The notes below the pieces were generated by a model. It was given only the letters and a program-made list of their open reading frames with translations, had not been told where the DNA came from and searched no databases. Positions 1 to 64,000 of a stretch of 64,000 nucleotides of DNA are shown piece by piece. Each line of letters starts with the position of its first letter. Within the stretch, counting starts at the first letter, position 1. Source of the DNA: Bacteroidaceae bacterium. Lineage in GTDB: Bacteria; Bacteroidota; Bacteroidia; Bacteroidales; Bacteroidaceae. The translations under genes and the position numbers were made by a program. The DNA is taken from assembly GCA_017555875.1 (NCBI GenBank), contig JAFZFN010000029.1, positions 15,100-79,099 of the forward strand, written 5' to 3'.

Positions 1-1
1 A

Positions 2-1642
2 GAAGGTGAGACTGCTGTCATCTCAGTGGTACTTGACAATGAGACGGCATTCAACTCCTTCCAGATGGACCTGACATTGCCCGAGGGATTCCAGGTGGCA
101 ACGACAATCAATGAGGACGATGAGAAGGTGCTCGACATCGCTCTTAATGCGGACCGTAAGAAGTCTACTCACACGTTGGCGTACAATGTGCTGAATAGTG
201 GCGCTATCCGTATCGCCTCTTACTCCTCTACTAACGCAACGTATAAGGGCAACTCGGGCGAGATCGTGCAGATCCGTATCGAGGCTACCGAGGCTGCTGT
301 GGCAGGAACAAGCACTGCTGTGCTCAGCAAGATCCTCTTCACCACTCCCGAGCCTGTGGGTTTCGACTTTGAGGATGTGAAGTTCCAAATCGCTTATGCT
401 CAGAAGGAGATTACTCCGTTGGAGATCGTTAGCGTTGTTCCTGCTGAAGGTACAGTGAACCAACTTGACAGAATCATTGTCCAGTTCAACCAGAAGGTGC
501 AATTGTCTTACGATGAAAACTGGGCGCAGTTGTCACGCGAGATTAAGCTGTACGGTGAAGCAGGTGAGGAGTATACATTGACACATCTTTCTGCATATCC
601 TTCCACTGATTGTATTGAATATGCCGTAAATGCTGAATGGAATGGGTCTGAATATATTTCTACGCCTATCACAGAGGAGGGAACCTATACCTTGGATCTC
701 TCTCAGATTGTGGTAGACTATGCAGGAGAGGAAGAAATCAACGAGTGGGGTTTTCCCACCACCGTATGGTACGGGAAGAATGGACGTTGTGAGGGCTCAA
801 GCACATGGATAGTCAGTGCCAAAGAGGTCCTACCGTCTTACAATGTAGCCATGTACGGCAGTCAATATGGTCGTTGCATATGGAATGGCAATGTCGTAGA
901 ACCCGGAGCTGAGAACTCTCTCGCTGGCACCGTAGAACAGGATGAGGTCATCAAGTTCTATTTTATCCCGCTCGAGGGATACCAGGTGAGCAGCATGAAG
1001 CGTAATGGAGAGCTTGTCGCCGTGAATGATAATATGTATGAAGAGACCGCAACTGAGGATGTCGTATTCTCAGATGTTGACTACACCACCATCGTTGACA
1101 CACTCGTTGTGACTGAGACAGTGGTCGATACCTTCGTCGTGACCGAGACTATCGTGGAGGTTGATACGCTTGTTGTTTCCGAGACCATCGTAGAGGTTGA
1201 CACAATTGTTGTGACTGAGACCATCGTAGAGGTTGATACCCTCGTGATTGAGAAGGTTGATACTATTATCGTGACAGAGATCGCAGAGTTGCCCACACCA
1301 GTAATCACCTGTGAGGGAGGCTTGGTGACTATCTCATGCGAGGATGCCGACGTGACCATTCTCTATGCTATCAATGGAGACCCCATGGAGGGTAGCATCT
1401 ACACCGCTCCGTTTGAGGTGGTTGAGGATGCCGTAGTGAGCGCCATTGCCGTACGCAGCGGTGAGAAAGCGGTGCTGGAGGTTGTAGGTACCGATATAGC
1501 CCAGTCGCAGATGCACATCGTGTCGCGCAGATATTACCGAGAGGACGGGGTCGAGGTGTCATCTCCCGAGCGAGGTGTCACCATCGTGGCTGCCGAATAT
1601 GAGGACGGCACGACACGCGTCTTCAAGATGGTGAAGAGATAA
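2..1642 (+). CDS. Cell-surface protein with 12-aa tandem repeats and a possible T9SS C-terminal domain. The 5' end is truncated by the window start.
   Basis: The reading frame is open from position 2. The protein contains the repeat DT(L/F/I)VV(T/S)ETIVEV about five times. A CHB_HEX_C-like segment (ISCEDADVTILYAINGDP...YTAPFEV) precedes a short beta-rich C-terminus. Confidence 0.45.
   Translation, partial: EGETAVISVVLDNETAFNSFQMDLTLPEGFQVATTINEDDEKVLDIALNADRKKSTHTLAYNVLNSGAIRIASYSSTNATYKGNSGEIVQIRIEATEAAVAGTSTAVLSKILFTTPEPVGFDFEDVKFQIAYAQKEITPLEIVSVVPAEGTVNQLDRIIVQFNQKVQLSYDENWAQLSREIKLYGEAGEEYTLTHLSAYPSTDCIEYAVNAEWNGSEYISTPITEEGTYTLDLSQIVVDYAGEEEINEWGFPTTVWYGKNGRCEGSSTWIVSAKEVLPSYNVAMYGSQYGRCIWNGNVVEPGAENSLAGTVEQDEVIKFYFIPLEGYQVSSMKRNGELVAVNDNMYEETATEDVVFSDVDYTTIVDTLVVTETVVDTFVVTETIVEVDTLVVSETIVEVDTIVVTETIVEVDTLVIEKVDTIIVTEIAELPTPVITCEGGLVTISCEDADVTILYAINGDPMEGSIYTAPFEVVEDAVVSAIAVRSGEKAVLEVVGTDIAQSQMHIVSRRYYREDGVEVSSPERGVTIVAAEYEDGTTRVFKMVKR
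1097..1291. repeat. In-frame 36-bp tandem repeat, about 5.5 copies, inside the surface-protein CDS
   Basis: Units begin at 1127, 1163, 1199 and 1235, each opening with gat-acn and ending gaggtt. Truncated units lie at both ends of the run. Confidence 0.8.
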
Positions 1643-1736
1643 TCACTCTCATAGCGATATCACAATAGTGAGGGGCGGCTGCAGTGGCAGTCGCCCCTCG
1701 TCGTTAGGGTTAGGTATAGGATGGGGGAGTGAGGTG

Positions 1737-2312
1737 TCAGAAGTTCTCTGCCTTGGGCTCAAAGTAGCCCTTGGGGTGTAGGCAAGCAGGGCAGCGGTCG
1801 GGGGCTTTCTTGCCGGTGAAGGTGTAGCCACACTTGCGGCACTGCCAGGTGATGGCATCGGGGCGGTGGAAGGTGTGCTCGTTCTCCATGCGCTCGAGCA
1901 GACGGAGATAGCGTTGCTCATGTGCCTGCTCAGCCACGCAGATGGCGCGGTACATGGTGGCTACCTCCTTGAAGCCTTCGTCTTCGGCGATGTCGGCAAA
2001 GGTGGGGTAGAGATCATGCCACTCCTCATACTCGCCCAGAGCTGCAGCTCTGAGATTATCCATCGTGGTACGTATCTCGCCAGCGGGATAGGAGGCGCAG
2101 ATCTCTACCATGCCACCTTCTAGGAAACGGAACATACGCTCGGCATGCATCTTCTCCTGCTTGGCAGTCTGCTTGAAGATGGCGGCTATCTGCTCGTAAC
2201 CTTCGCGCTTGGCCTCTTTGGCAAAGTAGGTGTAGCGCATACGGGCCTGCGACTCTCCTGCAAAGGAGGTGAGCAGGTTCTTTTCTGTTAGGGTGCCTTT
2301 TATACTTCTCAT
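1737..2312 (-). CDS. rbr: Rubrerythrin
   Basis: 191 aa. The N-terminal part carries ferritin-like diiron motifs (EKMHAERMFRFLEGG) and the C-terminal part a rubredoxin-like CRKCGY...CPAC motif. Confidence 0.9.
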   Translation of the reverse strand: MRSIKGTLTEKNLLTSFAGESQARMRYTYFAKEAKREGYEQIAAIFKQTAKQEKMHAERMFRFLEGGMVEICASYPAGEIRTTMDNLRAAALGEYEEWHDLYPTFADIAEDEGFKEVATMYRAICVAEQAHEQRYLRLLERMENEHTFHRPDAITWQCRKCGYTFTGKKAPDRCPACLHPKGYFEPKAENF

Positions 2313-2410
2313 AGGGTATGTTTTTTAAGGGTTAGCTCCTTATAAACGTGTAAAGGGTTGGAAGGTTTAGGAAATTGTACTAATTTTGTCCGTAGGTATG
2401 TCGATGAACT

Positions 2411-2498
2411 TTTATCTCTATAGTGAAAAAAGTTTTTCGAGCCTGTGATAAAAAATTATCACTATAGTGAAAAATTTTTGTCAAGCCTATGAAAATAT
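2411..2498. promoter_or_regulatory. 44-bp tandem duplication carrying a 12-bp palindrome (TCACTATAGTGA). It lies between the divergent rbr and ABC-exporter genes and overlaps the ABC start codon.
   Basis: Unit 1 (2411-2454) contains TCTCTATAGTGA at 2415-2426. Unit 2 (2455-2498) contains the perfect palindrome TCACTATAGTGA at 2459-2470. A second dyad, GTGATAA-aaaa-TTATCAC, overlaps it. Confidence 0.6.
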
Positions 2499-4147
2499 TT
2501 GATAATAAGAGCAGGGACGGATATTCGGTGTGGCAACTGCTACGCTGGATATGGGGAGCTTCGCGCGGTGTGCGTAGCCGTATATTGTTATGTACATTGA
2601 TTGGCTGCGTGTCAGTAGCTTGTTCGCTGATATTTGTGCTCTTCAGTAAGAATGCCATAGATATTGCTACGGGAGTGAAGGAGGGTGACCTGACGATGTA
2701 TGGCGTGGGTATGGCGTGTCTGATACTCTTCGAGATCGGGTTACATGCCTTGGACAACTGGGTAGCCAATCGGCTCGACGTGGAGCTGCGCAACCGTTTC
2801 CGTAGCCGCTTCTTCGGACTATTGCTGCAGAGCGAGTGGCAGGGCAAGGAACGCTACCACTCGGGCGACGTGCTCAACCGCATGGTGCAGGACCTCGGTT
2901 CTGTGGTGTCGGTCATCACGACTACGGTACCCTTTGCCGTGATCACGGTGGTGCAACTGGTGGCTTCGTTTGGTCTGCTCTACTCGATGGATCACACGTT
3001 GGCTATCGTGCTGGTGCTGATATTGCCTTTGTTCTCGTTGCTCAGCCGCCTCTATGTGAGACGCATGCGGAGCATGACTAAGGCTGTGCGCGAGAGCGAG
3101 AGCCAAATACAGGCAGTGATGCAGGAGAGCCTGCAACACAAGACCATCGTGAAGACGCTGGAGCAGAGCGGAGGCATGATGCAGCGCCTGGGAGGATTGC
3201 AGGAGCGTCTGTTTGGTGAGGTGGTGGCAAGGACTCGCTTTAGCGTCTTGTCACGAGGACTGGTGTCGATGGGCTTCTCGGCAGGATACTTGACAGCGTT
3301 CTTGTGGGGTGTCTTCAGCATACAGGGTGGGGTCATCACCTTCGGTGTGATGACGGCCTTCCTCCAACTTGTGGGTCGCATACAGCGTCCGTTGGCCGAT
3401 CTGGCACGCATGATACCTGCCTTGGTGAGTGCACTGACCTCGGCCGAGCGACTGATGGAGCTGGAGGAACTTCCACAGGAGGAGTCGGGCGAATCGATAG
3501 CTATACCAGGGAAGGCAGGCATACGCTTCAGTAAGGTCAGCTTTAGGTATCCCGATGGTGATGAGGAGGTGGTGACGGGACTCGATGAGGACTTCTCTCC
3601 AGGCTCGATGACAGCCATATTGGGTGAGACGGGAGCTGGAAAGACAACGCTTATCCGACTCATCCTCGCGCTCATCCGTCCTACTGCGGGTCGCGTGACG
3701 ATATACGATGCTGATCACGAACTGGAGGTGTCGCCGCAGACGCGCGGCAATCTGGTCTATGTGCCGCAGGGCAACACGCTCTTCAGCGGTACTATACGTG
3801 ACAATCTTCTCCTGGGGTGTCCTGACGCTACGGACGAACAGCTATGGGAGGTGCTGCGCGTGGCATGTGCCGAGTTTGTGCTCTCGCTTCCCGAGGGGCT
3901 GGACACGAAGTGTGGCGAGCAAGGTGGAGGACTGAGCGAGGGACAGGCGCAGCGCATAGCTATAGCCCGTTCGCTCCTGAGGCCTGGTTCGATTTTGCTG
4001 TTTGATGAGGCTACTTCGGCCCTAGACCCCGACACGGAGCGCCGTCTGCTGGAACGATTGGCCGAGGCGAGAGGAGGACGCACAGTGATCTTCATCACTC
4101 ACCGACCCTCGGTGTTGGAATATTGTGACAAGGTGCTACGTGTGTAA
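2489..4147 (+). CDS. Fused ABC transporter permease/ATP-binding protein (exporter type)
   Basis: An N-terminal six-TM domain is followed by Walker A GETGAGKTT, ABC signature LSEGQAQR and Walker B ILLFDEATSALD. Confidence 0.85.
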   Translation: MKIFDNKSRDGYSVWQLLRWIWGASRGVRSRILLCTLIGCVSVACSLIFVLFSKNAIDIATGVKEGDLTMYGVGMACLILFEIGLHALDNWVANRLDVELRNRFRSRFFGLLLQSEWQGKERYHSGDVLNRMVQDLGSVVSVITTTVPFAVITVVQLVASFGLLYSMDHTLAIVLVLILPLFSLLSRLYVRRMRSMTKAVRESESQIQAVMQESLQHKTIVKTLEQSGGMMQRLGGLQERLFGEVVARTRFSVLSRGLVSMGFSAGYLTAFLWGVFSIQGGVITFGVMTAFLQLVGRIQRPLADLARMIPALVSALTSAERLMELEELPQEESGESIAIPGKAGIRFSKVSFRYPDGDEEVVTGLDEDFSPGSMTAILGETGAGKTTLIRLILALIRPTAGRVTIYDADHELEVSPQTRGNLVYVPQGNTLFSGTIRDNLLLGCPDATDEQLWEVLRVACAEFVLSLPEGLDTKCGEQGGGLSEGQAQRIAIARSLLRPGSILLFDEATSALDPDTERRLLERLAEARGGRTVIFITHRPSVLEYCDKVLRV

Positions 4148-4206
4148 ACATCTTGCGTTGATTCGTGTTGTACACGTATTAATATAAAACAAAGGAGAAA
4201 ATTGCC

Positions 4207-4431
4207 ATGAAAATAAATCGCAATGAGCCTTGGGTCACTGTCTTCTCTGGTGCAGCCTTTGAGACTGAAGTCATAAAAGGTCTGCTCGAAGCCAATAACA
4301 TCCGTTGCATTATTGAAGATCACACTTCAATGCTGGTCTCCCACTATAGTGGCGTAGGCGGAGATATGCGTATCCTCGTGTCACCATCCGATGCAGAAGA
4401 AGCTCTGCATCTGATAGAACACAAGGATTGA
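4207..4431 (+). CDS. Small DUF2007-like protein (putative signal-transducing fold)
   Basis: 74-aa ORF with good codon usage. The resemblance to DUF2007 is from memory. Confidence 0.35.
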   Translation: MKINRNEPWVTVFSGAAFETEVIKGLLEANNIRCIIEDHTSMLVSHYSGVGGDMRILVSPSDAEEALHLIEHKD

Positions 4432-4467
4432 CTTGCCCATTTTACTGAGAACTCAAGAAGGCATCGC

Positions 4468-5088
4468 CTAGAGTGCGGTGAGCGACAACTCGTCGAAGTA
4501 TAGCGTGCCGGGCTTGCTGGCCTCGATGACGAAGTGTGCCCTCTCGTCGGTGCTCTTAGCGGTGAAGGTGATAGTGTATCTCTTCCAGCGCTTCTTAAGC
4601 TTGCCTTTTACCTTGGCGCAGGCATACCAGCTGTCGTCATGTCGGCTCTTCAGCCCTACATGTATCTTACCTTTGTATCGCTTATCGGCACGTGCCCAAA
4701 AGGTGAGCTGGTAGCGATTGCCCTCGACGACCTCAATGCCCTGATTCCCTACGTTAGCGATGAGGGCTGGCGATGAAGTGATGGTCCAGCAGAGTGCCTT
4801 GTGCTGTGTGGTGTCGAGGAGGTTGTCTGCAGTGACGGCTATCGTTGAGGTTTGCTCATGTCCGTCGGGGATAATCCAGCCAAGGATGATGCCTTCGGGC
4901 AGATAGCCTCCGAAGAGCTCGCCCTCACCATTGGGGCCGAATCGGCGGTTGCGGATGGGCTTGGCCTCCTCTTCAAAGGAGCAATTCTTGAGGAGCTCGG
5001 TAGCGGTGTACTCCTCGGCAGGGGACTGCGCGAATGATGTCGCGATGCTGAGGCCCAAAAGGGCTATGGTCAGATAAGTCTTTTTCAT
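4468..5088 (-). CDS. Hypothetical secreted protein
   Basis: N-terminal signal peptide MKKTYLTIALLGLSIATSFAQ. No recognisable catalytic motif. Confidence 0.45.
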   Translation of the reverse strand: MKKTYLTIALLGLSIATSFAQSPAEEYTATELLKNCSFEEEAKPIRNRRFGPNGEGELFGGYLPEGIILGWIIPDGHEQTSTIAVTADNLLDTTQHKALCWTITSSPALIANVGNQGIEVVEGNRYQLTFWARADKRYKGKIHVGLKSRHDDSWYACAKVKGKLKKRWKRYTITFTAKSTDERAHFVIEASKPGTLYFDELSLTAL

Positions 5089-5112
5089 TGCGTTTACAAT
5101 ATGTTCTGATTG

Positions 5113-8100
5113 TTAGTTAAACGAGTATTCTACCCCCTCTACGCTCTTGATGTAGCTGACGAGCTTGTTGGTGGCGGTGATTTTGCATGTCTTCGATTTG
5201 AGGAGGACTTGATGCTGCCCCTCGCCTTCACGGATGTGGATGTGGAGGTCTGTCTTGCCGGGAGACTCCTTGATTAGTGTGATTAGGTCGTCAACCAGCT
5301 CTTCGCTCAGGTGCTCGGCAAGGATGGTGATGGTCATCGACTGCAAGAGGGTGTCCTTGACATCGGGGAGGAGCTCGACGGAGCCTACCTTGAGTTCATA
5401 GGTGTCGCCTACCTTGCCATAAAAGTTGCGCGGTGTGATGCGGCCACGGATAAAGAGGAAATAGCCCTCTTTCATGTAGTTGCTCCATCTCATCCAATCG
5501 TCGCCAAATAGGGCTACTTCGTAGGTACCTGAAAAATCCTCTATCTTGGTGATGCCGAAGGGCTTGTTGGTCTTGGTGAAGGCACTGCGTGTACCTGTTA
5601 CGACACCGCCAAGGGTGACATCGCGCTCCTCCTTCTTGTTCAAGACCTCGGGCATCTCTGCCAGATGTAAGGAGCATACGTCCTCGAGGATGATGCGATA
5701 ATCGTCGAGTGGATGGGCTGAGAGGTAGATGCCTACGAGGTCGCGCTCCTTGTTGAGTCGCTCGATGGTGGACCATGCGGGCACCTCTTCAGGTATCTTG
5801 GGGCGGGCAATAGCATCGGTCATGCTGGCCATGCCGAAGAGCGAGTTCATGGCTTGGGCACGCTCGGTCTGTACCAACGAACCGTAGCGGATAAGGATGT
5901 CGAGGAAGCCTTCCTTCTTGGCATTCTCGGCGAAGTAGTCTTCTCGCTTCATGTCGCTGAAGCAGTCAAACCCGCCTGAGAGGGCCAAGCACTCGAGGTT
6001 CTTGCGGTTGCAGGCCTGTAGGTTCACACGCTCTACAAAGTCGTAGATGTTCTTGTAAGGTCCATTGGCCTCGCGCTCACGGATGATGGCCTCTACGGCA
6101 CCTTCGCCCACGCCCTTTACACCTCCTAGACCGAAGCGGATGTCGCCCTTGGCATTGACTGAGAACTTCATGTAACTCTCGTTTACATCTGGTCCCAATA
6201 CATTGATGCCCATAGCCTTGCACTCGTCCATGAGCTTGGTGATTTCGTCGATGCGCGAGAGGTTGCGCGAGAGGTTGGCAGCCATGTACTGCGGGGGATA
6301 GTTGGCTTTGAGGTAGGCGGTCTGGTAGGCTACCCAGGAGTAGCAGGTGGCATGGCTCTTGTTGAAGGCATAGGAGGCAAACTTCTCCCAGTCGCCCCAG
6401 ATTTTGTCAAGGATCTTCGGGTCGTGACCATTCTTCTTGCCGCCCTCGATGAACTTGGGCTTCATCTTGTCTACGATATCCTTCTTCTTCTTACCCATCG
6501 CCTTACGTAGGGCATCGGACTCACCGCGGGTGAAGTCGGCCAGCTGGCGTGAGAGCAACATCACCTGCTCCTGGTATACGGTGATGCCGTATGTGTCCTT
6601 CAGGTACTTCTCCATACAATCGATATCGTACTCGATGGGCTTGCGGCCATGCTTACGGTCGATAAAGTCGGGAATATAGTCCATCGGTCCCGGGCGATAG
6701 AGCGCGTTCATGGCGATAAGGTCCTCGAAGGTTGATGGCTGTAGCTCGCGTAGGTATTTCTGCATGCCGGGCGACTCGAACTGGAAGGTACCGATGGTCT
6801 TGCCCTCGCAGTAGAGCTGATACGTCTTGGGATCCTCGATGGAGATGCTGTCGATGTCGATGTCGATGCCAAGGCTCTGCTTCACATTGGCCACAGCCTC
6901 CTTGATGATGGAGAGCGTCTTCAGACCGAGGAAGTCCATCTTGATGAGCCCGGTGTCCTCAATCACGCTGCCCTCGTACTGTGTTACGAGGAGCTTCTCG
7001 CCCGTTTCCTTATCGTCTGCCGTGCTCACAGGCACCCAGTCGGTGATGTCGTCGCGACAGATAATAGTACCACAGGCATGCACACCAGTGCCACGCACGT
7101 TGCCCTCGAGCATCTTGGCATACTTGATGGTATCGCGTAGCACGGGGTCGGGTGATGTCTCGGCCTCCTGCAGTTCGGGGATGGCTTCGATGGCATTGGT
7201 AAGGTTGAGTTTCTTGTCGGGGAGCTTGTCGGGGATGAGCTTGCAGAGGTAGTTGGCACGGTCGAGTGGTAGCTTCTGCACACGAGCTACATCCTTAAGC
7301 GCCATCTTGGTCGCCATGGTGCCGTAGGTGATGATGTGGGCTACCTTCTCGGCACCATATTTCTCGGTTACCCAGCGCAACACCTCACCGCGGCCATCAT
7401 CGTCGAAGTCCACGTCGATATCGGGGAGCGAGATACGGTCGGGATTGAGGAAACGCTCAAACAGCAGATCATACTTGATGGGGTCGATGCGCGTAATCTC
7501 CAGGCAGTAGGCCACGGCCGAGCCTGCGGCCGAGCCACGGCCCGGACCCACGGATACGCCCAGCAAGTTGCGGGCTGCCCAGATGAAGTCTTGCACGATG
7601 AGGAAGTAGCCAGGGAATCCCATCGTCTTCATGATGTGGAGCTCGAAGATGAGGCGGTCCTCAATCTCGGGAGTCATCACGGGGTAGTACTTCTTGGCAC
7701 CATCCATCGTGAGCTTCTTCAGGTAGTCGGCTTCGAGCTTGATGCGGTAGAGCTTGTCGTAGCCGCCGAGCTTCTCGATCTTGGCCTCTGCGTCGGCCTG
7801 AGAGAGTACCACGTTACCCTTTTCGTCTCGGGTGAACTCATTGAAGAGGTCCTCTTCGGTATATTGTTTGCGGTACTCCTCCTCGGTGCCGAAGTCAGTG
7901 GGAATCTCGAAGTTGGGCATGATGGGTGGATTGTCTATAGAGTAGAACTCCACCTGGTCGCATATCTTCACCGTGTTGGCTAGGGCCTCGGGAATGTGTC
8001 CGAAGATAGCGTTCATCTCTGCCGTCGTCTTCATCCATTCCTGTTTGGAGTAGAGCATGCGGGTGGGGTCGTCGAGGTCCTTGCCCGTAGAGAGACAGAT

Positions 8101-8925
8101 GAGGCGGTCGTGTGCCTCGGCATGTTCTTCATTTACGAAATGCACGTCGTTGGTACACACGAGTCCTACACCATATTTCTTACTATATTCGATCAGCTTC
8201 TCATTCACCTTCATCTGTAGCTCATAAGCCTCGTGGTTGGCACGAGCCACGGTGGCCTTGTGTAGTTGTAGCTCGAGGTAGTAGTCATCGCCAAAGGTGC
8301 TCTTGTACCACCGAATGGCCTCCTCGGCTTCGCTGAGCATACCGCGAGTAATCATCTTGGGAACCTCGCCACCTAGGCAAGCCGAGCACACGATCAGGCC
8401 CTCCTTGTATTTCTCCAATTCTACACGGTCGGTACGGGGACGATTGTAGAAGCCTTCGGTCCATGCCTTCGATACTAGTTTGATGAGGTTGTGGTAGCCC
8501 TTCTCGTTCTTTGCCAATACCACGAGGTGATAGTTGGCGCTGTCGGGCTTACCCTCCTTCAGGTGTAAGCGGCGTGGCGCGACATACATCTCACAACCAA
8601 TGATGGGCTTGAAGCGTTTGCCCTCCAATTCCTTTACTTTGGCTTTACATTCGGCCGCGGCTGCTGCAGGGTCTTCGCACTCCTCCTTACCGCTCTCGAT
8701 AGCCTTGATGCGCTTCTTCAGATCTTTTATCTCACCGTTGATGCCGCCATTTTTCTTGTTGGCATAGTTGATAAATTCCTTGATGCCCATCATATTGCCA
8801 TGGTCGGTCACGGCTATGCCTCGCATGCCGTCGTCGATAGCCTTGTCGACCAGTTTGGAGATACTTGCCTGACCATCAAGGATGCTGTATTGTGTGTGTA
8901 CGTGTAGGTGAACGAAGTCTTCCAT
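5113..8925 (-). CDS. dnaE: DNA polymerase III alpha subunit
   Basis: The PHP domain begins MEDFVHLHVHTQYSILDG. Polymerase core and OB-fold motifs follow across about 1270 aa. The start is placed at the conserved Met at 8925. Confidence 0.95.
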   Translation of the reverse strand: MEDFVHLHVHTQYSILDGQASISKLVDKAIDDGMRGIAVTDHGNMMGIKEFINYANKKNGGINGEIKDLKKRIKAIESGKEECEDPAAAAAECKAKVKELEGKRFKPIIGCEMYVAPRRLHLKEGKPDSANYHLVVLAKNEKGYHNLIKLVSKAWTEGFYNRPRTDRVELEKYKEGLIVCSACLGGEVPKMITRGMLSEAEEAIRWYKSTFGDDYYLELQLHKATVARANHEAYELQMKVNEKLIEYSKKYGVGLVCTNDVHFVNEEHAEAHDRLICLSTGKDLDDPTRMLYSKQEWMKTTAEMNAIFGHIPEALANTVKICDQVEFYSIDNPPIMPNFEIPTDFGTEEEYRKQYTEEDLFNEFTRDEKGNVVLSQADAEAKIEKLGGYDKLYRIKLEADYLKKLTMDGAKKYYPVMTPEIEDRLIFELHIMKTMGFPGYFLIVQDFIWAARNLLGVSVGPGRGSAAGSAVAYCLEITRIDPIKYDLLFERFLNPDRISLPDIDVDFDDDGRGEVLRWVTEKYGAEKVAHIITYGTMATKMALKDVARVQKLPLDRANYLCKLIPDKLPDKKLNLTNAIEAIPELQEAETSPDPVLRDTIKYAKMLEGNVRGTGVHACGTIICRDDITDWVPVSTADDKETGEKLLVTQYEGSVIEDTGLIKMDFLGLKTLSIIKEAVANVKQSLGIDIDIDSISIEDPKTYQLYCEGKTIGTFQFESPGMQKYLRELQPSTFEDLIAMNALYRPGPMDYIPDFIDRKHGRKPIEYDIDCMEKYLKDTYGITVYQEQVMLLSRQLADFTRGESDALRKAMGKKKKDIVDKMKPKFIEGGKKNGHDPKILDKIWGDWEKFASYAFNKSHATCYSWVAYQTAYLKANYPPQYMAANLSRNLSRIDEITKLMDECKAMGINVLGPDVNESYMKFSVNAKGDIRFGLGGVKGVGEGAVEAIIREREANGPYKNIYDFVERVNLQACNRKNLECLALSGGFDCFSDMKREDYFAENAKKEGFLDILIRYGSLVQTERAQAMNSLFGMASMTDAIARPKIPEEVPAWSTIERLNKERDLVGIYLSAHPLDDYRIILEDVCSLHLAEMPEVLNKKEERDVTLGGVVTGTRSAFTKTNKPFGITKIEDFSGTYEVALFGDDWMRWSNYMKEGYFLFIRGRITPRNFYGKVGDTYELKVGSVELLPDVKDTLLQSMTITILAEHLSEELVDDLITLIKESPGKTDLHIHIREGEGQHQVLLKSKTCKITATNKLVSYIKSVEGVEYSFN

Positions 8926-9111
8926 AATCTCTTTCTCTTGGGGTGACAAAGATACAACAAGCCGAGAGGAGAACAAAATAAATCCTTTTATTTTTTATTC
9001 CGAGGAATCGGGCGTCTTGGAGGGAAGGAGGGGGAGGAGTGAACTTTTCTGTACAAAAAGGTGTAGTCTTTGGAAAGAATATCGTATCTTCGCGCCTAAT
9101 TATTACATCTG

Positions 9112-10737
9112 TTGACTATGGCCAAGAATGGAACGTTGCTTTGGATTGATGACGAGATAGAACTTCTTCGCGCTCACATCCTCTTCCTCAAAGGGAAAGA
9201 CTATGAGGTGGACACTGCCACGAACGGGCGGGATGCGCTGGATCGTTGCCGTGAACGTAGTTATGACCTCATCCTGATTGACGAGAATATGCCTGGCCTT
9301 ACGGGACTAGAGACGCTTACGCTCATCAAGGAGGTGCAGCCTACAGTGCCCGTAGTGATGGTGACCAAGAGCGAAGAGGAGGATATCATGAATCAGGCCA
9401 TAGGTGCCAAGATTGCTGACTACCTCATCAAACCCGTCAACCCTAACCAGATACTCCTGACGCTGAAGAAGAATATCCACAAGAAGGATCTCATCACCGA
9501 AGCTACCAATACCAACTATCAGCAAAATATGGGGCGCATCGCTATGCAGATCAATGATGCGGATACACATGAAGACTGGGCAGAGGTGTACAAAAACCTC
9601 GTCTATTGGGAACTGGAGCTGGAACATGCTGACAATAATATGGGCGAGATGCTACGTCAGCAGAAGGAGGAAGCAAACAACCTTTTTGCAAAATATATAA
9701 GGAGGAATTATGAGAGTTGGTTTAGCTCCCTCCTTAGCTCCTCCAAAGGAGATGGGGCTAGGGCTCGCGGAGCAAATCTTCCCTCTTTTGGGGGACAGAG
9801 TGACCAACCGCTGATGTCGCCACACCTTTTCCGTGACCGTATATTCCCCTTACTTGACCAAAAGGAGAAAGTGGTGCTCATCGTCTTCGACAACTTCCGC
9901 TATGACCAATGGAAAGTCATCAGTCATGAGCTTAGTGGAGAGTTTTCTTTCGAAGAAGAACTCTACTACAGCATTCTCCCCACTGCTACACAGTATGCTC
10001 GCAACGCCATCTTCTCGGGGCTCATGCCCAACAAGATAGCAGAGATGTTTCCCGAACTTTGGGTCGATGAGGATGAAGAGGAGGGTAAGAATCTCAACGA
10101 GGCTCCACTCATACAGACACAGATAGATCGCTATCGTCGTCGCGATAGTTTTGCATATCATAAGATTAATGATGCGCAGGGAGCAGAGCGACTAGTGTCG
10201 CAGTTCCGACAGTTCGAAAATAATGACCTCAATGTCGTTGTGGTTAACTTTATCGATCTCCTGAGCCATGCTCGTACAGAGTCGAAGACGCTGCGCGAGC
10301 TTGCTGCCGATGAGGCTGCCTATCGTTCGGTGACACTCACTTGGTTTCGCCACTCGCCGTTGCGTGAACTTTTCAGTCTCCTAGCCGAGAGCGATTATAA
10401 GGTGGTTATCACAACCGATCATGGCAGCATACGGGTCAATAGTCCCATCAAGGTGGTAGGTGATCGCAATGTGAATACCAATCTGAGATACAAATTGGGC
10501 AAGACTCTCAACTATAATCCTCGTGAGGTCTACGAGATAAAGGACCCGCGCAAGGTGTTGCTCCCGTCACCCAATGTGAGCACAGCTTACATCTTCGCTT
10601 GGGGAGACAACTTTTTCGCCTATCCTAACAACTACAATTATTATGTCTCTTACTACCGCGACACCTTCCAACACGGAGGCATCTCGATGGAGGAGATGAT
10701 AGTACCATTCATAACATTAACACCGAAGAAAAGATGA
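9112..10737 (+). CDS. porX: PorX-like response regulator with a CheY receiver and a PglZ/alkaline-phosphatase-like domain
   Basis: The receiver has the phospho-acceptor Asp context (LILIDENMPGLTG). The roughly 540-aa length and the C-terminal PglZ-like domain match the T9SS regulator PorX family. Confidence 0.7.
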   Translation: MTMAKNGTLLWIDDEIELLRAHILFLKGKDYEVDTATNGRDALDRCRERSYDLILIDENMPGLTGLETLTLIKEVQPTVPVVMVTKSEEEDIMNQAIGAKIADYLIKPVNPNQILLTLKKNIHKKDLITEATNTNYQQNMGRIAMQINDADTHEDWAEVYKNLVYWELELEHADNNMGEMLRQQKEEANNLFAKYIRRNYESWFSSLLSSSKGDGARARGANLPSFGGQSDQPLMSPHLFRDRIFPLLDQKEKVVLIVFDNFRYDQWKVISHELSGEFSFEEELYYSILPTATQYARNAIFSGLMPNKIAEMFPELWVDEDEEEGKNLNEAPLIQTQIDRYRRRDSFAYHKINDAQGAERLVSQFRQFENNDLNVVVVNFIDLLSHARTESKTLRELAADEAAYRSVTLTWFRHSPLRELFSLLAESDYKVVITTDHGSIRVNSPIKVVGDRNVNTNLRYKLGKTLNYNPREVYEIKDPRKVLLPSPNVSTAYIFAWGDNFFAYPNNYNYYVSYYRDTFQHGGISMEEMIVPFITLTPKKR

Positions 10738-11144
10738 CAATCACCATAAAGTCTATTGATAGCATCGCTGATGCTGCTCGAGAATTTATCACTCAAATAG
10801 GAGAGAATAAAATATTTGCCTTCTATGGAGCCATGGGCGCTGGTAAGACCACCTTTGTGAAGGCATTGTGCGAGGCGATGGGCGTGACCGATACGGTAAA
10901 TTCTCCAACCTTCGCTATAGTCAACGAGTATGATACTCCCTCGGGTAGCCCCATTTATCACTTTGATTTCTACCGTATCAAACGCCTTGCGGAAGTGTAT
11001 GACATGGGCTACGAAGATTATCTCTATGGTAGAGGGCTATGTTTCATCGAATGGCCCGAACTTATCGAGGAGTTGCTCCCCGAGGAAACTGTCAAGGTTA
11101 CCATTGAAGAGCAACCTGACGGTACTCGCGTGGTGAAATTCTGA
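10734..11144 (+). CDS. tsaE: tRNA threonylcarbamoyladenosine biosynthesis protein TsaE
   Basis: P-loop GAMGAGKTTF and the SPTFAIVNEY motif. The start overlaps the porX stop (ATGA). Confidence 0.85.
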   Translation: MTITIKSIDSIADAAREFITQIGENKIFAFYGAMGAGKTTFVKALCEAMGVTDTVNSPTFAIVNEYDTPSGSPIYHFDFYRIKRLAEVYDMGYEDYLYGRGLCFIEWPELIEELLPEETVKVTIEEQPDGTRVVKF

Positions 11145-11258
11145 GAAAAATAAAAAAAGTTGAGGAATATTGTCCTTTTTTGACTAATTTTGCACCATAT
11201 TCGGGTGGAGTGTGCTCGCGCGCTCGCTCGTATATGGTATTTTTCATAATATAAGTGC

Positions 11259-12128
11259 ATGAAACAGAAGAAAAAGAGGGCGATAGATATTCAGTTCATC
11301 ACAGCGTGTATCAGCACTTCGCTGGTGTTGTTGCTGCTGGGGACTGTGGTGATGGTAGTGCTCACGGCAGGTCGCTTGTCTGACCATGTGAGGGAAAACC
11401 TAGAGTTGTCACTGCTGCTCAATGATGATGCACGGACGGAAGAAGTGAATCGCATTGTGAGCTATGTGGAGGCTCAACATTATGCGAAAGAGGTGCGCTA
11501 TATCTCCAAGGAGGAGATTCTTGCAGATCAGACGACCTCGATGGGTTTGGATCCCACGGAGTTTTTGGGATATAATCCCTATACTGCATCCATTGAGGTG
11601 AAGCTAAAAGCAGACTATGCTAATACGGATAGCATCACACCCATCAAGAACCGACTGATGCGCTACACGCAGATTCGCGAGATCTCTTATCCGAGCGAAC
11701 TCATGGATAATGTGAATGAGAATATTCAAAAGATAAGCGCTCTGCTACTGGCACTGGCGTTGGCCTTGTCGTTCATTTCGTTCGCACTGATAAGTAACAC
11801 TATTAAGCTCACCATCTATTCGCAGCGATTCTTGCTGCATACGATGAAGCTTGTAGGGGCTTCATGGAGCTTTATCCGACGTCCCTTCTTGTTGCGCAAC
11901 CTAGCAATCGGTATTGCGTCGGGTGTATTGGCTAACGCCTTGATTGGTGGAGGTGTCTATATGCTGCTCAAGCACGAGCCTCAGTTGACTCATCTCTTCA
12001 CCATGCAAACACTCAGCATAGTGGGTGGTTCGGTAATGGTGTTTGGCATGCTCATCACGTTGTTGTGTGCCTATGCCTCGATCAACCGCTTCTTGAGAAT
12101 GAAGGCTGGAGACCTATATTACATATGA
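11259..12128 (+). CDS. ftsX: Cell division protein FtsX-like permease
   Basis: Four-TM FtsX topology with a large periplasmic loop. Conserved synteny with the DUF3098-uppP-truB genes downstream. Confidence 0.7.
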   Translation: MKQKKKRAIDIQFITACISTSLVLLLLGTVVMVVLTAGRLSDHVRENLELSLLLNDDARTEEVNRIVSYVEAQHYAKEVRYISKEEILADQTTSMGLDPTEFLGYNPYTASIEVKLKADYANTDSITPIKNRLMRYTQIREISYPSELMDNVNENIQKISALLLALALALSFISFALISNTIKLTIYSQRFLLHTMKLVGASWSFIRRPFLLRNLAIGIASGVLANALIGGGVYMLLKHEPQLTHLFTMQTLSIVGGSVMVFGMLITLLCAYASINRFLRMKAGDLYYI

Positions 12129-12250
12129 TCAGTGCGTCCATGATGTCTTTAATGAATGGCAACAGTGTTGTGAGATGCTCAGTAATTGGTCAATATGGTT
12201 TTATGAACATACAGGATGACATACGAAAGAACTTTTAAACTCATATCGAT

Positions 12251-12478
12251 ATGAAAGAGAAATTTGCACTTGAGAAAACAAACTTTATCCTTATTGCCAT
12301 AGGAGTGGTCATTATCATCGCAGGACTGCTCTTGATGACGGGTCCTAGCTCTACAGAGGCTCACTTCGAACCAGATATCTTCAGTATACGTCGTATAGTG
12401 GTGGCACCGTTCGTGTGCTTTGTCGGGTTTGTATTTATGATTTTTGCCATCATGTTTCGTCCGAAGAATAAGAAATAA
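12251..12478 (+). CDS. DUF3098-family small membrane protein
   Basis: 75 aa with two TM helices. It sits between ftsX and uppP, as is typical in Bacteroidota. Confidence 0.55.
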   Translation: MKEKFALEKTNFILIAIGVVIIIAGLLLMTGPSSTEAHFEPDIFSIRRIVVAPFVCFVGFVFMIFAIMFRPKNKK

Positions 12479-12497
12479 ATATCACTAGTATATAGCT

Positions 12498-13343
12498 ATG
12501 AATGTATTCGAAACCATCGTCATCGCCATTGTTGAAGGCTTGACCGAATTTCTCCCTGTATCTTCTACGGGGCACATGATTATTGCTCAGAACCTTTTGG
12601 GAGTTGAGAGTACCGACTTTGTTAAGGCTTTCACCTTTATTATCCAGTTTGGCGCTATTCTCTCTGTGCTTGTGCTCTACTGGAAACGTTTCTTTCAGCT
12701 TAATCGTACTCCTCTCCCTGAGGGGACTTCAGCGGTGAAGCAGTTCTTGCATAAGTATGATTTCTATTGGAAACTTTTTATTGCGTTCATTCCTGCTGCC
12801 GTGTTTGGCTTGCTCTTCAGTGATGCTATTGATGCTATGCTTGAGCGTGTCGAAGTAGTGGCAGTAACGCTTATCCTTGGTGGTATATTTATGATTTTCT
12901 GTGATCGCATCTTCAATAAGGGCAGCGAGAAAACCGAACTCACCGAAAAACGCGCCTTCTTGGTGGGTCTCTTCCAATGCATTTCGATGATTCCTGGTGT
13001 GTCGCGCTCCATGGCAACCATCGTGGGAGGTATGTCGCAGCGTTTGACTCGCAAGGCTGCAGCTGAGTTCTCTTTCTTTTTGGCAGTACCGACCATGCTG
13101 GCTGCTACAGTATACAAGGTATATGACTTGGTGAAGGAGGGTGGCATTGAAATCATCACCGACAACCTTTCGACGTTGTTGATTGGTAATGCAGTTGCAT
13201 TCATCGTGGCGCTCTTGGCTATCAAGTTCTTCATAGGCTTCGTTACCAAGTATGGATTTAAAGCCTTTGGTTGGTACCGCATCCTTGTTGGCGGACTTAT
13301 TCTTGCCTTGCTTTTCACTGGACATAATCTCACTATTGCCTAA
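12498..13343 (+). CDS. uppP: Undecaprenyl-diphosphate phosphatase
   Basis: BacA/UppP motifs [10 protein letters not shown] and the PG.SRSG region. Confidence 0.9.
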
Positions 13344-13346
13344 GAG

Positions 13347-14096
13347 ATGGGTGCGGATTTTAAGTCGGGAGAGATCCTCTGTATTAACAAACCCTATACG
13401 TGGTCCTCGTTTGCTGTAGTGAACAAGGTGCGTTACATGCTGTGTCGCAAAATGGCAGTAAAGAAACTCAAAGTGGGACACACTGGAACCTTGGACCCCT
13501 TGGCGACTGGCGTGATGATTCTCTGTACGGGCAAGGCGACGAAGCGTATCGAGGAGTTTCAGTACCAGACGAAGGAGTACGTAGCACACATCCGTCTTGG
13601 TGCTACCACTCCGTCGTACGACTTGGAGAAGCCCATTGATGCTACCTATCCAACTGAGCATATTACGCGTGAACTCGTTGAGGAAACCTTGAAGGACTTT
13701 GTTGGAACCATCGAGCAGGTGCCTCCCTCATTTTCTGCCTGTATGGTCGATGGCAAGCGAGCCTATGAATTAGCACGTAAGGGTGAGGAGGTGCAGCTGA
13801 AGGCTAAGACACTCGTCATTGATGAAATAGAACTTCTTGAGTGTAACCTGCCCGACATCGTCATCCGCGTGGTCTGCAGCAAGGGAACATATATACGTGC
13901 CTTGGCTCGCGACATTGGCGAGGCGCTGCAGAGTGGCGCACACCTCACAGGACTTGAGCGTACGAGGGTGGGTGAGACCACACTGTCCGACTGTATGAGC
14001 ATCGATGAGTTTGTCGATTGGCTAGAGACTGTAGAATTGTCCGGCACCCTTGATACATCTGAAAACTCTGAGATTACTGATTCTCCCCAGAACTAA
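13347..14096 (+). CDS. truB: tRNA pseudouridine(55) synthase
   Basis: Catalytic motif GHTGTLDPLATGV. Confidence 0.9.
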   Translation: MGADFKSGEILCINKPYTWSSFAVVNKVRYMLCRKMAVKKLKVGHTGTLDPLATGVMILCTGKATKRIEEFQYQTKEYVAHIRLGATTPSYDLEKPIDATYPTEHITRELVEETLKDFVGTIEQVPPSFSACMVDGKRAYELARKGEEVQLKAKTLVIDEIELLECNLPDIVIRVVCSKGTYIRALARDIGEALQSGAHLTGLERTRVGETTLSDCMSIDEFVDWLETVELSGTLDTSENSEITDSPQN

Positions 14097-14126
14097 ATCT
14101 GATAATTATTAATTAAAAGATATAAC

Positions 14127-15179
14127 ATGAAACTTTCACAATTCAAATTCAATCTACCCGAAGAGCGTATTGCCATGGAACCAACCTTTCATCGAGACGA
14201 CTCGAAGTTGATGGTCGTGCATCGCAAGACAGGTGAGATAGAGCATCGACTTTTTAAGGAGGTCCTTGACTATTTCGATGAAGGCGATGTTTTCCTCTTC
14301 AATGATACCAAGGTGTTCCCTGCCCGTCTCTATGGTAATAAGGAGAAGACAGGGGCTCGTATTGAGGTTTTCCTTTTGCGCGAACTCAACGAGGAGTTTC
14401 GTTTGTGGGATGTACTTGTAGATCCTGCCCGTAAGATACGTATCGGCAATAAACTCTACTTTGGCGATGATGAGGCTATGGTAGCTGAGGTTATCGACAA
14501 TACGACCTCTCGCGGACGTACTCTGCGTTTCCTCTACGATGGACCACACGACGAATTTAAGGAGGCTCTCTATGCCCTTGGCGTAGCTCCATTGCCCTAT
14601 TATATTGATCGTGAGGCTAACGATGAGGATTTTGCTCGTTTCCAGACGATCTATGCCAAGAATGAGGGTGCTGTGACTGCTCCAGCAGCAGGACTGCACT
14701 TTAGCCGTGAACTGATGAAGCGTATGGAGATTAAGGGAGTAGATGCTGCCTATGTCACCATGCATATCGGTCAGGGTATATTCCGTGATATCGATGTGGA
14801 GGACCTTACTAAGCATAAGGTAGACTCAGAGCAGATGTTTGTAGAGCGTGAGCCGACAGAGATTGTTAATGGGGCAAAGGATAAGGGACACAAGGTGTGT
14901 GCCGTAGGTACATCTGTAATGCGTGTGCTAGAGACTGCCGTAGGCGCTGATGGACGTCTGAAGGAGTATGAGGGTTGGACGAGTAAGTTTATCTTCCCTC
15001 CCTACGAGTTCCGCTTTGCAGACAGTCTTATCACAAATTTCCATATGCCGTACTCTACTATGCTTATGCTCACCGCTGCGTATGGTGGTTACGAGAATGT
15101 GATGCACGCTTATGATGTGGCGCTAGAGAATGATTATCGCTTTGGTGCCTATGGTGATGCCATGCTCATCGTTGATTAA
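14127..15179 (+). CDS. queA: S-adenosylmethionine:tRNA ribosyltransferase-isomerase
   Basis: 350-aa QueA family. The gene order truB-queA is conserved. Confidence 0.88.
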
Positions 15180-15191
15180 GCGTTTGAATGG

Positions 15192-15623
15192 ATGAAATCA
15201 TACCTGGGATTAGGGACTAACTTGGGTGATCGCTCAGCTAACATACGTTGTGCGATCGATATGATAAATGAGCAGGCAGGCCATGTGCTTGCTTGCTCAT
15301 CTTTTGTCGAGACAGAGCCATGGGGCTTTGTCTCCGACAATGCATTTCTCAATGCTGTTATAGAGATTGATACTTCCCTTACTCCATATGAGCTCTTGCG
15401 TGTTACACAAGGCATAGAGCGCTCGATGGGACGTATAAGGAAGAGCATCAATGGTAATTACTCGGATCGTATTATAGATATAGATATTCTCCTATATGAG
15501 GATGTTGTTGTTGGTGAACCAGAACTTACCATTCCGCATCCTTTGATGTGGCAGCGGCGCTTCGTTTATGAGCCCCTCTTGGAGATTGCTCCGCACCTAA
15601 AAACACTATCTTCTCATCCTTGA
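15192..15623 (+). CDS. folK: 2-amino-4-hydroxy-6-hydroxymethyldihydropteridine pyrophosphokinase
   Basis: HPPK N-terminal motif YLGLGTNLGDR and the P..DIDIL motif. Confidence 0.88.
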   Translation: MKSYLGLGTNLGDRSANIRCAIDMINEQAGHVLACSSFVETEPWGFVSDNAFLNAVIEIDTSLTPYELLRVTQGIERSMGRIRKSINGNYSDRIIDIDILLYEDVVVGEPELTIPHPLMWQRRFVYEPLLEIAPHLKTLSSHP

Positions 15624-15902
15624 GGAAATATTTAGTAGCTAATGTATAAAAACATCGATTTCATCGGTGTTTTTTTGTGTTTTTATAGCTGCTATTATGC
15701 TGGTGTGTCTATGAGTTTAGGTGGGTGTGTCTATTCTGTATGTAAACAAAAACTTTTTTCGATTAAAGCATAATTTTACCTGTATATATAGAATTTTACC
15801 CCTATATGTGTTTTGTCCCTATGTGAGTGAATGTGGCTTGTATTTTGACAGAACTCGAAATAAAACGCGAAATTTGCACTCGAAACAATCGAAAATAAAA
15901 AG

Positions 15903-17561
15903 ATGGTCAAACATTATTTGAATCACGTGGAGAATGCTATCAAGAACTATTGGGATTCTCCAGCTTTTACCAACTACGGTAAAAACACGTTTACTTTTGG
16001 TCAAATTGCCGAGAATATCGAGATGTTGCACATCCTGCTTCAGGAAGCTGGCGTTGTTAAGGGAGATAAGATTGTCCTTTGCGCCAAGAACTCTGCAGAA
16101 TGGGCGGCTTCGTTTATGGCTATTGGCACCTATGATGCCGTGATGGTACCCTTGCTCAATGACTTCCTTCCTGAGAGCATACAGAATCTGACTAATCATT
16201 CTGACGCGACAGCGATTTTTACCGAGCCTGAGATCTGGAATAAGATGGATGCAACGAAGATGCCTAAGGTGAATATTGCTATCAATATTCAGGATTTTAC
16301 TCCTATATATACCAAAGACAGTGAGGTCGATGCCGAAGCATTTCATGGTAAGTGTGAGCGGATTTACGCTGAGCGTTTCCCCGACGGGGTGAAGCCTGAG
16401 CATATCAGTTATCCTACAGGAAGCCTTGACGAACTGGAGCTTATCAACTATACCTCTGGTACGACAAGCGACCCTAAGGGTGTGATGCTCTCAGCCCGTG
16501 CCATCAGTTCTAATGTGGAGTTTGCTATGAAGCACATGCCCAATCAGCCTGGGTGGCATATTCTCTCTATGTTGCCTTTGGGACATATGTATGGTATGGC
16601 ATTTGAGTTTCTCTATCCCTTTGCGTCGGGTTGTCACATCTTCTTCTTGGGTAAGACCCCTACACCTTCGGTTCTTATCAAGGCATTGTCAGAGGTTAAG
16701 CCCTATATGTTGGTGACTGTGCCTCTCGTTGTGGAGAAGATTTTCAAGGGTAAGGTGATGCCTACGCTTAACAAGCCGCTGATGAAGGTGCTGACTGCCA
16801 TTCCTGGTGTAAACAATATTATCTATGGCAGCGTACGCAAAAAACTTCTTACTACATTTGGCGGTAACCTTGATCGTGGTAGTCTCATTGTAGGTGGTGC
16901 AGCTATCAACGAAAAGGTGGAGAAGCTGATGAAGAAGATGAAGTTCCCCTACACCGTGGGTTATGGTATGACCGAGTGTGCTCCACTCATCTGCTATCGC
17001 AATTGGAAGACCTTCGCTATGCGTTCATGCGGACAAGTCGTTGAGCGTATGGAGGTACGCATCGATTCGGAGAATCCTGCCAAAGTAGTGGGTGAGATTC
17101 AGATGAAGGGCGAGAACGTGATGATGGGTTACTACAAGAATCCTGAAGCTACAAAGGCGACCTTTACCGAGGATGGTTGGCTCAAGAGTGGTGACCTTGG
17201 TGTTATTGATGCCGATGGCAATGTGTTTATTAAAGGTCGTTCTAAGAATATGATCCTCAGCGCTAGCGGACAGAACGTTTATCCTGAGGAGATTGAGGAT
17301 AAGTTCAATAGCCTCCCCCTCGTGATGGAGTCTATCGTCATCAGTCGTGGCAATAAGATTGTGGCTCTTGTCGTTCCTGATATGGATGCGTTTAAGCGTC
17401 TTGAGGGTAATACGAAGAGCGTCAATGAGATAATGGATGAATACTTAAAGCAGGTTAACACCGAGCTGCCCGCATATAGTAAAGTGAACCTTTTGGAACT
17501 CCGTGATGAGCCCTTCGAAAAGACTCCGAAGCGTAGTATCAAGCGATTCCTCTACTCTTGA
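15903..17561 (+). CDS. AMP-dependent synthetase / long-chain-fatty-acid--CoA ligase
   Basis: AMP-binding motifs YTSGTTSDPKGV and GYGMTE. Confidence 0.85.
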   Translation: MVKHYLNHVENAIKNYWDSPAFTNYGKNTFTFGQIAENIEMLHILLQEAGVVKGDKIVLCAKNSAEWAASFMAIGTYDAVMVPLLNDFLPESIQNLTNHSDATAIFTEPEIWNKMDATKMPKVNIAINIQDFTPIYTKDSEVDAEAFHGKCERIYAERFPDGVKPEHISYPTGSLDELELINYTSGTTSDPKGVMLSARAISSNVEFAMKHMPNQPGWHILSMLPLGHMYGMAFEFLYPFASGCHIFFLGKTPTPSVLIKALSEVKPYMLVTVPLVVEKIFKGKVMPTLNKPLMKVLTAIPGVNNIIYGSVRKKLLTTFGGNLDRGSLIVGGAAINEKVEKLMKKMKFPYTVGYGMTECAPLICYRNWKTFAMRSCGQVVERMEVRIDSENPAKVVGEIQMKGENVMMGYYKNPEATKATFTEDGWLKSGDLGVIDADGNVFIKGRSKNMILSASGQNVYPEEIEDKFNSLPLVMESIVISRGNKIVALVVPDMDAFKRLEGNTKSVNEIMDEYLKQVNTELPAYSKVNLLELRDEPFEKTPKRSIKRFLYS

Positions 17562-17595
17562 GCAGGAATATAAATCAGGCATTAACCTAAATCCT

Positions 17596-17645
17596 TGCCA
17601 TCCTTACCTATCCTTCAGTGGGTAGTAGGGGTGGCTTTTTTTATG
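17596..17645 (+). terminator. Rho-independent terminator after the acyl-CoA ligase gene
   Basis: Imperfect GC hairpin followed by a T7 run (ggtggcttttttt). Confidence 0.5.
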
Positions 17646-17735
17646 TTTGCCCTGCTTGGTGAGTGAGTTTCTTGTCTGAGAGTGTGGTTTTCTGCGAATA
17701 AATTTGTACTTTTGGCCTCGAAAACAGATTGACCG

Positions 17736-18587
17736 ATGGAATTCTTTTCACAAGCGATACCACGATACTTGCTTACAAAGCGCAGCCTCACTATTATGGT
17801 GACTTCGGCTGCTGCTTTTGCATTCCTCTTTATCATTATATACAAGCCCTTCAATGTGGAGCATTGGGCAGAGGTGTCCCGATTCGTTTTTGTTGCTTGT
17901 GTTTTGGGTATTGTCTTGCTAGGTATGAGTATAGCCGCTATCAGTAGGGTGATTATGTGCTATTATGCCAAGAAGCATGCGGTTAGCTATCTGCAATATA
18001 TAGCATGGGTGTCTGTGGAATTGGTGCTCATGTCGGTAGCTTTTACAATTTGTTCTACGCTTACAGGGGTGCAACTTGATATCTGGGAAGCATTCGAGAA
18101 GTCTTTGCTCAATACTTCGCTCATTCTTCTCATTCCCTATATTGTCAGTATTACCGCTTTCACTTTGCAGGATCGCAATAATCGTTTACGTCAGATAGAG
18201 GATGATTATGACAAGGCCATGCAAGAGCGGGCCACGATAAAGAGCCTCATTTCCTTCTACGATGAGCGGGGTGAGCTGCAGCTCTCGGTTACGAAAGAGA
18301 ATCTTCTCTATGTCGAGAGCGCGGACAATTATATATATATATGGTATATGAAGGGAAACCTTCCCAAAAAGTTGGTGCTTCGCAATACGCTGAAGCGCAC
18401 CTCCGAACTCTTGGCCGACACCAATGTGATGCGTTGTCATCGTGGCTATATGGTCAATATGGAACAGGTGAAGGTGCTCCGTCGAGAGAAGGATAATTTT
18501 TATCTGGAATTGGGCATTGAAGGAGTAAAAGATATCCCCGTGTCGAAGACTTATGGCGATACGGTGCTCAAGTGGCTTTCGATGTAA
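17736..18587 (+). CDS. Membrane protein with a C-terminal LytTR DNA-binding domain
   Basis: Four or five N-terminal TM helices precede a LytTR fold (LLYVESADNYIYIWY...VMRCHRGYMVN). Confidence 0.75.
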   Translation: MEFFSQAIPRYLLTKRSLTIMVTSAAAFAFLFIIIYKPFNVEHWAEVSRFVFVACVLGIVLLGMSIAAISRVIMCYYAKKHAVSYLQYIAWVSVELVLMSVAFTICSTLTGVQLDIWEAFEKSLLNTSLILLIPYIVSITAFTLQDRNNRLRQIEDDYDKAMQERATIKSLISFYDERGELQLSVTKENLLYVESADNYIYIWYMKGNLPKKLVLRNTLKRTSELLADTNVMRCHRGYMVNMEQVKVLRREKDNFYLELGIEGVKDIPVSKTYGDTVLKWLSM

Positions 18588-18815
18588 GATTTTTTTTTTC
18601 GCTTTCGCGAACAAATCTGTTAGGTTTTACATTCTATAGGCAAAAACAACGCTTTTTTAGGGTTGTTAAGGCTTTTTACAACCGTTATAAAGTATAAATC
18701 GCACAAGAATTGTAAAGTTTTACATAAAATCACGCGGTAAAATGAATAAAATGTTGTACCTTTGTCGCCCGATTGGCTATATCCACTCGGAAGCGGCCAA
18801 TAAAATGTAAGCAAA

Positions 18816-19382
18816 ATGGGTAAATTTGACAGTTATAAGATAGACCTTAGAGGTATGAGAGAGGTGAACGCCTCTTACGACTGGAACGTCGATAACGAGT
18901 TCTTTGCCCATATTGACGGCCCCGAAGTACAGAAGGGCAAGGTGAAGGTCTCACTTGAGGTACATCGCAGTGTCGATGTCTACGAGTTGCGCTTCGTTAT
19001 CGATGGCACTATTGTGGTTATTTGTGACCGCTGCCTCGATGAGATGGACCTTGACATACACACGACGGGCAAGTTGCAGGTGAAGCTAGGTGCAGACTAT
19101 GGCGAGCAGGGCGATGTGGTGATTATTCCCGAAGCAGAGGGCATCATCAACGTGGCTTGGTACATATACGAGTTTGTGGCGCTGGCCATCCCCATGAAGC
19201 ATGTACATGCTCCTGGCAAATGCAACAAAGAGATGTCTGGCAAGCTGAACAAGCACTTGTTGCGCTCGACCGATGACGAGGACTTCGGCGACGAGGCAAT
19301 CACGTTTGGCGAGGAGGCAGACGAAGCGGAGACACCTATGGATCCGCGTTGGGAAGGTTTAAAGAAAATAATTAATAATTAA
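18816..19382 (+). CDS. yceD: YceD/DUF177 large-subunit rRNA accumulation protein
   Basis: DUF177 CxxC...C pattern. It sits immediately upstream of rpmF, as in most bacteria. Confidence 0.8.
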   Translation: MGKFDSYKIDLRGMREVNASYDWNVDNEFFAHIDGPEVQKGKVKVSLEVHRSVDVYELRFVIDGTIVVICDRCLDEMDLDIHTTGKLQVKLGADYGEQGDVVIIPEAEGIINVAWYIYEFVALAIPMKHVHAPGKCNKEMSGKLNKHLLRSTDDEDFGDEAITFGEEADEAETPMDPRWEGLKKIINN

Positions 19383-19393
19383 AACTAAAAGAA

Positions 19394-19579
19394 ATGGCAC
19401 ATCCTAAAAGAAGACAATCGAAGACCAGAACTGCCAAGAGAAGAACTCATGACAAGGCAGTAGCTCCTACATTGGCCATCTGCCCCAACTGTGGCGAGTG
19501 GCATGTATTCCACACTGTATGCGGCGCTTGCGGCTACTATCGTGGAAAGTTGGCTATCGAGAAAGAGGCTGCAGTATAA
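19394..19579 (+). CDS. rpmF: 50S ribosomal protein L32
   Basis: MAHPKRRQSKTRTAKRRTHDK with CPNCGE...CGACG zinc-ribbon cysteines. Confidence 0.95.
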   Translation: MAHPKRRQSKTRTAKRRTHDKAVAPTLAICPNCGEWHVFHTVCGACGYYRGKLAIEKEAAV

Positions 19580-19603
19580 CTTGCGGCTCAATCAATCGAA
19601 CAG

Positions 19604-19636
19604 GAAACCGCATCACACCGATGCGGTTTCTTTGCT
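19604..19636 (+). terminator. Rho-independent terminator after rpmF
   Basis: Hairpin aaaccgcatc-acacc-gatgcggttt followed by cttt. Confidence 0.7.
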
Positions 19637-19783
19637 AAATTATTAAAGGAGTTAAAGAAGATAAAGGGAGATAGTCGCTTTCGCTCCTTGGGAGATAAAA
19701 GCCAAATGTCTTGTGCGCGGTGTACCTAACTATTGGCATTTAACTCCATTTATCTCCCTTTAACTCCCCTTATCTCCTTAAAA
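19633..19783. repeat. Imperfect inverted repeat (about 30-bp arms rich in ggagttaaag/ggagata) flanking a roughly 75-bp core upstream of era
   Basis: Left arm ttaaaggagttaaagaagataaagggagata. The right arm is the reverse complement with one 9-bp indel. Confidence 0.6.
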
Positions 19784-19790
19784 GAAGCAC

Positions 19791-20672
19791 ATGCACAAAG
19801 CAGGATTTGTAAATATCGTGGGAAACCCCAATGTGGGTAAGTCGACACTGATGAACAAGTTTGTCGGTGAACGTATCTCCATAGCCACCTTCAAGGCACA
19901 GACCACCCGTCACCGTATCATGGGTATTGTCAATACGGAGGACATGCAGATTGTCTTCTCCGACACACCTGGTGTGCTCAAGCCTAACTACAAGCTGCAG
20001 GAGTCGATGCTTCAGTTCTCTGAGTCGGCTTTGCAGGATGCCGATGTTCTCGTCTACGTGACCGACGTAGTGGAGAAGATCGACAAGAACCAGGACTTCC
20101 TCCAGAAGGTACAGCGCATGGATGTGCCCATCCTCTTGCTCATCAATAAGATTGACATGAGCAATCAGAAGGAGTTGACCGCTCTCGTCGAGGAGTGGCA
20201 CGAGCTGCTTCCTCAGGCAGAGATTATCCCCATCTCGGCATCAAACAACTTCAATGTTGACGTGGTGCTCCGCCGTATCAAGGATCTGCTGCCCGATAGT
20301 CCTCCCTTTTTCGACAAGGATCAGCTGACCGATAAGCCCGCCCGCTTCTTCGTCACCGAGATTATCCGCGAGAAGATACTCCTCTATTATGACAAGGAGA
20401 TACCCTACGCCTGCGAGGTGAGTGTCGAGCAATTCAAGGAGACTGAGAAGAACATCCACATCAATGCTATCATCTATGTGGAGCGTGAGTCTCAGAAGGG
20501 CATCATCATCGGCAATCAGGGCAAGGCGCTGAAGAAGGTGATGACCGAGGCACGCCGCACATTGGAGCAGTTCTTCGGCAAGAGCATCTTCCTTGAGACG
20601 TTTGTGAAAGTAGATAAGGACTGGCGCAATTCAGACAAGGAGCTGCGCAGTTTTGGATATAACCTTGAATAA
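19791..20672 (+). CDS. era: GTPase Era
   Basis: G1 motif GNPNVGKST, the DTPG motif, and a C-terminal KH domain. Confidence 0.95.
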   Translation: MHKAGFVNIVGNPNVGKSTLMNKFVGERISIATFKAQTTRHRIMGIVNTEDMQIVFSDTPGVLKPNYKLQESMLQFSESALQDADVLVYVTDVVEKIDKNQDFLQKVQRMDVPILLLINKIDMSNQKELTALVEEWHELLPQAEIIPISASNNFNVDVVLRRIKDLLPDSPPFFDKDQLTDKPARFFVTEIIREKILLYYDKEIPYACEVSVEQFKETEKNIHINAIIYVERESQKGIIIGNQGKALKKVMTEARRTLEQFFGKSIFLETFVKVDKDWRNSDKELRSFGYNLE

Positions 20673-20760
20673 AATTAGGAGTTAGGAATTAGAAATTAGG
20701 AGTTGAAACTCCACGAAGCCCACCGGGGCAATAAAATTCCTAATTCCTAATTCCTAACTT
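20673..20760. repeat. Inverted repeat with 7-bp tandem heptads (TTAGGAA/AATTCCT x3) in the era-der spacer
   Basis: The arms aattaggagttaggaattagaaattaggagtt and aattcctaattcctaattcctaactt enclose a short ggagttgaaactcc hairpin. Confidence 0.6.
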
Positions 20761-20768
20761 AGTAAGAC

Positions 20769-22082
20769 ATGGGAAACTTAGTAGCAATCGTAGGACGCCC
20801 CAATGTGGGTAAGTCCACACTTTTTAACCGCTTCACACAGACCCGTCACGCCATCGTGGCCGATGAGGCTGGTACCACCCGCGACCGTCAGTATGGCAAG
20901 TGCGAATGGACGGGTCGTGAGTTCTCTATCGTTGACACCGGTGGTTGGGTGGTCAACTCTGACGATATCTTCGAAGAGGAGATACGCAAGCAGGTGCTCA
21001 TCGCCGTAGAGGAGGCCGATGTGGTGCTCTTCCTCGTTGACGTGCAGAATGGTGTCACCGACCTCGACATGCAGGTAGCCTCTATCCTTCGTCGTGCCAA
21101 GACACCCGTCATCCTTGTGTCAAACAAAACCGACAACTACGACCTGCAGTACAATGCTGCCGAGTTCTACTCGCTTGGCTTGGGCGACCCCTTCTGCGTG
21201 TCGGCACTCACGGGTAGCGGTACGGGCGACCTGCTCGATATGGTCGTAGAGAAGCTCCCTGCTCCCACCCCCGATGAGGAGACTGAGGAGATACCCCGCT
21301 TCGCTGTCGTAGGTCGTCCCAACGTGGGCAAGAGCTCTATTGTGAACGCCTTCATCGGTGAGGACCGCAACATCGTGACCAATATCGCCGGTACTACCCG
21401 CGACTCCATCTATACCCGCTATACCAAGTTCGGTTTCGACTTCTATCTCGTCGATACTGCTGGTATCCGCAAGAAGGGTAAGGTGAATGAGGACCTCGAG
21501 TTCTACTCTGTGATGCGCTCTATCCGCGCCATTGAGAATGCCGATGTCTGTATCCTCATGCTCGACGCCACACGCGGTATCGAGAGCCAGGATCTCAACA
21601 TCTACTCGCTCGTGCAGCGCAACCAGAAGGGCCTTGTGGTAGTCATCAATAAGTGGGACCTCGTGGAGGACAAGAGCACCAAGGCGATGAAGTACTTCGA
21701 GGACACCATCCGCGAGCGCTTCGCCCCCTTCACCGACTTCCCCATCATTTTCGCGTCGGCCCTCACCAAGCAGCGCATCTTCAAGGTGCTCGAGATGGCC
21801 AAGGAGACCTATCTGAACCGCAACACCAAGGTGTCTACCGCGAAGCTCAACGAGGAGATGCTGCCCATCATCGAGGCCACACCTCCCCCCTCAAACAAGG
21901 GTAAGTACATCAAGATTAAGTATTGCATGCAGCTGCCTGGCACACGCGTACCTTCGTTCGTGTTCTTTGCCAACCTGCCGCAGTATGTGAAGGAGCCCTA
22001 CAAGCGCTTCTTGGAGAACAAGATCCGCGAGCGTTGGGACTTTACAGGTACTCCTATTAATATCTATATTCGCCAGAAGTAA
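20769..22082 (+). CDS. der: Ribosome biogenesis GTPase Der (EngA)
   Basis: Two tandem GTPase domains, each with GRPNVGKS, followed by a KH-like C-terminus. Confidence 0.95.
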
Positions 22083-22217
22083 TAGGGCCATTGATAATCA
22101 AGGCAGGGGATGCGCATGCTATTCCCTGTCTTGGTGTTCGATATATATTAAGGCGGATGTCCGTTGTTGAACCAGGGCGTTGAGCGTTGTGTTGATGATT
22201 GAATAAAACATATAATT

Positions 22218-22505
22218 ATGAACCTTACAGGACTATTGGTGGGGCTCTCCACATTTCTTATCATAGGTATCTTTCACCCATTGGTGATCAAGGCCGAGTA
22301 TTATATAGGCTACAAGAGTTGGGTCCTCTTTGCTCTGGCTGGCGTGCTCTTCTCTGTGCTCTCCTTGTTGGCCGATGGGATTATCCTCTCCACCATTTTG
22401 GGTGTAGTGGCCTTCTCCTCTTTTTGGAGTATCTTGGAGGTGTATCAGCAGCGCGAGCGTGTTCGCAAGGGATGGTTCCCCGCAGGTCCAGGGCATAAGA
22501 AGTAA
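22218..22505 (+). CDS. Small hypothetical membrane protein
   Basis: 95 aa with three predicted TM helices. Confidence 0.4.
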   Translation: MNLTGLLVGLSTFLIIGIFHPLVIKAEYYIGYKSWVLFALAGVLFSVLSLLADGIILSTILGVVAFSSFWSILEVYQQRERVRKGWFPAGPGHKK

Positions 22506-22533
22506 TTAGTGTAACAAAAACCTTAACAGTAAG

Positions 22534-23142
22534 ATGAAGATTCGAGCACTTATTTTAGGAATCCTATTCTCCATGGGTGGAGTCGCGGCGATGTCTGCTC
22601 AGGATCAAGAGGTCGTTAAGGGATTCTCTGGCGGCATGATGGTGCACAGCGGCTATCAGTATGGCTGTGACAATCCTTTTGGGCTGAACATTAGTAGCCC
22701 TACGTTTGGCATTGGTGGCTGCGCCAAGCTACACTTCTCGGAGCATTTCCGCGCAGGCTTCGAGGGCTATTTCTCCACTGCGCCCATCAAGAGAGGGGTT
22801 GTGAGTGGTAGCCACAACAAGTTGTTTTGGACAGGCTTGTTAGCGGATTGGTTCTTCCAGCGCGGCAAGTTTATCCCCTATGTCGGTGCTACGCTCGGTG
22901 GAGGCATGGAGACCTCCTTCTTCATGTTCGAGGGCGACAAGCATGACTGGGTCGAGGAGGGCAGGACCGTGCTGCACAAGCAGCCCTTCTTTGCCATCGA
23001 CCCTTATGTGGGCGTAGAGTATGCCGTGGGTAAGGCGCTGCGTTTGACCCTCAAGGCTGATTGGCTGTTTGCTCTCAATGCTGATGGGCTCAACGAGCCT
23101 ATGGGCCCTCGTGTCTACTTCGGCTTTATCTTTGCTCATTGA
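22534..23142 (+). CDS. Putative outer-membrane beta-barrel protein
   Basis: Signal peptide, alternating aromatic/hydrophobic beta-strand pattern, and a C-terminal aromatic residue (FAH). Confidence 0.4.
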   Translation: MKIRALILGILFSMGGVAAMSAQDQEVVKGFSGGMMVHSGYQYGCDNPFGLNISSPTFGIGGCAKLHFSEHFRAGFEGYFSTAPIKRGVVSGSHNKLFWTGLLADWFFQRGKFIPYVGATLGGGMETSFFMFEGDKHDWVEEGRTVLHKQPFFAIDPYVGVEYAVGKALRLTLKADWLFALNADGLNEPMGPRVYFGFIFAH

Positions 23143-23186
23143 TCCTCGTCTGTCGATAAAGCTCCTAGGAGGGGACAAATAAAAAG

Positions 23187-23225
23187 GTGTGTCGTTGCTG
23201 ACACACCTTTTTATTTTCGTAATAC
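23187..23225. terminator. Bidirectional terminator hairpin between the beta-barrel gene and rplS
   Basis: aaaaaggtgtgtc-gttgct-gacacaccttttt, a perfect 13-bp stem flanked by A and T runs. Confidence 0.75.
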
Positions 23226-23231
23226 GTAATG

Positions 23232-23600
23232 TTAGTCCTGCTTGGTGATAACTCGTTTCTCTTTGATGCGAGCCTTCTTACCGGTAAGAGCGCGGAGGTA
23301 GTACAACTTAGCGCGACGAACCTTACCAACCTTGTTCACTACGATGCTGTCGATAGCGGGTGAGTTGATGGGGAAGATACGCTCAACACCTACAGTACCA
23401 GACATCTTACGTACAGTAAAACGCTTGTTGTAGCCGTGACCAGAGATCTTGATTACTACACCGCGGTAGAGCTGGATACGCTCCTTGTTACCCTCGACAA
23501 TACGATACGCTACGGTTACAGTGTCACCAGCCTTGAAAGCGGGAACCTGACCCTCTTTACCGGTAGCAAATGCTTCTTCAGCAATTTTAATTAAATCCAT
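23232..23600 (-). CDS. rplS: 50S ribosomal protein L19
   Basis: L19 family sequence ([11 protein letters not shown]...[12 protein letters not shown]). The start is placed at the conserved Met. Confidence 0.92.
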
Positions 23601-23639
23601 TAGTTTTAAAATAATTAAATTGTTATATCGTCCCAACGC

Positions 23640-23800
23640 AACATATCAAGTTACTCTTCCTATGACAGCGATTGCGCGAAAGCGGGTGCAAAGATAGCGC
23701 AAGCCGAGCGAAAAAACAAATTTATTTGATTTTTTCCGAGGCGAAGCCTATCTTCAGACTGCGCAGCAGGCTAAAGTTAGTGCAAATCGACGCAAAATGC
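23640..23800 (-). promoter_or_regulatory. Ribosomal-protein promoter cassette upstream of rplS, with -33 TTTG and -7 TATCTTTG on the minus strand. It is a near-duplicate of the rpsU upstream region.
   Basis: The reverse complement reads cctcggaaaaaatcaaataaatttgttttttcgctcggcttgcgctatctttgca, matching 55015-55075 at about 90 percent identity. Confidence 0.65.
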
Positions 23801-23913
23801 AATGCGTAGCAGGCTAAAGTTGTCGCAAAAGAGTGCTAATTCATTCAAGCACTTGCACAACCGAGAATAAATCCTTTTCTTTGCATTATAAACTCCCTTA
23901 AAGTACCAGCTCT

Positions 23914-25140
23914 ATGAAGAAAACAATACGAATACATGCCAATATTCTGTTTGCGCTCCTCATAACCCATGTAATACTAATACCAGAAACTTATGCCATA
24001 CAAGCAAAGCACATCGCCGCAGATGCCCGAGGCATTGCCGCCAATATCGCCCAAGTGGCAGATGACGACTCGATAGATCATGAGCAGGTGTTTATAGAAC
24101 ATGAGGAAGCGCCAGAATTCCCCGGTGGCACGCAAGCCCTGAATGAATATATCAAGAGCAACAAGCTGTACCCTCAGGAGGCTATGGATAGAGGCATCGA
24201 GGGGCGTGTCATCGCGCAGTTCGTAGTGGATAGCATGGGCAATGTCTGTGAAGAGCGTGTGGTGAGGTCTGTTGATACGCAACTCGACGGTGAGGCCATC
24301 CGCCTGATACGCAACATGTCGAGATGGAAGCCGGGCAAGCAGTGGGGAAGACCAGTGCGAGTGCGCTATACCATTCCCATCACCTTTGCTCTGCCCGACG
24401 GCGCTGCCAAGAAGGTCATTGAAAGTCCCAAGCCTAAAGGTCCGACGATAGATGAGGCCGATAAGAAGCCGCTCATCGTGCTCCTCTTTGCCAATGGAGC
24501 AGAAATCATTGCCGAAGGCAAGCAGCTCAACTATGTGCCTTGCGTTGTTGTCGAGTTTGACTACCTCGAACCGTTTGACCTGTCGGCTGAAGACATTGCC
24601 GATGCCGATACTTTGGGGTGGTACATGGCAGAAGACAAGTACGGCAAACAGGGCAAAGATGGCGCTATTGTGTATCACGTCAAGGAGAAGAGCTATGGCG
24701 AAGTGACCCAGGCATTGAGCCAGCATTGGTTCAACAAAGGTAGCAACGAGCGGCTACGGACGATAGAGAAGAGGTCGGGGAACGCCGATGCTGAGGCTGT
24801 AGAGTATGAGTCAAAATATGAAGACATGTTTATTCATTATGAATCACAGCCCGAGTTCCCTGGTGGGATGCAGGCATTGATGGACTATATGAAAGCGAAT
24901 ATCCGTTATCCCCAAGAGGCCAAGGAGAGGGGCATCCAAGGACGCGTCATCGTACAATTTATCGTAGAGGAGGATGGCACTCTTACTGGGGAGCAAGTGC
25001 TCAAGCCTGTCGACCCACAACTTGATGCCGAGGCCATCCGCATAGCGCGTAGTATGCCCAAGTGGAAGCCTGGAGAGATTCGCGGCAAGCCCATCCGAAT
25101 GAGGTTTAGCTTCCCAGTGACCTTCAGACTCGAAGAATAA
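23914..25140 (+). CDS. Secreted protein with two tandem TonB C-terminal domains
   Basis: Signal peptide. Two copies of EFPGG.QAL.(E/D)Y...YP.EA...GI(E/Q)GRVI.QF(V/I)V...G......V...VDPQLD.EAIR...M.KWKPG. The central segment GKQLNY..FDYL is shared with the 26386 ORF. Confidence 0.7.
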   Translation: MKKTIRIHANILFALLITHVILIPETYAIQAKHIAADARGIAANIAQVADDDSIDHEQVFIEHEEAPEFPGGTQALNEYIKSNKLYPQEAMDRGIEGRVIAQFVVDSMGNVCEERVVRSVDTQLDGEAIRLIRNMSRWKPGKQWGRPVRVRYTIPITFALPDGAAKKVIESPKPKGPTIDEADKKPLIVLLFANGAEIIAEGKQLNYVPCVVVEFDYLEPFDLSAEDIADADTLGWYMAEDKYGKQGKDGAIVYHVKEKSYGEVTQALSQHWFNKGSNERLRTIEKRSGNADAEAVEYESKYEDMFIHYESQPEFPGGMQALMDYMKANIRYPQEAKERGIQGRVIVQFIVEEDGTLTGEQVLKPVDPQLDAEAIRIARSMPKWKPGEIRGKPIRMRFSFPVTFRLEE

Positions 25141-25161
25141 GCGTCATAAGCAATCCACACC

Positions 25162-25827
25162 ATGCCCCACCTCGTGATACAACATACCGACGATGGCTCT
25201 GCCACGCTCTTCGTGCCCGAGCTCGACGAGCACTACCACTCCGTGAAGGGAGCCCACACCGAGTCGCTCCATATCTACCGCGACTGTGCCTATCTGCATG
25301 CCGCCGAGCACTCTGCGCATCGCCCCTTGCGCCTGCTCGAGGTAGGCTTCGGCACGGGCCTCAATGCTGCCGTCACTGCCATGGCCGCCACGGCTGAGCG
25401 CCCTGTGCACTACATCACCTTGGAGAAATACCCCGTGGAGCCTCGATTGATAGAGGGCTTGGGCTACGAGGCGCTTGTCGATGCCCAGCTCTTTGCCGCC
25501 ATCCATGCTGTGCCGTGGGAGCAGCCCACGGCCATCACGCCCCACTTCACGCTCGAGAAGCGCTGCTGCGACCTGCTCACCGCTCCGCTCCCTCACGACA
25601 TCGACATTGTCTACTTCGATGCCTTTGCCCCCGAGAAGCAGCCCGAGATGTGGAGTCCCGAGGTCTTTGTCCGCATCTATGAGGCTATGCGCTCTGGCGG
25701 TGTGCTCACCACCTACTGCGCCAAGGGCACCATCCGCCGTCTGCTGCAGGCGACTGGCTTCACCGTAGAGCGCCTCGCGGGCCCCGTCGGCGGCAAGCGC
25801 GAGATACTGCGAGCCACCAAGAACTAG
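25162..25827 (+). CDS. MnmD-like SAM-dependent methyltransferase (tRNA mnm5s2U34 pathway, MnmC C-terminal-domain homologue)
   Basis: 221 aa. Contains the LEVGFGTGLN SAM-binding motif and DIVYFDAFAP, which resembles the MnmC methyltransferase domain. Confidence 0.5.
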   Translation: MPHLVIQHTDDGSATLFVPELDEHYHSVKGAHTESLHIYRDCAYLHAAEHSAHRPLRLLEVGFGTGLNAAVTAMAATAERPVHYITLEKYPVEPRLIEGLGYEALVDAQLFAAIHAVPWEQPTAITPHFTLEKRCCDLLTAPLPHDIDIVYFDAFAPEKQPEMWSPEVFVRIYEAMRSGGVLTTYCAKGTIRRLLQATGFTVERLAGPVGGKREILRATKN

Positions 25828-25968
25828 GGGAGCCCACGTCTGATGTCGTGCTCCAACTAATAATAAAGGTTAAAGTTGGGCATCGCAATGCAAATTCCTA
25901 AACTTTTAGTTGGTCGTGTAGAGAGAAATATGTTTCTTTGCTGCATCAAAAACTAAGACTTTAGGAGA

Positions 25969-26337
25969 ATGAAAAGAACGAATGAATTGACTCGCGCAGA
26001 GCTGCAGGTCATGAATATCCTCTGGGATATCCGCAAGGGCACAGTGGCCGAGGTGCTGGAGCACTACCCAGAGCCGAGACCTGCCTACAACACAGTGCTC
26101 ACCTTCCTGCGCATACTGAAGGAGAAGGGCTTCGTCACCAGCGAGGCTGCTGGCAAGCAGCATCGGTTCTGTCCGGTAATCTTGCGTGGCGAGTACACCC
26201 GCAACTATATGCGCAATGTCAAAGACAGCCTCTTCCGCGGTTCGGCGACAGACCTAGTCAACTTCTTTGTCAAGGAGGAGAACCTCTCGGCCGAGGAGAT
26301 TGATGAGCTGATTGCTCTGCTGAGAAAGAACGAATAA
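25969..26337 (+). CDS. BlaI/MecI/CopY-family transcriptional repressor
   Basis: 122 aa with a winged-helix N-terminus (ELTRAELQVMNILW). It is immediately upstream of an M56 peptidase gene. Confidence 0.85.
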   Translation: MKRTNELTRAELQVMNILWDIRKGTVAEVLEHYPEPRPAYNTVLTFLRILKEKGFVTSEAAGKQHRFCPVILRGEYTRNYMRNVKDSLFRGSATDLVNFFVKEENLSAEEIDELIALLRKNE

Positions 26338-26385
26338 CTTATTGTCTGAGGACCCAGAGAATTCACAATTCACAATTCAAAATTC

Positions 26386-28023
26386 ATGTATACCTTCTTC
26401 CTATATATCATAAAGGTATCGCTCACGCTTGCTGCCTTTTACCTTTTCTACAAGCTTCTGTGTAGCCGCGACACGTTGCATCGGTCCAATCGCGTACTGT
26501 TGCTCTCTCTACTCATCCTGTCAGCGGTGACGCCTTTCATCTATGTCGATCTCGGGATGGATAACCAAGAGGCTAACGCAGCATTTGAGGAGCTGACTAT
26601 GCCCATCGATCCTGCCGAAGGCGTGACGGGCGAAGCAGTCACGAGAGGGCGTGTAGTCCCCGTTCTGTGGCAACAAATTCCGTGGCGCTCCGTGCTCGTA
26701 GGGGCCTACCTCATCGGTCTTGTGGTGTGCCTTGTGCGCTTTGCCTCCTCGCTCCTCTCCATCGTGCGACTCATCAGGGGGAGCCAGCGTCAAGTGTTGC
26801 CCGACGGCATCATCCTCGTCACCCACACCAAGGACTATAGTCCCTTCTCGTGGATGCGCTACATCATCGTATCAGAGCGTGACCTCTGCGACAATCGGGA
26901 TATGATCCTTGCTCACGAACGGGCACATATCCGCCTCGGCCATTCGTGGGACCTGCTCTTTGCCCAACTCTGTGCCACCATGCAGTGGTTCAACCCCGCC
27001 GCATGGCTACTGAAGCGCGAGCTCGAGGCCATCCACGAATACGAGGCCGACAGCGCCACGCTACGCCAAGGCTTCGACGCACGGCAATACCAGCTGCGCC
27101 TCTTCGAGGCTGCCTCTGGCATCAAATACAGCTCATTCACCAATAACTTTACTAATTGTTCCACTAAAAAACGTATTATTATGATGATGAAAAAACAAAC
27201 CAGCCCGTGGGCATTGCTCAAGGCTCTGTATGTGCTCCCCGTAGCATTCGCTGCCGTAGCGGTTATCTCTTGCACCTCGCCGAAGGAGAAGAAAGACAGC
27301 GGTCACCTTTCAAATGTTATGGTACATGGCGAAAATCCGCTTCTCGTATTTACCTTTGAAGACAGTACAGAACTTAACATTCAAGGCAAACAACTCAACT
27401 ACGACGGCATGCCCGACTTTGATTATCTCAAACCATGCGGACTAACGCCCGAGAATATCAATAGCATTGACGCTCTGCAAAGTGAAGAGGCCAAAGCCCT
27501 ATATGGGGAGAGAGGTTCCAACGGAGCCATCCTGTTCGGAGTCAAGGGGAAGACAGCCAAAGATGTATTCTCCTCCCTCTCCGATTATGCCGCAGAGACT
27601 GGCAGCGAAGAGCCACTTAAGGTGAACCTCAAGAAAACCTCCAAAGGAGGAGTAGAAGGAGGCACACCGTTCACCTATGAAACTACAACCATCAAGCAGG
27701 AAGAGGATGAGGTCTTCCAAGTCGTAGAAGAACAACCTATGTATCCTGGCGGAATGCAAGAGCTGATGAAGTATCTGCAAAAGGAGATGAAGTACCCCAA
27801 GGAGGCACAGGACAAAGGCATCCAAGGCCGCGTCATCGTTCAGTTCGTCGTGAACAAGGACGGCAGCATCTGCGAAGCCAATGTCGTGAAAAGTGTAGAC
27901 CCGCTGCTCGATGCCGAAGCCTTACGTGTTATCAACGCCATGCCCCACTGGACACCCGGCAAGCAGAGAGGACAGGCGGTCAACGTGCGCTTCACTCTCC
28001 CCCTCACGTTCCGGTTGCAATAA
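26386..28023 (+). CDS. BlaR1-like M56 peptidase fused to a TonB C-terminal domain
   Basis: M56 N-terminal TM region with the HELAHIRLGH zinc motif. The C-terminal 90 aa form a TonB_C domain nearly identical in pattern to those of the 23914 ORF. Confidence 0.8.
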   Translation: MYTFFLYIIKVSLTLAAFYLFYKLLCSRDTLHRSNRVLLLSLLILSAVTPFIYVDLGMDNQEANAAFEELTMPIDPAEGVTGEAVTRGRVVPVLWQQIPWRSVLVGAYLIGLVVCLVRFASSLLSIVRLIRGSQRQVLPDGIILVTHTKDYSPFSWMRYIIVSERDLCDNRDMILAHERAHIRLGHSWDLLFAQLCATMQWFNPAAWLLKRELEAIHEYEADSATLRQGFDARQYQLRLFEAASGIKYSSFTNNFTNCSTKKRIIMMMKKQTSPWALLKALYVLPVAFAAVAVISCTSPKEKKDSGHLSNVMVHGENPLLVFTFEDSTELNIQGKQLNYDGMPDFDYLKPCGLTPENINSIDALQSEEAKALYGERGSNGAILFGVKGKTAKDVFSSLSDYAAETGSEEPLKVNLKKTSKGGVEGGTPFTYETTTIKQEEDEVFQVVEEQPMYPGGMQELMKYLQKEMKYPKEAQDKGIQGRVIVQFVVNKDGSICEANVVKSVDPLLDAEALRVINAMPHWTPGKQRGQAVNVRFTLPLTFRLQ

Positions 28024-28414
28024 AGAGTCGTTCCACTAACCAAGCGGCACCGCATTGTCTTCATGGTGCGGTGGCAATGGTCGGGCACATCCTTCGAGGG
28101 TGTGCCCGCGTGCTGTTCGAAAGGGCACTCGGCGGGAGAACGCCGAGGCCATACGGACAAAAGTCAGGGAGTGGCGCTGCCAAAGGGTATTCAAGTATCC
28201 CCGATGTGTACCTTTTGTATACGATATGTGTACAAATATGTGTACAAATTCATGACGTAACTATCATGACGTACAGTGGATTACGCGGGCAAAAGTGTAC
28301 ATTTCCTTTTTCCGCCTTTTCCTTTCGGCTTTCGAGGGCATTACGGACATGAAAGAGTGCGATTGTATATTTCGGAGCTATTCATATCCTTTGTTTTACA
28401 AAGCATGGAGTTTT

Positions 28415-28520
28415 TCTGGTCGCGAATAGAATGTCTTCTGACCGCGAATAGAAAACATTCTGCTCGCGAGTAGAAATATTTCTGACCGCGGGTAGAAAAA
28501 CTTTTGAATCTATAGAAAAA
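28415..28520. repeat. Iteron-like array: four exact-phase 22-bp direct repeats (TCTGnYCGCGrrTAGAA) plus a degenerate fifth
   Basis: Copies start at 28415, 28437, 28459 and 28481. A partial copy starts at 28503. Confidence 0.8.
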
Positions 28521-28953
28521 ATCTTGTCACACAATGAAAATCAAGAGCTCGAAGGCAGTTCCGGGATTGTTCTATGGTGCGTCCTGTCAACTTCTAACAT
28601 GCATGAGAACAATCATGCCCCTGCGGTGTACTGCGAATTGGCCAATCACCGCCACTTCGGACGGGAAGCGCAGGAGTAATGATGCAAAACCTGGTGCCGA
28701 GAAGATATTGTACACATCCGATGACATAATCTGCTGAAGATTCGGGGATTGGCTATAAAAATTGTACACAAATTTGTACATAAAAAGGGTGCAAATCGGG
28801 TGGGTTGTCGTCACTCACCATGAGAGGACGAGTCGTACATCCATCCCACCTGTCGATGGAGGCGCAAATAAAAAATTTTCACTACCTTTGTAACTTTCGG
28901 GGCTTCTCTCCGTCTTAAGGGTAGAGAGTAATTACTGCACAAACACATACAAG

Positions 28954-29439
28954 GTGACGCACGAAGAATTCAAAAGGCGGTTTATGCCGTTGCAGAGCAT
29001 GCTGTATCGCGAAGCATATAAGGTGCTGGGCGATGCGTTCGAGGCTGAGGATGCCGTGCAAAACATGTATGTGCGTCTGTGGGAGCAGAAGGAGGAGCTA
29101 GGACACATCGTGTCGCCCGAGGCCTATTGCCGCACGATGCTCAAGCGCATCTGCATCGACCGTTGGCGGAGGATGAGGGCGCGGGCCGAGGATGTGGAGC
29201 TCATAGAAGAGATTGTCGATGCCAATGCTCCACCCGACGCAGAGCGTGAGGAGACGGCGGAGTTTCTCGAACATTTCCTCGCCAACCTCCCCGACCGACA
29301 ACAACGGGTGATGCGGATGACGATGCAGGGAAACACGGCGGAGGAGATTGCCGAGGCCACACGATTGAGTGTGGGGAATGTGAGGACCATCGTGTCACGC
29401 ATGAGGCAGAGATTTAAGGAATTGTATTATAAACGATAA
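28954..29439 (+). CDS. ECF-type RNA polymerase sigma factor
   Basis: Sigma-70 region 2 (YREAYKVLGDAFEAEDAVQNMYVRLW) and region 4 (RQQRVMRMTMQGNTAEEIAEATRLSVGNVR). Confidence 0.85.
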   Translation: MTHEEFKRRFMPLQSMLYREAYKVLGDAFEAEDAVQNMYVRLWEQKEELGHIVSPEAYCRTMLKRICIDRWRRMRARAEDVELIEEIVDANAPPDAEREETAEFLEHFLANLPDRQQRVMRMTMQGNTAEEIAEATRLSVGNVRTIVSRMRQRFKELYYKR

Positions 29440-29451
29440 GGAGTTTGAACT

Positions 29452-30042
29452 ATGGAAAAGGAAATTCTGAAGGAATGGATGGAGCGCTTCTTCCTCGCCG
29501 AACTGACGGTGGATGAGGAGCGTGAGCTGTGCCAGTTTCTTTGCGCGAATGAGGTTCCTGCCGAACTCCGTAAGGACAAGGAGGTTATCATCGCCCTGTG
29601 TGGTACGCCCGAAGAGGATATTGCGCTCCCCGAAGGTGCTGCCGAACGGCTGGAGGCTATGCTCGATGGGCTGGAGGAAATGAAGACCCACCTAAATCCT
29701 TCCTGCAAGGGAGGACTTGAGGCTCCGCCACGCAGACGCACCCTCCCTCACAGGGAGGGATGGGGTGGGTCTTTCCTTCTCCGTGCCGCATGTGTAGCTG
29801 GTGTGGTCGTAGCGCTCTTCGTGGCGCTCCCTGATAGGGTGGCCGAGCCTTTGCTCTCTGAGACATACGAGGAAGAGGACACCTTTGACAATCCCGAGGA
29901 GGCGATGCAGTGCCTCATGGCGGCCTATGGCGATATCCGATATGCGATGAACACAACGCAGCACCACACACAGGAGGCGTGTCAAACGCTGGAGCAGTCG
30001 CAATCAATAATCCGAGAAATGTTTAATATGAATATAAATTGA
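29452..30042 (+). CDS. Putative anti-sigma factor carrying an in-frame 87-bp palindromic-element insertion
   Basis: It starts 13 bp after the sigma-factor stop. It has one hydrophobic segment. Residues 79-107 are encoded by the repeat element. Confidence 0.5.
   Translation: MEKEILKEWMERFFLAELTVDEERELCQFLCANEVPAELRKDKEVIIALCGTPEEDIALPEGAAERLEAMLDGLEEMKTHLNPSCKGGLEAPPRRRTLPHREGWGGSFLLRAACVAGVVVALFVALPDRVAEPLLSETYEEEDTFDNPEEAMQCLMAAYGDIRYAMNTTQHHTQEACQTLEQSQSIIREMFNMNIN
29686..29772. mobile_element. 87-bp nested palindromic (MITE/RPE-like) element, copy A, in-frame inside the putative anti-sigma CDS
   Basis: Terminal arms acccacc/ggtgggt and inner arms cctgcaagggagg/cctccctcacaggg. About 85 percent identical to 37741-37827. 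Confidence 0.8.
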
Positions 30043-30049
30043 CGCGAAT

Positions 30050-30601
30050 ATGAAACGATACATAGTGTTAACTTTGATGCTACTCACGCTTCACGCGGGC
30101 ACTCTACTTGCCCAGTCGGCACAGCCTCGAGAGAAGAGCGAAGTGGAGGTGTTCATGCAGCAGGTGGCAAAGGCCGTTGCCAAGTCCAACGAGATTGACT
30201 ATGCCTACATCTCTACAAGCATGTTCAAGCAGTTGCTATCTCAGTTTTTAACAATGGTAAATGATAGTATCGAAATCCACGACCAGGTGGAACAAATATT
30301 TGGCTCGGCCATGTATATGCGCCGATTCATCAGTACGGGCATCGAAGGCTACAAGGTGTTAGAAGTAGCCATGCATCCATTTTGGGGATTCTTAGAGGAA
30401 AAAGAAGAGGTTATGGGCATGGAGTTGTGCGCCCTCAACCGAGAAAACGGAGTGGTTTCGATAATTTATGGCAACTCTGATAGTGTGCTTGTCATCAACA
30501 ACAATAGCAATGCCTTGAACTATAATATAGTGTTTGTTGCGGGATTGTCGTACGAAGCCTTTATGGAGTTGGATAAGAGTGGCATAGACTTAGGATTTTG
30601 A
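30050..30601 (+). CDS. DUF4252-like secreted protein
   Basis: Signal peptide, 183 aa. It sits downstream of the ECF sigma/anti-sigma pair, as DUF4252 genes usually do. Confidence 0.5.
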   Translation: MKRYIVLTLMLLTLHAGTLLAQSAQPREKSEVEVFMQQVAKAVAKSNEIDYAYISTSMFKQLLSQFLTMVNDSIEIHDQVEQIFGSAMYMRRFISTGIEGYKVLEVAMHPFWGFLEEKEEVMGMELCALNRENGVVSIIYGNSDSVLVINNNSNALNYNIVFVAGLSYEAFMELDKSGIDLGF

Positions 30602-30613
30602 TTCACAGATTGA

Positions 30614-32119
30614 ATGATTATGAAAAAGATAATAGTATGCCTCATAGCCGTATGCTCGGCAATGGCTATGCAAGCACAGGAGATTGACTTTGAAGGATTG
30701 AAGGCCTTTGCCGAAGAACTTGAGTCGCTGCAAGGAGAGCATGTATCGTGCGACACGATGACACACAGAGAATTGCTGGGTGATCTGGGCACGAAGATTG
30801 TCAGTGATTCCGACGCTGATGCTCTACTTGCCAAGTTGGATAAGAAGGACTTCCGGCTCATCAAGATTTCAGCAACCGATGGCATAGGCCGCAAAAGCAT
30901 CTATAAGGTGCTCGACAAATACGAAGTTACCACTGCCGAGGTGTTGTTTGGCATTCCCTTGTTGCTTTGCAATCGCAGTAATGGAGCCCAAGCAATGCTC
31001 TTTGTCGGTGATAAGGCATCGCTGATGATTATGGATTACGGAGACTCGATAGAGGTTCTCTACTTGAATACCGACTTGATGGAAATCATTAAGGAGGTCT
31101 TTACGGCGATGATGATAAATGGCGATGGCGGCAGTATTACCATAGGAGAATCGGGCGACTTGCAGTTCAGTTACTCGTTCAGCAGGACGACAGAGGCCAT
31201 AACGACAGAAAGGAAAGCGAACGAAGGTGAAGAGCCGAAGGTGTACTCATTCAACCAGCAATCCAGCGGAACTGACCCCTACGAACGCTTCAACGAGGAG
31301 GTTGCCCAACTGGCCGCCCAAACAGCGAAACCCGACTTTTCAGAGTTGACACAAGAGATCGCCGAACTCAAGAGACCCTCGTTCTTGCTCATTCCCGAGT
31401 CCGACTGTTACAATGTTTTTATCCCCTCTGTGCCTGAAGAGATACGGAAAGAGATGCAGCCCTATGCTGTCTATGGCATATACGACTGGATCAATTCATT
31501 AGGCTTCGGCAAAGGCGCAGTGAAAGACAATCCTCACCAAAAGTCTGAAATCATCCTCCCTGAAGATGTGGCACGCCTCTATGCCGTGACGCACCTTCCA
31601 CAAGAGAAGTGCAACGAGGAGGGCTACTCGCCCATGCTCAAGGAGATATACCAGAAGGAATATCAGGGCGGTACACCTGCCGTGCTCTACCGCCACTCAA
31701 AGAATGAGGTGGGCTATAGGGATATGCTCAGTGACTTGGGATTCCTCTTTAATCTCGAGCTTGGCGACACCTACAGAAACCTGGAGGTGACGCAGCAGAG
31801 CGAGCGCGAGGGCAAACGCTTCGTGCAACTCTATGGCGAGGGCGGCATACTGATGAGCGTGCTTGACTCTCCTGCCGACCATTACTGCCACATGAGCATC
31901 ATCGTCGGTGGCAGCGACGGCTTCGAACAAGCAGTCAATGAGTTTGTCATTGGCGGTGAGAGAGACTTTGCCACACGATGCAACATCATCATCAACAGCG
32001 ACCTGTCGGGCGACTCGCATGGCATACACTTCACCACCAACGAGTACACCTTTGCAGGCAAGTCGCACAAGAATGGTGTGCACATCGACTTTAAGTATTG
32101 GGATTTATATACGAGATAG
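30614..32119 (+). CDS. Hypothetical secreted protein with an N-terminal DUF4252-like domain and a roughly 320-aa C-terminal extension
   Basis: Signal peptide. The first roughly 180 aa are similar in pattern to the 30050 ORF. Confidence 0.45.
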   Translation: MIMKKIIVCLIAVCSAMAMQAQEIDFEGLKAFAEELESLQGEHVSCDTMTHRELLGDLGTKIVSDSDADALLAKLDKKDFRLIKISATDGIGRKSIYKVLDKYEVTTAEVLFGIPLLLCNRSNGAQAMLFVGDKASLMIMDYGDSIEVLYLNTDLMEIIKEVFTAMMINGDGGSITIGESGDLQFSYSFSRTTEAITTERKANEGEEPKVYSFNQQSSGTDPYERFNEEVAQLAAQTAKPDFSELTQEIAELKRPSFLLIPESDCYNVFIPSVPEEIRKEMQPYAVYGIYDWINSLGFGKGAVKDNPHQKSEIILPEDVARLYAVTHLPQEKCNEEGYSPMLKEIYQKEYQGGTPAVLYRHSKNEVGYRDMLSDLGFLFNLELGDTYRNLEVTQQSEREGKRFVQLYGEGGILMSVLDSPADHYCHMSIIVGGSDGFEQAVNEFVIGGERDFATRCNIIINSDLSGDSHGIHFTTNEYTFAGKSHKNGVHIDFKYWDLYTR

Positions 32120-32281
32120 CTTGAGGTTAAACCACAGATTACACGGATTACACAGATAAGTCCAAGAATCTATTAATAGAAAGACGAATTGTAGATGCGA
32201 TATTTTCTCGTAAAAGAATCTGAGAAATCGGTGCAATCTGTGGTTTAGAGAAAGAATGAATAACGTTAAACATAAAGAACT

Positions 32282-33277
32282 ATGAACAAGAGACTATCAT
32301 TGACAACGATGCTTGCCATCGTGAGTTTCGTATCGCTCGTGGCACAGACCACAGCACTCGTGCCCTACGTGGGCGGTTACTTTGTAAAGAATGGCGATGA
32401 GTGGACCGAGTATCGCCCTGCCGACAAGACCGGCAAGTGGAGCACCTACAAGCAATACAAGGAGAACGACACCTTCTTCTATGTAAAGAACAAGAAGTGC
32501 CGCCTGGCCATCCCCAAGCTGGGCAAGGACATGATCTTCATCGACCGTGAGAAGAGTGGCAAGTGGGAGCAGGTGTACACCACCATCGATGTGCACCACC
32601 AATGCGTCGAGCCCGGAGGGCTCTTCTACTGCTACAACGACGGTCGTGGACGTGAGCACAACGGCTATTACATCCGTCGCGATGGTGGCGTGTGGCATGA
32701 GTATGCCCCAGGCAAGAAGCGTGGTGTGTGGGCCGAGTTCAAGCAGATTGGTGAGGACAAGGACTACTTCATCGTGGAGAGCACCGAAAATATCGTGCGC
32801 ATTCCCAAGAAGGAGGGGCTCAACTTTATCATCACCAAGCCTGGCTACGATGGCTGGCGCGGAGGCTACACAACCAAGGCCATATATGACCGCTCGGCTG
32901 CGTATCCCTACAACTTTGACTTCCAGCACTATGGCGTAGCGAAGCGAAGAAACAATTTCAAGGTCAACAAGAAAGGTGGTCGCATCAGCCTCGACAACAA
33001 GTGTAACCTGCAGATTGCCTACGATGGCAAGCACTACGACCTGGTGTATCAATCGATCGAACTTGCCGAGAATCGGAGCGGATTGTCGTCACTCATCGCT
33101 AAGAAAGGCGAGTGTATCCTCATCACTATCGACAAGGACAACAGGATATTCCTCTATGAAGGCAGTGCTCGTGTGGAGTGTAAGAAACTGGGCAAGAAAG
33201 TCATCTTCCTCGGTGCCAGCGGCAAGGACTACCGCGCTATCGTGGAGCAGCTGAGGATAGGCACCTTCCGCATGTAA
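32282..33277 (+). CDS. Hypothetical secreted protein with internal KGxW repeats
   Basis: Signal peptide. Repeated motifs TGKWSTYKQ, SGKWEQVYT and GVWHEYAPGKKRGVWAEFKQ. Confidence 0.4.
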   Translation: MNKRLSLTTMLAIVSFVSLVAQTTALVPYVGGYFVKNGDEWTEYRPADKTGKWSTYKQYKENDTFFYVKNKKCRLAIPKLGKDMIFIDREKSGKWEQVYTTIDVHHQCVEPGGLFYCYNDGRGREHNGYYIRRDGGVWHEYAPGKKRGVWAEFKQIGEDKDYFIVESTENIVRIPKKEGLNFIITKPGYDGWRGGYTTKAIYDRSAAYPYNFDFQHYGVAKRRNNFKVNKKGGRISLDNKCNLQIAYDGKHYDLVYQSIELAENRSGLSSLIAKKGECILITIDKDNRIFLYEGSARVECKKLGKKVIFLGASGKDYRAIVEQLRIGTFRM

Positions 33278-33571
33278 GTGATTCTTTCCGCAAGAGTGAT
33301 GCGGAGCATGAGGGGTACATTTTAGAGACTTTTTGTACCCTTCATTGCTTCGCTTTTGTTTTTTCGCTTGGTTTATCCGTGCATCCCTCCCTTTTCGCTC
33401 GTTGAAATTTAACTTTGTTGAATTTCTGCCTCGCTCAGCATAGAATAAGCAAGCTTTTCTCTGCTTTCGCTCGTTGAAATTTTGTATTTTGACAAAAAAA
33501 TGCTACCTTCGCATGTTTTTAGGCCCTGTCTCGGATTGAGGGTCTTATGAAATAAGAAAATTGTTGCAAAC

Positions 33572-35539
33572 ATGGAAATAAACGAAGAAATCAAAGCAAA
33601 CGCAGCGAGCAACTACTCGGCGGAAAACATTCAGGTACTCGAGGGTCTTGAGGCCGTACGTAAGCGCCCTGCGATGTACATCGGCGACATCAGCGCCAAG
33701 GGTCTGCATCACCTGGTATACGAGGTTGTGGACAACTCTATCGACGAAGCCCTCGCAGGCTATTGCAGCCACATCGAGGTGTTCATCAATGAAGACAACT
33801 CTATCACCGTACAGGACAATGGTCGTGGTATCCCCGTCGACTGGCACGAGAAGGAGCAGCGCTCTGCGCTCGAGGTGGTGATGACGGTGCTCCACGCAGG
33901 TGGTAAGTTTGACAAGGGCTCCTACAAGGTGTCTGGCGGTCTGCACGGTGTGGGTGTATCGTGCGTGAACGCGCTCTCTACCCATATGAAGACACAGGTA
34001 TTCCGTGGCGGTAAAATCTACCAGCAGGAATACTCATGCGGTAAGCCCCTCTACGCCGTGAAGACCGTGGGCGATGCCGACCGCACGGGTACACGTCAGC
34101 AGTTCTGGCCCGACCGCTCCATCTTCACCGCACACGAGTATAGCTACGACATCCTCGCCAACCGTATGCGCGAGCTGGCATTCCTCAATGCAGGTATCAC
34201 CATCACGCTCACCGACCTCCGCGAGAAGGACGAGGAGGGCAACGTACGCACCGAGACCTTCCACTCGGAGGAGGGCTTGAGAGAGTTCGTGCGCTTCGTG
34301 GACTCATCACGCGAGCATCTCTTCAATGACATCATCTACCTCAACACCGAGAAGCAGGGTGTACCCATCGAGGTGGCTATCATGTACAACACGTCGTACT
34401 CTGAGAACATCCACTCCTATGTAAACAATATCAACACCATCGAGGGTGGTACACACCTCGCAGGTTTCCGCACCGCGCTGACCCGTACACTCAAGAAGTA
34501 CGCCGAAGACACCAAGGCACTGGAGAAGGCCAAGGTGGAGATTGCCGGTGAGGACTTCCGCGAGGGATTGACCGCCGTAATCTCTATCAAGGTGGCTGAG
34601 CCTCAGTTTGAGGGACAGACCAAGACCAAGCTCGGTAACTCCGAGGTGGCAGGTGCCGTGCAGCAGGCTGTGGCAGAGACCCTCACCAACTACCTCGAGG
34701 AGCATCCCAAGGAGGCCAAGATGATCGTGGACAAGGTGGTGCTCGCCGCACAGGCTCGTATCGCAGCCCGCAAGGCTCGCGAGAGCGTGCAGCGCAAGAA
34801 TCCCATGAGCGGTGGCGGACTCCCCGGTAAGCTGGCCGACTGCTCCGACAAGGATCCCATGAACTGTGAGCTCTTCATCGTCGAGGGAGACTCGGCCGGT
34901 GGATCAGCCAAGCAGGGTCGCTCACGACTCACACAGGCTATCCTCCCCATCCGCGGTAAGATCTTCAACGTGGAGCGCGTGATGTGGCACAAGGCCTTCG
35001 AGCATGAGGAGGTGAACAACATCATCCAGGCACTCGGCGTGCGCTTCGGACTCAACCCCGAGGACAGCAAGGAGGCCAACTACGACAAGCTGCGCTACTA
35101 CAAGACCATCATCATGACCGATGCCGACGTCGATGGTTCGCACATCGACACCCTCTTGATGACCCTCTTCTATCGCTACATGCCCGAACTCATCGAGAAC
35201 GGACATCTCTTCATCGCTACGCCGCCCCTCTACCTCTGCAGCAAGGGCAAGAACAAGCGCTACTGCTACGACGATGCCGACAAGGATCGCTTCATCGCCG
35301 AGTTTGGTAACGGCAGCGAGGCGGGCATCACCATCCAGCGCTATAAGGGTCTTGGTGAGATGAACCCCGAGCAGCTGTGGGAGACTACCATGAACCCCGA
35401 GACACGCCTCCTCAAGCAGGTGACCATCGAGAATGCCGCCGCAGCCGACTACGTGTTCTCTATGCTCATGGGTGAGGATGTAGGCCCCCGTCGCGAGTTC
35501 ATCGAGAAGAACGCCACTTACGCTAACATCGACGCATAA
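33572..35539 (+). CDS. gyrB: DNA gyrase subunit B
   Basis: GHKL ATPase motifs (GLHHLVYEVVDNSIDE, GGLHGVG), a TOPRIM domain (EGDSAGG), and the C-terminal tail. Confidence 0.95.
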   Translation: MEINEEIKANAASNYSAENIQVLEGLEAVRKRPAMYIGDISAKGLHHLVYEVVDNSIDEALAGYCSHIEVFINEDNSITVQDNGRGIPVDWHEKEQRSALEVVMTVLHAGGKFDKGSYKVSGGLHGVGVSCVNALSTHMKTQVFRGGKIYQQEYSCGKPLYAVKTVGDADRTGTRQQFWPDRSIFTAHEYSYDILANRMRELAFLNAGITITLTDLREKDEEGNVRTETFHSEEGLREFVRFVDSSREHLFNDIIYLNTEKQGVPIEVAIMYNTSYSENIHSYVNNINTIEGGTHLAGFRTALTRTLKKYAEDTKALEKAKVEIAGEDFREGLTAVISIKVAEPQFEGQTKTKLGNSEVAGAVQQAVAETLTNYLEEHPKEAKMIVDKVVLAAQARIAARKARESVQRKNPMSGGGLPGKLADCSDKDPMNCELFIVEGDSAGGSAKQGRSRLTQAILPIRGKIFNVERVMWHKAFEHEEVNNIIQALGVRFGLNPEDSKEANYDKLRYYKTIIMTDADVDGSHIDTLLMTLFYRYMPELIENGHLFIATPPLYLCSKGKNKRYCYDDADKDRFIAEFGNGSEAGITIQRYKGLGEMNPEQLWETTMNPETRLLKQVTIENAAAADYVFSMLMGEDVGPRREFIEKNATYANIDA

Positions 35540-35562
35540 GACGTCGCCAGACCTCTTACATT

Positions 35563-35600
35563 ATAGAAGATATCACGCGCGAGCAGTCTGCTGGTGCGTG
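35563..35600 (+). terminator. Rho-independent terminator after gyrB
   Basis: Hairpin atcacgcgcgagcagtctgctggtgcgtgat followed by tcttttt. Confidence 0.65.
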
Positions 35601-35719
35601 ATTCTTTTTGTACAATCTCGAAAAAAGAGAATAATTCAGCATTTTTATGCATTTTATCATGAAAAGTTGCTAACTTTACGCATCTTTATCATAATAGGCA
35701 TATTAAATAGCAATATACA

Positions 35720-36850
35720 ATGTCAGTAACCATCAAACCCGTAACTACGAAGAAAGAGATGAAGCAGTTCATCTGCTTCAACTACGAATTATACAAGGAC
35801 TCGCCCTACGCGGTGCCTGAGCTATTCACCGATGTGCGCGACACGCTTGACCCCAAGAAGAATGCAGCGTTCGAGTTTTGCGAGGCGCAGCCCTTCATCG
35901 CCATCAAGGACGGCAAGGTCGTGGGGCGCATCGTGGCCATCATCAACCACAAGGCCAATGCGCGTTGGGAGAAGAAGGTGGTACGCTTCGGATGGGTCGA
36001 CTTCATCGATGATGCCGAAGTGGTGGATGCTCTCTTTGCTACCGTGGAGCAGTGGGGTAAGGAACGCGGCATGGAGGAGGTGAACGGCCCGCTGGGCTTC
36101 ACCGACTTTGACCCCGAAGGAATGCTTATCGAGGGATTCGACCGCATAGGCACCATGGCCACCATATACAACTATCCCTACTACCCTCAGCACATGGAGC
36201 GTATGGGCTATGAGAAGGATGCCGACTGGCAGGAGTATCTGCTGACCACACCTGACGCGCTCCCCGATAAGCATGCCCGCGTGGCACGCATCGTGAAAGA
36301 ACGCTTTGGACTAAAAGTGGTGAAGTATACCTCACACCGCAAGCTGGCCAAGGAGCGTGGCGTGGCCATCTTCGAACTGCTCAATGAAGCTTATGCTCAC
36401 CTCTATGGCTACTCGGCACTCTCACCCCAGCAGATACAGCAATACATCGCGGCATACCTACCATTGCTCGACCTCCGCTTGGTGCCCATCATCGTGGACA
36501 AGGACGACAACCTCGTGGGCTTCGGCGTGTTGCTGCCCTCACTTGCCAAAGCATTCCAGAAGGCGCGGGGATTCATGTTTCCCTTCGGCTGGTGGCACCT
36601 CATCAAGGCGCTCAAGTGGAACGACACACAAACATCAGAGATGCTGCTCGTGGCCGTGAAACCCGAGTATCAAGGCAAGGGTGCCGTAGCGCTGATATTC
36701 GAAGATATCATTCCCGTGCATAGCAAGTTGGGATACAGGTACTCGGAGAGTAATCCCGAACTGGAGGTCAACACCAAGATGCAGTCACAGTGGGACTACT
36801 TCGAGCGTGAGAACCACAAGCGCCGCCGTGCCTTTAAGAAAGAATTATAA
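35720..36850 (+). CDS. Hypothetical protein, possibly a GNAT-fold acyltransferase family member
   Basis: 376 aa with no diagnostic motif seen. The GNAT-like resemblance is from memory. Confidence 0.3.
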   Translation: MSVTIKPVTTKKEMKQFICFNYELYKDSPYAVPELFTDVRDTLDPKKNAAFEFCEAQPFIAIKDGKVVGRIVAIINHKANARWEKKVVRFGWVDFIDDAEVVDALFATVEQWGKERGMEEVNGPLGFTDFDPEGMLIEGFDRIGTMATIYNYPYYPQHMERMGYEKDADWQEYLLTTPDALPDKHARVARIVKERFGLKVVKYTSHRKLAKERGVAIFELLNEAYAHLYGYSALSPQQIQQYIAAYLPLLDLRLVPIIVDKDDNLVGFGVLLPSLAKAFQKARGFMFPFGWWHLIKALKWNDTQTSEMLLVAVKPEYQGKGAVALIFEDIIPVHSKLGYRYSESNPELEVNTKMQSQWDYFERENHKRRRAFKKEL

Positions 36851-36862
36851 AACAGACTACAT

Positions 36863-37177
36863 ATGTATAGCATTACAACCAACAAGAGCGGTACACGCAG
36901 CATCGCCGTCAGCGACGAGCACTTGTGCACCATAGAGAAGTATCAACTGTTTACAGGCCTCGTAGGCAGCAACGGCATCGTAGATGAGGAAGTTCTCAAC
37001 AAACTGAAGCTCACCGTGCGCTCGCTCATCGCCTCACAAGAGGAGTGCAAAGACCTGCTGAGTCTTTGTGTCGACGTGCTCTACCACGACAACATGAAGG
37101 CCATTGGCCTCAGTGCGCTCATGGCACTCTACAATGAGTGGCTCGCAGTACGCGAACAAACACAAAGCGAAGAATAA
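36863..37177 (+). CDS. Small hypothetical protein translationally coupled (TAATG) to ygiQ
   Basis: 104-aa ORF whose stop overlaps the ygiQ start codon. Confidence 0.35.
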   Translation: MYSITTNKSGTRSIAVSDEHLCTIEKYQLFTGLVGSNGIVDEEVLNKLKLTVRSLIASQEECKDLLSLCVDVLYHDNMKAIGLSALMALYNEWLAVREQTQSEE

Positions 37178-39060
37178 TGCCCCAACTGACGGATTTTCTC
37201 CCTACGACGCGCAAGGAGATGGAGATGCGCGGATGGGACGAGGTGGATGTGGTGCTCTTCTCGGGCGATGCCTACGTGGACCATCCCTCGTTTGGTGCTG
37301 CCGTAATAGGTCGCATACTCGAGGCCGAAGGACTGCGCGTGGCCATCGTGCCCCAACCCAACTGGCGTGACGACCTGCGCGACTTCCGTAAGATGGGGCG
37401 TCCACGCCTCTTCTTTGGCGTCACGGCAGGATGCATGGACTCAATGGTGAACAAGTATACGGCCAACAAACGCCTGCGCAGCGAAGATGCCTACACACCC
37501 GACGGACGACACGATCTACGACCCGAATATCCGTCAATCGTATATACACAAATACTCAAACGCCTCTACCCCGATGTGCCCGTAGTGCTGGGCGGCATAG
37601 AGGCATCAATGCGTCGTCTCACCCACTATGACTACTGGCAAGACTGCGTGCGCCGCAGCATCCTCTGCGATAGTGGCGCCGACATCCTCGTCTATGGCAT
37701 GGGCGAGAAACCAATAGTGGAGATTGCTAGGCGATTGCAGACCCACCTAAATTCTCCCTGTGAGGGAGGACTTGAAGCTCCGCGATGTCAGCACCCCCTC
37801 CCTCACAGGGAGGGATGGGGTGGGTCTTCCATTCCTCAAACCGCCATCCTCTACCCCAACAAGGAGTCCATACCAGGCGGAATAACTACAGAGGATATCG
37901 TGCTCAACAGCCATGAGCAATGCCTACGCGACAAACGTGCCGAGGCGGCCAACTTCCGCCATATCGAGGAAGAATCAAACAAACTGCACGCCTCGCGCCT
38001 CATACAAGAGGTTGAGGGAAAGTGCGTGGTGGTCAATGCTCCCTATCCCCCCATGACGACGGAGGAGTTGGATCACTCGTTCGACTTGCCCTACACCCGA
38101 CTGCCTCACCCGAGATACAAAGGTAAGCGCATCCCCGCCTACGATATGATCAAGCACTCGGTAAATATCCATCGCGGATGTTTTGGTGGTTGTGCCTTCT
38201 GCACCATATCGGCCCATCAAGGCAAGTTCATCGTGAGCCGCAGCAAGGAGAGCATACTCAAAGAGGTAAAAGCCGTGGCTCAGCTGCCCGACTTCAAGGG
38301 CTACCTAAGTGACCTCGGAGGTCCCTCGGCCAACATGTATGGCATGGGCGGCAAGGATAAAACGCTTTGCGCCCGTTGTAAGCGCCCCTCATGCATACAC
38401 CCTAAGGTGTGTCCTAACCTCAACACAAACCATCGACCATTGCTCGACATATACCATGCCGTAGATGCACTGCCCGAGATAAAGAAGAGCTTTATAGGCA
38501 GCGGTGTGCGTTACGACTTGCTGCTACATCGTAGCGACGATGAGGCCGTGAATCGCGCGGCCAAGGAATATACGCAGGAACTTATCACACACCATGTGAG
38601 CGGTCGCCTCAAAGTAGCGCCCGAGCACACTTCCGATGCAGTGTTGCACATCATGCGCAAGCCTTCGTTTGAGCAGTTCGAGCAGTTTAAGCGTATCTTT
38701 GATCGCATCAATCGTGAAGAGAACCTCCGTCAGCAGATCATTCCCTATTTTATCAGCAGCCATCCAGGCTGTACAGCTGAGGATATGGCCGAACTGGCTG
38801 TGCTCACCAAGCGTATGGATTTCCATCTTGAGCAGGTGCAGGACTTCACGCCCACGCCCATGACCGTGAGCACTGAGGCTTGGCATACGGGCTTTCATCC
38901 CTACACGTTGCAGCCCATCTTCTCGGCCAAGTCGCAGCGTGACAAACTCGCCCAACGCCAGTTCTTCTTCTGGTACAAACCCGAGATGCGACGCACCATC
39001 ATGGAGGAGCTACGCCGCATGGGACGCCGCGACCTCATAGACAAACTATTTGGTAGATGA
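37177..39060 (+). CDS. ygiQ: YgiQ-family (UPF0313) radical SAM protein with an in-frame palindromic-element insertion
   Basis: N-terminal domain and radical SAM CxxxCxxC (CFGGCAFC). The element is inserted in the linker before the radical SAM core. Confidence 0.85.
   Translation: MPQLTDFLPTTRKEMEMRGWDEVDVVLFSGDAYVDHPSFGAAVIGRILEAEGLRVAIVPQPNWRDDLRDFRKMGRPRLFFGVTAGCMDSMVNKYTANKRLRSEDAYTPDGRHDLRPEYPSIVYTQILKRLYPDVPVVLGGIEASMRRLTHYDYWQDCVRRSILCDSGADILVYGMGEKPIVEIARRLQTHLNSPCEGGLEAPRCQHPLPHREGWGGSSIPQTAILYPNKESIPGGITTEDIVLNSHEQCLRDKRAEAANFRHIEEESNKLHASRLIQEVEGKCVVVNAPYPPMTTEELDHSFDLPYTRLPHPRYKGKRIPAYDMIKHSVNIHRGCFGGCAFCTISAHQGKFIVSRSKESILKEVKAVAQLPDFKGYLSDLGGPSANMYGMGGKDKTLCARCKRPSCIHPKVCPNLNTNHRPLLDIYHAVDALPEIKKSFIGSGVRYDLLLHRSDDEAVNRAAKEYTQELITHHVSGRLKVAPEHTSDAVLHIMRKPSFEQFEQFKRIFDRINREENLRQQIIPYFISSHPGCTAEDMAELAVLTKRMDFHLEQVQDFTPTPMTVSTEAWHTGFHPYTLQPIFSAKSQRDKLAQRQFFFWYKPEMRRTIMEELRRMGRRDLIDKLFGR
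37741..37827. mobile_element. 87-bp nested palindromic element, copy B (the more intact copy), in-frame inside ygiQ
   Basis: Terminal arms acccacc/ggtgggt and perfect inner arms ccctgtgagggagg/cctccctcacaggg. Confidence 0.85.
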
Positions 39061-39079
39061 GGCTGTCGGGAATCTCGAT

Positions 39080-39170
39080 CCTGTACTAGAAAATCCAAGA
39101 ATCCCTAGATAGTCTAGGTTTTCTAGATAGTCCTAGGTTTTCCTAGCTAGCCCTAGGCAATCCTATCCCT
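39080..39170. repeat. CTAG/CCTAGG-rich tandem repeats (ctagatagtc-ctaggtttt x2 and variants)
   Basis: Tandem units of about 20 bp, related to the array at 46352-46437. Confidence 0.6.
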
Positions 39171-39180
39171 TATAAACAAC

Positions 39181-39212
39181 AAAGGAGACCCCTACGAGGT
39201 CTCCTTTGTTAC
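39181..39212. terminator. Bidirectional terminator between ygiQ and the flotillin gene
   Basis: aaaggagacc-cctacg-aggtctccttt hairpin, then gtt. Confidence 0.7.
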
Positions 39213-39234
39213 TGATGTCTATATCGTTAGCTGA

Positions 39235-40599
39235 TTACTCCTCCTCTATGGCAGTGGCATCCTGCACTTCTGACTTCTTGCCCAAGTATTCGGGAAGGTT
39301 CATACCTGCAAGGTCAAAGAGGTCGCTCAAGGGAGGAACCGACTTCATCAACCCCGACACGAAGTTGGCTGTAGAGCCCTTGCCATCGGCATTATTGCCC
39401 GAATCCCAAACCGTAACGTGGTCGATATTGACACCCTTGACAGCTTCAACTTGTGTCTTGACGAGCTCAGGCAACTTTTCGAGTAGGAGTAGCATATATG
39501 CCTTGTTGGCATCGCCGCCTGCCGCCTGCACCATCTTGTCGTAACCTGCCGCCTGCTTGGTGAGCACTTCGTAGAGACCCTTCGCTTCAGCCTCCATCTT
39601 AGCGTAGATGGCATCTGCTTCACCCTTCGCCTTTACACGGGCCTTTTCTGCTTCTGCTTCAGCCTCGATGATCCGACGCTGCTTCTCTATCTCCTCGGGC
39701 ACGATGATGTTGGCCTGTTGGGTTGAACGTTCACGCTCGGCACGGGCGAGCTCGGCTTCCTTCTCGGCAGCATATGCCTCCTGCAATGCCTTGGCTTGCT
39801 GTACCTTCTCGGCTGCGATAGCGAGACGATTGGCTTCAGCCTCCTTCTCTCGACGATAAGCATTAGAGTTGGCAATGTCAATCTGTGCATTGTTCTCTCC
39901 CTTCACTGCTATAGCGTTAGCTTCAGAGGTCTTGATACGGGTATCGCGCACCGCCTCGGCCTTACCGATCTCACCATACTTGTCCTGCTCAGCCACGCTT
40001 ACCTTGGCTTCGTTGATAGCCTTGGCTGCAGCCTCCTTACCGAGTGCTTCGATGTAGCCGCTCTCATCCTTGATGTCAGTTACGTTCACGTTGATGAGGC
40101 GGAGGCCGATCTTCTTCAGCTCTACCTCTACGTTCTTTGAGATGTTTTCGAGGAACTTGTCGCGGTCACTGTTGATCTCTTCGATAGACATGGTGGCGAT
40201 GACCAGACGGAGCTGACCGAAGAGGATATCGCGGGCGAGCTCTTGAATCTCGTTCGAGGTGAGTCCGAGCAGACGCTCTGCTGCATTGTTCATTGAGTCG
40301 GGCTCTGTAGAGATACCTACTGTAAATCGGCAAGGCACGTCAACGCGGATGTTCTGGCGCGACAATGCATTGGTGAGGTTGGCATCAATTGAGATGGGAG
40401 TGAGGTTCAGATAAGCATAGTCCTGAATGATGGGCCACACGAACTTACCTCCACCATGGATACACTTGGCTGATCCACCGCCAGTCTTTCCATATACTAC
40501 GAGAATCTTATCAGACGGACAGCGTCTATAGCGTCTGATGATAAACGAGAAGGTTGCAAAGATTACAACCACCAGAATTATAAACAACATTCCAAACAT
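39235..40599 (-). CDS. Flotillin-like SPFH/band-7 protein (YqiK-type)
   Basis: N-terminal TM helix, SPFH domain, then a long EA-rich coiled-coil segment. Confidence 0.85.
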   Translation of the reverse strand: MFGMLFIILVVVIFATFSFIIRRYRRCPSDKILVVYGKTGGGSAKCIHGGGKFVWPIIQDYAYLNLTPISIDANLTNALSRQNIRVDVPCRFTVGISTEPDSMNNAAERLLGLTSNEIQELARDILFGQLRLVIATMSIEEINSDRDKFLENISKNVEVELKKIGLRLINVNVTDIKDESGYIEALGKEAAAKAINEAKVSVAEQDKYGEIGKAEAVRDTRIKTSEANAIAVKGENNAQIDIANSNAYRREKEAEANRLAIAAEKVQQAKALQEAYAAEKEAELARAERERSTQQANIIVPEEIEKQRRIIEAEAEAEKARVKAKGEADAIYAKMEAEAKGLYEVLTKQAAGYDKMVQAAGGDANKAYMLLLLEKLPELVKTQVEAVKGVNIDHVTVWDSGNNADGKGSTANFVSGLMKSVPPLSDLFDLAGMNLPEYLGKKSEVQDATAIEEE

Positions 40600-40631
40600 A
40601 ATACTGTGATTATAGGTTATTATTTAGATCT

Positions 40632-41195
40632 TTATACGCGCTCTACCTCTAAAAGTTCAGAACCAATGACCTTGGTCACTCGAACCTTCGTGCCGGTAGG
40701 GATAGCTTCGCCTTCGGTCATGGCATCAATCTCATGTATGGAGCCGCGCACACTCACCATCACCTTGCCCGTACCCTGTTTTGCTGCAGGGATACGCAGA
40801 TAGGTGTCGGCAATCTGCCCTAAGGCCTCATCCAGCTGGAAGGTCTTGTCGGTGGAGAGCTTCATCACTTGGCGCAAGATGAAGACAAATACCAACACAA
40901 ACACAAAACCGACACCAATAGCCGCTACTTCAAGCCACATCATGTTGGGGATGGCTTCTTGCAGGAGCACGCCGCCCCATCCATAGCCGAGCAAGAAATT
41001 GATGAGGTTGCGGAAGGAGAAGTAGCCAGACAGCCCCTCCATCTCTACGGTATCAAAGCCTGCGCCATCATCCGTGTCTGCATCAAGTCCCATAAAGGCC
41101 ATGATGGTCTGTATAACAAAGAAGATGCTTGTTACAATCGCCACTCCCCAAAAAATCTGCATGGGGAACTCCAAGGAAAGAAATTTGTCCATCAT
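40632..41195 (-). CDS. NfeD-like (YqiJ-type) membrane protein paired with the flotillin gene
   Basis: Three TM helices plus a C-terminal OB-fold (GKVMVSVRGSIHEIDAMTEGEAIPTGTKVRV). Confidence 0.7.
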   Translation of the reverse strand: MMDKFLSLEFPMQIFWGVAIVTSIFFVIQTIMAFMGLDADTDDGAGFDTVEMEGLSGYFSFRNLINFLLGYGWGGVLLQEAIPNMMWLEVAAIGVGFVFVLVFVFILRQVMKLSTDKTFQLDEALGQIADTYLRIPAAKQGTGKVMVSVRGSIHEIDAMTEGEAIPTGTKVRVTKVIGSELLEVERV

Positions 41196-41322
41196 AGTCG
41201 TCGACAGCGTTTATTATATGTATCGCATACAAAATTAGACGATATTTCACAATATAGCAAGCGAATGCGGTGTTTTTCCAAGATGTTTAACAACATAAAT
41301 CTATGATGTGCGACTGCGCAAA

Positions 41323-41367
41323 ACAAGAGAGGCTGACCTACTGGTCAACCTCTCTCTTGCTTTTGTA
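41323..41367. terminator. Bidirectional terminator hairpin downstream of tRNA-Gln
   Basis: aaaa-caagagagg-ctgacctactggtcaa-cctctcttg-ctttt. Confidence 0.7.
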
Positions 41368-41387
41368 ACCCTTTTACTTTTTTTGAG

Positions 41388-41458
41388 TTGTCCTACCTGG
41401 ATTCGAACCAAGACAAACAGAACCAAAACCTGTTGTGCTACCATTACACCATAGGACA
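41388..41458 (-). tRNA. tRNA-Gln (anticodon UUG)
   Basis: Manual cloverleaf: acceptor TGTCCTA/TAGGACA with U1:A72, anticodon loop TTTTGGT, and T-loop GGTTCGAATCC. Confidence 0.8.
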
Positions 41459-41536
41459 ATCCTCAGTTCCTCCTCTCGGAAAAGCGGTGCAAAGATAGAT
41501 GTTTTTATCTACCCTTGCAAATTTTCAGCTATTTTT

Positions 41537-42829
41537 TTACTCCGCAATGAGCAAGAAGTAGTTCTTCTTACCACGTTGCACGAGCAGATACTTGTCGTTG
41601 AGCAGGTCCTTAACAGTGATTTCTTGGTCAAAGGCAGCCAACTTCTCCTTGTTGAGCGATACGCCACCGCCCTGTGCCATCTTGCGCATCTCGCCCTTTG
41701 AGGGGAACACGGCAGACTCCTCAGCAAAGAGGTCTACGGCCTTGATGCCAGCCTCGATCTTTTCGCGCGAAACCTTGAATTGGGGTACGCCCTCAAACAC
41801 GGCAAGCAAGGTGTCCTCATCGAGCTTCACCAGTGCATCGTGGGTGTTATTACCGAAGAGGATGCCCGATGCCTCTACAGCAGCTTCATAGTCGGCCTCC
41901 GAGTGTACCATGATGGTCACCTCCTTGGCGAGGCGCTTCTGCAGGAGGCGCAAGTGGGGTGCTTCGGTGTGCTCAGCGATGAGTGCCTCGATCTCTTCGC
42001 GGCCGATGGCGGTGAAGATCTTGATGTACTTGGCAGCATCGTCGTCGCTCACGTTGAGCCAGAACTGGTAGAACTTATAGGGAGAGGTGTAGCGTGGGTC
42101 GAGCCATACGTTACCCGACTCGGTCTTACCGAATTTGCCACCATCAGCCTTCGTGATGAGCGGGCAGGTGAGGGCATATACCTCGTTGCCGCTGGTGCGA
42201 CGGATGAGCTCGGCACCCGTTGTGATGTTGCCCCACTGGTCGCTACCGCCCATTTGGAGCTTACAGTTCTTGTGCTCGTTGAGGTAGAGGAAGTCGTAGC
42301 CTTGGAGGAGCTGATAGGTGAACTCAGTGAATGAGAGGCCATCGCGTGCCTCGCCGTTGAGACGCTTCTGCACTGAGTCCTTGGCCATCATGTAGTTTAC
42401 GGTGATGTGCTTACCTACCTCACGTGCGAAGTCGAGGAAGGTGAAGTCCTTCATCCAGTCGTAGTTGTTTACGAGTTCTGCACAGTTGGGGGCGTCGCTC
42501 TCAAAGTCGAGAAACTTGGCCAACTGCTTCTTGATGCATTCCTGATTGTGGCGGAGGGTCTCCTCGTTGAGCAAGTTACGCTCCTGTGACTTACCTGAGG
42601 GGTCGCCAATCATACCTGTTGCACCGCCGACGAGAGCCAGGGGCTTGTGTCCGCAGCGCTGGAGGTGGCGGAGCATCATCACGCCGCAGAGGTGGCCGAT
42701 GTGCAGAGAGTCAGCCGTAGGGTCTATGCCCAGGTAGGCTGTTACCATCTCTTTGTTTAACAATTCTTCTGTTCCGGGCATCATGGTGTGTACCATGCCG
42801 CGCCACTGAAGTTCTTCTACAAAGTTCAT
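41537..42829 (-). CDS. tyrS: Tyrosine--tRNA ligase
   Basis: HIGH-region motif ([12 protein letters not shown]), KMSKS equivalent (KFGKTE), and a C-terminal S4-like domain. Confidence 0.93.
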
Positions 42830-42959
42830 GTCTTTATATGTTTTTTTTGTTATTAACCTTTTATTTATTGTGCAAAAGTAGTGCAAGGCTCGGAAAACTG
42901 CAAATAAATCTACGTTTTCTCTCTCATCTCAGGATGATATCAATGAGCCGCACGTCATC

Positions 42960-43949
42960 TTATTGCGCTACAAAGCTCTCCTCGATGATCTCCGTGAGCA
43001 CATCCTTGATGTCGAGTCCTGCAGCGCGCACCTGCTGGGGGATGAAGCTGGTGGCTGTCATGCCCGGTGTGGTGTTTATCTCCAGGAGGTTCAGCTTGTT
43101 GCCCTCGGTGATGATATAGTCGATGCGGATGATGCCGTGACAACGGAGGATGTCGTAGAGCAATGAGGTGAGTGTGCGCACACGCTCAGCGATGCTCTCG
43201 TCGATGCGGGCGGGAGTGATCTCCTCCACTTGACCATTGTACTTGGCATCGTAGTCGAAGAACTCGTTCTTGGCCACCACCTCGGTGATGGGGAACACCA
43301 CGCTCTTCTCCCGTGTCTTATAGCATCCGCAGGTGATCTCCGTGCCCTGCATGAAGGCCTCTATCATCACCTCGTCGGCTTCACCGAAGGCGGCCTCTAC
43401 GGCGGGGAGCAGCTCCTCGGGTGTCTTCACCTTGGTGGTCGCACAGCTGGAGCCTCCGCATGTGGGCTTCACGAAGCAGGGGAGCCCCACGGCTTTCACC
43501 ACGTCGTCGGTCGTGATGACATCCTGTCGGCGCAGGGTCAATGACTCTGCCACACGCACGCCAAGGCTGCGCAGGTATTGGTTGAGCACAAACTTGTTGA
43601 ATGTCATCGCCGAGATCAGTGGCGGGCAGGTAGAGTAGGGCATGCGGATGAGGTCGAAGTAGCTGCCCAGCAGGCCGTTCTCGCCTGGTGTGCCGTGTAT
43701 GGTGATGTAGGCATAGTCAAATGTCACATGCTCACCGTTGTGGGTAAAGCTGAAGTCGTTGCGGTCGATGGGTGCGGTAGCTCCGTCGGGGAGCTGCACA
43801 TTCCATTCCGTGCCTCGTATGATGACGGTGTAGATGGTGTAGCGCTCCTTGTCGAGGAACGAGGTGATACCCTCGGCGCTACGCAGCGATACTTCGTATT
43901 CTCCCGAGTCGCCACCTGCTACGATGGCTATAGTACGTTTTGTTATCAT
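42960..43949 (-). CDS. ddl: D-alanine--D-alanine ligase
   Basis: ATP-grasp motifs and the N-terminal IAIVAGGDSGEYEVSL. Confidence 0.92.
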   Translation of the reverse strand: MITKRTIAIVAGGDSGEYEVSLRSAEGITSFLDKERYTIYTVIIRGTEWNVQLPDGATAPIDRNDFSFTHNGEHVTFDYAYITIHGTPGENGLLGSYFDLIRMPYSTCPPLISAMTFNKFVLNQYLRSLGVRVAESLTLRRQDVITTDDVVKAVGLPCFVKPTCGGSSCATTKVKTPEELLPAVEAAFGEADEVMIEAFMQGTEITCGCYKTREKSVVFPITEVVAKNEFFDYDAKYNGQVEEITPARIDESIAERVRTLTSLLYDILRCHGIIRIDYIITEGNKLNLLEINTTPGMTATSFIPQQVRAAGLDIKDVLTEIIEESFVAQ

Positions 43950-43968
43950 TTTTTATGTTGTTTCTTTA

Positions 43969-45207
43969 TTACATGGTGACATGTTTAATACCGCTAGGCA
44001 CGCCACGCAGGATCTTTACGTTGCTGGGGCAGTTATAGAGTGCGTTGCTGTCCATTTCTGCACCTTCGGGAATATACACTCGCTCCAACTTGGGACAGTT
44101 CTCGATGGCAGAGTCTTCGATTTTCTTGGTTCCTTCGGGGAAGTATATCTCCTTCACGGCGTTGTGGTTGTAGATGGTGTTCTTCTCTACCACTTCCATA
44201 GGCATCAATTCAATGAATTCCATGCCGCCAGGGATGTAATACAGCTGTGCTTGGTCGCCGTTCTTACGGTATACAACCCCTTTATGATCCAATAGCGTGG
44301 GATTGTTTTTGTCTATATAGATAGCTTGTAAGTTTCTACCAAAGTTGTTGATGCTCAGTCTCATGTTGTAAGTCTCTCCAAAGGTGGTAATGTTCTCGCC
44401 AAGATAAACCTCTGTGATTGACTCGGGAAGATCAGTCGAGGGGTTGAACGAACTGATGACAAATCCGCCCACGCTATAGGGGACGATGAGAGGATTCTCA
44501 GTAGCGGTCACTTTGTCGATATTGAGGCTATAGTCATAGTAGCGGTATGTGGCGCAATCGTCTGTGAAGAGGTCTACGTCGGCTTCTGTGGGGATGAGAT
44601 GGGTGTATCTGCTGGTATTATCCATTGACCAGCTACCATTTGTGATATTTCCATTGGTGGGGTCACCTACGTACCATTTGCCATCGGTGCAGGCATACAC
44701 CCAAGCATGGGCTCCATAAGTAGAGAGGTAACCATTTACCACTACGATAGGGATGTCTTGACTGTAACACATCACGGTAACCAAGTTGGCATAGCCTTGA
44801 CATACACCCATTCTGTTGATAAACACAGGGTAGGGGTCGTTGTCGCTATGGTTATATTCAATGTTGTCCTTCACCCAATTGTGGATGGCGTTATACTTCT
44901 GCTTTTGTGTTGTTTTTCCTGCAACAAGTTCTGCTGTAAACGCGGCTATCTCCTCAAACTCCTCGTTGGTGATATTCATTCTTCCCATTGAAGTGATGAC
45001 GTCTGCGCCAGTGGTATTGAAAAGCATTCTCAAGTTTTCTGCAGGTGTTCCATTCAGTTGTTTTGCACCGTCGGGTTCTGCAAAGGTAGGTGCATAGTAT
45101 ACTTCAGTTGATGTAGCCTCTTGGTTGGTGATGTTGGTGTTGTCGTACTGTTCGTTGCATGCTGCTAGCATGGTGACGAGTGAAAGTGCGTAGATGTGCT
45201 TTTTCAT
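43969..45207 (-). CDS. Lipoprotein with a transglutaminase-like cysteine-protease core and C-terminal BspA-type leucine-rich repeats
   Basis: Lipobox LAAC. CQGYANL...HAWV...D triad pattern. The C-terminal repeats resemble IYFPEGTKKIEDSAIENCPKLERVYIPEG. Confidence 0.65.
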   Translation of the reverse strand: MKKHIYALSLVTMLAACNEQYDNTNITNQEATSTEVYYAPTFAEPDGAKQLNGTPAENLRMLFNTTGADVITSMGRMNITNEEFEEIAAFTAELVAGKTTQKQKYNAIHNWVKDNIEYNHSDNDPYPVFINRMGVCQGYANLVTVMCYSQDIPIVVVNGYLSTYGAHAWVYACTDGKWYVGDPTNGNITNGSWSMDNTSRYTHLIPTEADVDLFTDDCATYRYYDYSLNIDKVTATENPLIVPYSVGGFVISSFNPSTDLPESITEVYLGENITTFGETYNMRLSINNFGRNLQAIYIDKNNPTLLDHKGVVYRKNGDQAQLYYIPGGMEFIELMPMEVVEKNTIYNHNAVKEIYFPEGTKKIEDSAIENCPKLERVYIPEGAEMDSNALYNCPSNVKILRGVPSGIKHVTM

Positions 45208-45242
45208 ATGTGTAATGTTTTTAGGGGTATAATATAATCGGA

Positions 45243-46325
45243 TTATAGGTTTTCAGGTTTCATGGTTCCCTCCACATAGGTACGCCAGCGCTCCAGTAGG
45301 GATACCATGTCGGCGGGGAGTTCCGAGGTGAAGAACATCTCCTCTCCAGTGCGAGGATGCACGAATCCCAGTGTACGGGCATGCAGCGCCTGGCGCGGAC
45401 AGGTGTCGAAGCAGTTGGTCACAAACTTGCGGTACGACCCCGAGGTCGTACCCTTGAGTATCTCGTTGCCACCATAGCGCTCGTCATTGAAGAGCGGGTG
45501 CCCGAGGTGCTTCATGTGGACGCGTATCTGGTGTGTGCGTCCCGTCTCGAGGATACACTCCACGAGGGTGACGTAGCCTATGCGCTCCAGTACCTTGTAG
45601 TGTGTCACGGCATGCTTGCCTATGGCGGGGTCGGTGAAGACGGCCATCTGTAGGCGGTCGTGGGGGTTGCGGGCTATCTGGCTGCGTATGGTGCCTGTGT
45701 CCTCTTTCAGTGCTCCCCACACGAGAGCGTTGTAATGGCGCTTGGTCGTCTTGTTGAAGAACTGTATGCCCAGGTGGGTCTTGGCATCGGGCGTCTTGGC
45801 CACGACGAGCAGTCCCGAGGTGTCCTTGTCGATGCGGTGCACGAGTCCCACGCCCGGGTCGTTGGGGTCATAGTTGGGGTTGTCGCGCAGGTGCCACGCT
45901 ATGGCGTTGACGAGTGTGCCGTGATAGTTGCCACATCCAGGATGCACCACCATGCCGGCAGGCTTGTTGATGACCATCAGGTCATCGTCTTCGTAGACGA
46001 TCTCGAGAGGTATCTCCTCAGGCTCTATCTCGGTGTTCATGCGCGGACGATCCATCATGATGGTGACGATGTCGCGGGGCTTCACACGATAGTTACTCTT
46101 CACCGGCTTGCCATTGACATGGAGGCATCCCGCCTCGGCAGACTTCTGTATGCGGTTGCGCGAGGCATGAGGCAGATGGTCGATGAGGAACTTGTCCACT
46201 CTCACCAACTCCTGCCCCTTGTCTGCCACCACGCGGAAGTGCTCATAGAGCTCCGCTCCGTCGCTGTTCGCCGTGTCAAGGTCGAGGTCCTCGTCCAGGA
46301 GGTCGTCTATCTCGTCGGTTATCAT
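45243..46325 (-). CDS. rluD: RluA-family 23S rRNA pseudouridine synthase (RluD-like)
   Basis: S4 domain plus the catalytic HRIDKDTSGLLVVAKT motif. Confidence 0.88.
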   Translation of the reverse strand: MITDEIDDLLDEDLDLDTANSDGAELYEHFRVVADKGQELVRVDKFLIDHLPHASRNRIQKSAEAGCLHVNGKPVKSNYRVKPRDIVTIMMDRPRMNTEIEPEEIPLEIVYEDDDLMVINKPAGMVVHPGCGNYHGTLVNAIAWHLRDNPNYDPNDPGVGLVHRIDKDTSGLLVVAKTPDAKTHLGIQFFNKTTKRHYNALVWGALKEDTGTIRSQIARNPHDRLQMAVFTDPAIGKHAVTHYKVLERIGYVTLVECILETGRTHQIRVHMKHLGHPLFNDERYGGNEILKGTTSGSYRKFVTNCFDTCPRQALHARTLGFVHPRTGEEMFFTSELPADMVSLLERWRTYVEGTMKPENL

Positions 46326-46351
46326 TGTTTTCTTTCTAATCTTTCTTTTAA

Positions 46352-46437
46352 GGTCTTTAGGGTCTCCTAGGACTACTTAGGATTGCCTAGGACTTCCTAG
46401 GACTTCCTAGGATTTCCTAGATCTCCTAGGGCCTAGC
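46352..46437. repeat. Tandem array of about 8 decamers, CCTAGGAYTT
   Basis: ctcctaggactacttaggattgcctaggacttcctaggacttcctaggatttcctagatctcctagggcctag. Confidence 0.85.
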
Positions 46438-46447
46438 CGCTCCCCAC

Positions 46448-47074
46448 TCAGAACCAGTCATCCTCCACCGTAGGGGCTTCGATGATGTCGCTCTCCTCTT
46501 TGTTGCCACCTCCCACGACGATGGTGAGCTGTGCTCCCTCAGGGACGCGTTCTTGGCTCTTGAGCTCACGCCCCTCATAGCGCACGCCATACACCCAGTC
46601 GAGGTCACCGGGGATGGTGTCGTGAGGTGTCAGGCGAAATCCCGCCGCGCGGAGTCGCGACTCGGCCTCGCGTAGCGAGCTGTTGTCGATGACGTCGGGG
46701 ATAGTGATCATGGGCTGGTTGCCCGAGCTTACGGTCAGGTATATCTTGCGTCCGCGCTTCACCTTGGCCTCGGCTGCGGGGCGCTGGGCTGTGATCTCTC
46801 CTGCGGGTACTCCCTTGATGAATACTCTGTCGCTGGCTAAGCCCTCGAGGTCGTGCTGTGCCAGGTAGTCGATGGCCTCCTGCTCCTGCATGCCCGTGAT
46901 GTCGGGCACCTTGATGGCGATGTTATGCTCGGTGTAGCTGTCTATCCATCGGAAGGTGATGAGCACCGCGGCCACCACGACGGCGGCCATGGCCGCGAGG
47001 TTGATCAGTAGGAGTCGTATCTGCCGCTTGATGGGGCGCTTCTCTGTGTTCTTGTTATCGGGGTTGTTGCTCAT
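46448..47074 (-). CDS. PASTA-domain membrane protein
   Basis: N-terminal TM helix and two PASTA repeats. Confidence 0.75.
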   Translation of the reverse strand: MSNNPDNKNTEKRPIKRQIRLLLINLAAMAAVVVAAVLITFRWIDSYTEHNIAIKVPDITGMQEQEAIDYLAQHDLEGLASDRVFIKGVPAGEITAQRPAAEAKVKRGRKIYLTVSSGNQPMITIPDVIDNSSLREAESRLRAAGFRLTPHDTIPGDLDWVYGVRYEGRELKSQERVPEGAQLTIVVGGGNKEESDIIEAPTVEDDWF

Positions 47075-47167
47075 AGTTCAATCGTTTTATCGGGCAAAGG
47101 TAATAATATTAGCCGACATACGAAAGTGCAGCGGTAGATATTCTGAAATAGTGAATGTCTAGGGCCG

Positions 47168-47890
47168 TCACACATGGTCGAGAAACTCGCGCAGATGAGG
47201 GCTCTCGGTCTGCTCTATGGTGTCGCCCGTGCCTGTCCACTCCGCTCTGCCCTCATGGATGAAGAGCACCTGCTCGCCTATGCCGCGCACCGACCCCATG
47301 TCGTGTGTGTTCACGATGGTGGTGATGCCATACTCGTGGGTGATGTCGCTGATGAGTCCGTCGATGATGCGCGACGATATGGGGTCGAGTCCTGAGTTGG
47401 GCTCGTCGCAGAAGAGGTAGCGCGGCTCCAGTGCGATGGCACGGGCTATGGCCGCTCGTTTCTGCATGCCTCCGCTCAGCTCCGAGGGCATTTTGCCTTC
47501 AGCGCCGGTGAGCCCCACACGCTCGAGGCAGAAGCGGGCACGTTGCAATTGCTCACGATAGGTCTTCGAGGAAAACATCTCGAGTGGGAAGAGCACGTTG
47601 TGGAGCACATCCATCGAGTCAAACAGGGCAGCCCCTTGGAAGAGCATGCCCATCTCCTGTCTCAGCCGTGTGGCTTCGTCTCCAGCGAGGTGGTGTATGT
47701 CTCGCCCGTCATAGAGCACCTCACCCTGGTCGGGTGTGAGGAGCCCCACGATGCAGCGCAGCAGCACCGTCTTGCCCGAGCCGCTGCGTCCGATGATGAG
47801 GTTCGTCTTGCCCGCATCGAAGGAGGCGCCGATGCCGTGCAGCACCTCCTGGCGGTCAAAGTGCTTGTGTATGTCGGTGATCGTGATCAT
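47168..47890 (-). CDS. ABC transporter ATP-binding protein (MlaF-like)
   Basis: Walker A GRSGSGKT, signature LSGGMQKR and Walker B LFCDEP. The ORF-track N-terminal extension is an artifact; the true start overlaps the permease stop (ATGA). Confidence 0.85.
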   Translation of the reverse strand: MITITDIHKHFDRQEVLHGIGASFDAGKTNLIIGRSGSGKTVLLRCIVGLLTPDQGEVLYDGRDIHHLAGDEATRLRQEMGMLFQGAALFDSMDVLHNVLFPLEMFSSKTYREQLQRARFCLERVGLTGAEGKMPSELSGGMQKRAAIARAIALEPRYLFCDEPNSGLDPISSRIIDGLISDITHEYGITTIVNTHDMGSVRGIGEQVLFIHEGRAEWTGTGDTIEQTESPHLREFLDHV

Positions 47891-48633
47891 GTCATGAGCA
47901 GGTTGGTTAGTAATAGGTCGGTGAAGAGTATCAGCACGCTGCTCACCACCACCGCGTTGGTGCCGGCCCGTCCCACCTCGATGCTGCCGCCCTGCACCGT
48001 GTAGCCGAAGTAGCCGCTCACGCTGGCGATGATGAAGGCAAACACCAGGGCCTTGACGTAGCCCGACCACAGGTGCCAGTTGTCGTAGCTGTACTGCAAT
48101 CCATAGGTGAGGTCGCTCATCGATAGGAACCCGCCTGCCCAGCACACCACGTACGCCCCGACGAATCCTGCCGCGATGCTGAAGGTCACGAGCAGCGGTA
48201 TGGCGCTCACCATAGCCACGATCTTGGGCAGCAGGATGTAGTTGGCCGAGTTCACGCCCATCACGTCCAGCGCATCGATCTGCTGCGTCACCCTCATGGT
48301 GCCTATCTCCGAGGCAATGTTCGACCCCACCTTGCCGGCGAGGATGATGCAGATGATGCTCGATGCAAACTCGAGCAGGATCACCTCCCTCATGGCATAG
48401 CCGATGGTGAAGCGCGGCATCCAGGGCGACCATATGTTGATCTTGATCTGCACACACAGCAGCGCACCGATGAAGAACGACATCAGGATGACGATGAACA
48501 GCGAGTTGAAGCCCAGCTGGTAAAACTCGCGCACAAACTGTTGCCAGAAGATGCGCCCCCGCTGTGGCCGAGTGAAGGTGCGGCGCATCAGCAGCAGGTA
48601 GTTGCCCAGGGAGTGTAGTGACTTGTATAGCAT
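47887..48633 (-). CDS. ABC transporter permease (MlaE-like)
   Basis: MlaE family, 248 aa, five TM helices. Confidence 0.8.
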   Translation of the reverse strand: MLYKSLHSLGNYLLLMRRTFTRPQRGRIFWQQFVREFYQLGFNSLFIVILMSFFIGALLCVQIKINIWSPWMPRFTIGYAMREVILLEFASSIICIILAGKVGSNIASEIGTMRVTQQIDALDVMGVNSANYILLPKIVAMVSAIPLLVTFSIAAGFVGAYVVCWAGGFLSMSDLTYGLQYSYDNWHLWSGYVKALVFAFIIASVSGYFGYTVQGGSIEVGRAGTNAVVVSSVLILFTDLLLTNLLMT

Positions 48634-48655
48634 GACGCGAACTCGTTGTGTTTGA

Positions 48656-50014
48656 TCACCCCAGACACTCCTTGATGATTTCCGTCACCGTGGGGTGGGG
48701 TAGCACGATGCGCTCCAGCTCCTCGGCCGTCATGCCCTGCTCGATGGCGATGCATGCGCTGCCGATGATCTCGCTACACGGGTTGCCCAGCATGTGTACG
48801 CCCAGCACGCGGCCTGAGGCCTTGTCCACGACGATCTTGCAGAGCCCCTCGCCGCCCTCGTTCTCGGCCACGAAGCGTCCCGAGTAGGCCATGGGCAGCT
48901 TCAGGCAGGTGTGCTCGATGCCCTTCTTGGCGGCCTGCTCCTCGGTGAGTCCCACTCCAGCCACCTCGGGGTTGGTGTACACGATGCCCGGTATGGCGTC
49001 GTAGCTCATGACATCATCCTGTCCGCACAGGTTGTTGATGACCACCTCGGCCTCGCGGCTTGCCGTGTGGGCCAGCATCGAGAAGCCTGTCACGTCGCCT
49101 GCGGCATACACACCCTCCACGTTGGTGCGCATCTTCAGGTCCGTCTTGATGGCTCCGCGCTCCAGCTCCACGTCCAGCGTCTCCAGCCCGAAGCCCTGCG
49201 TCACCGCTCGGCGACCCACGCTGAGCAATATCTTGTCGGCCTCCAGCGTGTGCTCCGCGCCATCGCTGTCGGTGAAGGTCACCGCATGGCCCTCCACGCG
49301 GGTCACGCGGCACGAGAGGTGGAAGTGTACTCCCCTCTTTGCATACTGGCCGCGCAGCATGGCGCTCCCCTCGCCATCCATCGCGCCCAGTATCTCGGGC
49401 ATCATCTCCACTACGTGTACCTCACATCCTATACTATTATATAAGGAGGCAAACTCCATGCCTATCACGCCGCCACCGATGATGATGAGGCTCGTCGGGG
49501 CCTCCTTCAGCGCCAGCAGCTCGCGGTTGGTCACCACGACGTCGGGGTCGCTGGCCTCCAGCCCCGGTATGGGCGGCACGAAGGTCTCCGAGCCCGTGCA
49601 GACGAGCAGGTTCTTCGCCTCATAGGTCGCCTCGCCCGAGGCGATGCGTATGAGTCCCTCGGCCGAGCGCCCCTCGATGCGGGCCTCGCCCTTGACCACC
49701 TCCACGCCGGCCCCCTTCATGCGCAGGCCGATGCCCGCCACGAGCTTGCGTATCACCTTTGTCTTGCGGTCGGTCATCTTCTTATAGTCCAGCACCACCC
49801 CCTCGACGCTCACGCCATACTTCTCGCTCTTGCGGGCCTGGTCATACAGCTTGGCGCTATAGAGCAACGTCTTCGTGGGTATGCACCCCTCATTGAGGCA
49901 CACGCCACCGAGGTCCTTCTTCTCGAAGAGGATTGTCTTCAGGCCCTTCTTCCCGGCCTTCTCCGCTGCGACGTATCCGCCTGGGCCGCCGCCGATGATT
50001 GCAATGTCATACAT
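48656..50014 (-). CDS. lpdA: Dihydrolipoyl dehydrogenase
   Basis: FAD motif GGGPGGYVAAEKAG, redox-active CLNEGCIPTK, and an NAD-binding GGGVIG motif. Confidence 0.93.
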   Translation of the reverse strand: MYDIAIIGGGPGGYVAAEKAGKKGLKTILFEKKDLGGVCLNEGCIPTKTLLYSAKLYDQARKSEKYGVSVEGVVLDYKKMTDRKTKVIRKLVAGIGLRMKGAGVEVVKGEARIEGRSAEGLIRIASGEATYEAKNLLVCTGSETFVPPIPGLEASDPDVVVTNRELLALKEAPTSLIIIGGGVIGMEFASLYNSIGCEVHVVEMMPEILGAMDGEGSAMLRGQYAKRGVHFHLSCRVTRVEGHAVTFTDSDGAEHTLEADKILLSVGRRAVTQGFGLETLDVELERGAIKTDLKMRTNVEGVYAAGDVTGFSMLAHTASREAEVVINNLCGQDDVMSYDAIPGIVYTNPEVAGVGLTEEQAAKKGIEHTCLKLPMAYSGRFVAENEGGEGLCKIVVDKASGRVLGVHMLGNPCSEIIGSACIAIEQGMTAEELERIVLPHPTVTEIIKECLG

Positions 50015-50884
50015 GGTATATCTGTCTTTTTAGGTTCATTCCTACTTTACGCTACAAACTTATACAAAAAATGTGATTCCACCTTCCAGTTAGCCAAAAA
50101 AGTGATTACCCACAGATGGTATTTCCTCGCATCGCGTCAGCAAATTCGTGTGCGTAAACAAATTCATGGCTGATTCGCGGGTAATTCATGGACATTCATG
50201 TCCAAAAGAAAAAAGAAAGCGATTTTTTATGAATAAATATCCAGCGGCCCAATCCTATATACGTCAATGAAGCGTGCCTCCCATGTTGAATATACACTTC
50301 CTATTTGCCGAAGCCTATCGGCAACGCTGCCGAAGCGCATCAACCACGTTGCCGATAGGCAACAGCAGCGCTGCCGTTGCCCATCGGCAAATAACTTTGC
50401 AGGCAAAGCATACATCGCTTCGCTTGTATGTGCCTCCGGATGAGGGCTGCGAGCGTTAGCTATGCAGACTCTACGCTCTCTGCGCGGACACCGACTGACA
50501 GGTGAAATCGTACGCAGTGTCCGCCATTAGGCAGTAGATAGTCAGCGTGTTGACCCATGTTGGCGGACGGTGGCAGGTGGAAAAGCCGATGACACTATCG
50601 CGTAGCGAGGACTCGCGAGTAAACGTCGATTCCGTTACATAAAAAAATCACCCGAACCGTTGCGTAAGTGCCAAACAATTAGTACCTTTGCGCCCGAAAA
50701 TTGCTCTCCCCGCAAGGTGAGATGCATGTGCTGATGATGTAAATGTTTGTGTTATAATATGTTATAATGCGAACCAATGCTGTGAAAAGACGTAAAGATG
50801 TAGGCGGAAAAGGAATCAAAGAAGGAATCAAATAGGAATCAAATTTATTATTTTTTTATTACCAATTTTATTAATTAATCATTT

Positions 50885-53800
50885 ATGAGAAAAAAAAATA
50901 CAATGCTTTTTGCATCGCTCCTCGCGTGTGTGGGAGTGATGCAGGCGCAGCCTGAAGTCGGTAAGGAGTACCGAATCAAGGAGGCAAATCGAAAACTGTA
51001 CTTGACCATTCAAGGCTACAATGGACAAGGTTCTGAAGGTAGCCATGGCTCAGTACCCTTGCTTGAAAAGGCTCTTATCAATGCTGACCAAGTTTGGACT
51101 TTGGAAGCAACTGACATCGAGAATGTTTACAATTTGAAGTCTAAATCTGGCTACTATATTGTTCAGGGTGGTTGGAACGTTGATGCATATAACAATAATG
51201 CCAATCAGGCAGAAGTTCAGTTTGTATCAAATGGCGACACTTACAAGATTAAGAACATGAATAATGGAAATCAATGGTGGAAGTCTCAGAATGTAGGTGG
51301 AACATGGTATCCTTTCTGCGATGCTGGTGAAAGTGCTGCTGCCAGTTGGGTATTGGAAGAGGTTCCTGCAGATGAGTTTAAGGCAGATGTAACATTGACC
51401 ATTACCTATAAATTCAATGGGAACAACGTGTCTGAGTCGGCTGTAGAGAAGACTCCTGGCGCAGAATACACTATTCCTGCCTTCGACTACACCAAGATTG
51501 TATCTTGCAAAATTGGCGAGGAAGAGCAGACCGTTACCGATGGTGCTTGCATCATTACTGTGCCTGAGGCTGCTGCTACTGTTACTGTTGAGTTGGCAAC
51601 TAACTTCCCCTTCGAGGTTTCTACCGATTACGAGACTGCCACATGGTATGTTTTGCAAATTCGTTCAAATAATAAGAAGTATGTTGTAAGAAGCGAGTCT
51701 GCTCCTTACGCAAATACCACCACTACTCCCACTACCGAGGACGCTTTGTGGGCATTTGTAGGTAATCCCTTCGATGGCATTCAGGTGCTCAACAAGGCTG
51801 CTGGTACAGGCAAGACTCTTGGTCTTGATGGTAACAATGGAGTAATGCTTGAGGGTGCTACCACTTGGAACATCACCAAGGGTAACGGTGGCTTCCTCCT
51901 CCGTGTTGGTAATGAGGGTAACAAGTATTTCCACGACTATGGAAGCAAGCTGCAGATTTGGGACGATGGAAGTGCTGCTGGAGACCCGGGTTCTGCTTTC
52001 GTAGTAACCTCTGAGGCCGAGATGATTTCGTTGGCGACTACTGCTATGGGGCTCGCTTCTAAGCTCGATACCTATGCTGAGGCAAGCTACTACACCTATC
52101 CTAATGCTGCAGTTGCAGAGGCTAAGGCTACTTTGCAGGGTGTGGCTACTCCTACTGATTTCTTGACCGCTTTGAATGCTAAGGCAACTGTTGAGTCTGT
52201 TCAGGCTGCTTTGAATACCGCAGGCAAATCTGGCGCTCCTGCTGCTGGTGATTTCATTATGCTCAAGAATAAGGCAAGACAAAAGTTCATGACAGATAAT
52301 GGAGAACAGGCGAAAGTCGTAACTAACACAAAGGGTCTCAATGCTCTTTGGGAGGTTGTGGCTGGCGAGAATGGCGTTAAATTGAAAAACTGCGAAACAG
52401 GCAGATTCCTAGGTAATATTACGCAGTCAACTCCAACAATGACAATTGCTGCAGGTGAAGAAGGTGCAGCAGAGTTTGTGTGGGAGAACAAGAGCGAAGT
52501 TTATGCAGTATTCAAACCTGTAGGTGGTGGTAACGATCAATATGGACATGAAAGTTGGGAAAATGTTGTTGGTTGGTATACTGATGCAGAAGCTACCCTG
52601 TGGGTTGCGTCTAATGTCCGTCCCTTGTCTGTAGTCTTTAAGTTTAATGGCGAGACATTGGAGTCTAAGACCATCAATGGATACGCTGAGCAGGGTGAAA
52701 AGTACACCGTTGTATCTCCTTATGACTTTACTGTAGTAGGTTCTTGCACCGTGAACGGTGAGGCTTTGGAGGCTGTTGAGGGTGTATATTCATTCGTTGT
52801 TGACGGTGCTGCTGAGGTGGTTGTTGAGATTGAGGAGAACCTTCCCTTCAAGACTGCTACCATCACAGACGGACAGTTCGCTGCAAATACAGAGTGGTAT
52901 GTGATTAAGCATAGAGAAGGTAATAATATTTGGCTCTACGATGCTGCCGATGCAACTGCAAACGTGTCTGTAAAGTCTCAGGCTTTTGACATCTACAATG
53001 CCGATCACTTGTGGTGCTTCACTGGTAATGTGGTTGATGGTTTCAAAATCCACAACAAGGCTGTTGCCGCTTCGTTCTCTTTGAGCAATGCAGAGCCTGC
53101 AGTGTTGGTAGATGGCAACGAGACAACATGGGATATCGAGGTTGCTACAGAGGCATTTGGTGCAAATGACAATCGTTTGGCTTTCAAGTATAGAGAGAAA
53201 GTGAATAGCTATGAAGTCAACTATGCAAACTTGCAGGGTGGCAAGTTGAAAGGCTGGTGGGATAGAGACCTTGGCTCTGTTTCATGCTTGATTTCTGTAT
53301 CTGCTGAGATTGAGAAGGCTGTTGCTGCATGGAGTGAGTGGTTTAATGTAGAGGGTATCGTTGGTAGCATAAAGGATACCGATGAGTTGCAGACTCTGAT
53401 TGAGGCATATCTCGCCGCTCCCTCTCAGGCTACAGAGGACGCAGTAGAGGAGTATATCGCAAATGCAGAGAAGGTTGCTCTCACTGCTGGTTACTATTTT
53501 ATCAAGGCTACAGGTGTTGGTAACAACGCTAGCTGGTATGCTTCATATGGTAATAATAATAGCGATTTCATGGCTGTAGCAACAGAAACCCCCGGTGCTA
53601 AGCACATGTGGAGCTTCGAGGCAGTCGAAGGTGAGGATGGCTACAAGCTTCAGGCTTGCAACTTGGGCAAGTATGCTCAGCTGGCCAATGCTAGCACAAA
53701 TGGCGGTAAGGCTTCTTCAATAGCTGCTGATTATGAAAATGGTTATAAGTTTGTCTTCGAGGACAAGGGAGTGGCTAAGTTTACCGTTAAGGATGGTAAT

Positions 53801-54469
53801 GGCAACGTGATGAGAACAGAAGGTAGCGGTGCTATCAACTACTGGGCTGGTGAGACCAACGAGACTTGGTACCTCATCCCCGTGACCGAACTCGAAATCT
53901 CTATCAACGACTTTGCTTCTATCTGCTTGCCTTTCGACGTAGAGGTTGAGGGTGCTCAGGCATACGCAGTGACTAGCACAACCGCTACTGCTGCTATCTT
54001 GACTGAAAAGGCTGACATCCCCGCAGGTCAGGGTGCTATCCTCGCAGGTGATGGTGTAGCTACATTGAAGTTCACAACTGCTGAGTCTGACTGGACTGCA
54101 AACATGCTCAAGGGTTCTTTTGTAAATACCTACGTTGCAGGCTCTGCTTATGTATTGGCAACCAACGGTGGTGAGACAGTAGGTCTCTACAAGGCTAAAT
54201 TGAACAGAACAGAGGCTGGCGAAAAGGTTGAAGAGGGCGGTACACACTTCCTCAACAACGCTAACAAAGCTTACCTCCCCGCTCCTGTAGCTGAGGGTGC
54301 TGCTCCTGCTATGTTCGTACTCAGCCGCGGTGGTGAGGATGAGGATGCTACTGGCATCGACCAGCTCATCAATAACGGTGAGGTAGTAATCTACGACCTC
54401 GCAGGCCGTCGCGTAGAGAAGATGGAGAAGGGTGTCTACATCGTTAACGGCAAGAAGGTGGTTAAATAA
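50885..54469 (+). CDS. Large T9SS-secreted surface protein with internal domain repeats and a C-terminal sorting domain
   Basis: Signal peptide. Repeated modules of about 100 aa (FKFNG...E.GEKYT...F...V.SC). The C-terminus VVIYDLAGRRVEKMEKGVYIVNGKKVVK is T9SS-CTD-like. Confidence 0.75.
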   Translation: MRKKNTMLFASLLACVGVMQAQPEVGKEYRIKEANRKLYLTIQGYNGQGSEGSHGSVPLLEKALINADQVWTLEATDIENVYNLKSKSGYYIVQGGWNVDAYNNNANQAEVQFVSNGDTYKIKNMNNGNQWWKSQNVGGTWYPFCDAGESAAASWVLEEVPADEFKADVTLTITYKFNGNNVSESAVEKTPGAEYTIPAFDYTKIVSCKIGEEEQTVTDGACIITVPEAAATVTVELATNFPFEVSTDYETATWYVLQIRSNNKKYVVRSESAPYANTTTTPTTEDALWAFVGNPFDGIQVLNKAAGTGKTLGLDGNNGVMLEGATTWNITKGNGGFLLRVGNEGNKYFHDYGSKLQIWDDGSAAGDPGSAFVVTSEAEMISLATTAMGLASKLDTYAEASYYTYPNAAVAEAKATLQGVATPTDFLTALNAKATVESVQAALNTAGKSGAPAAGDFIMLKNKARQKFMTDNGEQAKVVTNTKGLNALWEVVAGENGVKLKNCETGRFLGNITQSTPTMTIAAGEEGAAEFVWENKSEVYAVFKPVGGGNDQYGHESWENVVGWYTDAEATLWVASNVRPLSVVFKFNGETLESKTINGYAEQGEKYTVVSPYDFTVVGSCTVNGEALEAVEGVYSFVVDGAAEVVVEIEENLPFKTATITDGQFAANTEWYVIKHREGNNIWLYDAADATANVSVKSQAFDIYNADHLWCFTGNVVDGFKIHNKAVAASFSLSNAEPAVLVDGNETTWDIEVATEAFGANDNRLAFKYREKVNSYEVNYANLQGGKLKGWWDRDLGSVSCLISVSAEIEKAVAAWSEWFNVEGIVGSIKDTDELQTLIEAYLAAPSQATEDAVEEYIANAEKVALTAGYYFIKATGVGNNASWYASYGNNNSDFMAVATETPGAKHMWSFEAVEGEDGYKLQACNLGKYAQLANASTNGGKASSIAADYENGYKFVFEDKGVAKFTVKDGNGNVMRTEGSGAINYWAGETNETWYLIPVTELEISINDFASICLPFDVEVEGAQAYAVTSTTATAAILTEKADIPAGQGAILAGDGVATLKFTTAESDWTANMLKGSFVNTYVAGSAYVLATNGGETVGLYKAKLNRTEAGEKVEEGGTHFLNNANKAYLPAPVAEGAAPAMFVLSRGGEDEDATGIDQLINNGEVVIYDLAGRRVEKMEKGVYIVNGKKVVK

Positions 54470-54513
54470 TTCTGAATTTTGAATTCTGAATTCTAAAGCA
54501 CAGCAAAAATATT

Positions 54514-54578
54514 AGAGTTAAGGGCTGCATAGCCCACCCTGCTGGGTTCCAGCATCCCTTAACTCCTCTAATATCCCC
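54514..54578 (+). terminator. Terminator-like long hairpin after the T9SS protein gene
   Basis: ttagagttaaggg...cccttaactcctctaa inverted repeat. Confidence 0.55.
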
Positions 54579-54606
54579 TAATAACCTTTAATAAAAAGAA
54601 CAACTT

Positions 54607-54771
54607 ATGAAGAAAACATATATGACTCCCGAGATGGAGGTAATGAACATCGAGACCGTAGAGATGATGGCTGGAAGTCCTAATCTTGAATTTAATAACG
54701 GCGAGGTTGACACAGAGGGTGACCAGCATGCTGGAGATCGCCGCGGCACATGGGGCAACCTCTGGAACTAA
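54607..54771 (+). CDS. Small 54-aa ORF, not in the ORF track (below 60 aa). Hypothetical peptide.
   Basis: ATG at 54607 gives MKKTYMTPEMEVMNIETVEMMAGSPNLEFNNGEVDTEGDQHAGDRRGTWGNLWN. It follows a hairpin. Confidence 0.3.
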   Translation: MKKTYMTPEMEVMNIETVEMMAGSPNLEFNNGEVDTEGDQHAGDRRGTWGNLWN

Positions 54772-54949
54772 TCTGACACGTAACCCCATAGGGTAGCCTC
54801 ACCGAGGCAATGCCCATACATACAGTAGCGAGGATGCATAAGCGTCCTCGCTACTCGTTTCATGGCACGCAAGCCGCAAATCCGTGTAATCTGTGTAATC
54901 TGTGGTTAAAAATAAAAAATTCGTGACGAATGCCTCTGGATATATATTC

Positions 54950-55090
54950 ATGAAAATTTGTTTTTTTCGCTCAACTTGCACTAATTTTAATCTGCTTCGC
55001 AGCTTGAAGATAGGCGGCACCTCGGAAAAAATCAAATAAATTTGTTTTTTCGCTCGGTTTGCACTATCTTTGCAGCCGCTAAAAGTGTAA
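54950..55090 (+). promoter_or_regulatory. Ribosomal-protein promoter cassette upstream of rpsU: -33 TTTG at 55041, -7 TATCTTTG at 55065, plus a degenerate upstream copy
   Basis: Bacteroidota consensus TTTG-N19-21-TAnnTTTG. The region is about 90 percent identical to the reverse complement of 23650-23790. Confidence 0.65.
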
Positions 55091-55202
55091 AGGAGGTAAA
55101 ATCAACAGAAATATACCGAAAAGTATAACCCCAGAAACCACGTGCCGTGAGCACGTAAACAACGTAGAATAAGAGTAATAACTATATAACTAATTAAACA
55201 AA

Positions 55203-55394
55203 ATGATCGTAGTACCCGTAAAAGAGGGCGAGAACATAGAAAGAGCCCTCAAGAAATTTAAGAGAAAATTTGAGAAGACTGGCGTAGTGAAGGAGCTCCG
55301 TCGTCGTCAGCAGTTCAACAAGCCCTCTGAAGTGAAGCGCCTCAAGATGGAGCGTGCCGTATACGTTCAGAGCCTTCGTCAGAACGAGGAGTAA
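55203..55394 (+). CDS. rpsU: 30S ribosomal protein S21
   Basis: 63 aa, MIVVPVKEGENIERALKKFKRKFEKTGV. Confidence 0.92.
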   Translation: MIVVPVKEGENIERALKKFKRKFEKTGVVKELRRRQQFNKPSEVKRLKMERAVYVQSLRQNEE

Positions 55395-55448
55395 TCCAAT
55401 AGGATCTCCACAGGATAAAGGGCAGAGGACTAGCGCCTCTGCCTGCAT

Positions 55449-55521
55449 CGGAAAGTAGCGCAGTTGGTAGCGCACTACGTTCGGGACGTAGGGGTCGGGC
55501 GTTCGAGTCGCCTCTTTCCGA
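55449..55521 (+). tRNA. tRNA-Pro (anticodon CGG)
   Basis: Manual cloverleaf: C1:G72 acceptor CGGAAAG/CTTTCCG, D-arm GCGC-AGTTGGTA-GCGC, anticodon loop TTCGGGA, T-loop TTCGAGT. Confidence 0.8.
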
Positions 55522-55618
55522 CAAAATGAGTGATAACTAACAGATCTATACTGGGTTGTCACTCATTTTTGTTTGGGCGATAGACAGATAATAGACACTT
55601 TTTAGCCTCCGTTTATGG

Positions 55619-55702
55619 ATCCCCCTCCCGGCCATTGCACTGTCCTGCACTCTCCCCTCTTCAAGGGGGAGTCCCCGTAGGGGGAGGGGGTCTACAGATT
55701 TG
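55619..55702. repeat. GC-rich nested palindromic element (arms ccccctccc/gggaggggg, inner ctcccctc-ttcaa-gggggag)
   Basis: Lies downstream of tRNA-Pro. Its architecture is analogous to the 87-bp in-frame element but the sequence is different. Confidence 0.6.
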
Positions 55703-55724
55703 ACTGCCGCTATATTATCTTCAT

Positions 55725-55775
55725 AAAAAGCAAATAAATTTGGCATTTCGCTCGGCTTGCACTACTTTTGTAGCT
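55725..55775 (+). promoter_or_regulatory. Third copy of the promoter cassette (aaataaatttgg-catttcgctcggcttgcac-TACTTTTG), upstream of mraY
   Basis: -33 TTTG at 55739 and -7 TACTTTTG at 55763, the same 20-bp spacer as at rpsU. Confidence 0.55.
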
Positions 55776-55819
55776 TATTTGGAATATTAGGAATAACAAA
55801 CTCATAAGATCACGTTGAT

Positions 55820-57100
55820 ATGCTATACTACCTGTTTGATTATCTGAACCAACTGAATATGCCCGGAGCGGGAATGTTTACCTACATCTCGTTTCGCTCG
55901 TTGCTGGCCGTGCTCATCGCTCTGCTCGTGTCGACCGTGTTTGGTAAGTACTTTATCAATATGCTTAGGGCACAGCAGATCACCGAGACGCAGCGCGACG
56001 CGAGCATCGATCCCTTCGGCGTGCAGAAGATAGGCACTCCCACGATGGGCGGTGTCATCATCCTGGCGGCGATACTCATCCCCTGTCTGCTGCTCGGACG
56101 GCTCGACAACGTGTACATGATACTCATGCTCATCACCACGGTGTGGCTCGGGGCCCTGGGCTTTGCCGATGACTACATCAAGGTGTTTAAGCGCGACAAG
56201 GAGGGGCTGCATGGTAAGTTTAAGATCATCGGTCAGGTGGGTCTCGGCATCATCGTGGGTCTCACGCTCTACCTGAGCGACCAGGCGGTCATCCGTGAGA
56301 ATGTGGAGATGAAGCAGGGCGAGGGACACACGACTGAAGTGGTGCACAAGAGCGAGGCTATCAAGTCCACCAAGACCACCATCCCCTTCGTCAAGAACAA
56401 CAACCTCGACTATGCCAATGCCTTCAACTGGCTAGGCGAGTATAAGCAGCTGGGTGGATGGGTGTTGTTTGTCTTCATGACCATCTTCGTGGTGACGGCC
56501 GTGTCAAACGGTGCCAACCTCAACGATGGCATGGATGGCATGACGGCGGGCAACTCGGCCATCATCGGTGTCGTGCTCGGGGTGCTGGCCTATGTGTCGA
56601 GTCATATCTCCATGGCAGGATACCTTAATATAATGTATATCCCCGGCTCCGAGGAGCTGGTGGTCTACCTCTGTGCTTTCGTGGGTGCGCTCATCGGTTT
56701 CCTCTGGTACAACGCCTTCCCCGCCCAGGTCTTCATGGGCGACACGGGTAGCCTCACCATCGGTGGCATCATAGCAGTGAGCGCCATCATCATCCGCAAG
56801 GAGCTGCTCATCCCCATCCTTTGTGGCGTGTTCTTCGTGGAGAGCCTCTCGGTCATCATCCAGCGATTCTACTACAAGTGGGGCAAGAGGAAGGGAGTGA
56901 AGCAACGCTTCTTCAAGCGCACCCCCATCCACGACCATTTCCGTACGTCGGTGGCGCAGGTGCAGAAGATGGACCCCGGCTGCACGGTCAAGGTGGCTCG
57001 CCCCGATGCGTTGCTCCATGAGGCAAAGATCACGGTGCGCTTCTGGATCGTGACTATCATCTTGGCAGCTGTAACGATAATAACATTGAAGATTAGATAA
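55820..57100 (+). CDS. mraY: Phospho-N-acetylmuramoyl-pentapeptide-transferase
   Basis: Ten-TM MraY family; the Asp-Asp-Phe motif region and a C-terminal HH motif are recognisable. Confidence 0.9.
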   Translation: MLYYLFDYLNQLNMPGAGMFTYISFRSLLAVLIALLVSTVFGKYFINMLRAQQITETQRDASIDPFGVQKIGTPTMGGVIILAAILIPCLLLGRLDNVYMILMLITTVWLGALGFADDYIKVFKRDKEGLHGKFKIIGQVGLGIIVGLTLYLSDQAVIRENVEMKQGEGHTTEVVHKSEAIKSTKTTIPFVKNNNLDYANAFNWLGEYKQLGGWVLFVFMTIFVVTAVSNGANLNDGMDGMTAGNSAIIGVVLGVLAYVSSHISMAGYLNIMYIPGSEELVVYLCAFVGALIGFLWYNAFPAQVFMGDTGSLTIGGIIAVSAIIIRKELLIPILCGVFFVESLSVIIQRFYYKWGKRKGVKQRFFKRTPIHDHFRTSVAQVQKMDPGCTVKVARPDALLHEAKITVRFWIVTIILAAVTIITLKIR

Positions 57101-57101
57101 C

Positions 57102-58433
57102 ATGAAGCGAATCGTAATATTAGGTGGAGGCGAGAGCGGTGTGGGTGCCGCTATCTTGGCACAGAAGGAGGGCTTCGACGTGTTCCTCTCCGACATGGCG
57201 AAGATCAAGGACCATTACCGACAGATGCTCGAGGAGCATCACATCGCATGGGAGGACGGGCAGCACACCGAGGCACTCATCCTCAATGCCGACGAGGTGA
57301 TCAAGAGCCCGGGCATACCAGCCGAGGCGCCCATGATGCGTAAGATTGCGGAGAAGGGAATCCCTGTAATCTCGGAGATTGAGTTTGCCGGACGCTACAC
57401 CGATGCCAAGATGGTGTGTATCACGGGTAGTAATGGTAAGACCACCACGACCTCGCTCATCTACCATATCTTCAAGAGCGCAGGTCTCAACGTAGGACTC
57501 GCGGGCAACATCGGTCAGAGCTTGGCCTATCAGGTGGCTACGTGTGACTACGATTGGTATGTCATCGAGCTCAGTAGTTTCCAGCTCGACAACATGTATG
57601 AGTTTCGTGCGAACATTGCCATCTTGCTCAACATCACGCCCGACCACTTGGACCGCTACAACCACAACATGCAGGAGTATGTGGACGCCAAGTTCCGTAT
57701 CTTGCAGAACCAGACCGACGAGGATGCCTTCGTCTTCTGGAACGATGACCCCATCATCCAGCGCGAGCTGTCGAAGCATGGCATACACGCCAAGCTATAT
57801 CCCTTTGCCGAGGAGAAACGCGAGGGCGTGACGGCCTATACCGATGCCGACGAACTCTACTTTACCGCACCCTATGCCTTCAACATGGAGCAGGAGGAGC
57901 TGGCTCTCACGGGTAAGCACAACCTGTACAACTCGATGGCGGCGGGTATCTCGGCCTCGCTCTCGGGTATCGAGAAGGAGGTTATCCGCAAGGCGCTGGC
58001 TACCTTCAAGGGGGTGGAGCACCGTCTGGAGTATGTGGCTCGTGTGCGTGGGGTCGACTACATCAACGACTCGAAGGCTACGAACGTCAACAGCTGCTGG
58101 TATGCCCTGCAGAGCATGACGCAGAAGACCATCCTCATCCTTGGCGGCAAGGACAAGGGTAACGACTACACCGAGATTGCTGACCTCGTGCGCGAGAAGT
58201 GTGTGGGACTCATCTATATGGGCCTTCACAACGAGAAACTGCACGACTTCTTCGATCCCTTCGGGCTTCCCGTGGCCGACGTGCAGAGCATGCAGGATGC
58301 CGTGGATGCAGCCTACCGCATGGCACAGAAGGGCGAAACGGTGCTGCTCAGCCCCTGCTGCGCCAGCTTCGACCTCTTTAAGAGCTACGAGGACCGCGGT
58401 GAGCAGTTTAAGCAATGTGTGAGAAAACTATGA
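57102..58433 (+). CDS. murD: UDP-N-acetylmuramoylalanine--D-glutamate ligase
   Basis: Mur ligase with N-terminal Rossmann GGGESG, P-loop GSNGKTTTT, and a C-terminal domain. Confidence 0.9.
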   Translation: MKRIVILGGGESGVGAAILAQKEGFDVFLSDMAKIKDHYRQMLEEHHIAWEDGQHTEALILNADEVIKSPGIPAEAPMMRKIAEKGIPVISEIEFAGRYTDAKMVCITGSNGKTTTTSLIYHIFKSAGLNVGLAGNIGQSLAYQVATCDYDWYVIELSSFQLDNMYEFRANIAILLNITPDHLDRYNHNMQEYVDAKFRILQNQTDEDAFVFWNDDPIIQRELSKHGIHAKLYPFAEEKREGVTAYTDADELYFTAPYAFNMEQEELALTGKHNLYNSMAAGISASLSGIEKEVIRKALATFKGVEHRLEYVARVRGVDYINDSKATNVNSCWYALQSMTQKTILILGGKDKGNDYTEIADLVREKCVGLIYMGLHNEKLHDFFDPFGLPVADVQSMQDAVDAAYRMAQKGETVLLSPCCASFDLFKSYEDRGEQFKQCVRKL

Positions 58434-58512
58434 TTGTTTACAATTTGACGATTTGCGATTTACTATTTGTTGGTTGATTTATGATGTTGTTATTTTGCTC
58501 ATTATCGTCTTG

Positions 58513-58580
58513 GTAAATAGTAAAATAACTAAATGGTAAATAAATTGTAAATAGTAAATTTGTAAATAGTAAATAGAATT
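58513..58580. repeat. AT-rich tandem repeats (TGTAAATAGTAAAT x3-4) immediately upstream of the lon start
   Basis: ggtaaatagtaaaataactaaatggtaaataaattgtaaatagtaaatttgtaaatagtaaatag. Confidence 0.7.
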
Positions 58581-58581
58581 T

Positions 58582-61020
58582 ATGATCAAAAGCAAACTAT
58601 ATTTCGATTCGGTCGAGCCGGTAGAGACCGAACATTCAATCTCTCTCATTGCCGACTTTGATGGCAATGAGGAGACTCTCTTTGAGCAACCCCTCGATAC
58701 GGTGATGCCTATCTTGCCGTTGCGCAATATGGTGTTGTTCCCAGGCATCGTGTTGCCTGTGTCGGTGGGACGCAAGAGCTCGCTGCGCCTGATCAAGGAT
58801 GCATTCAAGCAGGAGAAGCCGCTGGGTGTGTTTTGTCAGCGCTCGTCGGAGACAGAGTCGCCCCAGCAGAAGGATCTCTATGAGATAGGTACGGCAGCCC
58901 GCGTGGTGCGCATCTTCGAGATGCCCGACCAGACAACTACGGTCATCCTGCAGGGTATGCAGCGTCTCCACTTGGCCAACATCGTCTCCACACGTCCCTA
59001 CCTGATGGGTGAGGTGGATGCGCTCACGGAGCAGTTGCCTCGTCGCAATAGCCGGGAGTTCAAGGCTACGGTGGATAGCTGCAAGGACCTTGCTGCACGA
59101 TACATCAAAGCCTCTGAGGAGATGCAGCCCGATGCGGCCTTTGCCATCAAGAACATCAGTAATGGTATGTTTCTTGTCAACTTTGTGTGCTCGAACCTCC
59201 CTTTCGATATCAAGGAGAAGATGCAGCTGCTGCAGGAGGACTCGCTGCAGGAGCGTGCTACCCATCTGCTCTCGATCCTCAACCGAGAAGTGCAATTGGC
59301 CGACCTCAAAGCGGCTATTCAGATGCGTGCAAAGGAGGATATTGACCAGCAGCAACGTGAATACTTCCTCCAGCAACAGTTGAAGAATATCCAGGATGAG
59401 CTGGGTGGTAGTGCGCAGGATCAGGATATCGCCGACCTGCGACAAAAGGCGATGATGAAGAATTGGCCTATGGAGGTGGCCGAATCCTTCTCGAAGGAGT
59501 TGATGAAACTGGAACGTATCAATCCTCAGTCGCCTGACTATAATGTGCAGCTCAACTATCTGCAGGTGATGCTCTCGCTCCCGTGGGGCGAGTATACGAC
59601 CGATAACCTTGACATGCAGAATGCTCGTCGTGTGCTCGATCGTGACCACTACGGGCTGGAGAAGGTGAAGGAGCGCATCCTCGAACATCTCGCTGTGCTC
59701 AAGATGCGTGGTGACCTCAAGTCGCCCATTCTCTGTCTCTATGGCCCTCCCGGAGTGGGTAAGACCTCGCTAGGGCGCTCTATCGCCAAAGCGCTGAAGC
59801 GTCAGTATGTGCGTGTGTCGCTCGGTGGCTTGCACGACGAAGCGGAGATTCGTGGACATCGCCGTACCTATATAGGGGCTATGCCTGGACGTATCATTAA
59901 GAGTCTGGCCAAGGCGGGTTCGTCGAATCCCGTATTTATCCTTGACGAGATAGACAAGGTGTCGCAGGCTAACCACAATGGTGACCCCTCGTCGGCACTC
60001 CTCGAGGTGCTCGACCCTGAGCAGAACAATGCCTTCCACGATAACTTCCTCGATGTGGACTATGATCTCTCGAACGTGATGTTTATCGCTACGGCTAATA
60101 ATATAGCCAACATCCCCGCACCGCTGCTCGATCGTATGGAACTCATCGAGGTGAGCGGATACATCACAGAGGAGAAAATCGAAATTGCCCGCAAACACCT
60201 CGTGCCCAAGCAGGAGGAGGCGAATGGCATCAAGAAGCGTCAGATCAAGATAGACAAGAAGGCTATCGAGGCGGTGATAGAAAACTACACCCGAGAGTCG
60301 GGAGTGCGTGAGCTGGATAAGAAGATCGGTAAGATCTTCCGTCGCTTGGCATGTAGCTATGCTACCAAGGGGTATTATAGCCATACCAATGTGAAGCCTG
60401 CCGACTTGCGTGAGCTGCTCGGTGTGCAGGAGTTCTCGCGTGACCGATACCAAGGGAATGAATATGCCGGTGTGGTGACGGGATTGGCGTGGACTGCAGT
60501 GGGGGGTGAAATCCTCTTTGTGGAGACTAGCTTGAGTCGTGGCAAGGGTAGTAAGCTCACACTCACAGGTAATCTCGGTGATGTGATGAAGGAATCGGCC
60601 ATGCTGGCCCTCGAGTATATCAAGGCGCATGCAGAGTGGCTCAATATAGACTATGAGATGTTTGACAACTACAACATCCATATCCACGTGCCCGAAGGTG
60701 CGGTGCCCAAGGATGGTCCGTCTGCTGGTATCACCATGGCTACGTCGCTTGCCTCGGCGCTCACACGCCGTAAGGTGAAGGCTAACCTTGCCATGACAGG
60801 AGAGATAAGTCTGCGTGGTAAGGTACTCCCTGTGGGAGGTATCAAGGAGAAGATCCTTGCAGCTAAACGTGCGGGCATAACGGAAATCATCCTCTGTGAA
60901 GAGAATAGGCGTAACATTGAGGAGATCCCGGAGATGTATCTTACCGGACTTACCTTCCACTATGTGACCGACATCAAAGAGGTATGGCAGATTGCATTGC
61001 TGGAGGAGAAGGTCGCATGA
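58582..61020 (+). CDS. lon: ATP-dependent Lon protease
   Basis: LON N-domain, AAA+ domain (GPPGVGKTS) and the protease domain with the catalytic Ser in DGPSAG. Confidence 0.95.
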   Translation: MIKSKLYFDSVEPVETEHSISLIADFDGNEETLFEQPLDTVMPILPLRNMVLFPGIVLPVSVGRKSSLRLIKDAFKQEKPLGVFCQRSSETESPQQKDLYEIGTAARVVRIFEMPDQTTTVILQGMQRLHLANIVSTRPYLMGEVDALTEQLPRRNSREFKATVDSCKDLAARYIKASEEMQPDAAFAIKNISNGMFLVNFVCSNLPFDIKEKMQLLQEDSLQERATHLLSILNREVQLADLKAAIQMRAKEDIDQQQREYFLQQQLKNIQDELGGSAQDQDIADLRQKAMMKNWPMEVAESFSKELMKLERINPQSPDYNVQLNYLQVMLSLPWGEYTTDNLDMQNARRVLDRDHYGLEKVKERILEHLAVLKMRGDLKSPILCLYGPPGVGKTSLGRSIAKALKRQYVRVSLGGLHDEAEIRGHRRTYIGAMPGRIIKSLAKAGSSNPVFILDEIDKVSQANHNGDPSSALLEVLDPEQNNAFHDNFLDVDYDLSNVMFIATANNIANIPAPLLDRMELIEVSGYITEEKIEIARKHLVPKQEEANGIKKRQIKIDKKAIEAVIENYTRESGVRELDKKIGKIFRRLACSYATKGYYSHTNVKPADLRELLGVQEFSRDRYQGNEYAGVVTGLAWTAVGGEILFVETSLSRGKGSKLTLTGNLGDVMKESAMLALEYIKAHAEWLNIDYEMFDNYNIHIHVPEGAVPKDGPSAGITMATSLASALTRRKVKANLAMTGEISLRGKVLPVGGIKEKILAAKRAGITEIILCEENRRNIEEIPEMYLTGLTFHYVTDIKEVWQIALLEEKVA

Positions 61021-61240
61021 CGGCAACGCTCGACTGTAGGTGAAGTCGTATTGTTTGAGGTAGGGGTGATTCGTAAGAATTGCCCCTATTGTGTTAAAAG
61101 ATGGTAAAGGAATGATTGAATTTCGACGTTTTTCTTTGCGATATCGAGAAATATGACTATATTCGCCCATGAAAGTTGATGGAATTGTTGATTGAGAAAA
61201 CATTCTTCGCTTTCGAATGTATCTATATATATAATAAGGT

Positions 61241-62128
61241 GTGCCTATGATAGCGGGATTCTTAGACTATCTGAACCTTGAACGGGCCTATTCGCCTCAC
61301 ACGGTGGCGGGCTATGAGAACGACTTGAAGGCGTTCGAGGCATACCTTGGGAATACCGAGAAGGGACTTGAACTGAAAGATGCTGATGCCGACCTGGTGA
61401 GAGGGTGGGCGATGAGTCTTATGGCCTCGGGCATGAAGGCTACCTCGGTGAATCGTAAGCTGAGTTCATTGCGTACGTTCTATAAGTACTTATTGAAAAA
61501 AGAGGTGATAAAGGTGTCGCCCCTGCAGAATGTGAGTGGACCTAAAAAAACGAAACCGCTGCCTCAGTTTGTGAGAGAGGAGGATATGGAACGTTTGCTC
61601 TCTGCTACTGCGCAGGGCGAATCGTGGCAAGAGGCGCGTGAACATGTCATCTTGCAACTCTTCTATGAGACAGGTATTCGTCTCTCTGAACTCGTTGGGC
61701 TCAACGATGCAGACGTGGATTTTGGGCGCATGGCAATAAAGGTGACGGGTAAGCGTAACAAACAGCGTATCGTACCCATCGGGCAGGGATTGGCCGATAG
61801 TCTGAAAAGGTATATGGAGTTAAGGGGTGGCGATGGACCTTCTCCTCTCTTTGTGACCGATAAAGGCAATCGTGTCTACTCGGGCTGGGTGTATCGCTTG
61901 GTGCGTAAGAACCTCTCGCAGGTGGTGACACTGAAGAAACGTAGCCCTCATGTGTTGCGTCACACCTTCGCGACGGCGATGCTGAATAATGATGCAGAGC
62001 TGGAGGCGGTGAAGGAACTGATGGGGCACGAGAGCGTGAGCACGACACAGATTTATACACACACGACGTTTGAAGAACTGAAAAAAGCATATCAACAAGC
62101 CCATCCAAGGGCCAGTATTAACCCATAA
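61241..62128 (+). CDS. xerD: Tyrosine site-specific recombinase XerC/XerD
   Basis: The N-terminal SAM-like domain begins FLDYLNLERAYSPHTV. The catalytic region shows R...HxLRHTFAT...Y. Confidence 0.85.
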   Translation: MPMIAGFLDYLNLERAYSPHTVAGYENDLKAFEAYLGNTEKGLELKDADADLVRGWAMSLMASGMKATSVNRKLSSLRTFYKYLLKKEVIKVSPLQNVSGPKKTKPLPQFVREEDMERLLSATAQGESWQEAREHVILQLFYETGIRLSELVGLNDADVDFGRMAIKVTGKRNKQRIVPIGQGLADSLKRYMELRGGDGPSPLFVTDKGNRVYSGWVYRLVRKNLSQVVTLKKRSPHVLRHTFATAMLNNDAELEAVKELMGHESVSTTQIYTHTTFEELKKAYQQAHPRASINP

Positions 62129-62145
62129 CAAAAAAGGAGGTAAGT

Positions 62146-62445
62146 ATGAAAACTAACATCCAGAGCATCCATTTCGATGCAAGTGAGCAATTGCAAGCGT
62201 TTATTGAAAAGAAGACTGCAAAGTTGGAGAAATACTTCGACGAAATAGATACAGTGGAGGTGACCCTCAAGGTAGTGAAGCCTGAAACGGCTATGAATAA
62301 GCAGGCCGACGTGAAGGTGCTGGTGAAAAATGAGAACCTCTTCGCATCGAAAGTATGTGACACATTTGAGGAGAGTGTGGACCAATGTGTCGACGCTTTG
62401 CGCATCCAACTCGAGAAATATAAAGAAAAATTGCGCGGAATGTAA
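62146..62445 (+). CDS. hpf: Ribosome hibernation promoting factor / RaiA
   Basis: 99 aa, MKTNIQSIHFDASEQLQAFIEKK; fits the HPF short-form family. Confidence 0.85.
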   Translation: MKTNIQSIHFDASEQLQAFIEKKTAKLEKYFDEIDTVEVTLKVVKPETAMNKQADVKVLVKNENLFASKVCDTFEESVDQCVDALRIQLEKYKEKLRGM

Positions 62446-62535
62446 AAAAAAAGCTGAAACCTTTTGCAGGTTTGAAATAAATGCTTAATTTTGCAGCCGT
62501 TTTCAGCCCCGTTCGCTGGACGGCTGCTTAAAACC

Positions 62536-62609
62536 GCCTCTTTAGCTCAGTTGGCCAGAGCACGTGATTTGTAATCTCGGGGTCGTTGGTTCGAATCCGA
62601 CAAGAGGCT
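62536..62609 (+). tRNA. tRNA-Thr (anticodon UGU)
   Basis: Acceptor GCCTCTT/AAGAGGC, anticodon loop TTTGTAA, T-loop TTCGAAT. There is one U-U mismatch in the anticodon stem. Confidence 0.7.
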
Positions 62610-62640
62610 CAAAAGAAAGTGATCTTTAAATTATTGAATC

Positions 62641-62723
62641 GGGCAAATTCCAGAGTGGCCAAATGGGGCAGACTGTAAATCTGCTGTCTTTCGACTTCGG
62701 TGGTTCGAATCCATCTTTGCCCA
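62641..62723 (+). tRNA. tRNA-Tyr (anticodon GUA), with a long variable arm
   Basis: Acceptor GGGCAAA/TTTGCCC, anticodon stem GCAGA/TCTGC, loop CTGTAAA, class II variable arm. Confidence 0.8.
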
Positions 62724-62736
62724 CACTCAGAAAGAT

Positions 62737-62809
62737 GCGGAAGTAGCTCAGTTGATAGAGCATTAGCCTTCCAAGCTGAGGGTCGCGGGTTTGAGCCCCG
62801 TCTTCCGCT
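62737..62809 (+). tRNA. tRNA-Gly (anticodon UCC)
   Basis: Acceptor GCGGAAG/CTTCCGC and anticodon loop CTTCCAA. Confidence 0.8.
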
Positions 62810-62820
62810 CTTTTGATGTT

Positions 62821-62892
<72 letters not shown>

Positions 62893-62942
62893 CTTTTTTT
62901 TGTATATAATTATAAAGTAGAAATACATTTATTAATAAATAC

Positions 62943-64000
62943 TTAAGTTATAAAAGCTATGGCAAAAGAAAAATTTGAACGTTCAAAACCGCATGTAAAC
63001 ATCGGTACTATCGGTCACGTTGACCATGGTAAGACTACTCTTACTGCTGCCATCACAACTGTATTGGCTAGCCGTGGTCTTTCTGAGAAGCGCGATTTCG
63101 ATTCAATCGACAATGCTCCCGAGGAGAAAGAGCGTGGTATCACTATTAACACTGCTCACGTTGAGTACGAAACAGCTAACCGTCACTATGCACACGTAGA
63201 CTGTCCGGGTCACGCCGACTACGTTAAGAACATGGTAACTGGTGCTGCTCAGATGGACGGTGCTATCATCGTATGTGCTGCTACTGACGGTCCTATGCCT
63301 CAGACTCGTGAGCACATCCTTCTCGCTCGTCAGGTAAACGTTCCCCGTCTCGTTGTGTTCTTGAACAAGTGCGATATGGTTGACGATGCTGAAATGCTCG
63401 AGCTCGTTGAGATGGAGATGGTTGAGCTCCTCACCTCTTACGACTTCGAAGAGGATACTCCTATCATCCGTGGTTCTGCTCTCGGCGCGTTGAACGGCGT
63501 TGCTCAGTGGGAAGACAAGGTAATGGAGTTGATGGAAGCTTGTGACAACTGGATCCAGGAGCCTCCCCGCGATAAGGATAAGCCCTTCTTGATGCCCGTT
63601 GAGGACGTGTTCTCAATCACAGGTCGTGGTACTGTTGCTACAGGTCGTATCGAGACTGGTGTTATCAAGGTAGGTGATGCTGTTCAGATTCTCGGTCTTG
63701 GTGAGGATAAGAACTCAACTGTTACTGGTGTTGAGATGTTCCGTAAGCTCCTCGATCAGGGTGAAGCTGGTGACAACGTAGGTTTGTTGCTCCGCGGTAT
63801 CGACAAGAACGAGATCAAGCGCGGTATGGTTATCACACACCCCGGTGTAATCAAGCCCCACTCTAAGTTCAAGGCTTCAATCTACGTATTGAAGAAAGAG
63901 GAAGGTGGTCGTCACACTCCGTTCGGTAACAAGTATCGTCCTCAGTTCTACCTCCGTACAATGGACTGTACAGGTGAGATTCACCTCCCCGAGGGTACTG
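62943..64000 (+). CDS. tuf: Elongation factor Tu. The 3' end is truncated by the window end.
   Basis: [33 protein letters not shown]...DCPGHADY. Preceded by the canonical Bacteroidota Thr-Tyr-Gly-Thr tRNA cluster. Confidence 0.95.

Follow-up and report, generated by a model that had tools for sequence, protein, structure and literature searches.

A 22-bp-phased palindrome array in a Bacteroidales genome as the leader module of a decayed HU-HIG gene cassette

In this study, a short array of phased palindromes located upstream of an ECF sigma operon was analyzed within a 64-kb stretch of DNA (the window, meaning the whole stretch analyzed). Sequence comparisons showed that this array is the leader module of a decayed HU-HIG gene cassette and not of the sigma operon. 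The cassette (~580 bp, 28214-28795) lies between a blaR1-like gene and the ECF sigma operon and contains an internally deleted HU-HIG gene, reduced to a promoter region followed by the array, 7 initial codons and the stop region. The window is a segment of a Bacteroidales chromosome with housekeeping genes (era, der, L19, gyrB, dnaE, lon and mur genes). Upstream of the array there are a blaI-like gene and then a BlaR1/M56-TonB_C gene ending at 28023, and downstream the ECF sigma gene (28954-29439), followed by three ORFs without a Pfam match.

The array (given without strand) is composed of four 18-bp dyads of the form TTCT-N3-CGCG-N3-AGAA, located at 28414-28431, 28436-28453, 28458-28475 and 28480-28497. 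Their starts (28414, 28436, 28458 and 28480) follow an exact 22-bp phase and they are separated by 4-bp A/T-rich spacers. The sequence reads TCTGGTCGCGAATAGAA from 28415, TCTGACCGCGAATAGAA from 28437, TCTGCTCGCGAGTAGAA from 28459 and TCTGACCGCGGGTAGAA from 28481. The exact 22-bp spacing, already reported in the initial annotation of this DNA, was confirmed by the sequence, by Tandem Repeats Finder (TRF; period 22, 3.9 copies, 28413-28497) and by pattern counts compared with shuffled sequences. The pattern proposed there, TCTGNNCGCGRRTAGAA, has 4 exact matches in the window, all within the array; with up to 2 mismatches, there were 5 matches versus 0.43 expected, a number reached in 0 of 100 shuffles. 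With a detector for four 18-bp palindromes at 22-bp phase, the array was the sole match in the 64-kb window, and no match was obtained in 5 shuffles. The copies described earlier are therefore real, while the better unit is the 18-bp dyad, which begins one base before each of the starts given previously. A partial fifth copy had also been proposed. A box, TTTTGAATCTATAGAA, does exist at 28502-28517 (plus strand), but it is not a full unit: it is shorter, lacks the CGCG centre and corresponds to a conserved leader box between the array and the start codon (GTTGAAACCATAGAA in loci L027, L033 and L060, and TCTGAAACTATAGAA in L069).

The array was also compared between four strains, i.e. the window and three contigs (L001, L066 and L068; 93–96% nucleotide identity) in which the whole intergenic region is kept. 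Only 2 of the 85 array positions vary, versus 13 of 103 (12.6%) and 9 of 62 (14.5%) in the adjacent flanks (Poisson estimate, P ~0.001-0.004), and both variable positions belong to the loosely symmetric inner positions of the dyad (5-7 and 12-14). The dyad symmetry, the exact phase and this low variation are consistent with a phased array of protein sites. To that extent the earlier proposal of cooperative binding sites is upheld, but neither the gene nor the regulators assigned to them are.

The array had been placed in a 900-bp leader of the ECF sigma operon. Orthologous sigma loci, gathered via protein homologues, contradict this assignment, since only ~85-90 bp upstream of the sigma gene are conserved across species. 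Homology to L003-L008 and L067 is limited to ~28864-28952, which is the sole intergenic part conserved in all sigma orthologue loci. This promoter-proximal region (28864-28953, plus strand), which is outside the element and is given as context, contains the -7 box TACCTTTG at 28883-28890, a perfect match to the Bacteroidetes -7 consensus (TAnnTTTG). The sigma operon therefore has its own short leader. The L002 locus retains the operon (sigma protein 86% identical) and the promoter-proximal DNA (95% identical), and there the array and the left part of the region are missing. The operon is also kept in L003-L005 and L067, behind short, unrelated upstream regions without the array, and in L006-L008 a 345-aa RAYT-like gene occupies this intergenic position.

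Several other features of these loci may be mentioned. In L002 (2640-2740), three short segments of the window (28093-28126, 28290-28339 and 28549-28580) are found in inverted order and orientation, which may reflect either an assembly artefact or a genuine rearrangement between short repeats (e.g. TTCGAGGG). In L006 (3285-3362), and also in L007 and L008, the 3' end of the RAYT-like gene runs into four copies of CATCGCGATG at an exact 22-bp phase, located 38 nt upstream of the sigma -7 box; the geometry is that of the window array and the sequence is different. GC-rich, REP-like hairpins (CTCGGCG-N6-CGCCGAG) are present upstream of the RAYT-like gene in L006 (1882-1903, 1969-1990 and 2143-2167), and one copy is found in the window, just past the blaR1-like gene (28127-28150).

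The HU-HIG relic in the window is a 67-codon ORF (MKIKSSKAV..., 28534-28737, plus strand), the ATG of which lies 36 nt past the array. It was recognized by alignment with L069, which carries an intact gene of 216 aa. Two blocks are shared: 28362-28554 with L069 443-635 (82% identity), spanning the promoter, the array and 7 codons (MKIKSSK), and 28678-28788 with L069 1261-1371 (75% identity), spanning the stop codon, the downstream sequence and the right boundary cluster (see below). Relative to L069, ~625 bp of the ORF body is missing in the window. Two of the four strains (L001 and L068) differ by a frame-shifting CT indel at 28547 and therefore the relic is not coding; comparison of its ORF with Pfam and NCBIfam gave no match. 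The promoter of the relic (28363-28393, plus strand) is of the Bacteroidetes type and is also decayed. It consists of a -33-like TTGT (28363-28366) and a -7-like ATCCTTTG (28386-28393), which ends exactly 20 nt before unit 1, where the intact homologues have TTTG-N20-TA(T/C)CTTTG. An exact TAnnTTTG was looked for at this promoter and was not found (the consensus was taken from PMC7366714).

The cassette is bounded by two clusters of GTGTACAA motifs in inverted orientation. The left one (28214-28310, plus strand) forms an inverted repeat (I1) with 28759-28795 and has sites at 28226-28237, 28238-28249 and 28293-28302 (motif positions 28228, 28240 and 28295; spacing of 12 and 55 bp). The right one (28700-28795, minus strand) has sites at 28706-28717, 28760-28771 and 28772-28783 (motif positions 28709, 28763 and 28775; spacing of 54 and 12 bp) and follows the HU-HIG stop codon, as in intact cassettes. 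The motifs of the left cluster are invariant in the four strains. The same cluster is carried by L069 at 1290-1370, just past its intact gene, and the same composite (cluster, array, relic, cluster) is found in L039 beside unrelated genes.

Clusters of GTGTA(C)AAAT (3-4 sites, 11-12 bp and ~55 bp apart), the type that bounds the window cassette, recur past gene ends in cassettes with HU-HIG and DUF3987 genes (e.g. L059 1532-1621, 4135-4255 and 5378-5471, as well as L013 and L030), and candidate roles are the ends of a mobile unit or a terminator-like function. Two other interpretations of the clusters were rejected. An invertible promoter between the inverted GTGTACAA clusters is not indicated, as all four array-bearing strains have the same orientation; L002, compared for the same purpose, contains some inverted segments, but deletions too. 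A BlaI-type operator was considered given the upstream penicillinase-repressor homologue and the likeness of TGTACA to TACA/TGTA boxes, but the clusters travel with the cassette without a blaI neighbour. In viral contigs, GTGTACAA-N3-5-GTGTACAA had at least 120 matches, about the number expected by chance for 16 specified bases. A scan for sigma-70 promoters and terminators was uninformative for a Bacteroidetes genome.

Homologues of a ~200-bp stretch that includes the array (28357-28554) were found in several rumen and hindgut MAGs, in unrelated genomic contexts. There, the ATG of the HU-HIG gene follows the array after 35 nt, and the 216-aa product (Pfam PF18291) begins with MKIKKSKHV. The gene is intact in L033, L051 and L059, and also in L069, while internal-deletion relics follow the array in L027 (68 codons), L060 (28), L015 (27) and L039 (83). 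Decay of the HU-HIG gene is recurrent (L027 5244-5450, L060 1474-1560, L015 ~6750-6831 and L039 1571-1822): both ends of the gene (the start codon with the codons next to it, and the C-terminal end) are kept, and the promoter-array module survives each time. In full cassettes, a DUF3987 gene (P-loop, primase-helicase-like) is divergent from the HU-HIG gene and adjacent to the array.

The layout of the intact loci is common to all of them: a promoter of the sigma-ABfr type (TTTG-N20-TAnnTTTG), 20 nt, four 22-bp-phased 18-bp palindromes and, ~35 nt further on, the ATG. In 12 subfamily loci, unit 1 follows the -7 box after exactly 20 nt, and in most the ATG is reached 35-38 nt past the end of the array; in the definition of the leader module, the HU-HIG coding sequence begins ~35-40 nt (up to ~110 nt) past the array. 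A metagenome scan with a HU-HIG alignment yielded 10 subfamily loci with enough upstream DNA to judge, and in 8 of these 10 a canonical -7 box precedes four or five palindromes at 22-bp phase, which differ by lineage (TTCTATTCGCGAATAGAA, TTCTAYCTGCAAGTAGAA, TTATCCCTGCAGGGATAA, CTACCTTCGCGAAGGTAG and TTACCCTCGCGAGGGTAA). Two more distant metagenome relatives have other repeat types, and no array was found within the 222 nt of upstream sequence of L075.

The layout is shared by four of five distant HU-HIG genes (25–29% identity, all above the Pfam threshold), with cultured Bacteroides finegoldii and Phocaeicola massiliensis among their hosts. The palindromes in these genes are TTATCA-N6-TGATAA, TAACCAC-N4-GTGGTTA and CACT-NN-AGTG, and the distance from the -7 box to unit 1 in the distant Bacteroides and Phocaeicola genes is 16-17 nt. 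The first of these palindromes is present four times in the leader of B. finegoldii WP_195399327.1, and the second four times in that of the P. massiliensis gene. In the leader of the fifth gene (L201), a single near-perfect palindrome (34-bp stem) takes the place of the four 22-bp units. This sequence (2690-2800) originates from pCACC737_3 of Bacteroides sp. CACC 737, where the gene is annotated as encoding a 48-aa hypothetical protein. In the searchable literature, no account of an association between arrays and HU-HIG or DUF3987 genes was found, and the gene-array pattern appears to be undescribed at the family level.

To define the array family, one genome per species (596 Gb) was scanned for AGAA-N4-TTCT-N3-CGCG-N3-AGAA-N4-TTCT (20 specified bases, ~1 chance match expected). 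This analysis revealed 57 stretches, nearly all from Bacteroidales MAGs; in viral contigs the pattern had no match. All Bacteroidales matches were 22-bp-phased arrays; the number of units ranged from three to six and was four in 47 of the 60 arrays. All but one of 61 arrays are intergenic, among assorted housekeeping genes, and the orientations of the flanking genes are random (++ 13, +- 11, -- 10 and -+ 10). Most genomes hold one or two arrays, and the window has one in 64 kb. The MAG CAMVJO01 (uncultured Prevotellaceae SRR8387718_bin.18) contains 39 intergenic arrays of TTCTCWWCGCGWWGAGAA units (loci L012-L065), with sharp ends, unrelated flanks, unrelated housekeeping genes as neighbours and a length of 84 bp for the typical four-unit copy. 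The initial annotation had raised the possibility of a common dispersed sequence without positional association with promoters. As regards dispersal, this holds at the family level (the 57 stretches, the 39 arrays in one MAG and the random flanking orientation), but the window-type copies do have a strict link to a promoter, albeit that of a different gene.

No TAnnTTTG was found near the 39 arrays of CAMVJO01, so arrays can exist outside the leader context. Target-site duplications of at least 3 bp were absent from the 34 CAMVJO arrays tested. The copies are built from a limited set of half-site variants, recombined in different orders, and their contact blocks are conserved while other positions vary. 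Taken together, conserved contact blocks, a varied remainder and recombined units suggest selection rather than recent copying. One of the CAMVJO01 arrays is located 112 nt upstream of a divergent HU-HIG gene (L029).

The genes downstream of the homologous arrays scored 60-117 bits against PF18291 (cutoff 26.2). PF18291 is a domain of the HU/IHF fold, here combined with a C-terminal winged helix, and the HU-HIG protein matches HU/IHF structures. In the AlphaFold monomer, the C-terminal 60 residues form a confident winged helix (pLDDT 84-89), and the HU part is poor (mean pLDDT 57). The HU-HIG clade was defined by Burroughs et al. 2017 (PMC5499826), who considered the role of a sequence-specific transcription factor unlikely and described expansion in Bacteroidetes, rapid divergence and frequent gene decay, with no conserved genomic linkage reported. 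The array-downstream genes are bona fide members of that clade, while the window holds only a relic; what differs from the published account is a conserved cis-element (a promoter and four phased, lineage-specific palindromes) linked to the winged-helix subclade. A comparison of the recognition helix of the winged helix with the dyad sequences gave no clear pattern of co-variation; it is the N-terminal segment that co-varies, and the whole comparison is confounded by phylogeny. The winged-helix region of L059 and L070 is almost identical, whereas the dyad centres (CGCG vs TGCA) and the N-terminal segments differ. Either specificity lies outside the winged helix or the binder is another protein.

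We consider it reasonably probable that the array is a leader/operator module of the HU-HIG gene, at which four dimers bind cooperatively and the HU-HIG protein regulates its own gene. Transcription would start a few bases past the -7 box, judging from the promoter consensus alone, and the dyads would then occupy ~+13 to +97. Each dyad would bind one dimer through the TTCT/AGAA blocks and the CGCG centre, with positions 5-7 free to vary. The two-turn phasing would place the four dimers on one face of the helix and so permit cooperative binding, and the bound dimers would block promoter escape or elongation, resulting in negative autoregulation. The most likely binder would be the HU-HIG protein itself. 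In the window, where the dyads are conserved despite loss of the gene body and mutation of the -7 box, the array is probably still bound by a paralogue encoded elsewhere in the genome. As the promoter is degenerate, the element may also be inert. Any effect on the sigma operon would be incidental (e.g. that of a roadblock or an insulator).

An action at the RNA level, in which a 5' UTR with four tandem hairpins or one long hairpin controls the stability or translation of the HU-HIG mRNA, seems unlikely. The array does lie between the -7 box and the ATG and hence is probably transcribed, some lineages have near-perfect palindromes with 7-8 bp stems (CTACCTTCGCGAAGGTAG in L072 and TAACCACGAAGGTGGTTA in L205), and in L201 the 34-bp stem occupies the same leader position. 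The pattern of mismatches points the other way. A sense-strand count over 54 distinct units gave 378 Watson-Crick pairs, 26 G·U, 37 A·C and 45 other mismatches, with no excess of G·U over A·C. Asymmetry is found mainly at unit positions 5-7, and the 45 transversion mismatches cluster at three consecutive positions in mid-stem. The lack of a G·U bias and the three tolerated mid-stem mismatches argue against a selected hairpin of RNA or single-stranded DNA. Moreover, the commonest CAMVJO unit, TTCTCTTCGCGTTGAGAA, has T-T mismatches, and the only Rfam matches were chance-level ones to miRNA (in Rfam 15, only tRNAs reached the gathering score over the window, and 28000-29000 had only these miRNA matches). 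The mismatch pattern favours double-stranded DNA sites, predicted for a dimer contacting the outer TTCT/AGAA blocks and the centre. It is similarly improbable that the array represents a dispersed REP/BIME- or MITE-like repeat, selfish or neutral, in which an 84-bp module spreads between genes with no regulatory role here. The dispersal described above (57 stretches, 39 sharp-ended arrays with unrelated flanks in one Prevotellaceae MAG, and intergenic positions in random orientation among assorted housekeeping genes) is what such a repeat would produce, and a RAYT-like gene, followed by the four CATCGCGATG units, is present in the same intergenic region of L006-L008. Nevertheless, window-type copies are of low number and fixed in the HU-HIG leader, the arrays lack target-site duplications, and hairpin complementarity is not maintained; conserved contact blocks within varied and recombined units also count against recent copying. 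The RAYT-like gene of L006 itself scores 47 bits versus an NCBIfam cutoff of 80 and carries a different array, and tblastn with its protein found no homologue in any fetched array-bearing locus.

The sites of an activator or response regulator (LytTR, AraC or PorX type), controlling the ECF sigma operon from a long leader, are a highly unlikely explanation. In their favour, the sigma gene follows 456 bp downstream of the array, on the same strand, the window encodes a LytTR protein (17736-18587) and a PorX-like regulator (9118-10737), and L006-L008 have a different 22-bp-phased array near the sigma -7 box. The operon is nonetheless retained without the array in L002, L003-L005 and L067, HU-HIG leaders in unrelated contexts share homology with the array and ~200 bp of surrounding sequence, and the motif occurs nowhere else in the window. 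The analogies with LytTR, AraC and Rep proteins drawn in the initial annotation call for direct repeats (as is typical of LytTR sites) ahead of a promoter, and are unfitting for an array of inverted-repeat dyads immediately past one. The least credible interpretation, to which we give almost no weight, is that of plasmid-type iterons or of the replication origin or centromere of an integrated element, with the GTGTACAA clusters as extra initiator sites. R6K-type iterons have a 22-bp period, which the array recalls; a divergent, primase-helicase-like DUF3987 gene stands beside it in intact cassettes, and repeated GTGTACAA motifs bound the cassette. The window, however, has a housekeeping context without a rep or partition gene, the array pattern is unmatched in viral contigs, and the units are palindromic, their number at the promoter being fixed at four. 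No turn in GC skew was seen at 28.4 kb, the skew being positive throughout the window, and therefore a chromosomal replication origin is also ruled out.

The preferred interpretation, a leader/operator module of the HU-HIG gene, has parallels in well-known systems. Like lambda OR/OL and the self-operators of TetR/MarR-type regulators, the array is made of dyad sites with helical phasing, placed at or just downstream of the promoter of a gene for a DNA-binding protein, and, as with self-operators, the sequence of the sites differs between paralogues while the layout is constant. Unlike them, HU-HIG arrays have four units with a strict 22-bp period over ~85 bp, and the presumed binder would combine the HU/IHF fold with a winged helix. 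In F sopC (where each tandem repeat contains a palindrome) and the 22-bp iterons of R6K, tandem phased repeats also provide one site each, and the array, by analogy with those of ParB/SopB or Rep, may be expected to nucleate a cooperative nucleoprotein complex; in contrast to these, it is chromosomal, short (four units) and tied to a promoter, with no partition or rep genes in the window. Plasmid iterons and oriV are characterized by a rep gene, an A/T-rich unwinding element, DnaA boxes and non-palindromic direct repeats, whereas the array has no rep gene among its neighbours, its units are palindromes and the GC skew does not switch. The likeness to REP/BIME elements and their RAYTs comprises short palindromic units, tandem clusters, intergenic dispersal, up to 39 copies per genome and the lack of target-site duplications. 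The differences are that hairpin complementarity is not maintained, that there is no GTAG-type head and no linked RAYT, that most genomes have one or two copies, and that the canonical copy lies in a gene leader. As for MITEs, which are defined by terminal inverted repeats and a target-site duplication, no such duplication was seen at the CAMVJO arrays; the cassette does have inverted GTGTACAA ends.

HU-HIG genes are among the most expanded and fastest-evolving families of DNA-binding proteins in gut and rumen Bacteroidales, and a cis-module with lineage-specific palindromes points to candidate recognition sites for each HU-HIG paralogue. HU-HIG modules explain a recurrent class of intergenic repeat arrays in Bacteroidales genomes, which might be mistaken for iterons, for CRISPR-like or MITE-like elements or, as was the case here, for the regulatory sites of a neighbouring operon. 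A bolder proposal, which we regard as possible but rather doubtful, is that HU-HIG winged-helix proteins are sequence-specific, each with a private four-dyad leader array, and that such arrays can detach and multiply chromosome-wide. If so, protein and repeat would be partners in the manner of RAYT-REP or ParB-parS, with possible roles in local chromatin organisation or silencing or in conflicts with mobile DNA, and continued binding by a paralogue encoded elsewhere would account for the persistence of relic arrays (e.g. that of the window). The window copy itself is a relic of modest importance, and the practical conclusion for the window is negative, as the sigma operon has its own short leader and the array is left over from an inserted cassette.

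Other repeats were also identified within the window. A second array with a 22-bp period is located at 50306-50390 (TRF, 3.9 copies), with dyads of the TGCCGA...TCGGCA type; Rfam gave no match in this region. It ends directly before a -7 box, TAACTTTG, at 50392, past which there is a GC-rich stretch of ~280 nt without an ORF of at least 80 codons, followed by the -7 box TACCTTTG (50683) and a gene of 1194 aa. Another short repeat family is represented by intergenic tandem arrays with a ~10-bp period, built on CCTAGG/CTAGG, at 39105-39165 and 46365-46429. Heptads are found in three places: four copies of AATTAGG facing three of CCTAATT form a long hairpin between era and der (20670-20757), four copies of AATTCAC abut the start codon of the blaR1-like gene (26360-26386), and four copies of AATTCTG follow the 1194-aa gene (54468-54494).

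Follow-up and report, generated by a model that had tools for sequence, protein, structure and literature searches.

Short palindromic elements, probably mobile, are carried in frame within protein genes of uncultured ruminant-gut Bacteroidaceae

How does an 87-bp palindrome come to lie, with the reading frame kept, in two unrelated genes of one Bacteroidaceae genome, and what kind of element is it? The 64-kb stretch of DNA analysed as a whole (hereafter the window) carries two copies, A and B, the former in the gene that follows an ECF sigma factor gene and the latter in ygiQ. The relevant features are as follows:

28954-29439, plus strand: ECF-type sigma factor gene (Sigma70_r2, Sigma70_r4_2), upstream of the copy A host
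29452-30042, plus strand: host gene of copy A, directly downstream of the ECF sigma gene, 196-aa protein
29682-29774, plus strand: copy A, whole palindromic element including the RRA/TYY flank consensus
29685-29771: conserved core of copy A, GACCCACC...GGTGGGTC
29685-29715, plus strand: left unit of copy A, TAAAT-type arm, GACCCACC-TAAAT-CCTTCCT-GCA-AGGGAGG-A (nhmmer E = 7e-8)
29716-29740, plus strand: variable centre of copy A, CTTGAGGCTCCGCCACGCAGACGCA, diverging from copy B and from the L013 and L064 alleles
29741-29771, plus strand: right unit of copy A, CCCTCCCT-CAC-AGGGAGGG-ATGG-GGTGGGTC, the reverse complement of the unit consensus
29753-29769: G-quadruplex-type motif GGGAGGGATGGGGTGGG in the right arm of copy A
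37177-39060, plus strand: host gene of copy B, YgiQ-family radical SAM protein, 627 aa from the ATG at 37177
37737-37829, plus strand: copy B, whole element in ygiQ (core 37740-37826; units 37740-37770 and 37796-37826)
37808-37824: G-quadruplex-type motif GGGAGGGATGGGGTGGG in the right arm of copy B

The original prediction described an 87-bp palindrome that leaves the frame of the ORF after the sigma factor gene intact, and both the sequence and its translation are as described. It placed the element at 29686-29772; the sequence is indeed there, but the conserved palindrome covers 29685-29771 and its flanks extend to 29682-29774. The second copy, expected in ygiQ at about 85% identity and in the same relative frame, was recovered by a repeat search of the window: copies A and B are 84% identical over 99 nt (29681-29779 versus 37736-37834), the longest direct repeat in the window, and are translated in the same phase, G/ACC/CAC, into THLNPSCKGGLEAPPRRRTLPHREGWGGS and THLNSPCEGGLEAPRCQHPLPHREGWGGS, respectively. 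Their 30-nt right arm is the same, with no match in 100 shuffles. An apparent third copy at 15715 turned out to be a chance 12-mer with one mismatch. Folding of both RNA (copy A, −53.4 kcal/mol, z = −5.6; copy B, −56.2 kcal/mol, z = −5.8) and DNA (copy A, −24.7 kcal/mol, z about −4.6; copy B, −27.4 kcal/mol, z about −5.0) yields long, strong hairpins which no shuffle equalled. The two G-quadruplex-type motifs are the only canonical ones on either strand of the window. No Rfam family matches the element; the only hits above the gathering threshold in the window are six tRNAs, of which four form a cluster at 62536-62892 and the others lie at 55449-55521 and 41388-41458.

The protein encoded by the copy A host gene, which matches an NCBI entry of a Bacteroidaceae MAG (P0121) at 100% identity, has no Pfam hit, and it is from gene position and architecture only that we infer, reasonably, an anti-sigma factor. 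The element provides residues 79-107 and ends just before a hydrophobic helix, FLLRAACVAGVVVALFVAL. On the 3′ side of this gene, a 183-aa ORF (30050-30601) has a weak DDE_Tnp_1_3 match (18.4 bits versus a cut-off of 27), which is probably spurious, because orthologous genes in loci L059, L060 and L086 have no Pfam hit. The identity of the copy B host is clear from its Radical_SAM_N match (E = 4e−127). Here the element corresponds to residues 189-217, between the helix ..EKPIVEIARRLQ and the strand IPQTAILY. The Radical_SAM_N match spans 322 residues of the window protein versus 301 profile positions, and in E. coli YgiQ the corresponding stretch is unrelated and contains nothing equivalent to the insert peptide, which agrees with the earlier proposal that the 29-aa segment is an insertion rather than ancestral protein sequence. 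An AlphaFold model of YgiQ built with 45 close homologues shows low-confidence coil over residues 190-222, although at a mean pLDDT of 46.7 it is too poor to place the insert in a surface loop; a search of solved structures found no YgiQ homologue. In both window genes the element takes the place of a short variable linker instead of being cleanly added, so that the junctions are not defined by an exact empty site.

To see how widely the element is distributed, we used 24 nt of the right arm to scan GTDB genomes, one for each species. This gave 50 loci, all from Bacteroidaceae/Prevotellaceae/Bacteroidales MAGs, for which the informative isolate names point mostly to the gut of yak, sheep, goat, roe deer and buffalo. 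A metagenome scan with the left arm added 23 loci, bringing the total beyond the window to 73, as would be expected from the original prediction of further copies. There are three to six exact-arm loci per MAG, which is a lower bound. No extra copies were present in five 5-22-kb ygiQ loci from other lineages, and none were found in viral contigs or in plasmid and phage collections. Since copies were gathered by exact-arm patterns, the arms are invariant by ascertainment, and arm-conservation and length-class statistics are possibly inflated.

A profile of the repeated unit (nhmmer) resolved the element into a doublet, with two inverted 31-nt units around a centre that varies in length and sequence. 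With this profile, 52 doublets and 39 singlet hits were found, with total lengths of 78-204 nt. Each unit consists of a 12-13-nt tag, GACCCACCCCAT or GACCCACCTAAAT (that is, GACCCACC-CCAT or GACCCACC-TAAAT), followed by its own 8-bp mini-hairpin, CCCTCCCT-GTG-AGGGAGGG. Single-stranded, the element forms either one long hairpin or an outer stem with two mini-hairpins. Subfamilies are set by the centre. The 87-nt class shares a conserved centre, CTTGARGCTYYGCGATGTCAGNACC, and combines one TAAAT-type with one CCAT-type arm, which gives it a defined orientation. The element has no coding capacity. Its flanks follow the consensus RRA on the left and TYY on the right, and none of the 49 unique copies is bordered by direct repeats of 3, 4 or 5 nt; a 2-nt repeat occurs in 1 of 49, versus 0.4 expected. 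The 204-nt copy at L047:1437-1640 has for its centre a minisatellite of CTCTTTACT-like 9-mers. Several intergenic copies (in L005, L012, L028, L032 and others) are directly followed by a run of seven or eight T (GGTGGGTC-TTTTTTT), and could double as intrinsic terminators.

Copies were considered intragenic if they lay 25 codons or more from the ends of a stop-to-stop ORF of at least 200 aa, a cut-off just above the 196-aa ORF of copy A. By this definition 20 of the 49 unique doublets (~40%) are intragenic, and in the 87-nt class the share is nine of ten. Of ten spanning ORFs searched with Pfam, seven proved to be real host genes, and in each of them the element avoids the recognised domains, lying either beyond them or in the stretch that separates them. 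Among these hosts are a peptidase M16, a BT4734-like protein, a Toprim/DnaB_C primase-helicase, a 1449-aa BcrAD_BadFG+DUF2229 protein that contains two oppositely oriented copies, and a HisD-HisC fusion that has the element where its two parts meet. The last of these (L015:1787-4198, minus strand) is one uninterrupted 804-codon ORF, in which aa 30-436 correspond to histidinol dehydrogenase and aa 502-797 to a class I/II aminotransferase; the 87-nt element lies exactly at their junction, and may have fused hisD and hisC. Recurrent among the hosts are genes of mobile-element replication type, either BT4734-like or primase-helicase (L014:1898-4471, L026:5460-6863, L040:5261-7198, P0244 and P0247), and an 858-aa ORF of this type holds two doublets together with two single units. 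Such genes could carry the element from genome to genome, or could lie close to the source of its mobilisation.

Of the three phases of the 87-nt class, exactly one is stop-free in each orientation. The open phase encodes a peptide of ~29 aa rich in Pro, Gly, Cys and His, THLNPPCEGG..LPHREGWGGS in forward and THPIPPCEGGG..LPHREDLGGS in reverse direction, and both orientations are found inside genes. The use of a single open phase in genes is the pattern expected from selection against truncating insertions. When the two window peptides were searched as a profile against 1.84 billion cluster representatives, only six hits came back, which comprised the anti-sigma family, two replication-type proteins of mobile elements and an unrelated tandem repeat. 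A concatenated element-peptide profile gave one hit among the 35 candidates collected and was uninformative. Both counts underestimate the hosts, the first because representatives at 50% identity are mostly those without the polymorphic insert.

The polymorphism is most evident in ygiQ. We compared 120 YgiQ homologues whose full-length identity to the window protein is 88-99%, or 93-99% without the variable segment; they vary almost solely between ..IARRLQ and IPQTAILY... At least eight unrelated palindromic insert types occupy this linker among orthologues, one of them being the present element reversed. The segment is the element in forward orientation in 8 of the 120 (P0007 was scored as unclassified, and one has a nested insert) and in reversed orientation in 5. 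In 94 it belongs to at least six types unrelated to the element, among them the AT-rich IENEKLKIEN..FSIFNFQ, SPKGEKQ..SPLGGIEGG and PSNSPSMG..EGGGMGGGS. It is short (20 aa or less) in another 8 and falls outside these classes in the remaining 5. Orthologous loci keep the synteny of gyrB, a 376-aa gene, a 104-aa gene and ygiQ, and within this constant setting the linker contains the element in one or the other orientation, a different palindrome or next to nothing. The DNA of each long insert retrieved (L051 and L053-L056) folds into a strong hairpin at −30 to −93 kcal/mol, compared with about −13 kcal/mol for short alleles, and on its right side the reversed copy in L051 is joined to the gene at the same point as copy B. 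Alleles without the element, which the original prediction had anticipated, exist for both window genes: L052 and L057 for ygiQ and L058 for the anti-sigma-like gene.

Most of the 120 closest homologues of the anti-sigma-like protein (65-100% identity) carry the element, which indicates that the insertion in this gene is older. Three alleles have near-identical flanks and different linkers. In L058 the linker is 21 aa long, unrelated and not palindromic; in L059 its place is taken by another small element ("family X"); and in L060 the left arm has given way to another hairpin element. The mismatches in the left inner arm of copy A had been taken for a sign of decay after insertion. This interpretation is supported, because L013 and L064 retain the consensus bases at the altered positions, but the changes in the left unit relative to the family consensus number three, not two.

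How such alleles arise is illustrated by L084, which is 97.5-98% identical to window positions 34893-39056 over 2.8 kb upstream and 1.2 kb downstream of a ~110-125-nt patch in the ygiQ linker. The swapped patch comprises an AT-rich palindrome and ~24 nt of diverged upstream codons, and this clustering of substitutions with the insert points to a short recombination tract between alleles. Recombination of this kind, and not de novo transposition, accounts for much of the diversity of alleles. A further process is nesting. Family X is a separate ~75-nt element with a CGTC-containing hairpin, CCGAYGC-GAAAWGA-GCRTCGG, and its copies are located as follows:

L056:2724-2799: family X, nested in the element in ygiQ
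L086, about 6240-6320: family X, nested in the element in the anti-sigma gene
L059:3227-3292: family X alone, in the anti-sigma linker

Both nested copies sit at the same left-arm position, between GACCCACC and CCCTGTGAGGG, and are ~80% identical to each other. The identical position in two unrelated genes implies that family X either inserts site-specifically into the element or moved together with it as a composite.

The other small palindromic families at these sites have copies elsewhere too, as do three intergenic palindromes of the window. The first of the latter, at 20672-20760, is an AT-rich palindrome with TTAGGAA-like repeat arms in the 96-nt spacer of era (19791-20672) and der (20769-22082), and has a relative at L051:44-151. 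The second, at 32128-32247, is an inverted repeat, TAAACCACAGATTACACGGATTACACAGAT..., with 30-nt arms that are 87% complementary and 60 nt apart; a 24-nt partial copy lies at 54884-54907. The third, at 50302-50393, is a cluster of overlapping palindromes, TGCCGAAGCCTATCGGCAACG..., with a 32-nt relative at L037:1637-1668. In addition, the window contains four tandem units of ~35 nt each with a spacing of 30-36 nt (1094-1230) and two tandem 44-nt units with internal palindromes (2403-2490).

Taken together, these results make it quite probable that the window copies belong to a REPIN/MITE-like family of short, non-coding, non-autonomous palindromic mobile elements which resides in uncultured ruminant-gut Bacteroidaceae/Prevotellaceae and is filtered by selection and shuffled by recombination. 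An element that encodes nothing and leaves no target duplication must have been moved in trans. The mover would most likely be a single-strand-DNA HUH/Y1 transposase of the RAYT/TnpA_REP type, as suggested by the tag-plus-hairpin unit, the doublets, the lack of target duplication, and publications that associate TnpA_REP subclasses of Bacteroidetes with atypical hairpin repeats and record in-frame REP insertions. In ~410 kb (the window and L001-L050), no ORF has the HUH..Y motif [ND]H[LIVFY]H ... Y[IV]xx[NE][PQ], and no transposase was found next to multi-insert loci (ORFs around L047; Pfam searches on the neighbours of L014, L026 and L040). Copies landing in genes would persist only in the single stop-free phase and in tolerant linkers or inter-domain regions. 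After insertion, as the alleles show, they decay, are invaded by other small elements at a fixed left-arm position, are partly deleted and are exchanged between alleles by homologous recombination. Most likely, the elements are selfish and near-neutral and not functional parts of host proteins.

A different view of the same alleles, which we regard as considerably less probable, puts the emphasis on the coding properties of the 87-nt class. Its openness in both orientations could mean that it is a coding-adapted cassette, either targeted to linkers or retained in them, and the linkers themselves would be landing pads shared by unrelated hairpin elements. These elements might insert, invert, nest and replace one another by hairpin-targeted insertion. 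If true, this would amount to an intragenic element ecosystem not described for gut Bacteroidota.

Slightly less plausible again is that the element is a DDE-type MITE, an internally deleted IS whose 31-nt terminal inverted repeats are used by the transposase of a full-length IS elsewhere. Small size, lack of coding capacity, dispersal and long, near-perfect terminal inverted repeats fit such an origin, and large MITE catalogues exist for Bacteroidota (PMC11602168). However, the 49 unique copies are devoid of target-site duplications, and no full-length IS with matching 31-nt ends was seen in the loci examined. Moreover, each arm is a tag-plus-hairpin unit that also occurs alone, which is REP-like and not IS-end-like.

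Could the element do without a dedicated transposase? It would then spread by hairpin-driven template switching or illegitimate recombination, followed only by homologous recombination from allele to allele. The short patch exchanged between 98%-identical alleles together with linked flank substitutions, the presence of both orientations at one site and the replacement of linkers in place of their clean interruption are all compatible with this scenario. Nevertheless, we consider it unlikely, since many unrelated genes and intergenic sites harbour 87-nt copies that are near-identical even in their non-palindromic centre, and homologous recombination cannot produce such copies with unrelated flanks.

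Even less credible is a selected functional module, be it a regulatory mRNA or DNA structure (hairpin or G-quadruplex) or a Cys/His peptide with a role in the host protein. The very stable structure, the confinement of the window's G-quadruplex-type motifs to the elements and the retention of the element in most close anti-sigma homologues might speak for a function. Against it, the same sequence is found in unrelated genes and between genes, orthologues with 93-99% identity carry unrelated inserts or none at the same site, and copy A is gathering stem mismatches. Finally, an assembly or binning artefact can be practically dismissed: every carrier is a MAG or metagenome contig, but independent assemblies, made in different studies and from different hosts, repeatedly show the same junctions, with reading frames kept and orthologous synteny intact.

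If the family is a mobile one, as we think probable, selfish palindromic DNA is written into protein genes outside Rickettsia as well, in abundant uncultured Bacteroidaceae of the ruminant gut. For annotation and for work on protein families this means that where orthologues are nearly identical except for a hypervariable segment of 20-35 aa, as in the YgiQ linker, this segment can be the scar of a mobile element and not a functional variation. The forward, reversed, nested, replaced and empty alleles of one gene also offer tractable polymorphic sites for Bacteroidota, which can be used to learn how hairpin elements that leave no target duplications move and turn over.

Among known systems, the bacterial MITEs (Correia/NEMIS, Nezha and those of Porphyromonas gingivalis) share with the present element the size range, the terminal inverted repeats, the non-autonomy and occasional in-frame or gene-fusing insertions. 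The internal minisatellite of the L047 copy resembles one described for a P. gingivalis MITE (PMC4596501). The form is that of a MITE, with terminal inverted repeats, a length within 50-500 nt and no ORF, whereas the missing target-site duplication, the lack of a cognate IS among the loci and arms that are independent hairpin units set it apart.

The likeness to REPs and REPINs mobilised by RAYTs goes further. Common features are the tag-plus-hairpin unit, inverted doublets forming a long hairpin next to singlets, the absence of target-site duplication, several families per genome and in-frame intragenic copies; the 31-nt unit itself is within the 20-40 nt of REP imperfect palindromes. A TnpA_REP subclass dominated by Bacteroidetes (2.6) is flanked by atypical hairpin repeats, subclasses 2.4 and 2.6 being the Bacteroidetes comparison set (PMC6006769), although the supplement of that study has no relevant match to the unit sequence or to Prevotella. 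Intragenic REPs are known in several species (PMC3733652), and in-frame REP insertions are on record (PMC6006769, PMC3733652). On the other hand, the hairpin of a classical REP has at its 5′ foot the tetranucleotide GTAG (GT[AG]G) or CGTC (PMC6006769), whereas the unit read with its tag at the 5′ side is GACCCACCCCAT-CCCTCCCT-GTG-AGGGAGGG, with GTGG only on the opposite strand and 3′ of the hairpin. REPs are also mostly extragenic, in contrast to the 20 of 49 doublets located in long ORFs here, and the copy number, by the lower bound given above, is apparently far below that of classical REPs. As no transposase was found in the sequence searched and the unit has no GTAG/CGTC tag, we refrain from classing the element as a REP, although its behaviour is that of a REPIN or a Rickettsia palindromic element.

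The original prediction compared the in-frame spread of the palindrome with that of Rickettsia palindromic elements, and the many in-frame intragenic copies bear out the resemblance in behaviour, although as an analogy only and not as membership of that family. Both are short, non-coding palindromes present between genes and in frame in unrelated protein genes, where they add a tolerated peptide, survive only in stop-free phases and decay after insertion; here, too, element-free orthologues of the host genes exist. The Rickettsia families are restricted to that genus, in the Alphaproteobacteria, whereas the present element is found in Bacteroidota, and a relationship in sequence is not to be expected. 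It further differs in its two-unit double mini-hairpin, its variable centre, its apparently low copy number and the competition of several unrelated palindrome families for one intragenic site. The phenomenon was thought to be undescribed for Bacteroidota. We found no description of this element family in the literature searched on Bacteroidota or Prevotella, but in-frame REP insertions had already been recorded, so that it is less unprecedented than originally assumed. As far as this literature shows, then, the element represents an undescribed family of a known kind, the palindromic selfish repeats tolerated in frame in genes; less ordinary are the high intragenic share of its 87-nt class, the phase left open in both orientations and the many unrelated hairpin elements that meet at one ygiQ linker.

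Follow-up and report, generated by a model that had tools for sequence, protein, structure and literature searches.

The 87-nt near-perfect palindrome that lies in frame inside the YgiQ radical SAM gene of the window (the whole stretch of DNA analysed, 64,000 nt), here called copy B, is probably a non-autonomous palindromic element of the REP/REPIN type that is read through within a loop segment of the ygiQ N-terminal domain. Two ~30-nt REP-like units, CCCTCCCT-loop-AGGGAGGG-ATGGGGTGGGTC, make it up; they face each other head to head across a 27-nt spacer, as in a REPIN or BIME. We rate it as a REP/RPE-like intragenic repeat that is apparently undescribed in Prevotella and related Bacteroidales.

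Architecture of the palindrome and its site in ygiQ

Both pairs of arms named in the original prediction are exactly complementary: the inner arms CCCTGTGAGGGAGG (37756-37769) and CCTCCCTCACAGGG (37797-37810), and the outer arms ACCCACC (37741-37747) and GGTGGGT (37819-37825). The palindrome was also rightly located, but its ends were drawn too narrowly, as the symmetry runs 1-3 nt further (RGACCC...GGGTCY, with gaa/ttc in the flanks). Folded as RNA, a 99-nt segment forms an outer stem of 10 bp and an inner stem of 18 bp at -56.2 kcal/mol, compared with a mean of -35.3 +/- 3.6 kcal/mol for its shuffles (z = -5.8); none of 200 shuffles folds as well, and the opposite strand of the segment folds equally well. 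Searching the window for the inner arm returned four matches where 0.44 were expected, a number reached by none of 100 shuffles. A 14-mer near-match at position 1307 and three further GGTGGGTC sites (12962, 45773 and 56236) are without other features of the element and were set aside as chance matches.

What had been described as one unitary palindrome is in fact a doublet of a shorter unit, and this shorter unit also occurs singly. Each unit is made up of a mini-hairpin, CCCTCCCT/AGGGAGGG, followed by a G-rich tail with a GGGTC end. Across the 87-nt copies, 98.8% of stem cells are paired overall; a covariation test of the stems gave no signal above shuffled controls, the copies being too similar to one another. 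The DNA of copy B was found identical in four independent ENA metagenome assemblies and one GTDB MAG (L001, L002, L005, L006 and L025), and copy B is therefore not an assembly artefact.

Coordinates, in positions of the window, of the two 87-nt copies, their host genes and the parts of copy B.
Feature	Position	Strand	Details
Host of copy B, YgiQ-family radical SAM protein, 627 aa from ATG	37177..39060	+	TIGR03904, 791 bits (cutoff 462)
Copy B, 87-nt doublet GACCCACC...GGTGGGTC	37740..37826	+	29 YgiQ codons (37741-37827), encoding THLNSPCEGGLEAPRCQHPLPHREGWGGS
Copy B left unit, 'TAAAT' variant, GACCCACC-TAAAT-TCTCCCTGTGAGGGAGG	37740..37769	-	G-rich strand on minus
Copy B spacer (hairpin loop), 27 nt, ACTTGAAGCTCCGCGATGTCAGCACCC	37770..37796	+	Kept in 87-nt copies of other genes and genomes
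Copy B right unit, canonical, CCTCCCT-CACA-GGGAGGG-ATGGGGTGGGTC	37797..37826	+	Includes G-quadruplex-type motif GGGAGGGATGGGGTGGG
Outer stem, 5' arm	37739..37748	.	Partner 37818-37827; 100% of cells paired across 15 copies
Inner stem, 5' arm, 18 nt	37752..37769	.	Partner 37797-37814; 98.1% of cells paired
Copy A, 87-nt family	29685..29771	+	Orientation and frame as copy B; just before predicted membrane helix of 196-aa ORF
Host ORF of copy A, 196 aa	29452..30042	+	Probable anti-sigma factor, directly downstream of ECF sigma gene (28954-29439)

The host gene of copy B is called from an ATG, and the exact 627-aa YgiQ is present in a set of 5.8 billion proteins; Pfam assigns it the domains Radical_SAM_N, Radical_SAM and DUF3362. 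The insert had been assigned to a linker joining the N-terminal domain to the radical SAM core. Its residues, ~190-218 of 627, instead lie inside Radical_SAM_N, which spans residues 20-341 of the 640-aa version of YgiQ with a GTG start, and the CFGGCAFC motif (CxxxCxxC, residues 335-342) follows ~117 residues downstream of the insert. In the AlphaFold model, which is poor (mean pLDDT 49, shallow alignment), the insert appears as low-confidence coil with a helix on one side and a strand on the other.

Comparison with other YgiQ orthologues bears out that the segment is an insertion. Across 120 orthologues with 88-99% identity, YgiQ length varies solely at residues 189-218, and this site is a unique indel hot spot. 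Different palindromes occupy it in different species, with the copy B element inverted among them: ygiQ of L008 carries the 87-nt element at the identical site in the opposite orientation. The only 'empty' allele, that of L007, looks like the deletion of a different, AT-rich hairpin. Judging from conservation of the host gene, the YgiQ enzyme appears to tolerate the 29 added residues.

Distribution and conservation across Bacteroidales

That the palindrome belongs to a repeat family, as originally predicted, proved true far beyond the source genome, with members across Bacteroidales from gut and rumen. In a scan of genome contigs, a 20-mer from the right unit matched at least 116 stretches, all of them in Bacteroidales MAGs (Prevotellaceae, Paludibacteraceae and others) and several per genome, with units single or paired. 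Individual MAGs held at least 3-6 exact matches, and such per-genome copy numbers are lower bounds from an exact-match scan. The aligned matches share a conserved ~35-nt unit with a variable loop (3-4 nt); many are singletons, and 43 head-to-head doublets are found among the matches listed. Most single units fall outside long ORFs, which contain 37 of 120, and single units are read in all six frames. No match to the unit was found in viral contigs. The sole recurrent neighbour of the element loci is a ~860-aa protein that has no Pfam or NCBIfam match and is itself host to units.

Together with its conserved spacer, the 87-nt doublet forms a multi-copy family of its own, represented by 15 distinct copies with a common spacer and by 22 once metagenome matches are added. 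Forms of the element range from 78 to 130 nt, the longer ones having AT-rich spacers. Copy A, the second member in the window, is 84% identical to copy B across 99 nt; its host ORF, which has no match in Pfam or NCBIfam, is by its position alone a probable anti-sigma factor. Rfam returned nothing at gathering thresholds over the whole window. Its mraW RNA model (RF01746) reached 32.9 bits, below its gathering score of 50, with an alignment to a generic long hairpin only, and sub-threshold matches to miRNA precursors were likewise generic long hairpins. Neither the unit sequence nor its peptide appears in the papers searched, keyword searches yielded nothing specific, and we found no published account of the element.

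The copies resemble one another at the DNA level, as had been proposed, and their likeness is not imposed by protein constraint: they are found in unrelated proteins, in both orientations and in non-coding DNA, with third positions conserved. Between the window and L123, identity is 54% at flanking 4-fold sites and 60% at flanking third positions, compared with 80% at third positions of the element; between the window and L008, flanking 4-fold sites are 57% identical and the element arms ~96%. The arms are thus far better conserved than the neutral sites of the host genes.

Reading frame, spread and competing explanations

Of 18 distinct 87-nt sites, about 15 fall within long ORFs (6 sense, 9 antisense). 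Hosts confirmed by Pfam are CoA-activase (two copies), hisD-hisC, thiE-thiD, ABC-F, MnmE, GNAT and HAD, and hisD-hisC holds the element in both orientations (L051 and L091). All intragenic 87-nt copies use one frame relative to GACCCACC, a regularity that, for the two copies in the window, had been taken as a sign of selection for an open frame or of a preference in insertion. It needs no such explanation: exactly one of three frames per element strand is free of stops and the length of 87 nt equals 3 x 29, so that any copy surviving in a working gene must use the open frame. The shared frame reflects a survivorship filter and therefore provides no evidence for targeting.

We propose that the doublet, seated in the loop-coding part of the ygiQ N-terminal domain, would be transcribed and translated through, adding 29 residues. 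By analogy with known REPs, spread would depend on a single-strand, hairpin-recognising HUH/Y1 transposase of the RAYT/TnpA_REP type. Insertion may be random with respect to frame, with selection presumably purging two in three intragenic insertions, those that introduce a stop, as well as those in structurally intolerant places, and the element could flip in place if its arms recombined or served for template switching. Around 15 copies the flanks complement each other (gaa...ttc) and contain no direct repeats; this absence of a target-site duplication, which like the insertion boundaries is read from the flanks with no clean empty site recovered, fits HUH-type better than DDE-type transposition. 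A regular expression for the HUH...Y1 motif found no instance across the window and ~1 Mb of element loci, no transposase domain was detected in 22 kb around both copies, and no transposase recurred among the clustered neighbouring ORFs; RAYT genes are, however, single-copy. REPs are usually species-specific; we counted the exact matching of the unit across Bacteroidales families against a REP reading. A Bacteroidetes-centred subclass of TnpA_REP with atypical hairpins has been described (PMC6006769), and in-frame intragenic REPs and RPEs have precedent (PMC3733652).

It is unlikely that copy B is instead a strict MITE, a deletion derivative of a DDE-type IS mobilised in trans through the terminal inverted repeats GACCCACC/GGTGGGTC. 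Elements of 87-130 nt that code for nothing and end in perfect terminal inverted repeats, the existence of longer forms with AT-rich spacers and the richness of Bacteroidota in MITEs reported by a census (PMC11602168) would all suit such an origin. However, the half-element very often stands alone, which is the behaviour of a REP and not of a MITE, the 15 copies have mutually complementary flanks in place of direct-repeat target duplications, and no IS bearing these ends is present in any locus examined. Growth of a palindrome at the site itself, where a hairpin-prone sequence would undergo template switching or inverted duplication with no mobile element involved, would fit the small native palindrome GCAATTGCGCGGCAATTGC (L007) that directly precedes the site, the AT-rich hairpins in ygiQ of other species, which resemble expansions of local sequence, and the L007 allele, which resembles a slipped deletion. 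Such growth may account for the AT-rich alleles and for the hot spot, but as the source of copy B it is extremely improbable: its arms and spacer are common to copies in other genes and genomes, and its sequence was therefore not generated locally.

Selection on the host gene would offer another route to a conserved hairpin. Nearly every ygiQ orthologue has some hairpin at this exact position, with unrelated sequences and energies of -29 to -66 kcal/mol, as would be expected of a cis-acting RNA or DNA structure of ygiQ (in mRNA stability, processing or translation pausing) whose structure is conserved while its sequence is free. That the site is the sole position of indels in YgiQ, that one-sided stem changes are mostly compatible with G-U pairing and that conservation of the arms exceeds that of synonymous sites point the same way. 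We nevertheless hold this reading to be quite improbable, because many genes with no relation to one another contain the 87-nt element, which may run with or against transcription, several orthologues (P0015, P0111, P0097 and P0043) have little or no hairpin at the site, stem covariation does not exceed controls, and no Rfam family covers the element, its likeness to mraW RNA being one of structure only. Descent or recombination of a functional protein module, in which the 29 residues would be kept by protein-level selection as a Cys/His-containing or flexible linker peptide, is very improbable. Anti-sigma orthologues with as little as 65% amino-acid identity retain the peptide LPHREGWGGS, and the insert frequently sits at domain junctions (hisD-hisC, thiE-thiD), yet where the inverted element takes the place of the direct one it encodes another peptide (THPIPPCEGGG...LPHRENLGGS), single units are not confined to one frame, and some copies lie outside genes. 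A HMMER profile of the 31-aa peptide found only 7 matches among 1.84 billion cluster representatives (anti-sigma orthologues, two primase-like proteins and two unrelated repeat proteins), a count that underestimates hosts since representatives rarely contain the insert. The low-confidence coil predicted for the region and a conservation that is strongest in the DNA, third positions included, also speak against a protein module.

A more far-reaching reading, which we consider doubtful, is that the unit acts as a hairpin/G-quadruplex switch recognised by a Bacteroidales-wide protein, either a transposase or a host factor. The doublet, 3 x 29 nt long and open in one frame per strand, would then be a specialised 'ORF-compatible' cassette that targets, or is retained at, hairpin-prone sites, flipping in place, fusing genes and diversifying loops. 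Recognition by a conserved protein would explain the near-invariant sequence of the unit across families. If this were true, neighbouring genes (hisD-hisC, thiE-thiD) would be fused through linkers that the element provides, and loops such as that of the ygiQ hot spot would be diversified; the element would then actively generate indel variation in proteins of gut Bacteroidales and be no passive passenger.

Significance and relation to known repeat systems

Prevotella and related Bacteroidales are dominant in gut and rumen. The family described here accounts for recurrent 29-aa 'insertions' and for length differences between orthologues in MAG annotations, and it flags apparent gene fusions (hisD-hisC, thiE-thiD) joined via the element; it also provides a marker for strain and species typing. 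Besides Rickettsia, it offers a second, independent system in which palindromic DNA colonises coding sequence, and a more tractable one, given its cultivable relatives and the wealth of metagenome data. The family further bears on the neutrality of the inserts and on the enzyme that moves hairpin repeats in Bacteroidota.

Like the MITEs Correia/NEMIS, ERIC and BrickBuilt of Porphyromonas gingivalis, the element is small, non-coding, dispersed and hairpin-forming, with terminal inverted repeats. It differs in its REP-like modular unit and in having neither a target-site duplication, as far as the flanks tell, nor a cognate IS in the loci examined, and while BrickBuilt is reported to be strictly intergenic (PMC10969869), the 87-nt family is largely intragenic. 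PATEs and other elements derived from IS200-IS605 ends share with it hairpin-based ends, the lack of target-site duplication and a presumed single-strand HUH transposition; here, no IS200/IS605 TnpA or TnpB was found nearby, and asymmetry between left and right ends is limited to the TAAAT/ATGG bulge.

REPINs and BIMEs are doublets of REPs mobilised by RAYT/TnpA_REP (Bertels & Rainey 2011, PMC3116915; Di Nocera et al. 2013, PMC3733652). With these the element shares a ~30-nt imperfect palindromic unit in many copies, single or as inverted doublets that form a long hairpin, a doublet that replicates as a unit, as the conserved spacer shows, and the want of a target-site duplication; in some species, moreover, intragenic in-frame REP dimers encode 20-30 aa. 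Several features set it apart. It has no GTAG/CGTC end tag, a criterion for REPs (PMC3733652), its units ending in GGGTC/GACCC, and GTAG is found solely inside the loop of some variants (TTGTAGGG). No RAYT is linked to it in the window and ~1 Mb of loci, its 87-nt form is mostly intragenic whereas REPs are predominantly extragenic, its unit is conserved among bacterial families instead of being species-specific, and its G-rich tail matches the canonical G-quadruplex motif.

Rickettsia palindromic elements (RPE; Ogata et al. 2000, reviewed by PMC10969869 and PMC3733652) differ from the present family in host (Alphaproteobacteria vs Bacteroidota), in their presumably unrelated sequence and, for RPE-1, in a length of ~100-150 bp vs 87 nt. 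Here, in addition, both orientations are used and the half-unit is also found alone in intergenic DNA. The likeness between the two is one of functional analogy only: both are in-frame palindromic repeats lodged in many unrelated genes, which for RPEs are housekeeping genes, and translated as tolerated extra peptides.

The palindromic insertion in ygiQ

Copy B, the 87-nt palindromic element at 37740-37826 (GACCCACCTAAATTCTCCCTGTGAGGGAGG-ACTTGAAGCTCCGCGATGTCAGCACC-CCCTCCCTCACAGGGAGGGATGGGGTGGGTC), accounts for 29 codons (37741-37827) in frame with a 627-aa ORF. The palindrome is real and far beyond chance: both 14-nt inner arms and both 7-nt outer arms are exactly complementary, the inner-arm 14-mer occurs four times in the window (at most 2 mismatches) against 0.44 expected, a count that no shuffle reached, and the RNA is predicted to form an outer stem of 10 bp and an inner stem of 18 bp, with bulges of 3 nt and a 27-nt loop (-56.2 kcal/mol, z = -5.8). 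The reverse strand folds equally stably (-56.8). Identical copies in four independent ENA metagenome assemblies and one GTDB species-representative MAG rule out an assembly artefact. Copies A and B come from an uncultured Bacteroidales bacterium that resembles Prevotella and is labelled ‘Bacteroidaceae bacterium’ by its sources; copy A lies within a 196-aa ORF, a probable anti-sigma gene, directly 3′ of an ECF sigma gene. A further 14-mer at 1307, near tandem repeats, was discarded as a chance match to an element arm. Copy B belongs to no Rfam family; a hit to mraW RNA (RF01746) at 37732-37838 was rejected, as its 32.9 bits fell short of the gathering score (50) and its alignment reflected nothing beyond the stem pattern expected of any long GC-rich hairpin.

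Features of the window and of other loci bearing the repeat (L-numbers, loci from other MAGs or metagenome assemblies; P-numbers, proteins compared)
Feature	Location	Remarks
YgiQ-family radical SAM protein	37177-39060	TIGR03904, 791 bits vs cutoff 462; Pfam Radical_SAM_N, Radical_SAM, DUF3362
Copy A	29685-29771	84% identity to copy B over 99 nt
Four tandem 22-nt repeats (TTCTGNNCGCGAATAGAAnnnn)	28414-28501	~450 nt 5′ of the ECF sigma gene; possible operator or promoter array
Repeated segment, ~50-117 nt	23681-23797, 54964-55080, 55725-55774	85% identity, with one copy inverted; looks like a Bacteroidetes promoter (TTTG ... TAnnTTTG); close to tRNA gene 55449-55521
36-nt (12-codon) tandem repeats	1094-1245, + strand	Probably a repeat-containing protein
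Intergenic hairpins	20673-20752, 32127-32247, 39114-39165, 26362-26386, 54473-54497	Arms of 6-8-nt tandem repeats, e.g. TTAGGAG x4 ... CTCCTAA-like x3
Doublet, hisD-hisC junction	L051:2805-2891, L091:7225-7311	Sense in one MAG, antisense in the other; one continuous ORF each
Doublet, thiE-thiD junction	L127:5223-5308	One continuous ORF
Doublets, BcrAD/BadFG CoA-activase		Two copies, opposite orientation
Doublets, other hosts		Two ABC-F ATPases; MnmE; GNAT acetyltransferase; HAD hydrolase
~130-nt doublet form	L128, L129, L131, L135, L137, L138, L141, L142, L145, L147, L109	Longer AT-rich spacer ACTTGCAGACATCGCTGCAAGTGGGCATTTTT...
156-nt form	L149:~1080-1250, L150:~270-440	YgiQ (P0008) and anti-sigma (P0172), respectively; also P0159, P0173, P0180, P0229
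Lone units, hosts		TonB-dependent receptor, MutS2, PcRGLX lyase, GltD-like protein, others
~860-aa protein	L039:1718-4384, L047:1898-4471	Also L078, L081, L089, L109, L121, L122; proteins P0122, P0126

In an alignment of 120 YgiQ orthologues (88-99% identity), the protein was 91-99% conserved and indels occurred nowhere except at residues 189-218 (37741-37830), which is exactly the copy B insert. The content of this site differs in almost every lineage: some orthologues carry a copy-B-type element, others the related peptide THPIPPCKGGGTDIAVSQVLPHREDLGGS, longer GC-rich inserts or AT-rich inserts (e.g. IENEKLKIEN...NSQFSISNFQ; heptamer-repeat hairpins), and a few lineages have almost no insert. 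In the DNA of four alleles, every insert is a hairpin (-29 to -66 kcal/mol). One allele (L008) holds the copy-B element inverted, at the same site and with the frame kept, and another (L009) a longer relative with identical outer ends. The near-empty allele (L007) retains a GAAAAT remnant and looks like a slipped deletion of an AT-rich hairpin rather than an ancestral empty site; directly 5′ of its insert site is a small native palindrome, GCAATTGC-GCG-GCAATTGC. The intergenic hairpins of the window share their tandem-repeat design with the AT-rich ygiQ inserts of other species, and in other MAGs (L016, L027, L068, L088) short tandem repeats also border many of the G-rich units.

The insert had been predicted to occupy the linker between the N-terminal domain and the radical SAM core; it is instead inside the Pfam N-terminal domain, ~117 residues ahead of CFGGCAFC (335-342). 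In a poor AlphaFold model (mean pLDDT 49), residues 192-221 form a low-confidence coil after helix 177-189 and before strand 223-226, which tentatively suggests that the insert may sit in a loop.

A modular repeat family in the Bacteroidales

Scanning GTDB, one genome per species, with a 20-mer common to copy A, copy B and the inverted allele returned at least 116 stretches, often several per genome. Every match listed came from a Bacteroidales MAG of gut or rumen origin (Prevotellaceae / GTDB Bacteroidaceae, Paludibacteraceae, Alloprevotella); none of the viral contigs scanned contained the unit. In outline the original reading was right: the insertion is in frame, tolerated and one of a family of repeats.

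The single palindrome first described is exact but incomplete as an architecture. Compared side by side, the matches conserve a module of only ~35 nt (CCCTCCCT, a variable 3-4-nt loop such as CACA, TTGT, TTTA or ATGA, AGGGAGGG, then ATGGGGTGGGTC), found alone in many listed matches and in others as head-to-head pairs with a varied left-hand unit (at least 43 doublets); a separate subfamily reads AGGGAGGGTTAGGGAGGGTC. Copy B is therefore a doublet, with a ‘TAAAT’ variant as its left unit and a canonical right unit, a layout that is the REP / REPIN (BIME) architecture. At least 15 distinct 87-nt copies in different genes and genomes have not only the arms but also the spacer ACTTGAGGCTCCGCGATGTCAGCACC in common, and the 87-nt doublet is a family in its own right. 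Further doublets came from a metagenome scan, among them a form of ~130 nt whose spacer is AT-rich and has one part (GACATCGC) in the opposite orientation to that of the 87-nt form. In a 156-nt form, which some relatives carry in ygiQ as well as in the anti-sigma gene, the left-unit TAAATTCT is swapped for ~77 nt comprising three small hairpins, an in-frame gain of 23 aa. The additional stretches in the two genes are homologous and alike in orientation, which points to a nested insertion at a specific site, to a long form inherited by both from an ancestor, or to gene conversion of one copy by the other.

A canonical G-quadruplex motif (G3 N1 G3 N2 G4 N1 G3) makes up the G-rich tail at 37804-37820 (GGGAGGGATGGGGTGGG) and that of every canonical unit. 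With quadruplexes allowed, ViennaRNA folds a single unit into a three-layer quadruplex (-22.8) in preference to the mini-hairpin (-18.5), and prefers the long hairpin (-56.2) for the doublet.

The element is more constant than the genes around it. Between the window and L123, whose YgiQ protein is 95.8% identical, identity is 54% at the gene's 4-fold sites (n = 262) and 60% at its third positions, against 80% at third positions of the element and 90% over the entire element. For the inverted allele, flanking 4-fold sites are 57% identical and the arms ~96%. LPHREGWGGS persists in anti-sigma orthologues whose protein identity has dropped to 65%; the element is absent from at least one orthologue (P0238). 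Because arms and peptide persist while the host genes drift, something other than the host proteins keeps the arms constant: conserved source copies may renew them, the copies may convert one another, or a conserved protein may recognise them. Covariation in the stems did not exceed that of controls, the copies being too alike.

Host genes and reading frame

The 22 distinct doublet copies represent ~18 distinct sites, ~15 of them inside long ORFs (6 sense, 9 antisense), and Pfam matches identify the hosts as real genes. At hisD-hisC and thiE-thiD, the element may have fused adjacent genes or may act as a linker. Lone units are mostly outside long ORFs (37/120 inside) and are read in all six frames. 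The most frequent host or neighbour of units, at 8 loci, is a ~860-aa protein with no match in Pfam or NCBIfam; P0126 is similar to primase/VapE-like proteins of integrative elements, and the protein could be a vehicle carrying the repeat between families. Two unrelated tandem-repeat proteins with LPHREW/PHREGY-like motifs (P0124, P0127), matched in a search with the element's peptide, were set aside as outside the family; they resemble repeat arrays of other organisms that happen to be translated.

The 87-nt element has exactly one stop-free frame per strand, encoding THLNSPCEGGLEAP...LPHREGWGGS on one and THPIPPCEGGG...LPHRENLGGS on the other. As a palindrome of 3 x 29 nt, it keeps this frame constant relative to the terminal GACCCACC in both orientations. 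Every intragenic 87-nt copy uses it, as was noted for copies A and B. The original argument from the shared frame is incomplete, for survivorship alone predicts it: one third of insertions would be open and the other two thirds would bring stop codons. Frame-specific targeting need not be invoked, though it may still contribute.

Proposed mobilisation and relation to known repeats

The element is a dispersed, modular family of palindromic repeats, tolerated in frame at loops and domain junctions, and both orientations occur at one site in two different genes. Since the doublet flanks extend the palindrome (gaa...ttc) and form no direct repeats, insertion appears to proceed without target-site duplication. 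By analogy with REPINs and from the report of a Bacteroidetes TnpA_REP subclass 2.6, we infer that an HUH/Y1 single-strand transposase of the RAYT/TnpA_REP kind would mobilise the element. RAYTs are single-copy genes, and no RAYT/TnpA_REP-type gene was found in the window, ~1 Mb of fetched loci or the 22 kb spanning copies A and B. Subclass 2.6, mostly from Bacteroidetes, is associated with ‘atypical secondary structures’ that have copies elsewhere in the genome (PMC6006769). The paired orientations could alternatively reflect independent insertions into a strong hot spot; as two sites carry both, inversion in place, via recombination or template switching between the arms, would be the more economical reading.

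Keyword and literal searches for the unit and peptide found no published description specific to the family; a large automated MITE census of Bacteroidota (PMC11602168) may hold it anonymously. In-frame palindromic insertion has good precedents, but for this important group of bacteria the family seems not to have been described before. Several of its traits each merit a specialist's attention: an 87-nt form that resides chiefly inside genes, a unit of G-quadruplex type conserved from one bacterial family to another, a lone hot spot in ygiQ, and gene junctions bridged by the element.

Unlike REPs, the element has no GTAG/CGTC tag and is not confined to extragenic locations, and unlike MITEs it has neither target-site duplication nor a cognate IS. 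For these reasons, and with no Rfam family, we file it as REP-like palindromic repeats able to reside in frame in genes, rather than as a proven REPIN. It nevertheless works like REP/REPIN elements, and its intragenic behaviour resembles that of Rickettsia palindromic elements and of REP dimers located within genes in Opitutus and other genera (PMC3733652; PMC10969869).
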